Assembly: GCA_964016885.1 (NCBI GenBank) | Contig: OZ024745.1 | Span: 126,728,001 to 126,792,000 of the forward strand | Length of the DNA: 64,000 nt | Origin: Eledone cirrhosa | Lineage: Eukaryota | Reading direction: 5' to 3' | Shown: in pieces, positions 1-64,000 of the stretch | How the letters are laid out: each line of letters opens with the position of its first letter | How positions within the stretch are numbered: the first letter of the stretch is position 1 | Program-made: the position numbers and the translations under genes | Notes under the pieces: model-generated | Told to the model about the DNA's origin: nothing | Database searches by the model: none | The model's input: only the letters and a program-made list of their open reading frames with translations

Positions 1-78
1 TACCCGAGATTCATGGCTATAGGTAAGGGTTGGCATGAATTCCAAACTGAAGATAGAGAGTTTGGCTTTTACACCTAC

Positions 79-266
79 CTCCCTACTTTTAACATCTCAG
101 GCCGGATTTCATCTTTCCCAGCAGCCTTACCACATTTGAGATCTTTAACTACTCTTGTGATTTCAGCCTCTGAGAGATTAGTCACCACTCTCAGATCATA
201 TTGTGTACATCAGAAGGTGCTGTTGTGACCAGGTTTAAGAGATCAGCAAAGTATTCTATCCGCCTC
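79..266 (-). mobile_element. Degenerate RTE-type LINE ORF2 fragment (just N-terminal of RT)
   Basis: Minus-strand translation gives EYFADLLN...LSEAEITRVVKDLKCGKAAGKDEIRPEML, matching the GKAxGxDxIxPEML motif of LINE ORF2. Confidence 0.75.
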
Positions 267-1954
267 AGAGACTGCACCAATGTGTATAAATATATTCATA
301 TATCTAATATGAAGGCAAGTAAACATGTCAGAAAATATGAACTTCCCTGTAAATTGAGAAAATGATAAACACGCCTTCTCATGAAGATCCAATTAGATCT
401 GAAAAATCGATTAAATACCTTAAGCTATGTTTTTCCAATGCTCTAACAATTTTGCTAACCTTTGTATTGGTAATAGCAAAGTTCTAACAGAAATAATACA
501 TCTGCCAACAAACAATTTTTTTGCTCTTGGTCAGTGCATTATGATATTTATTTGAATTTTTGGCAGTATTATATGTTGAAGTGTTGCTCTTACTGAACAT
601 ATAGAGGTATGATCATCCTATTACAATTTAAAAAACTTAGTAAATAAAGATCTTTGTGACAACTTGTCAAAAACAGAATTAATGCCACAATATCAGTTAT
701 AATATACTGAAATATTCCTATTCATTGAATTATAGTTGTTAAATTGCAAGAAAATATTTTTAATAAATTTTGTTTTTAAATTCTATAGAAAGATATTTTA
801 TGTCTAAAATAGTTGATTCTTACCTTTTTTGCAAGGGTTTGTTCTACTAAAGTCTTTCATTTACATGCAAAGGCCACATTGGCATGAATGAATGAAATAC
901 CAAATTTATATATAGATCATCATCATCACAGTTTAACATCCATTTTTCCATGCTAGTATAGGTTAGAGGAGTTGTCTCACTTGAGACAAGTCTGGTCAGG
1001 TGACCATGTCTTGCTCCTACAGAACTCTTTCTGACTTGGTTTCTATGGCTTGATGCCTTTTCTAACAGCAACCACATTTACACTGGGCACTTTTTGTTAC
1101 GCTGGGCACTTTTTGTTGCCACCAAAACCATTTTATAGTATGGACTGGGCGCTTTTTGTTGTGACACCAAAATGACCACTTTACAGTGTGGACTGGGGGT
1201 TGGCTGAAGGACATGGGTGAAGTGTGGGGTGTTAGGTCATGGGAGGTGCATGGACAGGGGATGTGTGTGTGTGTGTGTGTGGTAGTAAGAATATAAGTAA
1301 ATATCTGAGATTACATAAACTAGATACTAACAATTTTAAAATAGTAAAAGAATTTCTGAATGAAAAAAAAAATGATTGAATTACTGTCAGATACAGTAAG
1401 TCACATTGCAAAGAAACCTTAGACGGTAGATAATTTAATATGATTGCATTTCTATTCTAGGGATAATACATAAAGTTATAAGGCTTCATAAATCAGTCCA
1501 ATAATACTTCCACATCTCCCAAGAGAACAATTCAATATATTGACATAATGGCTGATACTATCCATGATATTTCAGTGAAACAGACTAAAAATTTAAAAAA
1601 ATCAACAACTAATAGTACACTAAACTAGAGTAATAAAACCAGTTAGAATAGTCTTTGTTACAGTTTTTTTCCTTTTGGCTGTTCACGTGAAATTCCTCAT
1701 AAGATGCATTGAAAGGTTCCATAAATTTGGATACTTGAATGAATTGTTAAAACATTTAGTGTCTGGGTACCCCAAACATCAACTTCTTCAACCATAAAAT
1801 AAAAACTAACAGAAACAGCTATTTTCCATATAGTTTGACTGAGGCTAAAACTGTAAAGTGCCTAACATAAGAACACAAAGAGGAGAGTCTCTACAGGGCC
1901 ATAATATTTTAGTCAATAGGATTTATTAATCACTTAGCTACTGCACCACTAAAT

Positions 1955-2320
1955 TTAACACTTCTTCTTTGCCCGTTTATTCCTGAAAGGGTCATGGGGG
2001 CAGAGTTCTAAAAAACTACCTCCAGTGGTCATGTCAGAAGCAACCATCGCCAAATGATCCGGCTGGATGCCCAAGTGTGACCAGCCACGCACATGGATGT
2101 TATCCAACCATCTTGCTTGGGGTCTATCCCTGGGTCTCCTACCCATTTGTTTCACCCATTAAATCTCTCCAGCAATTTTTTCCTGAGACATTCTAACCAC
2201 ATGCCCATAGTATCGGAGCTGTGATCTCTCAATTTGGAGAAGTAGTGGCTCTACCTAGAGTGACTTTCTGATCTCCGAGTGACGCACTTTATCGAGTAAT
2301 GTTACTCCAAAGACCCTTAA
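1955..2320 (-). mobile_element. RTE LINE 3' end fragment
   Basis: ORF 1955-2155 has GRRPRDRPQARWLD; upstream LRYYGHVVRM; GAAGAA tail; same family as 55856-56270 and 57945-58298. Confidence 0.8.
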
Positions 2321-2639
2321 CACATAAAATCTAAATTTTGCATCGTGTAGATATTCAATATAATAAGATAAAGAAATTTAATTCATTTATCCTGATAACA
2401 TTTTTTTAATATATATTAGATACATCATCATCACCATCTACATCTACTACAGATTGCATCTTATCATGACACCAACATCAGGGAAGTTGTCATGCCTTTG
2501 GCATAGCTGAATAGTCTTCTCGACACTTTGACAGGTTTTCTATGGCTGGATCCCCTTCCTATCACCAATCACTTTACTAAGTGTACTGGGTAGTTGTTTA
2601 TCATGTAGATCACCAACACTAGGGAGGTTGTCATGCTTA

Positions 2640-3060
2640 TGGCACAACTAAGAGTTCTCACAACTCGTTTGACATGGCTTCAAAAATTTGGAATTAGATT
2701 TCATCACTTCTGCCCAAGTCTTTCTTGGTGTTCCTTCACTACAACTTCCTTCCACAGGGATTTCTTGGCACTTCTTCACCCAATAATCATCATGTTCACC
2801 ACCAGCAGTTTTCTTTCTTGCGCACTATATCTGATTCCTCTTACACACAGTTTTTCATTGAGTTCATCCATATTCGTCATTCACACACATTAATATTGCT
2901 CATCCATCAACACATTCCTCTCCAGCCTCCATATATCCTCTGCATTCCCTGCCCATGTCTTAATACCATACAACATTGCACATCATACAGCAGGTGTTTC
3001 GTTTATCGAGAGAAACATTTTGCTGTCAACATAAAAAATAGCTCCCTGAAATTTTCACAT
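2640..3060 (-). mobile_element. Degenerate RTE/BovB-like LINE 3' fragment
   Basis: Nucleotide similarity by eye to the LINE 3' regions at 23580-24510 and 39400-39850. Confidence 0.6.
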
Positions 3061-3975
3061 CCTGACTGTTAAATTGTCCTTGCCCCTAGTTGAAGGATAT
3101 CAATAATTCTATTATAAAAAACATGCTGAAAGAATTAAATTTCTCTTTTTTCTAATGTTTTTTACTCTGCATAGACAAAGTCCACTGTGATCCCTGAAAC
3201 AGGGCCCGAGAAATAAACATAAAAAAAAAGATTCAAAAGATCAACAGAAATTAGCTATGAATGAGTTCTTCTTATACACTTCAATATGAATAGCAGTAAA
3301 GATAAATAATAAGGAAGCATGCAATTTAATTCACTTTGAATGCAGCTGTCAAGTATAATAAGCAGTAAATAAGAAAATTATTCACAGTTCCAAAATAATA
3401 AAGTAAAACAAAATTTTTGTTATGTTTGAGTGGAAAATATTTTGCAGAACCTGTTTTATTATTGAGTACAGCTGGCTTCATGACACATCGGAGCATAACG
3501 CATTCTTCCTAATTCAATTGCTTAGGTCAAATAATAATTACATACACAAAAATTATCAATTGTTTTCAGTTGTTTATTTTAGTTGAGTTGAGATAAATTT
3601 AAAGATTCATTTTCATGAACATAAAATATCAAAACAAGAGGCAACATTGATACACTTGTCTTTGAGAAACAATTCTTAGTTGGAACTGAAAGCAAATTAT
3701 GGAGTATGGTAAAAACATTGGATATTAGCAAAAAGATATTTAGAAAAAAAACTACAATAATTATACATCATCATCATCATCACCATTTAATGTCTATTTT
3801 CCCATGCTTGCATGAGTAAGACGATTTGTCATGTTATGACACAATTCAGGTCAGGTGACCATGTCTGGCAGATATGGATATGTATTTTGGCTTGGTTTCT
3901 ATGGCTGGATGCCCTTCCAAACGGCAACCACATTACAGTGTGGACTAGGTGCTTTTTCAGGTCACCAACATGATC

Positions 3976-4039
<64 letters not shown>

Positions 4040-4345
4040 GTATATATGTATGTATATATATATATATATATATGTGTATATAATGTATGTATATATATAT
4101 ATATATAGTATAAAAAAAAAAAACGAAAAATCAGTGATTCATCTGGACTCTGTTTATTGCATGTTACAATTGTTTTGCCGGCAGGTAGCTCAAGACATGA
4201 TCACTGCATGGATCTGGCTGATTCTACGGCTGCAGGTTCCTTCGGACACATGCAATTCGTTCGGAGCAAATTTTCTCACTGGGGTGTTATCATCAAAAAA
4301 CACCTTCAAAAAACATCTTCCACTCTTGTCATGCCATTGGCTGTT

Positions 4346-4537
4346 AATTGTTTCTACTTTTTGGCACAAGGCCAGCAATTACTCAGTGTATTACTGGTAC
4401 TTTATTTTATCGACCCCGTAAGGATGAAAGGCAAAGTTAACCTCGGCGGGATTTGAACTCAGATCATAAAGGGACGTAACTCTATGCTTCAAAGCATGGT
4501 GTCCGACTCTCTACCGATACTGCCAATCCACCGCCCT
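4346..4537 (-). mobile_element. SINE family A (tRNA-derived head, Nin/Deu-like central domain)
   Basis: Reverse complement of the full copy at 50918-51109. Confidence 0.85.
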
Positions 4538-5003
4538 CTTATATATATCTTATACTACATAATGCTAATACAACACCACCTTATAATTTGTCACAAGTGC
4601 CTCAATGGAGATGGATTGAGTTGAAGTAGTTGCCACTGTAATAGCAGTAGAAAAGGTAGAGAGAGGAAAGAGTATGTTTGTAGACCAGAGTGACTTCATA
4701 ATAATCAGTCAGGTTAGTATTTCTGGATGCATTCAAGAACACCCTCTATGTGTAACAATATCACTGTCCTAGATGTGGGAGAAGTATTTCATTGTGGATC
4801 TCTCAATGTGAGTTTTGTAGAGATTATTAATAGGTAAGACAAAAGGAATTTCTAGTCCTGAAGAGGAAGGGTAGTTGTAATGTTGTCAAGCATGCATCCA
4901 TCATGTCAAATTATGAAGAATCTGTGACCTTGTTTCTAGTTTAACTAAAAGCAGAGACAACTGAAGAAAGGCAATTTTTGCTGTACCACATTTATAAACC
5001 CAT

Positions 5004-5192
5004 TGGTGGATTGGCAGTATCAGTAGAGGGTCAGACGCCATGCTTTGACGCATAGAGTTATGGCCCTCGCCATTCTGAGTTCAAATCCCGCCGAGGTTAA
5101 CTTTGCTTTTCATCCTTATGGGGTCGATAAAATAAAGTACCAGTAATACACTGGATAATTGCTGGCCTTGTGCCAAAAGTAGAAACAATTAT
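5004..5192 (+). mobile_element. SINE family A
   Basis: TGGCAGTATC A-box-like and GAGTTCAAATCC B-box; TTTCATCCTTATGGGGTCGATAAAATAAAGTACCAG core. Confidence 0.85.
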
Positions 5193-5289
5193 TAGCTAGT
5201 GGTTAATTATATTTTAACAATCATGAAAATAGCAACAATAACAATGATTCGAGTACCGAAGTGAAGAGGAGAAAGATAAAAAAACAAAC

Positions 5290-5487
5290 AAATTGTTTCT
5301 ACTTTTGGCACAATGCCAGCAATTACCCCAGTGCATTAGTGGCACTTTATTTTATCGACCCTGTAAGGATGAAAGGCAAAGTTAACCTCGGCAGGATTTG
5401 AACTCAGATCATAAAGGGCCATAACTCTATGCTGCAAAGCATTGTGTCTGACACTCTACCGATACCGAGCCCTAAATCCACTGCCAT
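5290..5487 (-). mobile_element. SINE family A, inverted relative to the copy at 5004
   Basis: Reverse complement of the family consensus. Confidence 0.85.
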
Positions 5488-6417
5488 GAAATAAACAGTG
5501 TGTGGTCTATACTTTTTTACACCAGTATCCAGTTATTCTTTCAAAGCTATTTAGGATGTTTTCAGCTGTTTTGTGTTCACTACGTGAAAATTGTTAGTAA
5601 GCATGTAAATATTCCTATTATAGAATTGATAACTCAAGTGATGTTAGTGCGTCCTGGTCAGAATGCCCAATCCCCACCCCCTCCCAAACTGCAATGTTTA
5701 TTGCTGAAACATTCTATCTTGAAATGATTGAAGAGTTGTTTCATTTCATAAATGTTATTGCACACTCCTATCTCTCCAGCACCCCAAAAAGAAGAATTAA
5801 TACATAAATGAAAAGAAAGATATAATTTCTTTCACTTTTTTCCCTCCTAATTTAGAAAGCAACAAACAAATTATTATTTATGATGAGATCAGTTTGTCCT
5901 ATATCCTACTCATGGAAAATGAACATTAAACGATGATAATGACAGACATCCTACTCCACACCCTCAGAAAAATCACAAATAAGCAAAAATAATTAAGCAA
6001 ACACAATTTCTTATATACAATGTATGTATAGACCCGTAACTCCCGAGGAACTCATAGGGACGCCATATTGACATAGTGTTTCTAGGGCATTTTTAAACTT
6101 GGTGGAGCCCATTTCTGCAGGTCTGAATACAGATATAAATTTCTTCCAGAGAAAAATAAAGAGGTGAAAGAAAAGAAGTGAAAAAGAGATATAGAGGAAG
6201 AATTGACCTCAGTACTAGACTGGTACTTGACCTCAGTAAGATTTGAACTCAGGACCGTGACAAGTGGAGAGATGCTTGTGCTGAATAGGACCCATCCAAC
6301 CCTTGCAAGCAGGGAAAAGTGGGCGTAAAATTATGATGATAGATGATGATGATATACATTTTATATATATATACATTATATATATATATATATATACACA
6401 TATATTATATATATATT

Positions 6418-6605
6418 GTGGGTTGGCAGTATCGGTAGCGTGTCGGACGCCATGCTTTGACGCATAGAGTTACGGCCCTTGCCATTCTGAGTTCAAATCC
6501 CACTGAGGTTAACTTTGCCTTTCATCCTTACGGGGGTCGATAAAATAAAGTACCACTAATACACTGGGTAATTGCTGGCCTTGTGCCAAAAGTAGAAACA
6601 ATTAT
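6418..6605 (+). mobile_element. SINE family A
   Basis: Same consensus as 50918-51109. Confidence 0.85.
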
Positions 6606-6611
6606 ATATAT

Positions 6612-6888
6612 AGCTCAAGCCGTTATGGTCCATTTGGTTCCTTACCACGATTCCTTCGTTATATATATACATTATATATATATAAACATTATATATATAT
6701 ATATAAAACGAAGGAAGAGTGGTAAGGAACCAGATGGACCATAACGCACCAGAGTACTCAATACTTAGAGTAGTAGAGTGGGTAATGGGAAAATGTTTGA
6801 CCCCGACGGCAGAGCTCAAGCCGTTTCGGCGGCTATTTCTGGACCGTTGAAACAGCTTGAGCTCTGCCGTCGGGGTCAAACATTTTCC
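6612..6888. mobile_element. Penelope/retrozyme-like palindromic element carrying hammerhead 3' halves, embedded in (TA)n
   Basis: Inverted repeat 6788-6888; arms read GAAACGGC-ttgagctct-GCCGTC-ggggtca (one substitution in the right arm); second inverted pair ~6620-6660 vs 6707-6746. Confidence 0.65.
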
Positions 6889-6903
6889 TATATATATATA
6901 TAC

Positions 6904-6940
<37 letters not shown>

Positions 6941-6969
6941 TATATCTATATACATTATATCTATATACA

Positions 6970-7050
<81 letters not shown>

Positions 7051-7078
7051 TACACACACATTATATCTATATATATAT

Positions 7079-7302
7079 ATATTTATTAAAATAACAGATT
7101 AAAGTTTAAGCAAAGAATCGCTGCTTTCACCCTTAACGGGATCTTCTGAAGATCCCGTTAAGGGTGAAAGCAGCGATTCTTTGCTTAAACTTTAATCTGT
7201 TATTTTAATAAATATTTGCTCTACGGTTCTTATATATTTGATATATATTTATCTTTATCGAGCCCTCTTTGGATTTTAGTCTTCAAATTTATTATTATTA
7301 CT
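7079..7302 (+). mobile_element. Palindromic element: perfect 68-bp arms (7079-7215) centred on a hammerhead core, with a 3' tail running into (TA)n
   Basis: Exact inverted repeat about T7147; CTGAAGA 7146-7152, GAAA 7166-7169. Confidence 0.75.
7144..7190 (+). ncRNA. Type I hammerhead ribozyme motif with stem I 5' strand truncated
   Basis: CUGAAGA-U-CCC-GUUAA-GGG-U-GAA-AGCA...UGCU-U; predicted CUU cleavage after 7186; only 2 bp of stem I remain. Confidence 0.55.
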
Positions 7303-7320
7303 ATATATATATATATATAT

Positions 7321-7603
7321 ATTGGCCTTGCAATCGAAAGGTGATGTGTTGTTTCCTTGAGCAAGACACTTTATTTCACATTGCTCCAGTTTACTCAGCT
7401 GTAGAAATGAGATGATAGGGACTGGGGTCCCTATCATTCTACTGCAAAGTGGTCGTGGAGGTGCCACGGCAAAAAAGCACCCAGCACTCACTGTAAATGA
7501 GGTCGGTGTTAGGAAGGGCATCCAGCTGTAGAAATCAAGGCAGAATCAGTTCTCGTCCCACCCTTGCAAGCAGGGAAAAGCGGACATAAAGTGATGATGA
7601 TGA
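7321..7603 (+). mobile_element. SINE family B (CORE/Meta-like domain, RTE-derived (TGA)n tail), 5'-truncated
   Basis: Near-identical to 35599-35938 and 61446-61762. Confidence 0.85.
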
Positions 7604-7756
7604 TATATATAATAAGGAGTTGATGGACACAGCATATTTATCAATGCCAGGACCGGTTGTATCTCAGAGTACTCAATAAGCAATGTAAGATACATTCCCA
7701 GACTATACATAGTTATTTGTTTCAATACAACACACGTAAAACAGGTGCCTATAATA

Positions 7757-7874
7757 GTTCCCAGACTCGAGTTTCGGCCACACTTAACGCAGCAGTAGGG
7801 TGCACTGCACCCTCTGTCTGCATATATTATGCAAGAATGCATAATCGGCATATGTGGCTTCATCAGCAGGTATC
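7757..7874 (-). ncRNA. Type I hammerhead ribozyme with large branched stem II
   Basis: Minus strand: CCUG-CUGAUGA-A-GCCACA-[70 nt, two hairpins]-UGUGGC-C-GAA-AC-UCGA-GU-C-UGGG; core 7860-7866, GAAA 7772-7775, GUC 7764-7766; stem I is short (4 bp, two GU). Confidence 0.8.
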
Positions 7875-7983
7875 GCCTAATCAATAACCAATCGATCAAC
7901 AGAATCTAAACCCCAGCCCATGCCGGCTATGATTGTTTGTGATGGCTGACAGAATGAAAGGCTATGTTGTAATTTGAACTCAG

Positions 7984-8038
<55 letters not shown>

Positions 8039-8190
8039 GTTTCTAAATTTCTCCTTTGTTATTCTGAGTTCAAATTACAACATAGCCTTTCTTTCCTGTT
8101 TGGTTAATAAAATAAGTTTTATTAATATACAGATATTTCTACACTATTTCTCACAAAAATTGATTTTCTCACTATGTAATAAATCAGTAT

Positions 8191-8419
8191 TTAACCCTTT
8201 AACATTTACATTAATCTATATATACTATTGTATTTTTATGATAAAGGCTTTACCTCATATAATTATGTCACATAATATTGAATCCATAAGATTTTGATAT
8301 TATCTATTTTGAGAATAATACCTTAACATAAGTGTGTTTGGCAAGTTACGGCTCGTTTGAACAGAAAGAGGTGAGAGAATTCTGCCCGGATATGGCCAGT
8401 TTAAATGCTAAAGGGTTAA
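8191..8419. mobile_element. TTAA-flanked piggyBac-like MITE (~225 bp)
   Basis: TTAA-CCCTTTA(G/A)CATT...AATGCTAAAGGG-TTAA; other copies at about 8937-9157, 13923-14150, 21213-21416, 21821-22049, 27864-28090, 28930-29136, 54077-54282. Confidence 0.85.
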
Positions 8420-8936
8420 ACTGAAAAGAACAATAGAGATGACTGGTACAGAAGCATATTGAACTTGAAGCATGCCAGTTGAATCACTGCTTATTGTAAA
8501 TAAATTTTTTTAAAATACAAACTCTTCTCTTATAAATGTTAACTTTGTACTCGGCCATAGAAATTAAACAAAGTTAGTAAAATTTTATGTAAAATGTAAC
8601 ACATTGTTTAAATGCTTCATAGGATCTAGTTCATATATCTTACTTTCTGAATTTAAAACTACATTATGGCAATAAAATAAGTAACAGTAATATACTAGGC
8701 TAATCACTTCAAGTGACCATTAAAAAAAAAAAGAAAGTTAGAGAAAGAGAGCGAGAAACAGATAGATAGGCAAACAGACAAATGGATAGACAGATAAGCA
8801 GATGGACAAACAGAGAAAATAAAAGAAAAAGATTGTAGTAAGATACCACTTTTCCACAAAACCAAATTTTGCTTTGCTTCAATGGGATATTCACATCAAC
8901 ACTAAATAACGTTCTTAAATGGTTATAAGACCTACC

Positions 8937-9157
8937 TTAACCCTTTAGCATTGAAACCAGCCATATCTGGCCAGCATTCTCTCACCTTTCTGTTCAAACT
9001 AGCCATAACTAGCTCATTCTGATGTTAAGCTATTGTTCTCAAAATATATAATATCAAAATCTCATAGATTTGATATTATGTGAAATATTATTTGAGATAA
9101 AGCCTTTATTATAGTATATATAGTATATATAGAGTAATGTAAATGCTAAAGGGTTAA
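8937..9157. mobile_element. TTAA-flanked piggyBac-like MITE, opposite orientation to 8191
   Basis: Same TIRs, TTAA on both sides. Confidence 0.85.
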
Positions 9158-9864
9158 TTGGGTACAATATAATGAGTATAAAATAGTTTCTAATTTAGAC
9201 ACAAGGCTAGTAATTTGTGGTGGTGGTGGGGGGGGGGGTCGATGAAATTGAATCAATTCATGACTGGTGCTTCATTTTATCAACCTTGAAAGGATGAAAT
9301 ATAAAGTTGACTTCTGTGGGATTTGATCCCAGAACGTAAAGAGCATTAAATGAGTATATAATGTAAACAAAATTTGTTTTTTCTTGGATGCAACAAATGT
9401 TAAAACATTTCATTAAATCTATAACATTAAACATTAAATAAAATACAGTTGATATGAAATGGAGCATGATAACATATCTTACATAAATGTGCAGGGATAT
9501 CTTCAGCTAGGTTCATTTCATTTCACTATGTTTCCTGTATTTTTTCTCTTTCGATTTGTGTTCTTGCTTAGTGAAAAAATAATTTCTCCAAAGCTAATAA
9601 TATAAGTATTTTCGCCATTTATGTAATGCTAAGCTTAGCCTAGCAACCATACATTGAATTTCTCTACATGTGTGCATACATGAACTTCTTTATATTCTGG
9701 TTTTTATTTTCATTTTTAATATCAATCCATGCAACTCTTAATTCTTTATAATAATGACATAAATAATAGGGAGAAAGAGGTGGTGTTAAATAAAGAAAGA
9801 AAAACAAAAGCAATGGTTTGTTCTATTAAATTCTTTTATTTCCCTTTTATTTGTATCTGATGCC

Positions 9865-10210
9865 AGCTCACACTCTCTTTCACACACACTATCTCTCTCT
9901 TCCTCTCACACATACCATCTCTCTCTTTCTCTCTTGCACACACACACACAATCGCTCTCTTTCTCTCTTGCACACACACACACACACACACACAATCTCT
10001 CTCTTCCTCTCTTCTGCACACATACACACACATACTATCTCGCTTTTTCTCTCTCCCTCTTGCACACACAATCTCTCTCTTCCTTTCTCTCCCATACAGA
10101 CACATACTATCTCTCTCTCTCTCTTGTACATATATACTCTCTTCCTCTCACTCTCTTTATCTATCTATCTATCTATCTATCTGTTTGTTTATCTGTCTAT
10201 CTATCTCTAT
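9865..10210. repeat. Compound (CT)n/(CA)n/(TATC)n microsatellite
   Basis: Direct inspection. Confidence 0.9.
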
Positions 10211-10510
10211 AACAATCTATCAGTTCTTTTTCAGTCAGTTACTTTTATCCAATGAGTTTGTCTTCTGGTACTATCTTGGTACTTATACATTAAACTGCTG
10301 TGTATCTAGTTTCCTTACTTTGCATTGATTTGCATCAAAACTCCAGAACCACCCATCTGATATGAACAGAAAGACAAACAACTACAATAAAAGAATAGAT
10401 CGTTAAAAAGAAAAAAAGTTCAACGGCCATTTTGGTCTCCTTCAAATATACAACCTACACCATACTACAATCTAAAACAAGGGAAAAGTGTTATGCACAC
10501 ACACAAAGAC

Positions 10511-10541
<31 letters not shown>

Positions 10542-11100
10542 CACACAATATATATATGCACACATACATACATATATATATACACATACATGTATATATA
10601 TATATACATGTCCCACCCTTGCAAGCAGGGAAAAGCGGACGTAAAATGATGATGATGATGATGTATGCATGTATGTATATTTATGTATATACATATATGT
10701 ATATATATATATATATATATACATAAATATATATACATACAAACATACATATGTATAGACACACACACACATGTATCAGGTATCAGCCAAAAAACAAAAA
10801 AGTTTCCAGTTCAGTGAAGACTGCATAACTTTAAAAGTACCTGATATTTTAAACATTCAGTTGACATGATTCTAAAAACATCTACTACTTACTCTTGTTA
10901 AATAATCAATAAAGTTCCTTATACAGACACAACTACGATATAGAGCAATTATTTACTATCAACTAATCTTTATTCTCCTTTCCCTACAGCTTCTTTCAAT
11001 TGTCATTAGTTACAATGGTTTTCAGCATTTTATTTGTTCCTATGTGTTGTATGCAAGATTAGAGTAGAAGTAGCGATTCAGATGTAAGGGTGTTAGAAAT

Positions 11101-12392
11101 AATTGTTTCTATTTTTGGCACAAGGCCAGCATTTACCCAGTGCATTACAGGTACTTTATTTTATCGACCCCGTAAGGATGAAAGGCAAAGTTAACCTCGA
11201 CGGGATTTGAACTCAGATCGTAAAGGGACGTAACTATGCTGGAAAGCATGGCGTCCGACCTTCTACCGATACTGCCAAATCACACCAATAACAATAATGA
11301 TTTCTAATTTAGGCACAAGGCCAACAAATTTGAGGAAGGAGAGAGTCGATTAAATCGACCCCAGTGCACGGCTGGTACTTTATTCTATTGGCCCCATAAG
11401 GAAGAAAGGCAAAGCTAACTTGGCAGGTTTTGAATTCAGAACGTAAAGGGACATAACTCTATGTCACAAAGCATGTCTGATGCTCTCCAGATATTGCCAA
11501 TCCACAACCTTTACAACAACAACAATACTAATAATGTAGAAAATAGGGCATTAAATATTAAAAAGAAGCAAACTAGACCTCCCTCTTATAATAATAATAA
11601 TTGTTTCTACTTTTGGCACAAGGCCAATAATTACCCCAGTGCATTACTGGTGCTTTATTTTATCGTCCCAGTAAGGATGAAAGGCAAAGTTAACCTCGGC
11701 AGGATTTGCTGCAAAGTTAACCTCGGCAGGATTTGCTGCAAAGTATGGTGTCTGATGCTCTACAAATATTGCCAATCCACCGCCCATAATAATAATAATG
11801 ACTTCTTTATTGGCCATTAACCTCACCAAAGCAAACAAAGAAATATATGTGAAATAGTTTTCTATTTTGTTATAATTAATATTTTAATCGACTGTCAATT
11901 TGTAACCCTTTTATTGCCATATTTCTAATAAAAAGACACAGCCTATGATTTTCAAATAAATTTGAAAATAATCAAGAATTTAATGAGATTTAGTAATATA
12001 ACTAACTTTCTCATTAAGGTGGTGTTTAGAACATAATCTAACAAATGTTCTTACATGAAATTATGGTAGAAAGTTTTTTGATTAATAGAAACACTTAAAA
12101 ATAAACATAGATCTAAAGGTAGTTTCGGGTGGTAGAGTGTCAAAAGGGTTAAACAAAAGAATTAAACTAATCTGATAAATATGAATAAAATTAAAGGTAT
12201 AATAATTGATTCTACTTTTGGCACAAAGCCAGCAATTACCCCAGGGCATCACTGGTGCTTTATTTTATCGACCCCATAAGGATGAAAGGCAAAGCTAATG
12301 CCGGTGGGATTTGAACTCAGAACGTAAAGGACATAACTATGCTGCAAAGCATGGTGTCTGGCACTCTACTGATACTGCCAATCTGCTGCCCT
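11101..12392 (-). mobile_element. Cluster of four SINE family A copies plus a longer TTAA-ended MITE (~11904-12152)
   Basis: Copies at about 11101-11280, 11300-11505, 11598-11785 (with a short internal duplication) and 12203-12392. Confidence 0.75.
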
Positions 12393-13326
12393 TAAATTAA
12401 TGATATAATAATGAATAATATACTTAATGTATTTTAGTTATTTAATCATGAATGTTTTATTGTGCTTTACAGGTAAACAAAACTATTGGTATAGTAATAA
12501 AGTCATACTAGAGATATTAAAACCAGCTATTCAATACTCTCTCTTTAATATTATAACTAGGTATAGTATTCTTAAGACAACCTGATACCATATTCCTTCA
12601 ACTATTACATGTTACTACGAATATGCCAAACATTTAAAATTTCTGAATACTTTTCTACTATGGTTCAATTTTGCAAATATATATCCATTTCACCATATCC
12701 CCGTGTGTTGCAAGAAGCAACTAAAAGGGGTTTGTATCAGGAAGGGCATCTGACTGTAAAATATTGCCTCAAACAGTCCCGTCCAATCCATGTCAGCATG
12801 GAGAAGTCAATGTAAAAATGATGATGATGATACTAATGATGATGGTGGTAATGATGATGGTAACGATGATGATGATCTAGCCTGAGATTTTTTTCTGAAG
12901 AGTTTATATCACTTAATGAAATGTCTTCAACAGCTTAAAAGGATTAACTAACTGACAAGAAGATTTGCAGTGAATATACTTAACTATAGTATATTAAAAG
13001 TGCTGCTATGAACGTGAAGAGTTAATTAAGCTGACAATTATGTTATAATTTAAGGCTTAACTGTTAAACATCACCAATTGATATTCCAATAAAAAGAATA
13101 ATAATTAAGAAATAAAATGAACAAATATTATTATGGAATATTTTAACAATTATATTCAACCTGCCCCAAGCATGGCTGTAGTTTAAGGAATTCACTTCAC
13201 AACCACACATTCTGGGTTCAGTCCCACAGCTCAGTACATTGAGCAAATGTCTTCTACTATAGGCTTTGGTGGATTAATGCTTTGTGATTGGATTTTGGTA
13301 GATGAAAACAGCAGAAGCTTACCAGA

Positions 13327-13378
13327 GTCCAGAAATAGCCGTCGAAACGGCTTGAGCTCTGCCGTCGGGGTCATACTT
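13327..13378 (+). mobile_element. Fragment of the hammerhead-3'-half element (family of 6788 and 35399)
   Basis: gtccagaaatagccgtc-GAAACGGC-ttgagctct-GCCGTC-ggggtca followed by (CT)n/(TA)n. Confidence 0.65.
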
Positions 13379-13397
13379 GTTTCTATCTCTCTCTCTC

Positions 13398-13434
<37 letters not shown>

Positions 13435-13670
13435 CCTCATTTAATATCCATTTTCTCTGCTAGCCAGGATGTGTGTGTATGTTTGTATGCATATATATAT
13501 GTGTACTTGTGTTTACATTTGAGTCTGTGTTTTTGACTGAAACCACTAAAATAATAAAAGAACCTGTTTTAAATAAACATATACATCAGAAATAAGGTAA
13601 TATATTCTTCATAATATTAAAGTTAGTCTTTCTGAAGTCACATCAGGCTAGAGCTTATTTTGGTTTCATG

Positions 13671-13925
13671 TCCATTATAAGGTTTAACCCTCAGATGCTG
13701 CTGGTATGTACTGTTTCATGTGGTGTGAAGTGACAAAGAAGAGACACCAGTCCATTATAAGGTTTAACCCTCAGATGCTGCTAGTATGTACTGTTTCATG
13801 TGGTGTGAAGTGACAGAGAAGAGACACCAGTCCATTATAAGGTTTAACCCTCAGATGCTGCTGGTATGTACTGTTTCATGTGGTGTGAAGTGACAGAGAA
13901 GAGACACCAGTCAATTGTAAGGTTT
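13671..13925. repeat. Tandem repeat, 80-bp unit, three copies plus a partial
   Basis: Units start at 13671, 13751, 13831 and 13911 and are near-identical. Confidence 0.95.
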
Positions 13926-14708
13926 AATCCTTTAGCATTGAAACCGGTTCTATCTTGCCAGAATTCTCACCTCTTTCTGTTTAAACTGGCCGTAACTGGC
14001 CACTCATACTGATGTTAAGGTATTGTCCTCAAAATAAATGATATCAAAATCTTGTAGATTTGATATTATGCGAGATAATTATGTGAAATGAACCCTTTAC
14101 CATGAAAATACAATAGTATATATAGAGTAATGTGAATGCTAAAGAGTTAAGACCCAACATACTGAGATCTAATTTCACTACTATTTCCTGTGTCTTCCTC
14201 AGCTACCCAGCACTAATAACACAATATTTTTATTCTGTCCAATATTAGTTGCAAATACTAGTGCAGTTGTCTCTCTTGCATGTATCAGATGATACGTTCA
14301 ATGCTCAACATCTCAGCTCATTTGTGCTCTGCCTTTCATGCATTTTAACATTTCACATCCAACAGGGTGGGGAGCTGGCAGCAGCATAAGAGAGTTGAAC
14401 AAAATACTTTTGGGGTATTTGTTAAGACCATTTACATTCTGAGTTCAAATCCCACTGAGATCAACTCTGACTTTCGTCCTTCCAGAAGTCGATAAAGTAA
14501 AGTACCAGTAAAGTACTGGGGTAGATGGTACTGGTGGCTTTGAGCCTAAATTAGATATCAACATTACACATCCTTTCATACATCTTGTATAATATACACA
14601 TATGTACAGTAGATAATAGGTGTTAATTAAACATACCCTCTGCTTCCATCTTGAGAACAGTCTGGTGTGATGTTTGATTTTATGTTTTTGAGCGACAATG
14701 CACACTCA

Positions 14709-14890
14709 TAATTGTTTCTACTTTTGACACAAGGCCAGGAATTACCCCAGTGCATTACTGGTGCTTTATTTTATCGACCCTGTCAGGATGAAAGTCAAAG
14801 TTAATCTCAGCAGGATTTGAACTTAGATCATAAAGGGCCGTAACTCTATACTGCAAAGCATGGCATCCGACCCTCTACCGATACTGCCAA
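14709..14890 (-). mobile_element. SINE family A
   Basis: Reverse complement of the family consensus. Confidence 0.8.
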
Positions 14891-15347
14891 TACACAGTCA
14901 TAATATGGTGTCACAAGTAAAATCAGTAGACAGTTGTAAGACATATAGCAGAAGTTTTATCTTGTTCATATTTTACTTTAGTTAGTAGGTGTCCAACATA
15001 TTTTACTTAGTCAACACAGAACTCAGTTTTCCTTGAATTCACTTTTAGACTTCTGTCTGTCCATCATTTCAAAACAGGCTGTAATATTCACTCTTTGACT
15101 CAGAGAACATTAATATATTGTTCATAACTTCCAAACCTTCAAACAAATTCATTATAGAAGCTTGAGACACTTCACAAGATGATTTGTTCTGAAAGGAAGT
15201 TTGTTGAACACAACTCTACCTACTGAACTGTTTGATATAGTTACTTTGCTCCTCCTTGGACAGTTTTATTTGGTAAAAACTTTTCTCAGTACCCAATACT
15301 TTGAAATAGTAAACATATGATATTCTAGCAATGACTTCCCCAATAAT

Positions 15348-15555
15348 GGATATTGTGCACATTTAATAATTTTATTAAAATCTATCGGATCAATACCTGA
15401 AGGAAAGTGTGCACATTCAATAATTCTGTTTAAATCTATCAGATCAATACTTTGAGGATATTGTGCACATTTCATAATTTTGTTAAAATCTATCGGATCA
15501 ATACTTTGAGGATATTGTGCACATTTAATAATTTTATTAAAATTAGATCAATACA
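15348..15555. repeat. Imperfect ~54-bp tandem repeat, four copies
   Basis: GGATATTGTGCACATTT...AAATCTATCGGATCAATAC repeated. Confidence 0.85.
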
Positions 15556-17569
15556 TATGTGCAGTCTATTATTTCCATTCTTCCCAGCTAACAGGCTATC
15601 AACCTTTAGATACAAGAAATGGTGTGAAGAACTGCCAATGATCTTGATTGTGTCCTTGTAAATGTGATGAAGAGTTAATAAAAGTTGCAGATAAAAGAAA
15701 CAAAAATTACCTCTGCAAAGCAATAAGAAAATGTATATCATTTGACTTACTAGAAATAGTACCTAAATCTCCCTATAATCACACATGACTGAGAAAATGA
15801 CATGTTGTATAATGTCATATTGAGTTCCTTAAACATAGGCAAATAGATAGATGTTCAAACTTGGAGAAGGATGGGCTCTGCCAGGTTTAAAATACTTAAG
15901 AAACAATATATATCATAACAGTGCCCTTACAACTTTACCAGGAGTTACAGGTCAATACATTCATACAATATTGATGAGTCATATGAAGTTCTTGATCAAA
16001 CAAGTGAGCCAATAAATACCATTTCATCTGTGACTGAAACAGTTACATGAACAAGAAGAATTAGAAAGACAATAAATGGTAGTTACACCTGCTGAAACAG
16101 TGGAAGACTTAATCATAAACCATCTTACCTAGCAACAAGCTATCAATGTTAGATGGCTATCTAAAACTTACTGTGTTGTTTATTATTATAACTGAAATTT
16201 AGAGATGCTGTGAAGTAACACAGCCTTTGGATAACCAGCTACAAAAACAATTTCAATATCCTGAAAATAATCAGTTAAAAGGAAAGGGATGTGCTCACAA
16301 TTATCTACCTGTACTTGTGTTGTATATTATACATGTATGCACAATAGGTAATGGGTGTCATTAAAACCTACTTTCAACTTTTATCTTGAGAATATTTTAG
16401 TATGCAGCTTCATTATAATAATGTTCACCACATTTCGCTATAGGTCTTCTATATTCAAAGCCCAGGTCTTATTACAATGCAACAACACATTCCTTACCCA
16501 TATTTCAAGCAGTCTGTCTTTTGCATATAAAAATATAACCTTTGTTGCAATTATATCAAACTCCATCTTGTATAAACTGGCAGTCATCTCACTGTACCCC
16601 TCTCTCTATAACATTAACTAACAAATACACAAGTACTCAAAGTAGTGAGCCTTGAATAGCAGGCTGTGTTATCCACTACTGTATATAATCTACTTGTTTT
16701 TTAATAACATGGTAAAATTTATCAAGGGTTCCTTTAGTACGAAAAACATAGTTGCATAGGGGCTAACATAGTTAATAAAGAGGGCAAAAGAAACTTTAAT
16801 CAATTAATATTAGACACATTATGAAGAGAAAATCCAGATTAGATTTACTTCACAAAATATTTTAATCAATTTGGATTTTGGAGTTATCTCCCTTTCCTTT
16901 CTTGTCAAGAATTATCATACATGATTTTTTTCCTCTCTTCATATTACTTAGTTACCTTAGTCGACATAACCTATGGATAGATAAACTAAAAGAAATAAGG
17001 TAATGTATCTTGATAAAGAACGAATACCTTCAGTCCTTAGGTGAGTGATATTTAGAGTGGTGATTCTCCCAAACACCTATCTGGCCTTTCATCATTCCTA
17101 TCATTTCATCTCCACCCTCAGATCTTGTACTAAATATTTTGCATAATCATTTCTTCCCAGAATTGCAAATATTTGGTATTTGCTCCTGGTTCCTATTTTC
17201 GTACCAATCGTGACCTGTAGGAATTCAAGCTAAACATCAAACTCTTCAATCACAGTAGTGTAGAATGGCTTACAAAGGCCCATGGACCTACCTAGACAAC
17301 TAAGTTTAGTACAATAACAATAATCATCACCATCATCCTCATCAGAATGTTAGCTGTTTGTTTAAAACATTCCTTACAATATATGTAAGGAAACACACTG
17401 ACAACAATTTTCAAATAATATTTTAAATAATCAAGAATTTAGATGGACCTAGTAATATAACTTTCACCTTATTAAAATCGTGTTTGGAGCATAATTTAAA
17501 ACATTCTTTACAGTATTTTTAATGAAACACACTGACTACAATTTTCAAATATCTAAAATAATTAATCGA

Positions 17570-18535
17570 TACTGTAAAGTGGTCGTGTAGGTGTCACGAC
17601 AAAAAGCACCCAGTCAACATTATAAAGTGGTCATGTAGGTGTCATGACAAAAAGCACCCAATCAACACTATAAAGTGGTCATGTAGGTGTCACGACAAAA
17701 AGCACCCAATCAACACTATAAAGTGGTCATGTAGGTGTCACGACAAAAAGCACCCAGTCAACACTATAAAGTGGTCGTGTAGGTGTCATGACAAAAAGCA
17801 CCCAGTCAACACTATAAAGTGGTCATGTAGGTGTCACGACAAAAAGCACCCAATCAACACTATAAAGTGGTCGTGTAGGTGTCATGACAAAAAGCACCCA
17901 ATCAACACTATAAAGTGGTCATGTAGGTGTCACGACAAAAAGCACCCAGTCAACACTATAAAGTGGTTGTGTAGGTGTCATGACAAAAAGCACCTAATCA
18001 ACACTATAAAGTGGTCATGTAGGTGTCACGACAAAAAGCACCCAATCAACACTATAAAGTGGTCGTGTAGGTGTCATGACAAAAAGCACCCAGTCAACAC
18101 TATAAAGTGGTCATGTAGGTGTCATGTCAAAAAGCACCCAGTCAACACTATAAAGTGGTCGTGTAGGTGTCATGACAAAAAGCACCCAGTCAACACTATA
18201 AAGTGATCGTGTAGGTGTCATGACAAAAAGCACCCAGTCAACACTATAAAGTGATCGTGTAGGTGTCATGACAAAAAGCACCCAATTCACACTGTAAAGT
18301 GGTTGTGTAGGTGTCACGACAAAAAGCACCCAATCAACACTATAAAGTGATCGTGTTGGTGTCACGACAAAAAGCACCCAGTTCACACTGTAAGGTGGTC
18401 GTGTAGGTGTCGCAACAAAAAACACCCAGTCAACACTATAAAGTGGTTGTGTAGGCAACACGGCAAAAAGTACTGTCCACATTGTAAATGAAGTTGGCTT
18501 TAGGAAGGGCATCCAGCTATAGAAACCAAGCCAAA
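17570..18535 (+). repeat. 48-bp minisatellite (~19 units) amplified from an internal segment of SINE family B
   Basis: Unit ACACTATAAAGTGGTCRTGTAGGTGTCAYGACAAAAAGCACCCARTCA; array runs into the SINE B sequence TAGGAAGGGCATCCAGC. Confidence 0.9.
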
Positions 18536-18964
18536 ATGAGTTCTGTGTGAGCGTATCATGGTCCCCCGACCCTATCCCTTACAAACGTTATTATATAAAA
18601 TTATGATTACTTTTTATATAAATAATTAGTTACACTAATTGACCAAGAATGAATTGTCCAATCATGAGGAAAGTCAGATAAAGTTGTCAGTTAGTTATTT
18701 ATAGGTGTCTTAGTTGATAGTTGATGGTGGTAGTGATGGGAGGGGGTCCTATCTAATTTATCAATTATCTGTGGTGGTGAGTGAGGAGGAGTTAGGTCAC
18801 TTGATTAATGAGAACAAGAAGAAGAAGAAGTGAATGAGGGCAACATAAAAACAATGGATTGACAGAAGGGAGAAGAAACAGGGATCTCAGACATAATATA
18901 GGCTAAGACAGATAGTTAAGGAAAACGAATGATAGAGGAAGAGAGAAAACCTAGAAACCAATTA

Positions 18965-19245
18965 GACAGAGACAAGGAAGAGAGAGAGGGGAGAGCGAGA
19001 TAGAGAAACAGAGAGGGGGAGAGAGAGGGGGGGGGATAGAGAAACAGAGAGAGGGGGGGATAAAGAGAAACAGAGAAAGAGAGAGAGGGAGATAGAGAAA
19101 CAGAGAGAGAGGGGGAGGGAGATAGAGAGAGGGGGGGAGATAGAGAAACAGAGAGAGAAAGAGATGAAGGGAGATAGAGAGAGGATGAAGGGAGATAGAG
19201 AGAGGATGAAGGGAGATAGAGAGAGGAGGAAGGAGGGAGAGAGGC
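18965..19245. repeat. GA-rich polypurine low-complexity tract
   Basis: Direct inspection. Confidence 0.9.
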
Positions 19246-19773
19246 AAAAGAAAATTAGAAATGGTAAAGAAGACAGGTTAACAACACTGCTACTGATGAA
19301 TGTTCCACATTCCATACATGTCATCAACAGCAGAAAATAACAAGTCAATCAGAATAAATACATAGCATTAGGTCTGTGCATTCCTGGTCTTGTTTAGTTC
19401 CAAATCAATCATGATTGAGAACACCTATGATGAAAGGTATTCCTACCATGACCATCCTGTATTTTGTTTTCTAGGTATAGTGTGTATTAGACTACACTTT
19501 CCATTCTAAGACAGGATAGAATCCATGGTGGTTTGAGAGAGATTTAGCTGCTATTTCTAGTCGGTCAAGAGACCACATAGAGACTCCCTTTTTTAACATG
19601 AAGTGTGTCTGGATGGAGAAGATGGCTATGTGTGGTGTGTACTGGTGTCTAAGCATCAAAATGGTTAAATGGTGATGGTGGTATGAGGAACCAGATGCAT
19701 CGCTAGCTGGTGTTTCATATGCAAAAATAGTATATAAGCTATAGCTTATTCTTGTCTATGTACCGAGTAAATA

Positions 19774-19820
19774 AATGACACTGATGATGGATAAGAATTC
19801 AGAAACACGTGTCTGACATT
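19774..19820 (+). ncRNA. Minimal type I hammerhead ribozyme (Penelope-type)
   Basis: AAUGACA-CUGAUGA-UGGAU-AAGA-AUUCA-GAA-AC-ACGU-GU-C-UGACAUU; palindromic stem III loop; predicted cleavage after 19813; one stem I mismatch; TATATAAG at 19731-19738. Confidence 0.85.
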
Positions 19821-20460
19821 CTCACATGGCTACTGAGATAATGTGACATGAACACAGGTTAAAATATTCATAGCAAGACTCTTGTTTATTAATTACACAT
19901 AAATATATTGTATATGCCTTGATATATTATTATGAACTGCTCTATGTTAGTGCCATTACTAATTTGAAGAATGAAACAAAAATTTCTCTCTCTCTTTCTT
20001 TCTCTCTCTCTCTCACACACATATCACATAACATGGACTCCTTGGATGTTTGTTGATGTGATGTGAATTACGCTTTTGAAATGATGACTGTTTATATAAT
20101 TTTACTAGAAACACTTTGCTTCCATTAGATGGACTTGTCAGTTGTCAGAAAACAAAGATAAAATAAGACAGGTAGTAATCTAAAGGAATTAGCAAAAATA
20201 TAGAGTTGCAAAGAGACACATTTCTTTGTGTCTGTCTAATTGACTGCTTTGCTTGAAAATACAAACAATTCTCGTGCTGATCATGATTAAAATTATATAA
20301 ATAACAGACACATGAGAGTAAGACTTTTCGCCAATTTCATATATATCCCTCGGCGGGATTTGAACCCAGACCATAAAGGGCCGTAACTCTTTGCTGCAAA
20401 GCATGGCGTCTGACCCTCTACCGATACTGCCAAATCCACTGCCCTATATATATATATATA

Positions 20461-20661
20461 TCATAGGGTATAAGTATCATAGGAGAGGAGGAATTAGAGC
20501 GGTGCAATACAGATTACTAAATGCCAATAGCTGAAGTGGGATGTGCTCAATGCTTGGGTTAACAGAGTTAATATATAGTGTATAGTTTAAGCAGAGCAGG
20601 AATAAGCAAATGAATGAATGAAGGAGTTACAAATCGTTAATTCCTTCATTCGTTTGCTTAT
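20461..20661 (-). mobile_element. (TA)n-flanked element with terminal hairpin (20602-20661), retrozyme/Penelope-like
   Basis: Inverted repeat TAAGCAAATGAATGAAGGA / TCCTTCATTCGTTTGCTTA; motif variant GTGCTCAATG at 20543. Confidence 0.5.
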
Positions 20662-22919
20662 ATATATATATAAATGGAAAAAATGAAACGAAATTTCATT
20701 TCTCACTCTTAGTACGGCTGTTACTTATATGTATACGTCTGTATACATATATGTATGTACGTATGCATACTTATATATATATAATCAAGGATTTTTCATA
20801 TTTCCAAACTAATGTTTTATATTTTATTTGGAATATTTGGAAACAATATATTTCCAAAGCCCATTGTTTTTGAAACAGCTTCAAAGTCACAATTCCTGGA
20901 TGAAATTAGGCAATGTTTACCCCCCCCCCCCTTTACCAGCAAGAAACATAGTAATGTTCTAGTGTCTGTTTCTCATCAATGAACTTTAAATTGAATTTTC
21001 TGCCCTTTTGACGTCAGATATCTTGTATCAATTAGGAGTAAATACATTGACTATAGCATCTGTTGTTAGTTTGTTACTACGATGCACTATTATATTTTGT
21101 TATTAATGCAGTTTCCTAGGATAGTGGATTACAGGCTCGATTGAGCACCAAATGAAGTTTTGTGTGCTATCTAGTTGCATCTCTTTGCGTTCTGAATTCA
21201 AATTATACTAGGTTAATCCTTTAGCATTTACATTACTCTATATTTACTATTGTATTTTTACTGTAAAGGCTTCATTTCACATAATTATCTAACATAATAC
21301 TGAATCTATGAGATTTTGATATTATTTATTTTAAGAACAATACCTTAACATAACTATGAGCATCCAGTTATGGCCAGTTTGAACAGATATGGCTGGTTTA
21401 AATTCTAAATGGTTAAAACATTGTCTTTCATCCTTGAAGAGTTGATACAATAATTACCTGTCAATCAATTGTTCCTTACTTAATGTGTGTACCAATGCTA
21501 GAAATCATTATAAATTCCACCAAGGTGTGTGTCCACTATAAACTATAAATTCAACTGTAAATATCAATGTTGAGATCTCCATGAATCTAATATTTATATG
21601 AAACATGCAAGGGAAAAACTAGATCTTATATAGAAATCCATGCCACATACACTAAACTAGAAGACTAGTAATACAATCCATATTAATTTTTAAAAATCAT
21701 CATCAAAACTCAACACAGATAACAATAATACAGCCTGGGGTCTAACTAATAGAATACACAATGGTCAAACCATTTTCTTAAAGAAATTTGATGTCAACAG
21801 TCAGAAAAATTAAAGTTCTCTTAAACCTTTAGCATTTACATTACTCTATATATACTTTTGTAATTCCACAGTAAAGGTTTTACCTCACATAATTATCTCC
21901 CATAATATTGAATCTATGAGATTTTGATATCATTTATTTTGAAAACAATACCTTAACATAGGTATGAGCAGCTGGTTACAGCCGGTTTGAACAGAAAGAG
22001 GTTAGAGAATTCTGGCCGGATATGGACGGTTTAAATGCTAATGGGTTAATGGTAATAAATAGGTGACAAAGCAGGGTTGCTATGTTTCTTACCTAAATCA
22101 AAGTATGAACAAAACCAGAAAAAAATGAGAGCTATCATTACATTCACCTTTGGAATATAAGAATTTATTGATTCTGATGAACCATAAAAGACTAAGAAAG
22201 ATATATAAACATACCCAATAAAAAACTAGCAAATGATTATGTTCACAAAAAAGCATGTTTAAAAAGAAAGCTTTAACGTATATTATCATCATTATTCATC
22301 ATTTAACATCCATTTTCCTTGCTAAATGGGTCATCACAGACCAAGTCAGTATTCAAGCAGTGCTACTGGCCTTTCAGATGGGCTAGAAGCTCAGATCTTG
22401 CTTACATACACTCCCAGAATTTTATTTAGTGCTAAAATAGGCTGATAGCCCACATCTCACATATATGTTCCTGCACTCTAACAAATGCATTATATCATGA
22501 CACCAGCACTAGGGAGGTTGTCATATCTTTGATACACCTGAAAGATTCCTCAACCATTTTGTTTGGCAGGTTTTCTAAAGCTGGGTGCCCTTCTTATCAC
22601 TATTTCATATATATATAGGTAGTGTTGGTGCCACAACAAAATGCATCCAATCCACTCTGTAAAGTGGTAATGTTGGTGTCATGATAAAATGCACCCAGTA
22701 CATAGAGTAAAGTGGTTATCATTAGGAAAGGTAACCAGCCATAGAAAGTATACCAAAATGAAATGTATGAGCAAAACCCAATCATTTGATCTGTCAAGTT
22801 TGTAAATACCTATCCAACTCATGCCAGTATAGAAAACTAATGTAAAACATTAATGATGTAGCAAAATTGTAGGTAACCTAATAGAAAAGCTTGACTTTGT
22901 ATGGGAGAGATGCAAAAGT

Positions 22920-23545
22920 ATAGTTATTAGTAAGAGCCCCAAGGTAATAAACTTTCTCCAATCCCAGGAAAACTCCATAGAAGTAGTTTATATCTTCTCT
23001 TACCTAGGTAACCTAATTAACAGTGGAAGAGGTGGCTCTGAAAGCAAAGTAGCTAGAATAAAAACAGGATGGGAAAAGTTCAAAGTCCTTCTACCTCTGT
23101 TGATAATAATATATTCTGTCTATGAACAAAAGACCAGCTGTATGTTGCCTGTGTGTGATGTTGTATGGCAGTGAAACATAGGCAGTAAATGCAAAAGATA
23201 TGTTAAGGCTGGAGAGAAATGAAACAAGAATGCATCAATGGATGTGTGATGTTAATATACATGAACGGCAAAGCATGGATAAACTGAAAGAAAAACTAAG
23301 TTCAAATGTAGTGTGCAAGAGAGAAAACTGTACTGGTATGGACCTGTAATGTATATGGATGTTGCTTGGATGGAGAAGTGCCATAAGTTCCTAGTGGAAG
23401 GAACCTGCAGAAGAGGAAGACCAAGGAAGATCTGGGCAGATGTGGTAAGAGCAGATCTCAAAACTCTAAACCTCACAGAGGAGATAACGAAGGAATGCAG
23501 CTTGGAGAGAAGTTGTGCTGAAAAAGACCCATCCAACCCCTGCAA
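22920..23545 (+). mobile_element. Degenerate RTE/BovB-like LINE 3' portion
   Basis: ORF 23313: QERKLYWYGPV...VEGTCRRGRPRKIWADVVRADL. Confidence 0.8.
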
Positions 23546-23579
23546 ATATATAACAATGTTTTTCCATGCTTACATATGT

Positions 23580-24720
23580 TAAACGAGTCTTTGCAAACAC
23601 TGCTTCTCTCGAGTTGTCTTTTTCTTTTGTCATCTCTTTTGTAAGGTTTAGCATCCTGAGATCTGCCTTCACCATCTCTCCTCACATCTTCCACTCAAAA
23701 TCTATTACATCTTCCTCACCCAATGATGATGATCATCATTGTTTTTACATCCGCTTTTTCATGCTTGCATGGGTTGGATGGGCCTTCTCAGCACAGCATT
23801 TCTACATGTCATCATCTCTGTGGGTCTTAGTGATTTGAGATCAGTTCTCACAACCTCTACATAAGTCTTTCCTGGTCTACCTCTACTGCAATGTCCTTCC
23901 ACTGATATTTCCTGGCACTTCTTCATCCAACAATCATTGTCCATGCACAAACCAACAGTCCTCTCTCCTGCACACTTCCTGGAATTCCTCTTAAATCCAG
24001 CTTCTCCTTCAACTCATCCAAGTTCTGCCTCCCTCTCACACTTACATTGCACATCCAACAGAGAATGGTTGCTTCATTTCTCTCCAGTCTATGCATGTCC
24101 TCCACAGTCACAGCCCATGCTTGACTACCATGCAGCACTGCACTTTGCACACAGGTATCATACAGTTGCCCTTTTGTACATAAAAAGAAAACTTTTGTGC
24201 TCAACGATGGGAGTAGCTCCCTGAACTTCTTCCATCCTATCCTTATTCTATCTATTTAGCTCTCAGAGCAGCCTCCTCCATTGTTAATTATGTTGCCTAG
24301 ATAGCAGAAGCTATCAACCACTTCCATAGGTCCTTCCTGAGACTAGAATAGGCTTACAACATTGGTTATCTTCCCCTTGGTTACCCCTGTGCATCCTCTA
24401 AACAAAGTCTTCCCTTCCTGTTAGCTTACTTGTTATCCCACTACATCTCTTACATTGTGTACATTGTATGGAGTTTATGCCTACTCCCTTTCAACATACT
24501 GAGCCATCCATATATATTTCATGCCTGTACAAAAGCAATCTTCTCCTATGCACACTACATCTGATTCTTCCTATTCTCAGTTTTCTCTCAAATCAGTATT
24601 TTGTCATTTATATTCACTAACATTACATATCTACAGAGTATGTTCAGTCTCTTTCTTTCTTTCTAGCCTTCACATATCCTCAGTATTTAATGTCCACATC
24701 ACACTATCATGCAATATCAT
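23580..24720 (-). mobile_element. Degenerate RTE/BovB-like LINE fragments, inverted relative to 22920-23545
   Basis: ORFs 23923 (KGQLYDTCVQSAVLHGSQAW...RLERNE) and 23759 (RGRPGKT). Confidence 0.8.
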
Positions 24721-26336
24721 GTAAAGCATGACTTTGTCTTTCAAGCAGAGTAATGGCAGAAACTACATTTAATTTCAAACTTTTCTATTCTGAGTTCATA
24801 TCTTGTCAAGCTTGACTTTGCCTGACAGGAAGTATAGTGACAACAGTATTTAATTTCATGCCTTTACATTTGGAGTTCAAATCCTATCAAGCCTGACATT
24901 GTCTTTCATTCTTTCTGCATGTACTAGATATGTAGTGTTGTTGATTCAAGTAACTATTCCCTCTGCAGTGGTAAGAGTTGTAGACTTAATCATAAGCTCC
25001 ATGAAAACCAACAATGTGATACAATTTTAGTAAAAAAAAAATCATTAAATTTTATTTATAAGCAAAACAAAAACGAATAATGTGTTCTTCCACAAATGTT
25101 TCAAGTGTCTGGATTATGCATGCATGGAGCAGTCACAGAAGCCGATCAGCTCCATGTAGCTCTGATCTATTGTTTATTTGTGACTTCTGTGAGTTGATGA
25201 TTAGAGCCTCTATAATTCATAAATTCCCCACATTCCATTCTGGTAAGGAAGAACACAGCATTCATTTTTGTTTTTGCATTTTGAAAAGAATGTATTAACC
25301 TTGAAATATTATGTTGAAATATACTGGGACAGAAAAACATCACTGTTTTTTTTTTGTTTTAATTGTCATCTTCACCTTTTATTTCTACCACATTCTACTG
25401 GCTTTCTGAAATACTTATCAATCATTTATTACACACACACAGTCTAAACACTGTAAATGTGGTTGGTGTAAAGAAGGGCATCCAGCAGCCAGGTTCAGCA
25501 TGGCCAACTGACCAGACTTGTTTCATAATGTGGACAACTTGTCTAACCTATGCAACTATGCAAACATGAAAAAATAGACGTTAAATGGAGATGATAATAA
25601 TGATGATGATATATATATATATACATTAAGAAAAGGAAGAGAGAGTTTATATTCCAATGCTGAGTATTGAAATGTTAACACCTCTTCAATGTCAAAATCA
25701 AAAACAGACCATTTTTTATTTACATTTGTACTTCCTATCTGACGACAACACATTGAATAATTATTGAATAAAGACTTTAGATGCCTTTGAAATGTACATA
25801 ACAGACTATTTATTTCCTCTTATGTACACTGATACAACAATTATTTTAATTGCACAATTGAGTAATTAGTAACCATCAGGAAGAACATCTGAACAAAGCA
25901 CCCAGTCCACCCTGTGAGTTGGTTGTGCTAGTGCCATGACAAAAAGAACCAGTCCACTCTGTAAGGTGGTTGTACTGGTGCCATGTAAAAGAACAGTCCA
26001 TTATGTAGGTGGTAAAGCTGGTGTCACAGAAAAAGTTCCCAGTACAAGCTATAAAGTGATTAGTGTTAAGAAAAGCATCCAACCATAGCAAACCAGGCCA
26101 AATGAGCAATATGGTCACCTGGCTGGTCTCACCTCAAACCCATGCAAGCATCGAAAACAGACATAAAACAGTGAGGATGAAAGTGATAATGATGATGATC
26201 TTAATCAGCAAAACAACCCAATTCAATTCATTGAAGATCAAAAAATAAAATAAAATAAAATAAAACAAGAATAAAAAAAATAGAAAACAAATTATTGTTA
26301 TTTTAAAGTATTCTTGTAAATAGAAAAAGTACTTAC

Positions 26337-26839
26337 GAATGCAGAGTTGCAAGGGCTTGTCCCATTTCTTCAATTCTAAAAGTGTTTTGATTTAGCATGT
26401 CAATGGAAGGGACAAATATACAAGCAGATTCCGGGGAAGGTGCATAAAATTGACTCTTAGCAATTGTCTGTACAATCTCCATAAATTCAGGAGAGATGGG
26501 CTGGGAAATACCAATTCCTTTCTCATCCACAAATTTCTCAAAAGGATATACATATACACTTATTTTAGTTTCATCATTGTAACCACAGTGATAAACATCC
26601 ATACATGTGTGGAAGATGCAGTCTTGATTATGAGGTAATGGATGGATGTGAGATGGAGTTATTTTAACTTCTTTACTTTTATCAGCAGTATAGAAAGAGA
26701 AATGGTAAGCTTCAGGTGGTTTGTTTGACTGAGGCCAAAACAAAATGGCTGTTACCATTAATGTGAAGACCAGTATTAATAAAAAGAACAAGTAACTGTT
26801 TTTATAAAATGTTCGCATCATTCTAGGTCTCCCAACCAT
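26337..26839 (-). CDS. EXT2: Exostosin-2 (heparan sulfate co-polymerase), first coding exon
   Basis: Type II TM segment, then CIFHTCMDVYHCGYN...KISVYVY...KFVD...ACIFVPSIDMLNQNTFRI, matching EXT2 (human CRMHTCFDVYRCGFN...ACLFVPSIDVLNQNTLRI). Phase-2 donor TC|GTAAGT at 26336; pyrimidine-rich CAG acceptor at 26866-26868, so the exon spans 26337-26865. Confidence 0.95.
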
Positions 26840-29358
26840 GATTGGTATTTATTTTTTAAAAAAAACTGAAAAAGAAAAAAAAAAATTTGTGAATTGAAAA
26901 TATTTGCAAACTTTTTGAAGAAAAATATACGATATTTCAAACATTGATACAAGGCTTTCTAATTTACAGACAAGGAGGATGAGATGTGAGAACAGTGCAC
27001 TTCCTATAAAATTATTAGCTTACCAGTAATTCCTCATTAATTTGATAACCATGTTAACCATAACCCTCTTGATATCAAACTGCCTGATACGACAGCTGGT
27101 TATATGATTAAAGAAAAAAAACTTTGCTTTAAAGAGTTCATAAATATAAACCTTCCCTTATAAATTCATGTAACTTAATAAATGAGAAAGTTAGTTATTT
27201 TACTAAATCCTTCCAAATTCTTTATTATTTTCAGAATTAATTGAAAGACATAAGCAGTGTATTTCATTAGAAATATAGTAACAAGTGTTAAATACTCTTC
27301 AGAATCAGAAAATACAGCAATATTGAAGAAGGTGCTGAGTCTATGAACAATTTGATTTATATTAGCTGGAATAGAATAAAGTACCAGTAATGCACTGAGT
27401 TAATTGTTGGCCTTCTGCCAAAAGTAGAAACAATTATACATACAATTCTATTTTCGCAGTAAAGTTTTTATCTCACATAATATTGAGTCTATGAGGTTTT
27501 GATATTATTTAATTAGACATAATACCTTAACATCAGTATGAGTGGCCAGTTACAGTCAGTTTAAACAGAAAAAAGTGAGAGATTCAGCTGGTTTAAATGC
27601 TAAAGGGTTAAAGAAAACAAAAGTAGGTTTCAAAGTACATCATTTATCTCAGTTGGTTGATGTATTTGACCAAGCAAGAACAGTATTGCTAGAAATGTGA
27701 CATAAGCTAACGATGATGATGATTTCTTACATAGTTCACAAAATTTAACCACCCTTGCTTCCAAAATACTAAGCTATTTATTTCAAAGTGCTTGTATTTA
27801 TCTCGAGACTTTCCATCAGAATTTTATGCAAGAACTTATGTTAAGTTATGTTCCAAACACCACCTTAACTCTTCAGCATTTGCCTTACTCTACATATACT
27901 ATTATATTTTCATGATAAAGGCTTTACCTCACATAATTATGTCACATGATGTCGAATCTGAGATTCTGATATTATTTATTTTGAGAACAATACTTTAACA
28001 TCAGTATAAGTGACCGGTTACAGCTAGTTTGAACAGAAAAGGTGAGAGAATTCTGGTCGGATATGTCAGGTTTAAATGCTAAAGGGTTAATAATGAGAAA
28101 GTTAGTTTTATTATCATACCAAATCCATCGAAATTTTTGATTATTTTCAAAATGATTTGAAAATCATCAGCAATGTTTTTCATTAAAAATAAGATAATGA
28201 AAGACCTCACTACTTGACAAGTACCAATTTTATCCATCCTGGAAATGGAAAATACAGTCAACTATAGTGAGATTTCAACCCAGAACTTGAATGAGCATAA
28301 CTAAATACTATTTTTTGAAATCATTTTTAATAGTTCATTCCAAAATATTGATGGAGTCAAATATTTTTGTAGGGTTTGAAATTAATTATTATTCATAGTG
28401 AACTGATACAACTCAACTAACTCTTCCTTTAACATGAATGCCCTAAACATCTAATATGCCATCTGTTTGCCTTGATTTCCGGATGTCAGTTTAAAGTATA
28501 TACATCTTCACATTCATACTTTATCTTAAATGCAAAGATGATAAATAATTTGTGTGATAGTTGTGATCTGGATTAAGATACCCAGATAATGTACAACATA
28601 CTTCCTGTAGTTTGCCTGTTCACTTCCTATAGATGTCTGAAAATGCTACTTAGAATCCAAAAGGAATTTACAAACTAAAACTAGTGATAGTGTTCGAATT
28701 ATGTTAGTAAATTAACAACATAGTCATAGTATGAGTTATGATATTGGGGTAAGGGAGCAGCTGGCATCATGTCCTACATATGTATCAACAATAAAAAGTG
28801 TTTTGCTAATTATATAATTTTTAAAAATTTATTAATCCATACATTTGTTATTACTTTCATATAAAATTAAGCTTTAAGAAACTAAATCGGGGTAAAATGT
28901 TCCAGGTTAGATACATGTCAGCTAGTTCACTAACCCTTTATCATTTACATTACTCTATACATACTTTGTATTTGTGCGGTAAAGGCTTTACCTCACATAA
29001 TATCGAATCTATGAGATTTTGATGATATTTATTTTGAAAACAATACATTAACATCAGTATGAGTGGCTAGTTATGGCCAGTTTGAACAGAAAGATGTGAG
29101 AGAATTCTGGCCAGATACAGTTTAAATGCTAAAGGGCTAAACAACTTTTATTGTAATAGGCCTTCTTTGTGTAACTAGTCACATGAAACAAGAGAGGAAA
29201 TAAGCAGTAGAATTCACATGAATAGAGTAGCAAAGATACTTCTTTGAGGATATGAATCATATGCAGTGATGTAGCTAGAATGTCTGCTGCCTGGAGCAGC
29301 CCTTCAGTTTGCCGCCCCAGGGCCCGCACAAAAAATACATATTGATCACTCTTAAAGT

Positions 29359-29393
<35 letters not shown>

Positions 29394-29512
29394 GGGGGGG
29401 GGGTTTAGAAGACTGGAAGGTAATACCCGTAGTGGTAGAGCACTCAGTCCATGGGACGAGTTAGGTAGAAGTGGTACAACAACAGTTAGTTCACCACACC
29501 GAGAACAATTGT

Positions 29513-29666
29513 TTCACCCTAGCGGATCCTGAGAGCAGACCTCAGATCGCTGAAACTCACCGAGGAGATGACGAAGGGCCGTGACAAGTGGAGAGATGCT
29601 GTGCTGAATAGGACCCATCCAACCCTTGCAAGCAGGGAAAAGCAGACGTAAAATGATGATGATGAT
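29513..29666 (+). mobile_element. Extreme 3' end of RTE LINE, the same sequence as the SINE B tail
   Basis: Translates as [37 protein letters not shown], followed by (TGA)n. Confidence 0.8.
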
Positions 29667-30619
29667 AATATATATATACATATATATACAGGGGAACAAG
29701 TGAAGGCTTCAAGAACATCATATTTGTCCATTCCCTTGTCGCTTTAACTTGGATTGCCTCAAAAACATACCCTTATTATGTAAGAAGCTGTCTTATGAGA
29801 TCATGGCACTGGGTATTAAGAATCGCGTGGCCACTGTCGTCATTGAAATATTTATCAAGGACTTTAACATCTGAAACTACTTCGCATTTTCTTATTCTAT
29901 ATATATATACATAAACTAGTCTGTGTACAATTATAATAGTATACAACAGCATTAAAAGAACGCTTAAAGTATTAATGATATAATATTAAATAGTGCCAAC
30001 TGAGAACTGAGATTTGTTCAGTAATACAATGTTGGTGATGGTTTCTAACAAAGTCATGACACTTCAAAATTAACAAGGGAAGGAAAATAAGGAGTTGTGA
30101 CATATATAATGTATGTATATATATATATGTGTGTATATATATATATGCAAACACTGTGACATGGTTGGCATTAGGAAGGGCATCCAGCAGTAGAAACCAA
30201 ACCAAAATACAGATCCGTATGAGCAAGATGTATTCTCTGCACCTGATTTGTTTCTGGAGACTTTAACATTAATGGTGATGTGGATAGGCTATATTTCTCA
30301 TGCAAGGAAGGTGGCTGGACCTAAAATGTATATTAACATCATATGTAACACTGAAGTAACATCTTCAACAGAAGAAAAAGGTCAGCAGCCATCTCTCCCA
30401 GGTTTATGAGTATGAAAATAATTGTTACTAGTTTAGGCACAAGGCCAGCAATTACCCAGTGCATTACTGGTACTTTATTTTATCGACCCCGTAAGGATGA
30501 AAGGCAAAGTCAACCTCGGCGGGATTTGAACTCGGATCGTAAAGGGACTATGAAAATAATAATGTTAGAATAACCACTGATCTAGAGGTGAGGTATGAAA
30601 GTAAACATCATACAAATCT

Positions 30620-30960
30620 TTCTCCAGAAACATTAGAAGGCTATACTCAATGCTCAAACAAAATAAAAAAGATGGACCAATTCACTGAGAAGGTTGTATG
30701 TGGGTTCTTGAGACAAAAAAACATTGACCATAGAAGGAATAAAACATACTATAATTCTGACATGGAGTTCCAACAAGTTCATAATATCCTACCTTGAAAT
30801 ATACCTGCATGCAATCCAGGAACAAAAAATCCTCACCAAGTACTTACACAAAACAGAATGGACATCAGTTGACAATAAATGTAAGCTGTGCAAAACAAAT
30901 ATTGGACATATTAGCCACATTGTTGTCAACTGTGAAAGGATGTCTTCTCATTATGGTTAT
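30620..30960 (+). mobile_element. R4/Dong-like non-LTR element fragment (CCHC knuckle region)
   Basis: HAIQEQ...CKLCKTNIGHISHIVVNC resembles the AxQxQ...CRxC...HIxxxC motif of RLE-clade elements. Confidence 0.6.
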
Positions 30961-31004
30961 GTGAAAGGATGTCTTCTCAGAATGGTTTCAATTTAACACC
31001 ATTT

Positions 31005-31136
31005 ATCTGAACACAAATACTCGGGCACTCGTATAGAGACATCACGCAACAAGAAGCTGACCATCGATCTATCTGAACACAAATACTCGGGCACTCGTAT
31101 AGAGACATCACGCAACAAGAAGCTGACCATCGATCC
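31005..31136. repeat. Exact tandem duplication, ~66-bp unit
   Basis: ATCTGAACACAAATACTCGGGCAC...GCTGACCATCGATC present twice. Confidence 0.9.
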
Positions 31137-31199
31137 CATACTCATGCAGAACCTTCCACAGCAGGTCCCGAGGATTGCAATCATATACACTTTCGAGGT

Positions 31200-31407
31200 C
31201 TACAAAACAAGAATATACCTATTGGATGAAATAGTATCTGCGTATCTAGTTCTAACTTCCTTACCCACCAATGCTTCCCACTTTCTCCCGTAGGTCACTC
31301 TGGAGCCTCTAGTTTTGTGGGCTCCTTTGTCTTTATGTAGTCTCAAGTAGCAGCTAATTAGATGGTGATCAGATGACAGCTCAGCCCCTCTCTTAACACA
31401 AACATCC
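31200..31407 (-). mobile_element. RTE LINE AP-endonuclease C-terminal fragment
   Basis: [17 protein letters not shown] (SDH motif). Confidence 0.75.
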
Positions 31408-31457
31408 ATACACACACACATACATATATATATGTATGTGTGTGTACATCCATGTAC

Positions 31458-31512
<55 letters not shown>

Positions 31513-32563
31513 CAATTCGAGACCCCGACGGCTGAACTCCTGTCGTTTCAACAGCATTAAAAATATATTTTCAAGAGAATTTAAAGAATTTAGATCGTTG
31601 TTGACTACTGAAATTATCTAAGTCATCAACAAAATATCAAAACACATCACATTCGATATTTCAGTCTTCAGGAGACTATATTATTAGAATTGGTAAAACA
31701 AGAAAGAAATATGTGGATCTTGTTTGTAATAACGTACTTAGTTTGAAAATTAAAAAAGAGAATTCTACATGTATTTCCTGTCCGGTAATAATCTGTGATA
31801 GAGCATTCCAAGACTGCTGAGTATCATTTAAATTTAACAGGCTATTGCTATTCTATTTTCAGCATTAATTAGAATAGTTCGTAGTAAATGCTAATATTAT
31901 TTTAAGGAAAGCTAGAGAAGAGAGCATAAAAATAAAACCGTGAACAAAAACAAACAATTAGGGTCCCAAGTCATTTAGACAGATAAGTACACAAATATAT
32001 CTTAAATAAACAAATAATATCTAATTTTCATTTGACATGACATTCATCAATTTAAAAAAAAATATGTAGTTAGTCTCAATTTAAACCTTAACAAAAAGTA
32101 AATTCTAAATAAACTACATGTACATCGATGGTGTTCGGGAAAAGTATGTATAGGGCAAAACAGTAGGGTCCGATAAAGCTAGAACAGGATGTCTGCGTCA
32201 GCAATTAACAAGTATAAACAATTCAAAAGTGTAATAAATTATAATACCGGGCAGAAGGGGGCAGTAGTACCCATTGTTTTAACGAGGAAGGGGGACTACT
32301 TAATAGAAACGTTAGTTTATCCCTCTACTTCACTACTAATAAATTTATTAGACTTTTGGGCTAATATAGAGGCCTTACCCAACAACCGACCACAACGCAG
32401 AAGCTTTGTCGGCAAAGATACTCTAAAAAACTAAAATAATCAACTTCGTCTACAATTCCTGACACTAGGTGAAGTTACAATCACAGTAAATAACATAATG
32501 GATAGAATTAATAACAATGGCAAGAAATAGGGGGCTAAAGAAATTATAAGCTCAGCAATTTAC

Positions 32564-32605
32564 CTTCTTGTGTTTTAATTCACGTCAACCACCTTCAGAC
32601 ATCCA
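32564..32605 (-). other. EXT2: Candidate non-coding first exon of EXT2 (5' end approximate)
   Basis: AAG|GTAAAT donor at 32563 just downstream of the promoter motifs; the coding exon has a good acceptor and needs an upstream exon. Confidence 0.45.
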
Positions 32606-32640
32606 TTTCCGGTGTGACGTCAAATAGATGCGCGCGCATC
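32605..32640. promoter_or_regulatory. Core of a putative bidirectional EXT2/DAGLA promoter
   Basis: ETS site ACCGGAAAT (minus, 32605-32613), full CRE TGACGTCA (32615-32622) and 14-bp palindrome GATGCGCGCGCATC (32627-32640), in a local CpG enrichment between divergent genes. Confidence 0.7.
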
Positions 32641-32649
32641 GTAAGTAGC

Positions 32650-32746
32650 AAAGCAGACGACTGCCATCGACTTATCTGCCAGTGAGAGCAGCAAGCACTT
32701 CGCTTGCTGCAAACCAGCTTTGCTTTGATTTCTAGGGGAAAGCAAG
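32650..32746 (+). other. DAGLA: Candidate non-coding first exon of DAGLA (5' end approximate)
   Basis: AAG|GTAAAA donor at 32747; candidate branch CTAAAT at 32961 and TTCTAG acceptor ending 32991 before the coding exon. Confidence 0.35.
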
Positions 32747-33020
32747 GTAAAACACTGAATACTAATATCAACAACAACTAGCTCCTCCGCCACTTTCATA
32801 AATAAAACCAGGAATAAAAGAAGAAAGCGTAAATCAAAGTATCCAAAATACCTATACATTCTAACCATCACCATGGATTTATTTCGAAGACACTACTACC
32901 AAGCTCTTTCGGAAAGATTTTCGCCTACAATATGAAAGGATGAAATAATATTAAGAAAAACTAAATGCATATATATTTACCGATGTTCTAGGCGTCTGAA
33001 TAAAACAATCTGTTACCACG

Positions 33021-33115
33021 ATGCCTGGCTTAGTAGTGTTTAAACGTAGATGGTCCATCGGATCCGACGATCTTGTTGTACCTGCCGTCATCATGATTGT
33101 CGTGCATCTTGTATG
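33021..33115 (+). CDS. DAGLA: sn1-specific diacylglycerol lipase alpha, first coding exon
   Basis: MPGLVVFKRRWSIGSDDLVVPAVIMIVVHLV(W) vs human DAGLA MPGIVVFRRRWSVGSDDLVLPAIFLFLLHTTW; 95 coding nt then TG|GTAAGA donor; closer to DAGLA than to DAGLB. Confidence 0.92.
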
Positions 33116-33381
33116 GTAAGACATTTATTTCTTTATGACTTTCCAATATAACACTCACACAGACACACACATACACACTCACACACACTCAGACACAGGC
33201 ACGCGCACACACACTCAGACGACACGCACTGTGACACAGACACGCACTCACACACGTTCTGCATTTATTAATTTAAATGAAAGCCACTTTCTATCACCCT
33301 CTATCTATTTATCGATATATCTATATCTATTTATCTTTTCTATCTATCTATCTATTTTACCCTGTGCTTTCTCTAGTTTTC

Positions 33382-33385
<4 letters not shown>

Positions 33386-33432
<47 letters not shown>

Positions 33433-33500
33433 TGTCTGTTTGTGTGTGCCTGCGTGTATGTGTATATATATATATATGTGTGTGTGTATGTGTGAGTGTG

Positions 33501-33535
<35 letters not shown>

Positions 33536-33834
33536 ATGAGTGTGTACATATATGTGTGTGTGTGTGTGTATGCGTGTGTACATATATGTGTGTGTGTGTA
33601 TGAGTGTGTACATATGTGTGTGTATGTGTGAGTGTACATATATATATATGTGTGTGTGTAAGTGTGTACATATATGTGTGTGTGTAAGTGTGTACATATA
33701 TATATGTGTGTGAGTGTGTACATATATATATATATGTTTGTGTATGAGTGTGTACATATATATACATATATATGTGTGTGTGTACGAGTGTGTACATATA
33801 TATACATATATATGTGTGTGTGTGTGTGTATGAG

Positions 33835-33879
<45 letters not shown>

Positions 33880-33963
33880 ATGTGTGAGTGTATATATATA
33901 TATATATGTGTGTGTGTATGAGTGTGTACATTAATATATATATATGTGTGTGTGTATGTGTGA

Positions 33964-34012
<49 letters not shown>

Positions 34013-34040
34013 AGTGTGTACATATATATATATGTGTGTA
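33386..34040. repeat. Compound (TA)n/(TG)n minisatellite with GAGTGTGTACA punctuation
   Basis: Direct inspection. Confidence 0.9.
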
Positions 34041-34154
34041 TAGTGTGACAATCTATGTTTGAGTGTTGGTAAACCAGATAATTTTCTCATGCCTAAACAT
34101 TTTGTGTGGTTGCCATTAGTCAACCATACTCATCGATGTCTCTGAAATTATAAT

Positions 34155-34185
<31 letters not shown>

Positions 34186-34371
34186 ACACATATGTGTGGG
34201 GAGAGATTTGAAATACGTATATATTTATATAAAGATATATATATACACACATACATACACATATGTATACTGAACACAAAATTGATTCCTTCTGTGACAT
34301 GAACCTAGTATACATCAGTATATGTGCATTAATGTATGTATGTATGTTTGTGTGTGTATATATATATATAT

Positions 34372-34411
<40 letters not shown>

Positions 34412-34417
<6 letters not shown>

Positions 34418-34584
34418 GGTTACACAACAGTTAATTCACCATTCAACTATATATATATATATAGTAATAATAATAAATGTGAAGACTAAAATGGGAAGAG
34501 GGCTCGATAAGGATAATATATATATATATATATATTATCCTTATCGAGCCCTCTTCCCATTTTAGTCTTCACATTTATTATTAT

Positions 34585-34627
<43 letters not shown>

Positions 34628-34673
34628 CCTTATCGAGCCCTCTTCCCATTTTAGTCTTCACATTTATTATTAT

Positions 34674-34719
<46 letters not shown>

Positions 34720-34752
34720 CGATGGTGAACTAACTGTTGTGTAACCACTTCT
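34412..34752. repeat. Nested inverted-repeat array A-(TA)n-B-(TA)n-B'-(TA)n-B'-(TA)n-A'
   Basis: B' = ATTATCCTTATCGAGCCCTCTTCCCATTTTAGTCTTCACATTTATTATTATTACT, matching the tail of the 7079 element; A = AGAAGTGGTTACACAACAGTTA..., also seen at ~29467. Confidence 0.85.
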
Positions 34753-35280
34753 ATATATATATAGAATGGTATTCTATTAAAAAATGGAATAGAACCAGAA
34801 TGAAAGTAAGCTACTCAAAATATCAATTAGGAAATATACTATATTTTATTGAGAAGTGACTCTTACAGGTGTAATTCATTTTCATTTTGTGAAGAAATCA
34901 TTTAATTTGTGAAGAAATCATTTAATTTCTTCATTGAATGAAGCATAATTAGTCCTGTAAAACTCACCACACCTAATAAAATAAGAATATGACTATTTAT
35001 GTATGTGTATGTATCTATCCATGTATGTGTATGTAAATATATATGTGTGTGTGTGTTATATGATACATATATATATGTGTATAGTATGTCATAAATATGT
35101 ATATACATACATGCACACACACACAAGCAGGGAAAAGCGGATGTAAAATGATGATGATGATATTATATGATATCTATACGTTATATGATATATATATGTG
35201 TATATATATATGTGTATATGTGTATGTTTATACCTTGATTAAATCTTAACCATTTAACATCTCAGGGTATGTCATGTATC

Positions 35281-35343
35281 ATTATATCTTGTCTGATGAG
35301 GATGTACTTTTGTACCTCTGAAATATGTATAATAAAATTTAAT
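35281..35343 (+). ncRNA. Minimal type I hammerhead ribozyme, partly degenerate
   Basis: AUUAUAUCUUGU-CUGAUGA-GGAUGUAC-UUUU-GUACCUCU-GAA-AU-AUGU-AU-A-AUAAAAUUUAAU; two stem I mismatches and one in stem II. Confidence 0.65.
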
Positions 35344-35395
35344 TGATCAAAAGAACATCTATTTTATTAATATTTTTATTTTAATATATATATAT

Positions 35396-35567
35396 ATAGG
35401 AAAATGTATGACCCCGACGACAGAGCTCAAGCCGTTCTTCTCTCGTCGAAACGGCTTGAGCTCTGCCATCGGGGTCAAACATTTTCCTATTACCCACTCT
35501 ACTAACCTAAGTATTGAGTACTCTGGTGCGTTGTGGTCCATCTGGTTCCTTACCACAACTCCTTCGT
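35396..35567 (+). mobile_element. Palindromic hammerhead-3'-half element (family of 6788)
   Basis: Inverted repeat 35396-35490, then TATTGAGTACTCT and 3' end TACCACAACTCCTTCGT running into (TG)n. Confidence 0.7.
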
Positions 35568-35598
35568 GTGTGTGTGTGTATATATATATATTAAAATA

Positions 35599-35938
35599 GA
35601 GGCACATGGCTTAGTGGTTAGAGCATTGGCCTTGCAATCGAAAGGTTGTGAGTTATTGAACTCTCAGACCGGGTGATGTGTTGTTTCCTTGAGCAAGACA
35701 CTTTATTTCACATTGCTCCAGTTTACTTAGCTGTAGAAATGAGATGATAGGGACTGCGGTCCCTATCATTCCACTGCAAAGTGGTCGTGTAGGTGCCACG
35801 GCAAAAAAGCACCCAGCACTCACTGTAAATGAGGTTGGTGTTAGGAAGGGCATCCAGCTGTAGAAATCATGCCAGAATCAGTTCCCATCCCATCCTTGCA
35901 AGCAGGGAAAAGTGGACGTAAAATGAAATGATGATGAT
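35599..35938 (+). mobile_element. SINE family B, full length
   Basis: tRNA-like head GGCACATGGCTTAGTGGTTAGAGC, CORE/Meta-like TTCCTTGAGCAAGACACTTTA, RTE-like tail ending in (TGA)n. Confidence 0.85.
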
Positions 35939-36121
35939 ATATATATATGGGCTTTCTTTTTATAACAAGCTGAATGAGTTAGGGTGTATAACCCAACTAA
36001 ACTTCAGTATCTGTTTATGTGACTGTTGTAACATAATATATATATCATCATCATATATATATATATATATTTATATATATTATATATATATATTTATACA
36101 TATATATATATATATACACAT

Positions 36122-36158
<37 letters not shown>

Positions 36159-36582
36159 ATACATGTTTATATAATTGTAGATTATAGTGCATTGACCAAT
36201 TTCTAACCAAAAAATTGTCATCTTTTCCTCACTCCACCACTACTAAGCAGAGAAGGGAATAGTCAATATTTATTGCGAGCTTTTATTTCTTATAAAGATG
36301 GCAAGAATTCTCTTTTTATGACATTGCTTAACTTTTATAGTTTTCTCTGACATGTGACCATAAATTTAGATCACTGTATCTTTCTATTGCTATATATCTA
36401 CCTTCTCATCTGTGATATATGACTGGATGTAGATGTGACAGTGGGTATGATGAATATCAATCAATACATCTTTCCAGGTATGTACACTCTCTCAACGATA
36501 CACATAAATACGTGTATTGGTGTATGTATGGCGTAGTTTCTAACACACACACGCACACACATGCATGCACTATCATCTTCAT

Positions 36583-36918
<336 letters not shown>

Positions 36919-37101
36919 TCAATATAAAGAGTTGTGTGTTCATGCACAGAGATGCTCTAAAATAGCTTATAAAATAGGCTGAAGATCTTTAGAGGCCCTT
37001 AGAAGTTGACATTGGTTGCTATCAGGAATCAGATTTTGTATCTGCCAGATACCAGATAGACACCTTGAACTAAGGGGTCATGACAACTCTTATTATCTTA
37101 A

Positions 37102-37545
37102 CACTTTAGCATTTACATTACTCTATAAATACTATTATATTTTCATGGTAAACATTTTACTTCACATAATTATCTCACATAATACCGAATCTATGAGATT
37201 ATGCTATGGTTTATTTTGAAAACAATACCTTAACCCTTTAATGTTCAAACCGTCCAAAACCGGCCAGAATTCTCTACCTCTTTCTATTGAAACTGGCTGT
37301 AACTGGTCGCGCAAACTGATGTTAAGGTATTGTTCTCAAAATAAATACTTTCAAAATCTCATAGATTCAATATTATGCGAGATATTATGTGAGGTAAAGT
37401 TTTTACCATGAAAATATAATAGTATATATAGAGTAAAGTGAATGCTAAAGGGTTAACATAAATATGAGCATCTCGTTATGGCTGGTTTGAACAGAAAGGA
37501 GTGAGACAATTCTGGCTGAGTATAGCCGGTTTAGATACTAAAGGG
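37102..37545. mobile_element. piggyBac-like MITE with a second copy nested at an internal TTAA (inner 37234-37452, opposite orientation)
   Basis: TTAA duplicated at 37230-37233 and 37453-37456; the outer halves rejoin to the family consensus. Confidence 0.85.
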
Positions 37546-37797
37546 TTAAATTAGATAGCTGAATCACAGCTTTTGAAATGTAAACAAATATCATATACAT
37601 AACTGATCGCTCATATTTTTACAAAACACTGAGGGGATAAAATAACTATAAAGAGTGGTGCAATCATGCACAGAGATGCTATAAAATAGAGTGAAGACCC
37701 TTAGAGACAGAAAATAAAGTTGCTATTGGCTGCTTCAAGGAATCAAACTCGTATCTCCCAGATACTAGCTCAGCATTGTGAACCATTATATATACAT

Positions 37798-38083
37798 ATT
37801 TAGTAGAAATAGAAACTTTCGCCATGTTTTTGACTAAAGAAATCTTTTAGCCTGGTAGTAGGGTTTAAAACCCTCTAAAAATTGAAAAGGATGAGTATTG
37901 ACATACATGAGTATTGACATACATGAGTATTGACTCCCATGTACGTCAATACTCATCCTTTTACATTTTTAGAGGGTCTTAATCCCTACTATCAGGCTAA
38001 AAAACTTCTTTAGTAGAAAATACAGTGAAAGCTTCTATTTCTACTAAATTTCAAACTTTACTTGCTGTTTCAAAACAAACTTG
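37798..38083 (+). mobile_element. Fold-back element: ~105-bp imperfect arms plus an asymmetric 3' tail
   Basis: Arms within 37798-38049; central 17-bp unit repeated; tail TTCAAACTTT.CTTGCTGTTTCAAAACAAACTTG; second copy at 40682. Confidence 0.8.
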
Positions 38084-38090
38084 ATTTGTC

Positions 38091-38133
<43 letters not shown>

Positions 38134-38454
38134 CGTGTGGTGGTACCACCAGAAAACAGACCTGGTAAATGCCGTGAAGTGGTTGGCCTTAGAAAGGGCA
38201 TCCAACCATAGAAACCATGCTGAAATGGAACATAGAAGCAAGACACAGTTGTCTGACCTGCATGTCTAACCACAGAGGATGGCAACCTGTTTAACCCATA
38301 CAAGCATAAAATGGTCATGGTGATATATATATATATATATATACATATATATGTGCAGTAACTCTTTTTGAGAATTTCATGATCTGGTCCATATCTCCCT
38401 CTTTCTCTCTCTCTCTATATATATATACATATATACATAGAGAGAGAGAGAAAG

Positions 38455-39850
38455 AGGGAGATATGGACCAGATCATGAAAGTCTCAGAAAGAGTTACTGC
38501 ACAGCTGATTATGGACCAAGTTAACAGATTTGAGATGCTGTTTGGATTTGTGCTAGATATAAGTACCACTGATGCACTCTTCCTTGTGAGGCAACTGCAG
38601 GGGAAAGTACCTAGCCAAAAGCATTTGTTGACTTGGAGAAAGCTTTTGACAGAGTCCCCTCTTCCATAATCTGGTAAGCTCTTAGAAAGCTGGGGGTAGA
38701 TGAGAAGCTTATGAAGGAGATACAAGCCGTGTACAGAAACAATCAGCAAGGTTAGAATTAACAATGATTATAGTAAGGAATTTAATGTACAAGTAGGAAT
38801 CCATCAGGGCTCTGCTCTTAGCTCTCTCCAGTATATTATCATCCAGCAGGCTATATCAGAAGAGTTTAAGACTGGCTGCTTATGAGAACCCCTATATGCC
38901 AATGATCTACCACACATAGCTGAATCTATGGAAAAATTAGGGAAGAAATTGCAAACCTGGAAGCATAGCTTAAAAGCAAAAGGTTTTAAAGTCAACTTGA
39001 CAAAGACTAAACTCCTCATAAATAGAAGGGAAACAAGGTCCAGATCCCTTCAGGGAAATGGCCTTGCTTAGTGTGCAGGAAAGGAGTGGGTAAAAATTCC
39101 ATCCCATGTCCTAAATGCAAACTATGGGTACACAAGGGATGCTGTGGGATCTCAGACAGACTAACAAAGAATGTAGGTTTTATATGTGGTTGATGCACAG
39201 AAGCAGTTAGCAGCAAGAGCTCTCAGGACATAAGCTCCTTTAAATAATTAGAGGGCTCTGTAGAAGTAGTTGATAGCATCTGTTACCTGAGTGACCAAAT
39301 TAACAGTGGAGCTGGGTGTTCTCAGAGTTCAGTAGCCAGAGTGAGAACGGGAAGTAAAAAGTTCAGGGAGTTACTATTGCTGCTAGCTACAAAAGATTTC
39401 TCTTCAAAATGAGCAGCAGATTATATGACACTTGTGTATGAACAGTAATGTTGCATGGAAGTGAGACCTAGGCAGTGTGTGCAGAGGACTTACAAAGATT
39501 GGAAAGAAACAAAGTTTGCATGCCTCAATGGATGTGCAATAGTAGAGTACACGAATGACAAAGCATCAATGATCTGAGAGAAAAACTGGGGATAAGAGGG
39601 GTCATATACTGTGTGCAGGAGAGAAGATTGTAGTGGTATTGATGTGTGATGTGTAAGGAGGATGACAGTTTTATAAAAAGATGCAATGTGTTCAAAGTCA
39701 ATGCAAACTATGGAAGAGGAAGGCGTAGGAAAGCTTGAGATAAAGTGATGAATGCTGACCTTGCCCAATTAAACCTCACAACAGAGATGACACAGAATTG
39801 GGATCTCTGTCATACTGCTGCATTGCAGAAGACCTGTCATCTCATGTGCT
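38455..39850 (+). mobile_element. RTE/BovB-like LINE reverse transcriptase, 5'-truncated, many stops
   Basis: FGF...STTDALFLVRQLQ, FVDLEKAFDRVP, VGIHQGSALS, LYANDL, and a C-terminal GR.RK motif. Confidence 0.9.
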
Positions 39851-40681
39851 CAGGATGAAACAAACAAGTAGAGGGTACCAGTCTGCACCAATCTTCTCTT
39901 TACTGCTCCTGATTCAACCTCCCCAGTTTTGATACCCCACACTCCTCCTGACCAGCTAAATAACCCATGTACCTCATCCATGTCAAACTTGCTTACTTGT
40001 CCCCTGCAAAATAACCTCACTCCTAACTTCTGATACACTTCTGCCCAAGCCATGGACATGGCCTACATCTGATCTCCGACAAACCTACTGCCACAACAAA
40101 AAAGCACTAAGCCTACTCTGTATGGTAATCTGATGCCACAACAACAAAATCACCCAGTCCACCCTGTAAGGTGGTAATGCTAGTATATATGACAGTCGAT
40201 CGACTGTCGTCAAATCGGACCGAGGAAACAATGTTTCCATTGGCCTTTCCAATTGCTAACACTATCTATCGGTTGCAACTCCAGATAGAAGGAGAAATGT
40301 GAAATAAAGTTTCTTGCTCAAAGACATAACGGCAGAGCTCAAGCCGTTTTGACAGCTATTTCTATATCCAACCCAACTTAAATCAGAGGTAATCACAGTA
40401 AATAAAGTACTCAATACATTAGTAGAGTGAAACCATCAATATTTAACCCCTTTAAATTTACATACTCTATATTTACAATTGTATTTTTGCGGTAAAGGCT
40501 TTAACTTACACAATTATCTCATATAATATCGAATCTATGAGATACCCATCTAATACCCATGCTAGCATGGAAGATAGATGTTATTCGATGGTGATTATAT
40601 ATATATATCTATATATGTATGTATATATATCTATATATGTATGTATATATATATATATATGTATGTATATATATATATATA

Positions 40682-40920
40682 TGTTAGAAATAGAAGCTTT
40701 TGCTGTATTTTTGACTAAAGAAATTTTAGCCTGATAGTGGGGTTTAAAACCATCTAAAAATGGAAAAGGATGAGTATGTGCGTCAATATTCATCCTTTTC
40801 CATTTTTGGAGGGTCTTTAAACTCCACTATTAGGCTAAAATTTCTTTAGTCAAAAATACAACAAAAGCTTCTATTTCTAACAAAATTCAAACTTTGCTTG
40901 CTGTTTCAAAACAAACTTGC
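40682..40920 (+). mobile_element. Fold-back element, second copy of 37798
   Basis: Arms within 40682-40882; same 3' tail; flanked by (TA)n. Confidence 0.8.
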
Positions 40921-42211
40921 TTTATATATACATGTGTATGTGTGTGTGTGTGTTTGTATTGTAGTGAAAATGCGGCTATGATCCAGTTTGATCATTGTTA
41001 TTAAGAATTTTTTGTATTTCTGTATTAGTTCCTTATGCTTAGTTTGGAACAGTAGTATCCAGAAATCCATCTGTGGATTAAAGTTTCAAAGCCTTCATAG
41101 TTTCTATCTTCAGAATCAGAATGGTCATACTAGTGGTTTATTGGTTACCAGCTTAGCAGTGGTTGTAAAGTATCATGGGAGTGGAAGGAAATTATACATA
41201 CCGAGAATTGTAATGTTATTAACTAGTGTAGTCCTATCATGGTTTTGTTTTTCTTAGTATATACTTTATATAAATGTGTTGTGATGAAGGCACGTAGCTT
41301 AGTGATTAGAGCATTGATGATGATGATGATGATGATGGTTCCCTATTGTAAGTTAACTGACAAGAAGGTGTAGAACTTCTGTGACTGATGTAACAATTTT
41401 GGTCATGAAGTTCACAATTTTCATGTTTGCATTGAAAATAATATATCACATTGGTCGTTTTCAGTAACAAGACTCAAGCTTGGCCTTAAAAGAGTGTATT
41501 ATCTGTTTGTAGTCAGAAGAGAATGAAGTTTCACTTCAAAATATTTTATTCATTATCAAACATAATAGATGTTTCACAGATGATCGGCTTTAGGTCTTCA
41601 TGACTTTGATATTGATCTGCTCATCATACATGTAGATTTGAATCAAAATATTGTATGCATTTATATATATATATCATCATCATCATCATCATCTTTGTTT
41701 AACGTCCATCTTCCATGCTAACATGGGTTATATATATATAAATGCTGACCTTTCCCAATTGCATCTCTTGTATATATTACACTCTTGAAGATATATAATA
41801 TATATTACACTCTTGAAGATGCAGGACATGGCAGCGATAATGAGGGACAGAGACCACTGGACAGAACTCGTCCATGGATCTTGGGAATTTACCCGCTCTA
41901 GATAGATAAGTATATTACATTCAAAGTTATAGATGTCATGTTTGAGATAATTGTGTCTTGTCTCCAAAAATAAGCTCAAAGAAAAAATTCAAAGAATAAA
42001 TCCGAGCATTTAATCATTACAAAACAGTAAATGGCATATATACACACATAAATATTTAATGATATAAATGTATAATAGGACATACATATACTCACACACA
42101 CAAACACACACACATACACACGTATATATATATCACTTTGATAACTTTTTCGGACAGTATTGGCCCAGGACATGTCTAACTTAATAGCACAACCTGGCAA
42201 AGTCTTTCAAA

Positions 42212-43147
42212 TCAGGATTTGGACACCATGGCCCACTCAAGTAGAGAGTTATTTTTTAAGGAGACATATCCGTGTGTAGGAGGTTTATTCGGGATTTCTT
42301 GGAAGAATTTGACAAAAGATTTCTTGAACTTTATGGGATCTGTTTCTGTTTTAATGTCTTTTGGTGTAATGTTAAAGAGAGTGGGGCCAATTGAGGTGAA
42401 ATAATTGTGCCATATTGTTGTTATGAGATGTGAGTGTGATTTTTGTTGTGGGTAGATAGAACGAGGCCTAAGCCGTGGGTGTACCTTAAAGCTGATGCCA
42501 ACATCATTTTGACAATGCTGATGGAATATTTTCCACATCATGCTCATGATATAGCGTTCACGGTGACATTGGAGAAAATAATGTTTGAGTTTTTCTAGTC
42601 GAACCCAATAGTCAAGGCCTGTCATGCCATCTATGTTTTTGGTAATTGACCTTTGAGGTGCTTCAACTTTCATGATACTTTGTTTTGTGTGGGGAGACCA
42701 CAGTGGACAACAGTATTCAAGTGGGGGTCAGACAAAAGTGGAGAATAGAAGGATAATGGTGTGGATATCTATCAGCTGGAAAGTTCTGAGAATCCAGGAA
42801 CTCATTCTGCAGGCCATGTCAATTTTGCTGTTTATATGAATGGCCCAGCTTATGTTGTGGTCCACAATTACTCCCAAGTCTCTGATGTTGTTTGATACCA
42901 CTAGAGTTTCACCTGAAGGAAGCATGGGAGTTTCAGAGCATCCTCTTTTCCAAAGTGGATTAACTCGAATTTATCCTTGTTCAGCAGCATGTTGTTCTTT
43001 TCTGCCCACTGGATAACAGCCAGTAAGTCTAACTGAAGGCATGTCCGGTCACCCACTTCATTGATGACCTTCTGGAGCTTGGAATCATTTAGAAATATTC
43101 TTATGTTGCTGTGCTTGATGATGTCAATAATCTCATTAATGTAGATT
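42212..43147 (-). mobile_element. CR1/L2-group LINE RT C-terminal fragment
   Basis: FLNDSKL (degenerate FADD), IRDLGVIVD, LEYCCPLWSP, LDYWVRLEKL. Confidence 0.85.
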
Positions 43148-43191
43148 CACACACACACACACATTATATATATATATATATGTATATGTAT

Positions 43192-43223
<32 letters not shown>

Positions 43224-43448
43224 GCATATATATACACACACACACACATATATATATATATATGCTCCAAAGCATGGTGTCTGACCCTCTACCGATACAG
43301 CCAATCCACCGCCCTTATGCTAATATTAATAATAAAAATGATACAGTTTAACACAGCGACAATAACATAAATATGAGCAGCTGGTAAAATGTCGACCATA
43401 CTTAAATATGGAATGATACGCGATGCCCCCCCCCCCCCCACACACACA

Positions 43449-44038
43449 CAGCCCCGGCGGACAGAATAGAGAAGGCGTTTTCCCGGAGGACGGCAAGGGA
43501 GACGCGCTGGAAAAGCCACTCCAACTCACGGGACTCACACCTGCGGCTGGCCAGCTCAGCACCTATGGTGGTGAGTAGGGAGGTAGCCCTAGGGGCCGAG
43601 GACACCAGAAGTTTCCACTGCCAGGGGTACAACCACAAACCTGTTGGAGAGCGACCGATATTTGTGGAGTTTGGCCTCCTCAGTCCAACGTGCAGCAGAA
43701 CCTGGGTTAGTCGCAGACTGCACCAGGTTGCAGCTGGAGAAAGTGTCGCTGTAAGTGGCATCCCAGACGAGGGGTTTGCCACCACGGAACGGGAAAATGG
43801 TCATGCCATCTGGTCTTTTGCCGTCCCCTCGGTCCAGCCCCACCAGCACTAGCTGGGAAGGGAAGCCTGCAGCGTCCAAGCCATGCTTTATGACCTCGTT
43901 GAGGGCAGCATGGCGTGGAAGGCAGCCGGCACTGTGGTAACAGGAAAGCGGGTGGAGGCCGAAAGTGTCCACAGTGGATCTACAGCGACATTGGTATGGC
44001 TCGCAGATCCGAAGACCGAGCCTCAAGGAAACGCCGAT
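43449..44038 (-). mobile_element. CRE-clade-like non-LTR retrotransposon 3' fragment (zinc knuckle plus restriction-like endonuclease), frameshifted
   Basis: LRLG...CRC...HPLSC...RHAALN...GKRPDG...LVWDAT...EEAKLHKY...PLAVETSGVLGP...LFQRVSLAVLRENA. Confidence 0.85.
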
Positions 44039-44176
44039 ATATATATATTTAATTTGTTGGTAATTCAACAAATATATTTATAACAGATTCGAAGCACTCG
44101 ACAAGTTTTCTGGAGGCAAACTTGAACCGTTAAGGTATCATTCCTTGATATGTCAATATTTATAAAACAAACTTTG

Positions 44177-44237
44177 TATTTTATCTGATGAGAGCGTTCC
44201 AAAATGTTGGTACCCTTGAAATATATATAATAGAATA
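44177..44237 (+). ncRNA. Minimal type I hammerhead ribozyme (same family as 35281)
   Basis: UAUUUUAU-CUGAUGA-GAGCGUUCCAA-AAUG-UUGGUACCCUU-GAA-AU-AUAU-AU-A-AUAGAAUA; 8-bp stem I; predicted cleavage after 44229. Confidence 0.75.
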
Positions 44238-44355
44238 AATATGGTTTTATAAATATAATTTCCATTTATTAATATCATTGATATATATATATATATATAT
44301 ACACACACATATATGTACATATATATATACACACACATATATAGACACGCACGCG

Positions 44356-44403
<48 letters not shown>

Positions 44404-44979
44404 GACCTTTGGCGGTACTCAGTAACAGAGAAGACCCGCCTTACCTAAATACATAGTAGGCATCTCTAACAAAATACCCCCCCCCCCCCATCCACGCCAC
44501 CCCGTTCTATGTAAAGTTGTGTTGGTGCCACACCATCCAGGCCGAAACAAATGAGATCGTGTAGGTGTCACGACAAAAAAAAAACACAGTCCACGCTGTA
44601 ATGTGGCCGTGTAGGCAACACGGTAAAAACCTCCCAGACCCACACTGTAAATGTGGTTGGTGTTAGGAAGGGCATCCAACTGTAGAAAACCTGCCAGACA
44701 GTCCTATGCGAGCAAGACAATCACTCTTGCCTCAAGTGGGACTACCCCCGTCCAAACCCATGCAAGCGTGGAACACGGACGTTAAACGTTGATGATGATG
44801 ATGATGATGATGGTGTGTGTTTGTGTGTTTTGACCAGACGAATGTCGTCGAATAATTTGTCCATTAAACACAAATTATCATGTTATTTATTGTGTGTGGA
44901 GCTAGTAGCAAGTTGATTTTTAACGGAGTTTCGATCCTGGCTTTAGTGAATTCATTACATTTATATACCATTAAATATA

Positions 44980-45018
<39 letters not shown>

Positions 45019-45223
45019 AAAAACGGAAAAAAACCCAAAAGAAATATAGCTGTCGTCTGAGACTTGGTGTCTGCATGAAATCAATATCTTATACAATAAC
45101 TCCTACTACTTTACACTGATCTATTCTAACTGTATATCAATATATATATGTGTGTGTGTGCAGAGTATCACGTTGGTAATATATAGATATACAAAAATGA
45201 ATATTTATGTAGATGTGTGTACG

Positions 45224-45551
45224 TGCATTGAATATCCGTTGGCTTTCACGACGAATGTTTTACTTGATACGATAGATGGAACAATTTGTTCGTGAAATTA
45301 ACATACAAGTGACTGAGCATTCCTGAGAGTGATGTGTGCTCTTAACGGAGTTCTCAATATGATTCAGCGTAATACAGGGTGTGACAAGGCTGGCTTCTTT
45401 TGAATTACAGGTACACCTCATTTTCGGCCAGTTCAGTTGACTGGAACAACATGAAATATAGTGTTATGTCCAAGAACACAACACGCCGTCGGGAGTCAAA
45501 CTCACGACTTTGTAATCGTGATTCGAATACACTTATTAAGCCTCGCGCCTT
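45224..45551 (-). mobile_element. tRNA-derived SINE, a third and older family
   Basis: Minus-strand head GGCGCGAGGCTTAATAAGTG...GTGAGTTTGACTCCCG followed by a CORE-like segment; relatives at about 54290-54530 and 56280-56490. Confidence 0.6.
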
Positions 45552-46029
45552 CATTCTTTTTGTTTCCGAGACCGAGAAGAAGCAGATGGCTATTCGATAT
45601 GTCAAAATCTCAGACATATTAGCGACTTGAAAACGCATTCACAATGTAAACTTATCTATAAGGCTACTGAGGGCAGCTTCTTGGTGGCCGATTGATAGTG
45701 TAAAATGTAAAAGAAACTCTATTAAAAGTCTATCAAATTACTGTTTCATGCTGGTAGGTGAAAAGTTAAATCGGTAAGAATTTTGTATGTGTACTGTATG
45801 AAAACAAAAGTTACATGAAAATTCCCAACCGAAACATGACAGCAAATGTCTTCTGTCGAAGAGACAATCCTATTTTAATAGTTGAAGAAATATAGATTAA
45901 TTCAAGATCAAAATATATTGCAGTGGCGGAGGAAACATTTTAGAATGGGGGTGGGGGACAAATTTGGTCAATTTAGTTGTAGTGATGGAGACTGGAGAAT
46001 GAAATCTATAGATAATGAACACAACCACA

Positions 46030-46598
46030 AGGATATGGTCAGAACGTGGAAGAGCTGAACTCCCACTGTCATCACTTCCATCTCTCTCGCCCTCCTCATC
46101 TCTCTGTATGGTGAGCAAATGGGGTCCCATGTGCTGGCCTCCCCACAGCCCGGCGGACAGAATAGAGAAGGCGTTTCCCCAGAGGATGGTAAGGGAGATG
46201 CGCTGGAAGAGCCATTCCAACTCGCGAGGCTCACACCTGCAGCTGGCCAGCTCAGCGCCTATGGTGGTGAGTAGGGAGGTAGCCATATGGCCAAGGACAC
46301 CAGAAGTCTCCATTACCATGGGCACGACCGCAAACCTGTCAGAGAGTGACCAGTACTTGGAGAGTTTGGCCTTCTCAGTCTGACGTGCAGCAGAACCTGG
46401 GTTAGTCGCAGACTGCACCAGGTTACCGCTGGAGAAAGTGTCGCTGCAAGTGGCATCCCAGACGAGGGGTTTGCCAACACGGAAAGGGGAGATGGTCATA
46501 CTGTTTGCCGTCCCCTCGGTCCAGCCCCACCGGCTCGAGCTGGAGGGGAAGCCTGCAGCATCCAAGCCATGCTTTATGACCTCGTTGAGGGCAGCATG
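46030..46598 (-). mobile_element. CRE-clade-like element, second copy including 3' UTR
   Basis: ORF 45897-46565 shares GKPLVWDAT...ETSGVLG...LFQRISL with 43449-44038. Confidence 0.85.
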
Positions 46599-46827
46599 TA
46601 GTGATTAGTTTAGCGGTTATCAAATATCAACCAATATATATATATAAATAAATAAATAAAAACTTCGATATGCGATAAACATTACATGAACATAAATTCT
46701 AGCGCATATTATACAAATAGATGTGTGTTTTGGTAGTTTGGGGAGCAGAATATAAATATTGGAGAGGCCATGGCCCCTTAGCTCCCCCAGTTCCAATGCC
46801 CTTGTATTGGGTATTATTTTGTCCACA

Positions 46828-47020
46828 TGGCGGTGGATTGGCAGTATCGGTAGAGGTTCGGACGCCATGCTTTGACGCATAGAGTTACGGCCCTTGCCAT
46901 TCTGAGTTCAAATCCCGCCGAGGTTAACTTTGCCTTTCATCCTTACGGGGTCGATAAAATAAAGTACCAGTAATGTACTGGGTAATTTTCTGGCCTTGTG
47001 CCAATAGTAGAAACAATTAT
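46828..47020 (+). mobile_element. SINE family A
   Basis: Match to family consensus. Confidence 0.85.
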
Positions 47021-47619
47021 TTTGTCCACTATAAGGTTTGCAGTAAACAGTTACTATTGTCGTGGTTTAAACTTACAAGATTGGTAGTAAAAATGTATAA
47101 CGATAAGCAGTACTAAATATTTTATCACCATCATTGTCTGTGTAATACCCAAATATTCACCCACACACATATCAGTGTGTATTTGGGGAGATATATACTT
47201 CATTAGTTTAAATGTACATCAAAGAAGCATACTTCAACATTTTCTGATAATAGGGAGAGATGGGGAGGGAGAAAGAGGTGGAGGTGATGACAGTGGGGGG
47301 TCGGCTTTTCTGTGTTCAGACCTCGTGTACAGCATCAGTTACCGTAAGGAGGTAGTAACTCTTAGTTTGAAATGATCATTTTGTTTAAACTAGTATTAAC
47401 TAGATCAAATATACTAATGCTTAGGAATTAAATCTTTAATTTTGAAACCACAGCCAACCCTCCATTTTACCATCAATCTTTTGTCACATAATTCTCGTTT
47501 GAAGCTGTGTTGTATTTTACAGAGAATTTGACACTTTTAAAATAAATGTGTTTACATAAGTGAGTGTGTAATAATATCTAATGAGTATATTTCTTCCTGT
47601 AAAGTTTAGCAAAGGGATT

Positions 47620-48038
47620 AATGATATAATAATTGTTTCTACCTTTGGCACAAGGCCAGCAATTATCCCAGTGCATTACTGGTACTTTATTTTATCGACC
47701 CCCTAAGGATGAAAGGCAAAGTTAACCTCGGCGGGATTCGAACTCAGACCGTAACTCCATGCTGCAATGATATAATAATTTTTTCTACATAGGGCACAAG
47801 GCCAGCAATTATTCCAGTGAATTACTGGCGCTTTTGCTGTATTTTATCGACCCCTTAAGGATGAAAGGTAAAGTTAACCTAGGTGTGATTTGAACTCAGA
47901 CCGTAAAGGGCCGTAACTCCATGCTGCAATGATATAATAATTTTTTCTACTTTTGGCACAAGGCCAGCAATTATCCCAGTGCATTACTGGGGCTGTATTT
48001 TATCGACCCCTTAAGGATGAAAGGCAAAGTTAACCTCG
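47620..48038 (-). repeat. Three tandem copies of a truncated SINE A unit
   Basis: Each unit begins AATGATATAATAATT; ~145-165 bp period. Confidence 0.85.
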
Positions 48039-48553
48039 AATAAAGGAAAAATGTATCTAGAAATTGCATGTATTTTATTTGTATTTGCTTTATTTTCCGC
48101 GTATCATCTCGTTAAAGTAGGTGTGTCTGTGTCTGAGAGAAGAAGAGGGTGTATATGTGTAAAAGAGAGGGGGGGGGTATAATGAATTAAATTTCTGCAG
48201 TACATTAACTCTTTCATTAGGATATTTCTAATGAAAGGACAACCCTGTCTATGATTTTTCAAGTAATTTTGAAAATAATCAAGAATTTAGAATAATCAGC
48301 TTAGTATAGTAGAAGTATGACCGGTTTGGTGTCAAAAGGGTTAAGAAATAACCATCTCTATATTCCAACATTTTCTTTCTGAATATAAATGTATTAATGA
48401 ACACCGTACACAAATATTTAGACATTACGAGTAGAAATATTTGCACTAAAAATGTAAATCTCAGTCTATCTCTCACACTTCTATACCAGTGTATTGACTG
48501 TAGAATTTATAAAATATCTGTTTTATATACACTCTCCCTTCCATAAGCATCAT

Positions 48554-48588
<35 letters not shown>

Positions 48589-48617
48589 ATTTTTAAAATG
48601 TGCGTATATATATATAT

Positions 48618-48818
48618 ACAGCGATTGGCTGAAAAGTTCATAGGCTGACCAAGTTACTCTCATGGAATGATCAAATGAGGTTTATTTTTCAACATTATCC
48701 ATGGAAAGAAACAATTCAGTTATTAATAAGAAGAGTTGAAATTTATGCATGCAAGATTTGATAGCTCTAGCATCACTTCTTCATAGTCAGCCTATGAGCT
48801 TTTCAGCCGACCTTTGAC
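48618..48818. mobile_element. Tc1/mariner-like MITE
   Basis: TIRs GGCTGAAAAGTTCATAGGCTGAC / GTCAGCCTATGAGCTTTTCAGCC, in a TA context. Confidence 0.7.
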
Positions 48819-49440
48819 TATACGTGTTTGTATGTGTGTATTTGTATACATTAAAATGTATATATATATATATGTATGTGCGTGTATGTATACATTAGTT
48901 TTAATGCAAAGCATTTTTAACAATGCGAGACATTGAAATGTTAAGAACCTGTAGGGGCACCACCCTTTTTTGTATTGGTTTGTTGTACTTTTAAAATACC
49001 TTTCATATTTCTCGATGACGGAAAGGTACTTGTATAATAAACAAGCCAGCTGTGTTGGGTGTGTCAAATACTAATTGCAAAAATTAATTGGAGAAAGAAA
49101 CAAAAAAAAAAAGAAGTATTTAAAAAATAATCTTTGCACCTTTATTTGCAATATACATCGCCATCACACCCTATATTTCTATTAGTATGACCACGAAAAT
49201 TTAGTATTTCAGTAGTAAATGAAAAATATTAGTCGATATTAGATTATCATAAAGATGCTTATGAATGCATTTGAAATTTCGTTATTTTACTTTCTTGTGT
49301 TTGCATTGAGTACAAAAGGTTTACTATAGCTACAATTTGATTCATATATTTATTATATAGCCATATGCATGCATCAGGCTGAAACATGTTTACATAATGT
49401 ATACAATCACTCGTGTATGACATACGTACAGAGGTATGCC

Positions 49441-49476
<36 letters not shown>

Positions 49477-49477
<1 letters not shown>

Positions 49478-49661
49478 GTTATTCTGGGTTGAATCGGAGG
49501 TAACCACAGTAAGTAAGGTACTCAATACATAGCAGAGTATAAAAGTGTTAATATAGATGAGATTCTACAGGACTAGAACTGTTTCATTCTTTAGGGATTC
49601 CTGATGATTTCTAAAGAATGAAACAGTTCTAGTCCTGTAGAATCTCATCTATATTAAAACT
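49477..49661. mobile_element. (TA)n-flanked palindromic retrozyme/Penelope-like element
   Basis: Perfect 47-bp arms 49548-49594 and 49611-49657; the spacer contains CTGATGA; GTACTCAATA at 49518. Confidence 0.75.
49594..49646 (+). ncRNA. Complete type I hammerhead ribozyme
   Basis: GGGAUUC-CUGAUGA-U-UUC-UAAA-GAA-U-GAA-ACAG-UUCUAGUC-CUGU-A-GAAUCUC; all three stems pair; predicted GUA cleavage after 49639. Confidence 0.85.
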
Positions 49662-50124
49662 ATATATATATATAAAATGATTTCTTTATATTTAATGATT
49701 TCTTTCTTAGCCACACAGGGCTCACATTAAGGAGACATTAAAGACAATACAAGACGATACAGTGGGGGTTTTCTTCGTGTAAAATAAAATTTATAAAAGA
49801 GACTAATAATAATGCTTTCTTTATTAATAATATAACAATAAAGTAATGAAAATGATTGAGTACAGTGCTCAGGTGCACTACAACTCATCAAAGGTGCATG
49901 CATAGTACATAGTTGTTTCTACTATTGGCACAAGGCCAGCAATTATCTCAGTAGATTACTGGTACTTTATTTTATCGACCCCATAAGGATGAAAGGCAAA
50001 GTGAACCTCATACATAATGTACAAATGCCAGGAAAGTGAACAGTATATGAGTTATGATATACTCACAGACACACACACACATGCGTGTGTATGGAGGGGG
50101 AATATATATGTATGTATATATGTA

Positions 50125-50160
<36 letters not shown>

Positions 50161-50164
<4 letters not shown>

Positions 50165-50420
50165 GGGTTGACGGGACTAGCATGGGTTTCACGGCTAGTA
50201 CCGGTTGCATCTCAGCGTACTCAATAGGTAATAATTGTTTCTACTTTTGGCACAAGGCCAGCAATTACCCAGTGCATTACTGGTACTTTATTTTATCGAC
50301 CCCGTAAGGATGAAAGGCAAAGTTAACCTCGGCGGGATTTGAACTCAGAAATGTTAAGTAAACTCCCAGAGTAAACACATAGTTATTCGCTTTAACACAA
50401 CACACGTAAATGGGTACCTT
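50161..50420 (-). mobile_element. 3' part of the 7612-7880 element family, interrupted by a SINE A fragment (50232-50350)
   Basis: Shares CCGGTTG.ATCTCAG.GTACTCAATA and CATAGTTATT...ACAACACACGTAAA with 7650-7740. Confidence 0.65.
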
Positions 50421-50917
50421 CTATCTATATATAATTTATTTTATTGGTACAGATTAAAAGTGTATGGAATGAATTTCTGCTTTCACTCAAAGCGGGGTCA
50501 TCTGAAACTACATCTACCTATCTATCTATTTTTATGTAAAACCGAGGGAAGACAGGAACACCTACAAAACGTGTTCCTGGTGTGGAGGGTTGTTCTATCC
50601 ACGGGGTGTAAAACAACCCTGCAGTAACGTTCCCCCCTATTGGGGATTTCAATTGTTATTCTATTATATATAGTTTATTGTTATTTATTAATGTTAAAGT
50701 TATATGATTTTTATGTAAAACCCCCGCCGTCACGTCTTGTAATGTCCCATTTTTTGTACGCCCTTGTGGCAAATAAAGAAAGATATCTCTCTCTCTCTCT
50801 CTCTCACAAAATATAGATCGAAATAAATTATCTCAATCCAATTATACCATAAAACGTTCAATAAACATTTAGGACTGACATGCAAATTTTCCGAGCATCA
50901 TTTACGCAATATTATTG

Positions 50918-51109
50918 GGCGGTGGATTGGCAGTATCGGTAGAGGGTCGGACGCCATGCTTTGACGCATAGAGTTACGGCCCTTGCCATACTGAGTTCAA
51001 ATCCCGCCGAGGTTAACTTTGCCTTTCATCCTTAAGGGGTCGATAAAATAAAGTACCAGTAATGTACTGAGTAATTGCTGGCCTTGTGCCAAAAGTAGAA
51101 ACAATTATT
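50918..51109 (+). mobile_element. SINE family A, full-length representative copy
   Basis: A/B-box-like motifs, central TTTGCCTTTCATCCTT..GGGGTCGATAAAATAAAGTACCAG, ATTATT tail; about 20 copies or fragments in the window. Confidence 0.9.
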
Positions 51110-54100
51110 GAGATATAATAATACTTATATTTAGTAAAACAAAGTATAGTAAGTAAATATACATTTAAGGGCAAACGTAATTTTACTTACATTATAATTA
51201 GCAAATCCAATTATATATATATACATATCTATGTGCATGTGTATAGACACACACACATATAGATAGATATTATAAAGAGTCGGGAACCTACGGCTGAACT
51301 CTTGCTGTTTCAACAGCTAGTTCCAGACTCTTTTATAATATAACTATACTCTACTACTCCAAGTATCGAGTACTCTGTTGAGTAATGGTCAAACGAGTTT
51401 CAAACTAAATCCATTCTGATTTTGATATATATATGTGTTTGTGTATGTGTGTGTGCGCGCGCGTACACAATATATATGTAATATATATATAAAGATAGAT
51501 AGATATGTATATATATGTGTATGTATGTATAAGATATATAACGAGGCTAAGAAAGATAGTGTGAGATATGGTATGTGTACATGATATATTCCATAAATAA
51601 AATTTCAAGATTTACTAATAATTAAGAGAATATTGGGCGGGTTAACACAAGTTGATTTCTTGAAAATTTGAAGTATAATTTTGGCATTCCAAAATTCTTA
51701 TTTTTTATCCTTACATTTTAGCTGGATATCTTTTTTTAATTGATTTCGTTTGATAGACAATTATATATTATTTACTTTCGCTTAATTAAGAAAATATAAA
51801 GAACTTTAACTGATTTGCTTTAAAACTAAATACATTATTTACGAAGAATTATCCACCGTAATGTTTATTCTTGTAGCGTGGCGCCAGTCTTGAGACAGCT
51901 TGCTGCTGCTTTTACTACTACTGTAAAAACATTAACACGGAAAATGTTCACTTCTGCATACAATAGTGCAACTATGCAACGCACTGCTTAATTCATTCAT
52001 ATGCATGTTAATATGTATTTAGTTTGCTTCTGCAATTATCATTCGGTGAGAGAGTAACCGATCGTTGAAACATCGATCGCAAAATCATTATACCAGCCAT
52101 AAGATATACGTTACTAAGTACTAAATACTTACTCTGTAACTTTCTTTTTTTTTTTTAAATCTATATTATTAACATTCAACATATGTTTCGCGTGAATATA
52201 TTGAATTTCCAATGATTGGCGGTCACACACGTGTATACAGATATCTATAAAAGACACACGCAATGTAAATACCTGTGTCTTAGTGTGTGTATCTAAGTAA
52301 AGTGGAAGCTCGATTCACGAACGCCTCTCATCACGAACAAATCGGTTCACAAACAATATTTTCGAACATAAAACGCCTCGGTTGGCGAATGGGGTCTCGA
52401 GGAACGAATACACAAGCCGGCAACAACAGTTGGTGACATGCCGGCAGTATCGGCGGGAAAGCATAACTAGCTGTGTAGTTAGTTACTCTGGTGATATTTA
52501 TATGTCATTCACACACAGTCTCTCTCTCTCTCTCACTGAATTTTTCTCTCAACATTTCGGATGACGAATTGCCTTCAGGAACAAATTATCGTGAACCGAG
52601 ATTGCACTGTATGTATATATATATATATATATATATACACATTATACATGTATAATGGAAATAATATATAGTATATATTCATATAATATATATATACATA
52701 TAAATGATAAAATCACCCATCCCAGTACTGTTTCTATAATAAAATGTCACCAGTGGGAAAAAGACCCAGAATAGTGTTGATGATGATGAATAGATATGAA
52801 ACAAATGTGTAATCAAATGTGTAATCATTTAACACTCATTTTTCCTGCTAGCAAGGGTTGAATGGGACATCATATTTTCAAAGCTAGTGGTGTGGAATTA
52901 CATAAATACAAATGATTAACTTACATATTAATATTTGCTCACTGAAACAATGATTAATTACAGACAATGGATTAATTACTAATTTATTTTGTTTTTCTTA
53001 CTCCCTCATTGTTTAACCTTTATATATTTGACTCTCTAGTTTGAATGTTCATTGACATGTACAAGGAGATCCTCTTTACACAAAAACAGATGACACTCGG
53101 CTTTGATTGAATATTCACATCTACACAACATTGAGTTCTAAGACTGTTATAAATCCTGCCCAGACTAGACAAAACAAATATGTATCATTATCATCATCAT
53201 TTAAAGTCTGCCTTTCTTTCTAACAAATGTTAGGTAGACAGTATTCAAGCAGAGTTTCTGACATCTCATATGGGCTGGAGGTGCCTACATCTTGCTTATG
53301 TACTTTCCATGGAGAAAGACTTCTTCATAACCTTCTGTTTGTCTCATTTCCTGGTGAACATGAGATCTAACTAGTATTGCATATTCACCTGATTGGTATG
53401 TGATCAAGTAACTGGCTGGTTTCCTGAAATTAGTATTGAAAATGGTTTAAATCATTTTCATCATAGACCTTCAGGAGCCTTGATCTTTCCTCCTTCCTCT
53501 TAGTGTATCCATAGATACCATATACCTCAGAGAAACTATCCTGGTGCTACCCAACATATCCATCAACCATTTCATTGCTATATTTCTAATGGAATTCAAA
53601 GCTATTGTGTTTCAGTTAATTTTGAAGATAACTAAAAATTTAGAAAAAATTTAATGAAATAACTTTTTCATTAGTAAGCTGATATTTTACATCATTTTGT
53701 AACAAACATTTCTCAAATAAAATTAATTTGGAAGGTTTTACCATAAGTGTAAACATTTTAAAATGGGCAGTTTTGTGTCATAAATCTAGAGTAGTTTCAG
53801 GCAGGTTGGTATTAAAAGTGTTCAAGCTACTATCTACCATACTGAAGTCACTGTTATTTGTTATCCGGCTGCTCTGCAAGAGTGTGTCATAGAAATTTTC
53901 CTTTGCTTATCTGCCAGCAATAACAGTTCATTTTTATTGTTTATGATTAGTCTAAGCTTAACTGTTCTATCATAAACTCTGACTACCTCAGCTATTTTAT
54001 ACTTTTTCTCTGCAACAATGTGCCTACTCCACCTACTCAAGCATTGTTACCTTATTTAAAGTTAAAGTCTGTCTTATCCCTTTAACATTTAAACTGCTTG

Positions 54101-55199
54101 TATCCAGCCAGAATTCTCTCACCTCTTTCTGTTCAAACTGGCTGTAACTGGCTGCTCATACTTATGTTAAGGTATTATTCTCAAAATAAATAACATCAAA
54201 ATCTCATAGATTTAATATTATGTGAGATAATTATCTAAGGAAAATATAATAGTAAATATAGAGTAATGTAAATGGTAATGGGATACACGTGAGAGCTTAT
54301 CTGGTCGGTGTTTATTCCGGTTTAAGTGACTAAGAATTCAAGATTCCTCCTTTGAACCAGGATGTTAATCCTTCACAGGATTAACACCCACTTACTGCTG
54401 GTACTCATTTTCAACTGGAGTAATGTAAAATGAAGTGTTTTGCTGAAGAACATAATGCAGTATCCAATCCAAAAATCAAACCCACAACATTATGATTATA
54501 AGTCCAACACCCTTCTCAGTAGGATGTGTATCTGTGTTGTTTACTTGTGAGGAGTCTGGCTAATACCACACTCCATCTCATCTCTTATACACAGCAATCC
54601 CTCCAAAGTTTCATTATACCAATATAAAAATGGAAATTATCCAGTAGTGGTTGGTTTGTTATTTGAAGTCTGTTTTCTGCAAGCATTTAATAACAGTCAA
54701 GAGTTTCACGCACATGGCTAAATATTTTCACACAACCATCTTTCTACTACTGTCAAGAGCTAACATCGGCCCATTTGGCTTTCTTAATGGCATGCTTAAT
54801 TTAGAAATTGCCTTGAACTTTTTAGTAGCATGGCCTACCCTATAATGAAGCATATCCTATGTGGTCTGCTGCTTGATAAATGTTGCCCATACATGCTCTA
54901 CCATGTCCAGCACTAATATAGTAAGTGCTAGTTTACTGGCCGTAAGCCCTTTCTATCACTAAACACATTGCATGGACTGGGTGTACTTTATCATGCCACT
55001 AGCACAAGAGAGGTCTGGATTAAAGTTTTCCCCTCTTCATTGTGTCAATTTTTATTTGAAGTTACTGTTCATCTAAATAGGTTGCTAATAGTAGAGCTTA
55101 TGGAATCCACATCTTCTGCATATATTTATAGATATATATATACACACTCACAAATATGTCTGTATAGGCATGTGTATATATATATATATTATCTTATTC

Positions 55200-55231
<32 letters not shown>

Positions 55232-55855
55232 AGTAACACAGTAGGTTGGTGTGTAATGATAGGTTCTGGTAGTTTGCTAATCAGAACACTCAATGTAGTT
55301 CCATAAATTTTGTATATGATGCAAGCCTTGAGACTTTGATCCTGCTTACTTTTATATATATATATCCAGGGATTGTAACACAAAGTTACTATAGGTTTTC
55401 CCCGATGAGCACTCAATGTTTAGGTTCAAATCAGTATCGAGGTGTAGAGCTAGACAGAGTGTAATATATATATATATATACACACACATTCACACACATA
55501 CATGCATGCTTAATCACACACATATTTTTAAGGTTTTTGTCATTGTTGACAACTCACCTTACTGATGTATCAGGTGATATTCGTGATAGTACCAGGGTAT
55601 TCCAGTGCCTTAGCCTCACTATTACCTGTTGTAGTGTGTAATTGAGTATGCATGCCTTCTCTTGGGCTTTTTCTTTGTTAAGTTTTTATGGATTTGTTTC
55701 TTTCGTAAATTCTGTCTATTACATAAATTGTGTTTATATGTTTTAATGGTTATCAAATGAATGTTTTCCATCTAGATATTTGAAAATTCCTACTTTATCC
55801 TTCTAAAGACATATTTTTATACATACCTATAAAAGTCAATATAATGTCATAGACT

Positions 55856-56270
55856 CTTCTTCTCCTTCACCCACTTATTCCGTGGGGCGGGCGGGGTGGG
55901 GGGGGTTCTCAAACACTCCTTCCAGCAAGTTCTGTCAGAAGCAACTGTCTCCAACTGATCTGGCTGGTTCCCCAAGTGCGACCAGCCAGGCTCATGGATA
56001 TCCAACCATCTTGCTCAGGGTCTACAACTCCTGCCAGTTGATTTTGCCCGTAAAATATGTCCAACGATTCTTTCCTGAGACATTCTAACCACATGCCCAT
56101 AGTATCGGATCTGTGATCTCTCAATTTGGAGAAGTAACAGCTCTACCTTAAGTGACTCTCTGATCTCCGAGCTACACACTCTTTTGAGTAACATTACTCA
56201 AAAGATCCTTCGGAAGAACCCCATGTCAGCCCCTTGTATTCGTGATCATATTCTTTTGATCATTACCTAG
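55856..56270 (-). mobile_element. RTE LINE 3' fragment
   Basis: Same family as 1955-2320. Confidence 0.8.
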
Positions 56271-56624
56271 ACCTCATTTGCTTACCGAGTGGGTTGGAAC
56301 TCATCAAATTGGACCAAATTGTTTCCATTGGTCTTTTTGATACTATCTACCTGTCACAACTCTTGACAGGGGGAACAACGTGAAATAAAATGTCTTGCTC
56401 AAGGGCATAACACATTGCCCAGTCCAGGATTGAACTCACAACCTCACGATTACGGATCCAACTCCTTAGCCACTAAGTCTCACGCCTTCACTATGGCTGA
56501 CATACAACAGTAGCAGAAGTAGAATATGTACTGCATGGGGACCAACTTAAGTTTGTCTCCTTCGCCTCACCCCCTATAAAATACAACATATTGGACAGTG
56601 ACTCCCGGACAAAAGTTATATAAA

Positions 56625-57227
56625 TACCGTATATGCTGGCGTACAAGTCGACCTAAAATTCTCAGATGTAATTCAAGTTTAGGCTTATATTCGCCGGATA
56701 AGACGAAACCCCTCCACCCCCCAAAATAAGGCAGTACCATTTTCCCAACCCTATATGCGCTTGCCATTTTTTATTTACACAAAATATAAAACACGGAAAT
56801 AAAACCTTAGGTTATTGGCAGTATCGGTAGAGCGTCAGACACCATGTTTTGCAGCATAGTTATGGCCCTTTACGTTCTGAGTTCAAATACCGTCGAGGTT
56901 AACTTTGCTTTTCATCCTTACGGAGTCGATAAAATAAAGTACCAGTAATGCACTGGGGTAATTGCTGGCCTTGTGCCAAATGTAGAGACAATTATTATAA
57001 TCTCTCCGTTAAATAGACTTAACAAATATGAGATTCAGTAGGAAATAATTATGGTGGGCTGCTACTGTTAATGTAAGAGGTGTTCAGCGAGTATTTGACA
57101 GGCAGTTTCACTGTTTAGCCCTCAGTCGTAAAGGTTCACATTTTATATTCGGCGGACAAGTCAACCCCTTGTTTTGGAGAGATATTTTTAGGTTCCAAAT
57201 GTCGACTTGTATGCCGGATATACGTTA
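56625..57227. mobile_element. pogo/Tigger-like non-autonomous DNA transposon carrying a SINE A insertion
   Basis: TIRs TACCGTATATGCTGGCGTACAAGTCGAC / GTCGACTTGTATGCCGGATATACGTTA; SINE at 56812-56996. Confidence 0.75.
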
Positions 57228-57944
57228 TGTATATACTTGTTTGTGTACCACTATAACATGACAAAGTGCTGCCTGGGGCGGACTACCCCCTCCTCCCCAC
57301 ACATACACTTTCCTAACTACGATAATGTCATGCAATGGATCACGTTTATTCAAGATATTGACATGATTCGGTAACTTCTCAGTAGAACGAATTCATGGGT
57401 AAGATTTCAATTCTTAATCGGAGCTATATAAACATCGTAACTCTCCTTATAAATTTTCTTTCGTTGAAATCATTACCATATATTATTTTTCTGTACTTTG
57501 GCGAAGAGATTGTTATTCATTTATTTATTTATTTTACAAACTCTAGAAAGATTGTAATCGATTATTTAAAAACTATTTCGTTGGCAATTCTTCGGAATAC
57601 AAATGAGCTTTTAACGAGATAAAACGTCTCGTTAAATAATTCAACCGACTCGAAATCAAATAAATAGCAACCCCTGTTGTAGAGTAACTTTCATTTGTAC
57701 ATGACAACTTTTTTTCACAGATGAATTCAATTTTATTATCATATAACAAATATATAAGATTAAATAGAAATACATACATATAATCAATTAATTTTTGGTA
57801 AGAACCTTATAAATATAATGCACAAAATATATATAATCAAAGCAAGAAAAAAAACCCCATTAATTCAACACTGTGTCAATTGTTCACACACCACAGGGTC
57901 ATCGGAATTTACAACTTTTATTCTTTGTTTGTTTGAAATTACAA

Positions 57945-58298
57945 ACCACATGCCTAAAGTATCGGAGCTGTGATTTCTTAATTCGGAGAAGTAACGGCTC
58001 TACCCTGAGTGACTCTTTGATCTCTGAACTACGCACGTGCCCATACTATGGGCATTTGGTTAGAATGTCTCAGGAAGGAATCGCTGGACAGATTTTATGG
58101 GCAAAGCAACAGATAGGAGATCCAGGGGTAGACCCCGAGCAAGATGGTTGGATAGCACCCATAAGCTTGGCTGGTCACGATTGGGGATCCAGCCGGATCA
58201 GTTGGAGACGGTTGCTTCTGACAGGACCCACTGGAGGGAGTGTTTTAGAATTCTGCCCACGACCCTCTCAGGAATAAGTGGGCGAAGAAGAAGAAGAA
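57945..58298 (+). mobile_element. RTE LINE 3' fragment with an inverted 5' segment
   Basis: 57945-58036 is in minus orientation and 58043-58298 in plus orientation, ending in (GAA)n. Confidence 0.7.
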
Positions 58299-58330
58299 AA
58301 AATGCCTTAGATGTCAAAAATCAGCACATA

Positions 58331-58781
58331 TGTAGCGAAATCTGTCCACGCCTTGAACCTTGGGTGACACCTAAAAGTCAAATTCTAGGTCACCTTCCTT
58401 TTCGGTGTGGACAGATTCATGCGTGGGCGATCCCTCGAGGCAGGGAGACAGAAATCGACAGGTATATAAAGCCTATATTTTCCTACGTTTTACACAGAGA
58501 GATCGGAACCGTACTCTATAGACAAGCTATGTAAAGATCCACCGCCTACTCCAGGCCGCTGAGATCTACAATCAACCACAAACCATTACTCTATCTCTCC
58601 TGGTCTCAGACTGCACCAGCCTCATGAACCAACAACAAAATAACATCGTCAACCTTCGCAACTCGTGGTAACTTGTTTATTGTTCTTTTTGACTGAAATA
58701 AAGTAAACCTTTTTATATATAAAGTAAATCAGCTATTTTTGTTATTTCATCTAACAACCTACTACTAATACCTTCGTTACA
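58331..58781 (+). mobile_element. Solo LTR, 451 bp, probably Gypsy-type
   Basis: TGTAGCGAA...TTCGTTACA termini, 4-bp TSD CATA at 58327-58330 and 58782-58785, internal TATATAAA and AATAAA. Confidence 0.85.
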
Positions 58782-59237
58782 CATACACGCCCATATCTAT
58801 TATATAATTACATAAGTATTTCACAAAAATATAGAATCAAAACACTCTGTATGAATTGATTACACATCACGTTGGGTGCCGGAGTCCCTCCGCTAATACT
58901 TGTTGAGGCAAGCCCACACACTGGCAACATTACCGCAGGTTATTCGATAGAAATTAAGAAGAAATTAAAGTGCTGTAAATTATTCTAGTAATTTCTAATC
59001 TTAAAACGTGCTATATTTAACCAGAGTCAATATTCCCTCCATTCTGAAGCCAGCTGGATTCTACAGGCGGACCAGTCGCCAAAGAGATGGTGCTCCCCGC
59101 CTCCAGATTTTGAAAAAATTACGAAACTCCACCTTCGAATTATTGGTGAATGTTCTGAAACCTCACGAGCATCAAAGCCTGGCGATTGGCCTTTGTTCAG
59201 GGTTAATGGGAAGAGGCCCTATTCTTTGCCCATGGAC

Positions 59238-59590
59238 CAGTTGTTCTCAAAGTGGGCTCTACCGCTCCCTGGGGGGCGTTGAGAAGGTCCAGGTGGCGCT
59301 GGCGCCTAAGGGAGCAGTTGAGGTCGGTACAGATGATATATTAGTATATTAAATATCAAATAATACATAATATATATATGAATATAGTAAAATGAAAAAA
59401 AATATAAAATATTTATTTATGCATATGTATTATATTATTTATTATAAGTAAATTAACGATTTTATTTGTTATATATTATTCACAATTTGCGTGTAGGCAG
59501 GTCTCTCTGGAAATAGTGTGTGGGGGGGGGGGGGCTTGAGGGTAATACGTAGCCGTGAGGGGCGGGGGAAAAACGTTTTGAGAACCTCTG
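59238..59590. mobile_element. hAT/Charlie-like MITE
   Basis: TIRs CAGTTGTTCTCAAA / TTTGAGAACCTCTG; 8-bp flanks match only 5 of 8. Confidence 0.7.
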
Positions 59591-60157
59591 CGTTCGACTA
59601 AAAATTTATGGGATGCCACTGTCAGAGACCTCTTTCGATCTTTGTTATATCCAAGATGCTGCATGAAGACGTAGGTCATTGTATTCATAGCCAAATGCAA
59701 TAAAATACTGAAATGCCGTGATTTATCGGTAAATTACATTTTTCAGCTTGTAACATTTTAGACGTTCGTAGGTGTTAGGTCACTGACAGGCGAGGTTATT
59801 TGGCGGCTCACTATACTGATGCTTGTGAGAGTGCTTAGTTATACCTGCACTATAGTTTCGCTATCACCCGTGCTAATAGGCAACACAGGCACTCCTTGTT
59901 GTAGTGTGTAATTGCGTGTGCACGTCTGGTCTTTAATTTTTCTTTCTGACTTTTTTTTTCATTGATTTTGAAAATCTTAAACATTATATAATATAACACA
60001 CCGTTTGTGTGTTGAATATAAATATTAAATATATATAAAATCTAAAATCAATTGAGTATGTCCCTAGGGGAACAATAAAATTATCTTCTTAGAGATGTTT
60101 TATTAATTCAGTATTGAATAAAAAAAAAATTATTCGAGGATTTTAAACGAAACTAGT

Positions 60158-60836
60158 CGTACAAGTCGATCCGGCGCATAGGTCTACCACTAAAATTTTG
60201 AGGTGTAATTCAAGTATAGGCCTATATTCGCCCGATAAGACCCCCCCCCCCCCAAAAAAAAATAATAATAAGGCAGTACTATCTCCCCAGCCCTAGATGT
60301 GCTTCTCATTCTTTATTTGCACAAAATATAAAACATGGAAATAAACAGTAAACCAGCCTAGCCTAACCTTAACGAAACTATGGTAACCTACCCTATTAGC
60401 TACGGCAAGCCATGGATTGGCAGTATCGGTAGAGGGTCGGATGCTAAGCTTTGCAGCATAGTTACGTCCCCTTTATGGACTGAGTTCAAATCCCGCCGAG
60501 GTTAACTTTGCTTTTCATCCTTACGAGGTTGATGAAATAAAGTACCAGTGGGGTACATGCACTGGGGTATTTGATGGCCTTGTGCCAAATGTAGAGACAA
60601 TTATTATAATCTCTCCGTTAAATAGACTTAACAAATATGAGATTCAGTAGGAAATAATTATGGTGGACTGCTAGAGTTATGGTAAGAGGTGTACAACGTG
60701 TGTTTCGCAGGCAGTTTCACTGTTTACCCCTCAGTGGTAAAGGTTCACATATTATATTCGGTGGACAAGTCGGCCCCTAGTTTTGGAGGGATATTTTTAG
60801 GCCCCAAATGCTGACTTGTATGCCGGATATACGGTA
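60158..60836. mobile_element. Second copy of the pogo-like element with the same SINE A passenger
   Basis: Shares the SINE 3' junction GTAGAGACAATTATTATAATCTCTCCGTTAAATAGAC and the right TIR with 56625-57227. Confidence 0.75.
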
Positions 60837-62324
<1,488 letters not shown>

Positions 62325-62606
62325 GGAACAAGTAAGACCCCTTCGTTATCTAGCTCCTATCCCCGTAGTAGAGCACTTTCCGACCCTACCACGCCTTCCT
62401 TCGTTGTATATATATATATATATATGTAATAAATACAATATCGGAGAAAGCTTTTTAGCGATACTCCGGCCAAATTCCAACTCACTCAACAAACATTAGG
62501 AAATAAGTCATTAGATTCCCAATTATGTGTTCGGGGTGCTAACTAAAAGTATTGCGTGGAAAATTGGCTGTATTATTTCAAATGAGACATATCTAATACA
62601 TCTCTT

Positions 62607-62733
62607 CCCAGACGGACGTCTCGTTTCATTATAGGATTCCTACAATTTGGGTGAAATTATACCAATTTATGTAGGAACTTGTATACCATCAATAGATATA
62701 TATTCAAGTGGGCTCCTATAATTCATCAGTGGG
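62607..62733 (-). ncRNA. Type I hammerhead ribozyme with large branched stem II
   Basis: Minus strand: CCCA-CUGAUGA-AUUAUAGGA-[77 nt]-UCCUAUAAU-GAA-ACG-AGACGUC-CGU-C-UGGG; core 62723-62729, GAAA 62624-62627, GUC 62611-62613. Confidence 0.85.
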
Positions 62734-64000
62734 TGCCCCAATAATACTAATATTGATAATCTAACCAACATCAGCATTTAGCGATAATCACTTTCTGTTG
62801 TGCCTGAGGTATCTGTCAGGTTGCCAGTCCAGCAGTTCTAAAGAAGTGCTCGAACTGATTCAAAAAATGAGGAAGTGAATTACCGCCAAAAAAACAATAC
62901 AAGCGCGTGACAATGAACTCTGAAAGGAATTCAGATATATATGTATATATATATATATATATAGTTATACTTGGGAGTTTTTTGATCCTCTGTGTTCGGA
63001 CCTGGTGTACATGAGAGATGGTGAGGGCGAGAGAGACAGAGGCGATGACAGTGGGATTTTGGTTCCACTGTGTTCGGATCTGGTGTACATGTGTGTTTAA
63101 TTTTACACTGTCAACCTTTTGCTTTCCATAATTTTCTTGGTACTACACAAGTAATAGTTCTTAATCATATCAACTGAAAGAGCAATCAAATATTCAACAT
63201 CTCTCTCTCTCTCTAATTATTTATATCATAACATATTAGCTGCTCTTCAAATTGACAGTGAAATGTTAAATATATTTAGTATTAGTGAACAATGATTGCT
63301 CTCGTATTACCAACTAGTCTATAAACACAATAGGAATCACTACCAACACAGATAACATCAACAGCAGTAATTGTAGTTAGTTTTTTTATCTGCTTATTGA
63401 TGACGATCTCTTTATCTAAAGTAAACAGTTTACATTCTAATCATATAAAGAAGACTTGTTGAAGGAAGTCTATTATGCAATACAAAATTTACTTTTGTCT
63501 TTCTACCTACTGATTTCAAATCTCGCTGGGGTTGGCTTTGCCGTTAATTCCTTCAGGGTTGATAGAAAGGTGCTGATCATCAGATCAGAACAAAGAAAAC
63601 ATGTTTCATGTCTCTCCATTCCATTGCAATGCCTGGTAAAAAGAGGTATGATTTGAACTCGGAATGCACAGAGGTGGATTAGATACAGCAAAGCATCTTC
63701 TCAAACTCTTTAACATTTCCCTGGAAAGAAGAAAAGCGAAATTGATCTCAATGGGATTTGAACTCAGAAAGCTGGAACAAATACAGAAGCATATAATCTG
63801 ATGCTCTAATGACTCTGCCAATAAAGGTTGATAAAATATATGCTATTAATGCATTTAAATCAATTTACTTTGTTAGATTCTCATCCACCACCCCGCCCAA
63901 TTTAACCTGATGCCTAATAGAATGGTTTCTTTATTCACAATAATGGTTTCTTTATTCTTCATGCCTAATAGAATAATATCAAAATTCCCTTGGTGGTATC

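What the first reader, a model, noticed from the sequence alone, without database searches (positions are those of the whole stretch)
7612..7880. Second, sequence-unrelated branched-stem-II hammerhead, sense to the EXT2 intron
Seen: CUGAUGA and GAAAC-UCGA-GUC flank a GCCACA/UGUGGC stem enclosing 70 nt with two strong hairpins (7797-7813 and 7826-7845). Both this and the 62.6-kb ribozyme continue GUC-UGGGAA after the predicted cut and run about 150-185 nt to a (TA)n-abutting 3' end. Inference: the same architecture in a different sequence points to a conserved structural class rather than a chance insertion.
Basis: partly seen in the sequence, partly recalled or inferred. Interest (0 to 1): 0.8.

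Follow-up and report, generated by a model that had tools for sequence, protein, structure and literature searches.

The report
Branched hammerhead in octopus retroelement tail
An intron of an octopus EXT2 gene holds a truncated copy of a very abundant repeat, likely the tail of a Penelope-like jumping gene, that carries a complete hammerhead self-cutting RNA motif whose normally tiny second loop is replaced by a predicted two-hairpin branch; cutting is untested and this lone copy is probably a passenger.

Summary
On the minus strand a full type I hammerhead core (7866-7764) encloses a 7-bp stem II capped by two hairpin arms. One descriptor finds only this site and the 62.7-kb site in the window; 2 of 300 shuffles gave any hit. 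Public runs show a high-copy family (1,915 contigs in one run). The shared 'GUC-UGGGAA' is partly a private change of this copy. The element is 5'-truncated, ends in (TA)n 152 nt after the cut, and shares a tail hairpin with Hydra-clade Penelope-like elements. No ORF could be linked. The core, short stem I and palindromic stem III match published Penelope-type hammerheads; the 68-nt branched loop II does not. New leads: a 4-bp pairing between the junction and the stem I flank in both families, and a hairpin that competes with stem I. Verdict: a real new variant of a known kind. Cleavage is untested, and nothing points to an effect on EXT2.

The parts
7612..7951 (-). 5'-truncated copy of a high-copy repeat, likely the 3' end (pseudo-LTR) of a Penelope-like element
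   Evidence: Depth high over 7612-7910 and fading to about 7950; loose ends show the family running on past 7951
7874..7877 (-). [quoted passage not shown]
   Evidence: Complementarity seen directly; same arrangement at 62738-62735 with 62713-62710; background 29 of 330 and 6 of 493 ten-mers; untested
7867..7870 (-). Stem I, 5' strand (CCUG here; CCCG in the family majority)
7860..7866 (-). Hammerhead core CUGAUGA (C3-A9)
   Evidence: sequence
7852..7859 (-). Unpaired A7859 and stem II 5' strand (7 bp)
7846..7851 (-). 6-nt junction strand AUGCCG; 7851 and 7850 vary in the family
7826..7845 (-). First arm, 8-bp hairpin
   Evidence: mean pair probability 0.97
7787..7823 (-).
7776..7783 (-). Stem II 3' strand and unpaired C7776 (A in a sister subfamily)
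7764..7775 (-). GAAA core, palindromic stem III ACUCGAGU (7772-7765) and C17; predicted cut between 7764 and 7763
   Evidence: sequence; self-duplex -10.7 kcal/mol, no hairpin alone
7760..7763 (-). Stem I, 3' strand (UGGG here; CGGG in the family majority)
7742..7745 (-). Second copy of the stem I 5' tetramer; predicted to close a hairpin that sequesters the stem I 3' strand
   Evidence: pair probability 0.93 with four majority letters, 0.008 in this copy; same arrangement with other letters in a sister subfamily (loose end)
7671..7704 (-). Tail hairpin: 4-bp stem, UU bulge, further stem; of the type seen near the ends of Hydra-clade Penelope-like elements
   Evidence: three majority letters restore pairs and one pair swaps on both sides in some reads; three other window elements carry it; read by eye in published consensi; weak in this copy alone, z 0.04
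7603..7611 (.). Short (TA)n tract at the element's 3' end, shared with the tail of a different repeat at 7323-7604
7952..7986 (.). 35-bp inverted copy of flanking DNA at 8061-8095, joined to the truncated 5' end; not part of the family
   Evidence: 97% inverted match; depth near zero here
7987..8036 (.). (TA)25 tract on the 5' side
26337..26839 (-). First coding exon of EXT2; the finding lies in the intron that follows, in sense
50160..50410 (-). Sister-subfamily copy of the 3' tail, split by another repeat (about 50229-50348) and truncated before the ribozyme
   Evidence: 75.6% identity over 131 columns, E 2e-23
62428..62935 (-). Second, sequence-unrelated element with the same hammerhead layout (core 62729-62611), flanked by (TA)n; upstream of the EXT2 coding exon

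Best explanation
This is a 5'-truncated copy of an abundant octopus repeat, likely the 3' end of a Penelope-like retroelement (probably Hydra clade), and it carries a complete type I hammerhead motif whose loop II is replaced by a predicted two-arm branch. Shown: the core, the pairable stems, the palindrome, the high copy number, the truncation and the (TA)n ends. Inferred mechanism: in the parent element, tandem transcripts hold two ribozyme copies that pair through ACUCGAGU, build two stable stems III and cut after GUC, trimming the element RNA. The YGCC junction strand would dock on GGCG just 5' of stem I, standing in for the usual loop I-loop II contact. A hairpin just 3' of the cut would compete with stem I, keeping monomers off and trapping the 3' product. 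The copy would have been inserted by reverse transcription primed at a nick in (TA)n. This particular copy is alone, has lost two G-C pairs of stem I to G-U, and is most likely a near-inert passenger in the EXT2 intron.
For: Non-chance motif and fold. High-copy family in organism A: 1,915 contigs in X1, 1,097 and 1,357 reads in X5 and X6; one 151-nt contig in organism B covers 7755-7905 with 7 other letters. Of the 40 difference rows shown (71 not shown), 9 are X1-majority differences inside predicted helices: 7 strengthen or restore a pair (7868, 7763, 7788, 7743, 7703, 7679, 7678), 1 weakens (7842), 1 breaks (7812). None of the 40 rows lies in 7866-7859 or 7775-7764. A two-sided swap of pair 7702-7673 appears in 92 reads of X5 and 113 of X6, from 1-2 start points, probably one locus. 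Published traits of Penelope-type hammerheads match: helix II 7-8 bp, helix I 4-5 bp, extra base after A9, palindromic helix III, mostly single truncated copies (PMC4209133). Hydra-clade elements insert in (TA)n, occur in Octopus, and have the cut about 30-153 nt from the 3' end (my arithmetic from the table). Their tail hairpin (stem, 2-nt bulge, GAGY-AC) is visible by eye in 3 of 6 published Hydra consensi, with one mismatch in a fourth. It occurs at three other window sites 29-56 nt from (TA)n, against a shuffle mean of 0.013.
Against: No reverse transcriptase or endonuclease sequence is attached: 0 hits for 10 protein motifs in six frames of the window, and no relative for the 40-codon frame upstream of the 62.6-kb site. 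The only hint is a frameshifted resemblance to the Hydra C-terminus at 62934-62905, seen by eye. Rfam finds no hammerhead at either site. Stem I has pair probability about 0 in the monomer, even with majority letters; forcing the active fold costs 5-10 kcal/mol. A7859 faces C or A rather than forming the usual 10.1-11.1 pair. The docking contact is only 4 bp, is weak against background here (29 of 330), and its fourth pair is broken in about 43% of X1 depth (7850); its geometry on a 7-9-bp stem II was not modelled. This copy itself fails the tail-hairpin descriptor. Organism A is not shown to be the window's species. Published Penelope-type hammerheads cleave poorly in vitro, and one needed the element's protein.
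Confidence: 0.7

Rival explanations
1. The family is a non-autonomous element (non-LTR retrozyme or SINE-like) that carries the branched hammerhead, has no ORF of its own, and borrows Penelope enzymes, possibly through circular RNA.
For: No ORF found. Very high abundance over only about 340 nt. Retrozymes are described as derivatives of Penelope pseudo-LTRs, with many solo monomers (bioRxiv 10.64898/2026.07.22.740005).
Against: No tandem array here and no backward joint among the four joints listed. The family runs on 5' of this copy and depth fades gradually, as expected for 5' truncation of something longer.
Confidence: 0.17
2. The branch is a neutral or inactivating insertion into an ordinary Penelope hammerhead. 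The two families look alike because long AU/GC-rich loops fold into arms, and no docking contact exists.
For: Any two-arm junction arises in 277 and 243 of 1000 shuffled interiors. One arm pair is broken in the majority (7812) and the junction varies (7850, 7851). Hammerhead cleavage was dispensable for insertion in vitro in one Penelope element (PMC11167929).
Against: Shuffled interiors fold as well in only 1 and 17 of 1000 and give the same layout in 38 and 7 of 1000. Both families place a GCC(C) junction strand opposite a GG(G/C)C/G flank. The family amplified to high copy number with the branch in place.
Confidence: 0.25
3. The ribozyme was co-opted by the host to cut or regulate EXT2 pre-mRNA, like the conserved intronic hammerheads of amniotes.
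For: It lies in sense in the EXT2 intron. Domesticated intronic hammerheads are described (PMC6155905).
Against: This copy differs from the family majority in ways that weaken stem I. It needs a partner, and the only other family copy in the window lacks the core. With so many copies, intronic sense insertions are expected.
Confidence: 0.04
4. The motif is a chance arrangement of letters in repeat-rich DNA.
For: The descriptor was written after the fact; Rfam gives no match.
Against: 2 of 300 shuffles gave one hit and none gave two. 0 of 36 pattern-matched public loci pass the same descriptor. Majority letters repair the stems.
Confidence: 0.01

Closest known systems
Hammerheads in the pseudo-LTRs of metazoan Penelope-like elements (Cervera and de la Pena 2014, PMC4209133)
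   Same: Type I topology, stem II of 7 bp, stem I of 4 bp, extra base after A9, palindromic weak stem III predicting dimers, mostly single truncated copies.
   Different: Loop II is a 68-nt two-arm domain (77 nt at 62.6 kb). There is also an unpaired base before GAAA. A base-paired stem I-II contact is predicted, whereas those motifs are described as lacking tertiary contacts.
Hydra-clade Penelope-like elements (Craig et al. 2021, PMC8557442)
   Same: (TA)n targets, presence in Octopus, cut close to the 3' end, unpaired 10.1/11.1 position in several rows, and a tail hairpin with a 2-nt bulge before GAGY-AC (by eye).
   Different: Listed Hydra hammerheads have loop 2 of 3-10 nt. The published octopus member Hydra-1_Obim is a different sequence with a short tail. 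No ORF could be tied to this family.
PLE-X1_sMoe hammerhead of spike moss (File S2 of PMC8557442)
   Same: A Penelope-related hammerhead with a 9-bp stem II and an enlarged loop 2 (35 nt), marked as deviating from the canonical structure.
   Different: Half the size, no two-arm junction described, a plant element without endonuclease that targets 28S rDNA.
Pseudoknotted hammerheads (Perreault et al. 2011, PMC3088659)
   Same: Base pairing between stem I and stem II regions as the tertiary contact; reported for all three types, about 40% of representatives.
   Different: There the contact involves loops or tails near short stems. Here it would start from a junction strand on top of a 7-9-bp stem II, and it is only predicted.
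Non-LTR retrozymes of animals (PMC7229834; bioRxiv 10.64898/2026.07.22.740005)
   Same: Type I hammerhead in a non-coding high-copy repeat; mollusc examples exist (mussel).
   Different: Defined by tandem units of a few hundred bases; this copy is single, truncated and bounded by (TA)n.

Membership tests
Type I hammerhead ribozyme | Core CUGANGA ... GAAA ... UH in order, ends meeting in stem I | tested here: met
Type I hammerhead ribozyme | Three pairable stems around the core | tested here: met
   stem I 4 bp (2 G-U here, all G-C in the majority), stem II 7 bp, stem III 2 bp plus palindrome
Type I hammerhead ribozyme | Paired 10.1-11.1 directly against the core | tested here: not met
   A7859 faces C7776 (A in a subfamily); a G-C pair follows. 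Mismatches at this place are published
Type I hammerhead ribozyme | Match to an Rfam hammerhead model | tested here: not met
   no hammerhead hit at E up to 10 or among the 150 of 223 window rows shown
Type I hammerhead ribozyme | Site-specific self-cleavage | not testable with these tools
   needs an in vitro assay
Penelope-type hammerhead (Cervera and de la Pena 2014) | Long helix II (7-8 bp), short helix I (4-5 bp), extra base after A9 | tested here: met
   7 bp, 4 bp, A7859 (definition)
Penelope-type hammerhead (Cervera and de la Pena 2014) | Palindromic 15.2-16.2 and loop 3 | tested here: met
   ACUCGAGU self-pairs fully
Penelope-like element | ORF with telomerase-like RT and GIY-YIG endonuclease | tested here: inconclusive
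   copy truncated 85 nt upstream of the core; no motif hits in the window; no protein relative for the 62.6-kb frame
Penelope-like element | Hammerhead near the 3' end; dispersed, 5'-truncated copies | tested here: met
   cut 152 nt from the end; family runs on 5' of the copy
Penelope-like element | Tandem or inverted pseudo-LTR arrangement | tested here: inconclusive
   not at this copy; the 35-bp inverted piece copies flanking DNA
Hydra clade | Insertion in (TA)n | tested here: met
   shared with Naiad elements, so not diagnostic
Hydra clade | Protein motifs RWK, DKT, CxCX5C; no CCHH | not testable with these tools
   no ORF in the copy and no genome held
Hydra clade | Canonical hammerhead with small loop 2 | tested here: not met
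   68 nt here against 3-10 nt in the Hydra rows of File S2
Non-LTR retrozyme | Tandem units each holding a hammerhead | tested here: not met
   no array at this locus; arrays elsewhere in the genome could not be checked

The most novel reading that the evidence does not exclude
Cephalopod Penelope-like elements have evolved a distinct, active hammerhead subclass. Loop II is a three-way junction whose single strand docks by base pairing on the flank of stem I, and a downstream anti-stem hairpin acts as an off switch. The architecture is kept across sequence-unrelated families and is invisible to current models, so these genomes would hold many uncounted ribozymes.
Probability: 0.33. Interest if true: 0.7.

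Novelty: new variant of a known kind. Interest (0 to 1): 0.5.

Why it matters
Published searches cap the distance between the two core halves: 7-17 nt for core motifs and 35-50 nt for 'half cores' in Craig et al.. Here it is 84 and 95 nt, and Rfam misses both sites. If the variant is real and active, hammerheads in Penelope-like elements are undercounted in cephalopods and perhaps in other groups. It would also show a natural hammerhead carrying a large structured domain on stem II, with a testable base-paired tertiary contact and a built-in off switch, which bears on the open question of what these ribozymes do for the element. It does not point to a new kind of ribozyme or to regulation of EXT2.

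Tried and rejected
Whole genome: none held, so no copy-by-copy alignment or covariance model was built.

Rfam: no hammerhead at either site.

Pattern scans for relatives: metagenomes gave 4 loci, prokaryote genomes 1 and 0, viral contigs 0, 0 and 31. 0 of these 36 loci pass the structural descriptor, and the 4 metagenome loci show no similarity to the window. All rejected as chance.

Expression: no RNA holder listed.

Coding potential: an open frame runs through the element (7905-7549). Family variants show no clear third-position bias (5 of 11 polymorphic places, counted by hand), and 1-2-base indels occur between subfamilies. Rejected as coding. A 'PVA.HF'-like reading of the upstream loose ends was rejected because too few codons remain before the core (motif recalled). 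The 40-codon frame upstream of the 62.6-kb site found no relative.

Naiad origin: considered because of (TA)n targeting. The 3' ends of Naiad_Obim and Naiad_Ovul shown are different sequences, and my longer motifs had no hit in that supplement.

Second GUCUGGGAA at 7703-7695: a private change; the family has C at 7703.

My first constrained fold of the 62.6-kb site used wrong coordinates and was redone.

Lunse et al. 2017 was not held.

Earlier findings: nothing by sequence or for the specific words.

Full report
WHAT IS THERE. The window is octopod DNA: the first coding exon of EXT2 at 26839-26337 (minus strand) is 81% and 79% identical to exostosin-2 of Octopus bimaculoides and O. vulgaris. 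It ends in a GTAAGT donor, and tblastn with three relatives finds no later exon in the window. The finding therefore lies in sense in the intron after that exon, assuming the gene continues beyond position 1. On the minus strand the ribozyme motif reads: stem I 7870-7867, CUGAUGA 7866-7860, unpaired A7859, stem II 7858-7852 with 7783-7777, unpaired C7776, GAAA 7775-7772, C-UCGA-G-U-C to 7764, predicted cut, stem I 7763-7760. Stem II encloses 68 nt that fold as a three-way junction: a 6-nt strand, an 8-bp arm, 2 nt, a 16-bp arm, 3 nt.

IS IT CHANCE. A descriptor (core, stem II of 6 bp or more, 40-130 nt, stem III, stem I of 4 bp or more) hits only this site and the 62.7-kb site. In 300 block dinucleotide shuffles the mean was 0.007; 2 had one hit and none had two. 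The descriptor was written after seeing both sites. The stem II domain folds at z -5.3 here and z -3.3 at 62.6 kb, with 0 of 200 shuffles as low in each case. With stem II fixed and the interior shuffled, two arms arise in 277 and 243 of 1000, the observed junction layout in 38 and 7 of 1000, and an energy as low in 1 and 17 of 1000. Rfam does not recognise either site. The two elements are unrelated in sequence.

THE FAMILY. No genome is held. Four of seven listed public runs hold part of the stretch. I laid four runs on it: X1 gave 1,915 contigs, X5 1,097 reads and X6 1,357 reads, all organism A, which is not shown to be the window's species; X4, organism B, gave 1 contig. Depth is high over 7612-7910 and fades to about 7950, and loose ends show the family continuing past 7951, so this copy is 5'-truncated. 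The table shows 40 of 111 difference rows. In X1 the majority has C at 7868 and 7763, so stem I is CCCG/CGGG in the family and has two G-U pairs in this copy, both at CpG sites. Nine majority differences fall in predicted helices: seven strengthen or restore a pair, one turns A-U into G-U (7842) and one breaks a pair (7812). No shown row lies in the core or stem III, but 71 rows were not shown. Loose ends reveal sister subfamilies: stem II 3' strands with other letters and A in place of C7776, and one with GUA followed by UGGG. A copy of that sister type, cut off before the ribozyme, lies at 50160-50410 (75.6% identity over 131 columns).

First, in both families the first junction strand is complementary to the bases just 5' of stem I: GGCG 7877-7874 with UGCC 7850-7847, and GGGC 62738-62735 with GCCC 62713-62710. 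Against ten-mers of the same element, 29 of 330 and 6 of 493 pair as well. At 7850 about 49% of X1 depth has C, which gives a G-C pair, and about 43% has A, which breaks it. This is a lead, not a result. Second, the tetramer of the stem I 5' strand recurs at 7745-7742. With four majority letters it captures the stem I 3' strand with probability 0.93, and the sister subfamily has the same hairpin with different letters. At 62.6 kb a 9-bp hairpin follows the cut but does not capture stem I in the predicted fold.

WHAT KIND OF ELEMENT. Cervera and de la Pena describe metazoan Penelope hammerheads with helix II of 7-8 bp, helix I of 4-5 bp, an extra base after A9 and a palindromic helix III, mostly as single truncated copies with low activity even as dimers (PMC4209133, parts 1-2 of 4 read). 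All of that fits. Craig et al. list Hydra-clade elements that insert in (TA)n, include an Octopus member, and carry hammerheads with loop 2 of 3-10 nt (PMC8557442; passages, section 11, supplement parts 1, 2, 52 and 53 read). By eye, 3 of the 6 Hydra consensi carry a hairpin of the form 4-bp stem, 2-nt bulge, stem, followed by GAGY-AC: Hydra-2_Amil and Hydra-2_Ajap near the 3' end and Hydra-1_Ajap at the 5' end. Hydra-1_Crog has it with one mismatch; Hydra-1_Amil has only a trace and Hydra-1_Obim none that I could see. The same hairpin occurs at three other window sites 29-56 nt from (TA)n (shuffle mean 0.013) and at 7704-7671 here once majority letters are considered; this copy alone fails the descriptor. 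No protein evidence was found, apart from a weak frameshifted resemblance to the Hydra C-terminus 200 nt upstream of the 62.7-kb core. Clade membership is therefore likely but unproven.

HOW IT MOST LIKELY WORKS. Shown: motif, stems, palindrome, abundance, truncation, (TA)n ends. Inferred from known Penelope biology: tandem element transcripts bring two ribozymes together; the palindrome (-10.7 kcal/mol as a duplex, no hairpin alone) builds stem III across copies; cleavage after GUC trims the RNA. In the monomer the active fold lies 7-10 kcal/mol above the minimum for this copy and 5-8 with majority letters, so a partner or a protein would be needed. In the one Penelope element studied biochemically, the ribozyme cut only with the element's protein, was dispensable for insertion in vitro, and reverse transcription began internally downstream of it at nicks in AT-rich DNA (PMC11167929, parts 1-2 of 4). 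That would explain a fixed 3' end 152 nt past the cut abutting (TA)n. This lone, decayed copy most likely does little to EXT2.

NOVELTY. I found no description of a two-arm loop II in a Penelope hammerhead in eight literature searches or in the passages read from PMC3088659, PMC7229834, PMC6765202, PMC13282606, PMC6155905, PMC13725137 and PMC10085705, nor in parts 1-3 of 5 of bioRxiv 10.64898/2026.07.22.740005. Partial precedents exist: a 35-nt loop 2 in a spike-moss element, base-paired stem I-II contacts, and a mention of variants with additional helices. Not seen, and possibly relevant: Lunse et al. 2017, the supplementary figures of Cervera and de la Pena, the O. vulgaris repeat supplement (listed, not read), and Repbase or Dfam consensi.

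VERDICT. Observation confirmed; interpretation partly supported. A real, high-copy structural variant of the Penelope-type hammerhead, with two testable extras. New variant of a known kind; interest 0.5.

Noticed in passing
window 6620-6880 (-), 13344-13370 (+), 35400-35560 (+): A third (TA)n-bounded family carries the 3' half of a hammerhead (GAAAC, longer stem III with a palindromic loop, GUC then GGGG), an inverted 5' copy as typical of Penelope elements, and the same tail hairpin; its 5' core half is missing in these copies.
   Followed up: partly
window 31671-31530 (-): CUGAAGA lies 115 nt upstream of a similar hammerhead 3' half next to (TA)n, with a possible 4-bp stem I and several hairpins between, but no enclosing stem II; perhaps a decayed long-loop relative.
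   Followed up: partly
window 62325-62408 (+): Short stub with the tail hairpin, lying tail to tail with the 62.6-kb element in one (TA)n tract.
   Followed up: partly
window 51364-51375: Another near match to the tail motif, in a context like the 6.7-kb family.
   Followed up: no
window 62934-62905 (-): Across a 1-base frameshift the first codons of the 62.6-kb element read like the C-terminal LN..SEFI motif of Hydra-clade proteins, 200 nt upstream of the core as in Hydra-1_Obim; weak and seen by eye only.
   Followed up: partly
window 7952-7986/8061-8095; also 6620-6747, 34477-34574, 38354-38502: Inverted duplications centred on (TA)n tracts are frequent; at the finding the inverted piece is joined to the truncated 5' end, suggesting template switching during insertion.
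   Followed up: partly
window 7323-7604, 35672-35939, 61496-61760: Three copies of a roughly 270-bp repeat at 94-97% identity with a (GAT)n tail, SINE-like; one abuts the finding's 3' end.
   Followed up: no
window 17571-18470: Tandem array of 18.8 copies of a 48-bp unit derived from the middle of that SINE-like repeat.
   Followed up: no
PMC8557442 supplement, 3' ends of Naiad_Obim and Naiad_Ovul: Both show GAAAC upstream of CUGAUGA with short complementary stretches around them, i.e. core halves in the reverse order; a permuted hammerhead there may be worth checking.
   Followed up: no

Follow-up and report, generated by a model that had tools for sequence, protein, structure and literature searches.

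Closest described systems

The hammerheads of Penelope-like elements (PLEs) are described in the accessible text of PMC4209133 as minimal motifs with a helix I of 4 to 5 bp, a helix II of 7 to 8 bp and a palindromic helix III. They cleave as dimers, and the descriptor given there limits loop 2 to 3 to 10 nt. According to the same text and to the available portion of a preprint (10.64898/2026.07.22.740005), most such motifs show low or no activity in vitro. PLEs have a (TA)n bias and form partial tandems, and the available sections of PMC8557442 call the role of the hammerhead in endonuclease-bearing PLEs unclear. In the accessible part of PMC11167929, the PLE protein nicks AT-rich DNA, reverse transcription starts at an internal RNA position downstream of the hammerhead, the template is mainly uncut RNA, and the protein is needed for cleavage. 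Pseudoknots between stems I and II are reported for about 40% of hammerheads in the available text of PMC3088659.

Here, we analyzed a motif on the minus strand at positions 62607 to 62733 of the window (the whole stretch of 64,000 nucleotides) together with the repeat that carries it. Like the PLE minimal hammerheads of PMC4209133, it combines a 4-bp helix I lacking loop 1 with a long helix II base (9 bp, in keeping with the helix lengths given there), a palindromic helix III suited to dimers, and AU-rich flanks. It differs from them, as far as the accessible text describes them, in four respects: a 77-nt three-way-junction domain replaces the 3- to 10-nt loop 2; the G10.1-C11.1 pair with an extra base beside position 9 is A-U in family A and U.U in family C; loop III has 7 nt in family A; and a coding partner was not found among 60 GIY-YIG loci. 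Because stem I, the stem II base, and stem III lie within PLE norms, these parts are ordinary and the domain is the only new one.

The repeat also resembles metazoan non-LTR retrozymes (PMC7229834; 10.64898/2026.07.22.740005; available portions), which are likewise noncoding and low in GC, consist of head-to-tail units with type I hammerheads, co-occur with PLEs, and are found mostly as monomers and short arrays. Retrozyme units measure 170 to 400 nt in the former source and 51 to 972 bp in the latter; those described here span ∼700 to 770 nt, above the first range and within the second. Retrozymes, as these texts present them, carry canonical hammerheads with loop-loop contacts and express their monomer RNA in linear as well as circular form; the present repeat has a PLE-type hammerhead and a 3′ end fixed ∼185 nt beyond the cut. 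Like the Anolis Poseidon element PAc (PMC11167929), it ends at a fixed 3′ position downstream of the hammerhead, has targets rich in AT, and reads through the hammerhead in most insertions. For PAc, the accessible text reports no RNA ends at the cut and finds cleavage dispensable in vitro, while the genomic copies described here mark the cut. In the available literature we found neither a natural stem II branched in this way nor PLE-type copies with 5′ ends at the cut site, although some supplements and subscription papers may bear on both points.

We assign a probability of roughly 75% to the following reading: the motif is a hammerhead of type I whose stem II bears a conserved three-way-junction domain, it belongs to a retrozyme-like repeat copied by a Penelope-like (Neptune-type) enzyme, and it cuts in vivo after GUC.

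Architecture of the hammerhead

The earlier note, made from the letters of the window, had described an intact core, a 9-bp stem II base, a GUC site, and a 4-bp stem I, and every coordinate agrees on the minus strand. The 5′ strand of stem I (CCCA, 62730 to 62733) pairs with UGGG (62607 to 62610), the first bases of the 3′ cleavage product. The core elements CUGAUGA (62723 to 62729) and GAAA (62624 to 62627) are read directly from the letters, and the 9-bp stem II base (62714 to 62722 with 62628 to 62636) is supported by two-sided change and folding. The predicted cut lies between 62611 and 62610, after the GUC triplet (62611 to 62613). The order CUGANGA, GAAA, NUH with an open stem I is kept in all subfamilies, and the cut triplet differs among them (GUC, GUU, or GUA). 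The window copy has A-U at positions 10.1-11.1 and lacks the extra base beside position 9; across 23 aligned sequences, these positions are G-C in 5, A-U in 6, and unpaired in 12.

In the segment from the GAAA core element to the cut (62611 to 62627), stem III would be weak as a monomer (3 bp with a 7-nt loop), and its sequence is palindromic. The predicted self-duplex has an energy of −14.7, −10.0, and −6.4 kcal/mol in families A, B, and C, respectively, and the monomer fold is absent. It is at the equivalent of 62610, directly after this segment, that the 5′ ends of genomic copies pile up (see below). The palindromic stem III, the host element, and these 5′ ends are additions to the earlier reading.

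The 77-nt branched insert reported in the note is present at 62713 to 62637, with its two hairpins. A 5-nt linker, GCCCA (62709 to 62713), turns the stem II domain into a three-way junction and is a candidate pseudoknot strand. It is followed by hairpin P2a (62678 to 62708), whose base is conserved by covariation and whose distal part is variable, and by hairpin P2b (62637 to 62677), which consists of a conserved stem, an internal loop, and a 3-bp apical GGW/WCC stem (62663 to 62661 with 62652 to 62650) absent from the earlier reading. The hairpin P2b had been given an 8-bp stem; its eighth pair is unpaired in 18 of the 23 aligned sequences and is thus restricted to a few copies, leaving a conserved stem of 7 bp. 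Just 5′ of stem I lies GGGC (62735 to 62738). It is predicted to pair with stem I in a competing hairpin and might, hypothetically, pair with the linker in a pseudoknot instead. A small intron within the arm was considered and rejected, as the insert lacks GT..AG ends and its sole internal GT is missing in family B (by eye).

The expectation that standard descriptors would miss this motif was borne out. Rfam gave no hammerhead match in the whole window at gathering score, nor at E values up to 10 in positions 62250 to 63000, and the published minimal descriptor, with its loop 2 limit, would miss a motif carrying a 77-nt domain. Three further hammerhead cores, with stem II regions of 12 to 26 nt, occur on the plus strand of the window at 35293, 44185, and 49601; they match motifs downstream of PLE open reading frames (ORFs) in loci L234/L227, L233/L101, and L108, respectively.

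When the minus-strand region was folded, as the note had proposed, both hairpins and the 9-bp base of stem II appeared in the predicted fold without constraint. The predicted energy of the 95-nt stem II domain is −25.3 kcal/mol, compared with −14.7 ± 3.1 for shuffled sequences, of which 2 of 500 were as low; for a 151-nt region, the z score is −2.11 (6/200 shuffles as low). Stem I, in contrast, is displaced in the window copy's predicted fold by a local hairpin with the upstream GGG (pair probability of ≤0.01), and the hammerhead-constrained fold reaches −30.1 against a minimum of −37.0 kcal/mol.

The host repeat and its copies

The motif lies in a single, nontandem, 5′-truncated copy of family A (62428 to 62934, minus strand), which aligns by BLAST at 95.8% identity with positions 199 to 705 of a tandem unit from locus L018. 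The letters and BLAST alignment delimit (TA)n target sequence on both sides, at 62407 to 62427 (3′ flank) and 62935 to 62963 (5′ flank). The full unit of ∼708 nt is noncoding and was taken from L018, where three hammerheads lie ∼708 nt apart; unit lengths of 708, 709, and 740 nt exceed the 170 to 400 nt given for retrozymes. Its GC content is 35%, and its longest sense ORF has 47 codons' worth of amino acids (47 aa). A 126-codon stop-free stretch runs antisense opposite the hammerhead at L018:1827-2534 and is probably due to chance. The segment between the cut site and the fixed 3′ end (62428 to 62610, 183 nt) is the most conserved long part of the unit (79 to 83%) and is likely the part recognized by the reverse transcriptase (RT). 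Within it, at unit positions ∼590 to 615 (window ∼62520 to 62545), a CCCC...GGG pair is kept in 11/11 representatives and pairs in the circular fold, which makes it a candidate RT-recognition hairpin.

A DNA search of the 3.0-Gb genome returned 1,320 candidates, and the 40 scored were 98 to 100% identical. An exact core with stems I and III and an 80- to 110-nt spacer retrieved 497 genomic copies (reversed control, 0). Looser patterns gave 1,979 and 2,452 matches, the latter counting some copies twice, so that hammerhead-bearing copies number about two thousand. The insert spacing is fixed across the 1,979 matches. In contigs and DNA reads, the repeat was seen in organisms A and B and as short pieces in organisms C to E.

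Family A was scored at 83 loci (90 minus 6 duplicates and one array overrunning its locus). The 3′ end falls at unit position 695 or later in 79 of them, with a TA-rich 3′ flank in 78 and a TA-rich 5′ flank in 60. The 5′ starts range over unit positions 1 to 678, a distribution biased by the choice of loci that hold a hammerhead. Head-to-tail tandems are present at 26/83 loci, the longest array seen comprising 2.7 units; an inverted 5′ copy was found at one locus (L015), and a 30- to 40-bp tail was found at none. Apart from the target itself, poly(A) or simple-repeat tails are absent. This anatomy (fixed 3′ end, 5′ truncation, partial tandems, and (TA)n) fits a nonautonomous Penelope-like element.

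We considered whether the repeat was instead moved by a LINE, by rolling-circle DNA transposition, or by satellite expansion. A fixed and a variable end with head-to-tail units also suits rolling-circle elements, and the 60 GIY-YIG loci yielded no PLE partner. Two copies, moreover, appear to end in Helitron-like fashion (L005, at unit position 611, and L049, at about 410 to 670), with a TC start and hairpin plus CTAG ends, which we take to be the Helitron signature. These ends belong to insertions nested within repeat copies, and other copies continue to the common 3′ end; the Helitron reading suggested by L049 was therefore rejected. A solo 507-bp LTR with a primer-binding site (LTR/TRIM) was rejected as well, since the full unit has variable 5′ ends. 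Apart from the target there is no tail, 5′ ends located where RNA is cut imply an RNA template, arrays are short, and adjacent units have few rare variants in common; all of this speaks against a non-PLE mover, which we consider improbable.

Several neighboring features are recorded here in their own right. A different repeat ends at 62330 to 62405 (minus strand), past the (TA)n 3′ of the element; by eye, its last ∼17 bases resemble the end of a coding element in locus L244, and it and the host copy use one common microsatellite. The L244 element (minus strand, ∼570 to 2515 in reverse-complement numbering) is a GIY-YIG element of another clade with a hammerhead-like motif at its 3′ end (long stem II, hairpin stem III), and its fragments interrupt family A copies in L015 and L016. 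A degenerate telomere-like hexamer array lies ∼270 bp 3′ of a family C copy (L241:4228-5000). Two family D copies in L238 (2663-2987 and 7260-7584) have identical hammerheads 4.6 kb apart with no coding ORF between them and likely reflect local duplication. The window also contains a 171-aa open frame at 26333 to 26848 (minus strand) with a weak exostosin GT47 match (E value of 1.7e-5, below the curated cutoff), which is probably a host exon; the element sits 36 kb upstream of it on the same strand.

Conservation and covariation of the stem II domain

Looser patterns uncovered further subfamilies (A2, A3, B, C, and D), with unit identities of 62 to 71%; the three-way junction persists in these relatives, with compensatory changes. 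Given 23 sequences, RNAalifold recovered stem I, stem II, P2a, P2b, and the apical GGW/WCC stem unprompted and mispredicted stem III. For 42 named pairs across these sequences, 92.7% of the cells are paired, compared with 35 to 46% in slid controls. Two-sided changes occur in 68 cells; this number and the covariation score exceed those of all 500 shuffles, while the number of pairs with two-sided change (13/42) was equaled by 58 of the 500, and all such counts are inflated by kinship. The changes reflect few independent events on the tree.

By helix, two-sided change affects one pair of stem I, 3/9 of stem II, two of stem III, and 4/9 of P2a. The outer pair of stem I goes from C-G to U-A in families B to D, and the stem III palindrome changes on both sides among subfamilies. 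In the P2b stem, changes are C-G/U-A and U-A/A-U, and 6/8 pairs never vary. Among 11 subfamily representatives, pairwise identity is 93.5% for the linker, 90 to 92% for the P2b stem strands, 95.5% for the upstream GGGC, and 97% for the core, with the qualification that the family C and D representatives were found with a pattern containing GGCA (three bases of the GGGC) and GCCC in full; the P2b stem did not form part of this pattern. The GGGC and GCCC motifs were still in the majority in an unselected list of matches (by eye). The junction-near parts thus stand at 90 to 96%, compared with 59% for the 5′ body, 63% for distal P2a, and 68% for the P2b loop.

We conclude that the domain is under selection for structure. 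The atypical architecture proposed in the earlier note is conserved and covaries in homologues, which keep both the insert and its pairing, the reverse of the outcome that the note had named as speaking against it. Its description of the domain as inserted fared less well, as pattern searches did not find an amplified short-armed ancestor of the clade. A short stem II (6- to 36-nt spacer) with an exact core, stem I, and this stem III had 0 matches genome-wide. When only the start of stem I was held in common, short spacing gave 22 matches (control, 5), 9 of which belong to the clade: two are single deletions (L263 and L277), the rest have an internal GAAAC, and none is amplified. As the short-armed members of the clade are single deletions only, an insertion event is conjectural.

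The other 13 short-spacing matches form a separate group with no detectable homology to the 3′ region of families A to D (10/13 among the matches listed). They lie at about positions 1500 to 1560 of loci L258, L259, L264 to L269, L271 to L273, L275, and L276, and are possibly a distant sister group; their stem II regions span 19 to 37 nt, stem III is long, and stem I has 6 bp.

Genomic 5′ ends at the predicted cut site

Family A copies with a 5′ junction at unit positions 500 to 529 and an AT-only flank numbered 47. In 20 of these, the junction falls at unit position 523, the first base after GUC and the equivalent of 62610. Under a simulated null in which junctions were uniform and the flanks were those observed, 4.7% would fall at this position (P = 6.9e-15). 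The remaining junctions comprise 13 spread upstream and 14 located 1 to 5 bases downstream, 8 of the latter at one position. Nearly all copies starting at cut+1 (19/20) are ∼185 bp long, so that they begin at the cut and stop at the fixed 3′ end. The 20 copies show 86 to 97% identity and fall into two sequence variants (8 and 12 copies); since they differ in age and variant, they represent separate events rather than one clone. Families B to D give a weaker signal: of the first 100 of 166 copies, 8 start at the cut, ∼21 start upstream, and most others start downstream in AT-rich sequence with ambiguous junctions (by eye). Copies starting at the cut are a few percent of the family, and most insertions read through the site.

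The same ends might arise if the RT stalled at the folded hammerhead or if junctions formed by microhomology, with the ribozyme inactive or irrelevant. The U at cut+1 provides one base of microhomology with (TA)n, 8/47 ends also cluster five bases downstream, and the accessible part of PMC11167929 reports no reads at the cut site for the Anolis PLE. However, flank microhomology is already part of the simulated null, the other positions of the 30-nt interval that start with U have 1 end each, and the core and NUH site are retained in all subfamilies. Helix-induced RT stops, moreover, are expected 3′ of stem I and not past it. We therefore judge stalling or microhomology to be a poor explanation. 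The ribozyme likely cuts itself after GUC in the animal, as far as genomic sequence can indicate, and 5′ ends at an RNA cut site point to an RNA template.

Proposed mobilization

Applying the PLE biochemistry in the available part of PMC11167929 to this repeat, we infer the following route. Tandem loci would yield multimeric RNA, in which two hammerheads may pair through the palindromic stem III and then cut. A borrowed GIY-YIG/RT protein would nick (TA)n and prime inside the RNA ∼185 nt 3′ of the cut (position ∼705). On cut linear RNA, the RT would run off at the cut, giving the ∼185-bp copies; on uncut multimers or circular RNA, presumably the majority case, read-through would give longer copies and partial tandems.

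Candidate sources of the protein are plentiful, as the genome contains many elements with RT and GIY-YIG domains, and most of those read carry a Neptune-type cysteine linker (a label taken from the linker description in the accessible text of PMC8557442). None of 60 GIY-YIG loci, out of 10,595 candidates, contained an autonomous partner sharing the 3′ end; the sole sequence these loci share with the unit is one nested copy. An ORF check of 20 further loci likewise found no coding partner. Adjacent tandem units are 97.0% identical on average and beat the best other locus in 3/27 pairs, and they share 16 rare variants against 244 unshared. So few shared rare variants argue against local satellite growth, while they do not separate a circle from a linear multimer.

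What the domain may do

Our leading guess, held at somewhat less than even odds, is that the domain is a folding aid. It would hold the GCCC linker in place for pairing with the GGGC upstream of stem I, and the resulting pseudoknot would both remove the hairpin that blocks stem I and replace the missing loop 1-loop 2 contact, as canonical loop-loop elements are absent. In the hammerheads of PMC3088659, as far as its available text shows, a 4- to 5-bp pairing beside stems I and II may similarly replace loop-loop contacts; here the candidate strand differs in being the junction linker of a branched stem II and in not covarying. We favor the pseudoknot because both strands are near-invariant, single sequences fold in this way, it frees stem I, and such pairings are common in hammerheads. 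We hold it no more firmly because its four pairs are invariant and show no covariation, a fifth pair is broken in 10/23 sequences, and its geometry is doubtful: with 9 bp in stem II and 4 bp in stem I, the contact would be a stretch.

Alternatively, the domain may be a tolerated elongation that folds on itself to stay aside, the hammerhead functioning as an ordinary minimal dimer with no need of it. Stem II length does appear free in the hammerheads of this genome (14 to 50 nt at PLE loci and 19 to 37 nt in the separate group), distal P2a and the P2b loop vary like the body, and selection merely to remain folded would also yield covariation. On the other hand, the linker and P2b stem are 90 to 94% identical in sequence, beyond what pairing demands, across units only 62 to 71% identical, and the spacing is fixed, broken in the clade by single deletions only. 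We regard this alternative as having about one chance in four, and we give the same modest weight to a binding site for the partner RT or a host protein, serving RNP assembly or protein-assisted cleavage, with no RNA tertiary contact. Such a site would be expected to conserve sequence with little covariation, as the P2b stem does, and according to the accessible text of PMC11167929, cleavage by the hammerhead of the Anolis PLE requires protein. That text, however, places the minimal RNA for insertion between +20 and +172 of the ORF, with most of it lying 3′ of the cut, and the 19 short copies starting at cut+1 imply that RNAs without the domain were evidently copied, although the protein may have loaded before the cut. 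A role outside the folding aid, the protein site, and tolerated elongation seems improbable.

Implications

The motif is real, probably active, and a new structural variant in a known class of element. More tentatively, and with the odds against it, it may define a new subclass of hammerheads that are switched on by a three-way-junction module on stem II through a linker-to-leader pseudoknot, the genomic copies preserving, as fossils, the in vivo cleavage of Penelope-mobilized RNA. If this holds, cut RNA would serve as a template, which would offer a direct handle on the purpose of Penelope hammerheads. The genomic 5′ ends mark the cut to the base, a property testable in any long-read genome, and the natural branched domain, with its six or more diverged versions, lends itself readily to structure-function work. 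Finally, as some two thousand hammerheads in one genome were missed by Rfam and by the published descriptor, ribozyme counts may be too low, and claims that some groups of elements are hammerhead-free may likewise underestimate hammerheads.
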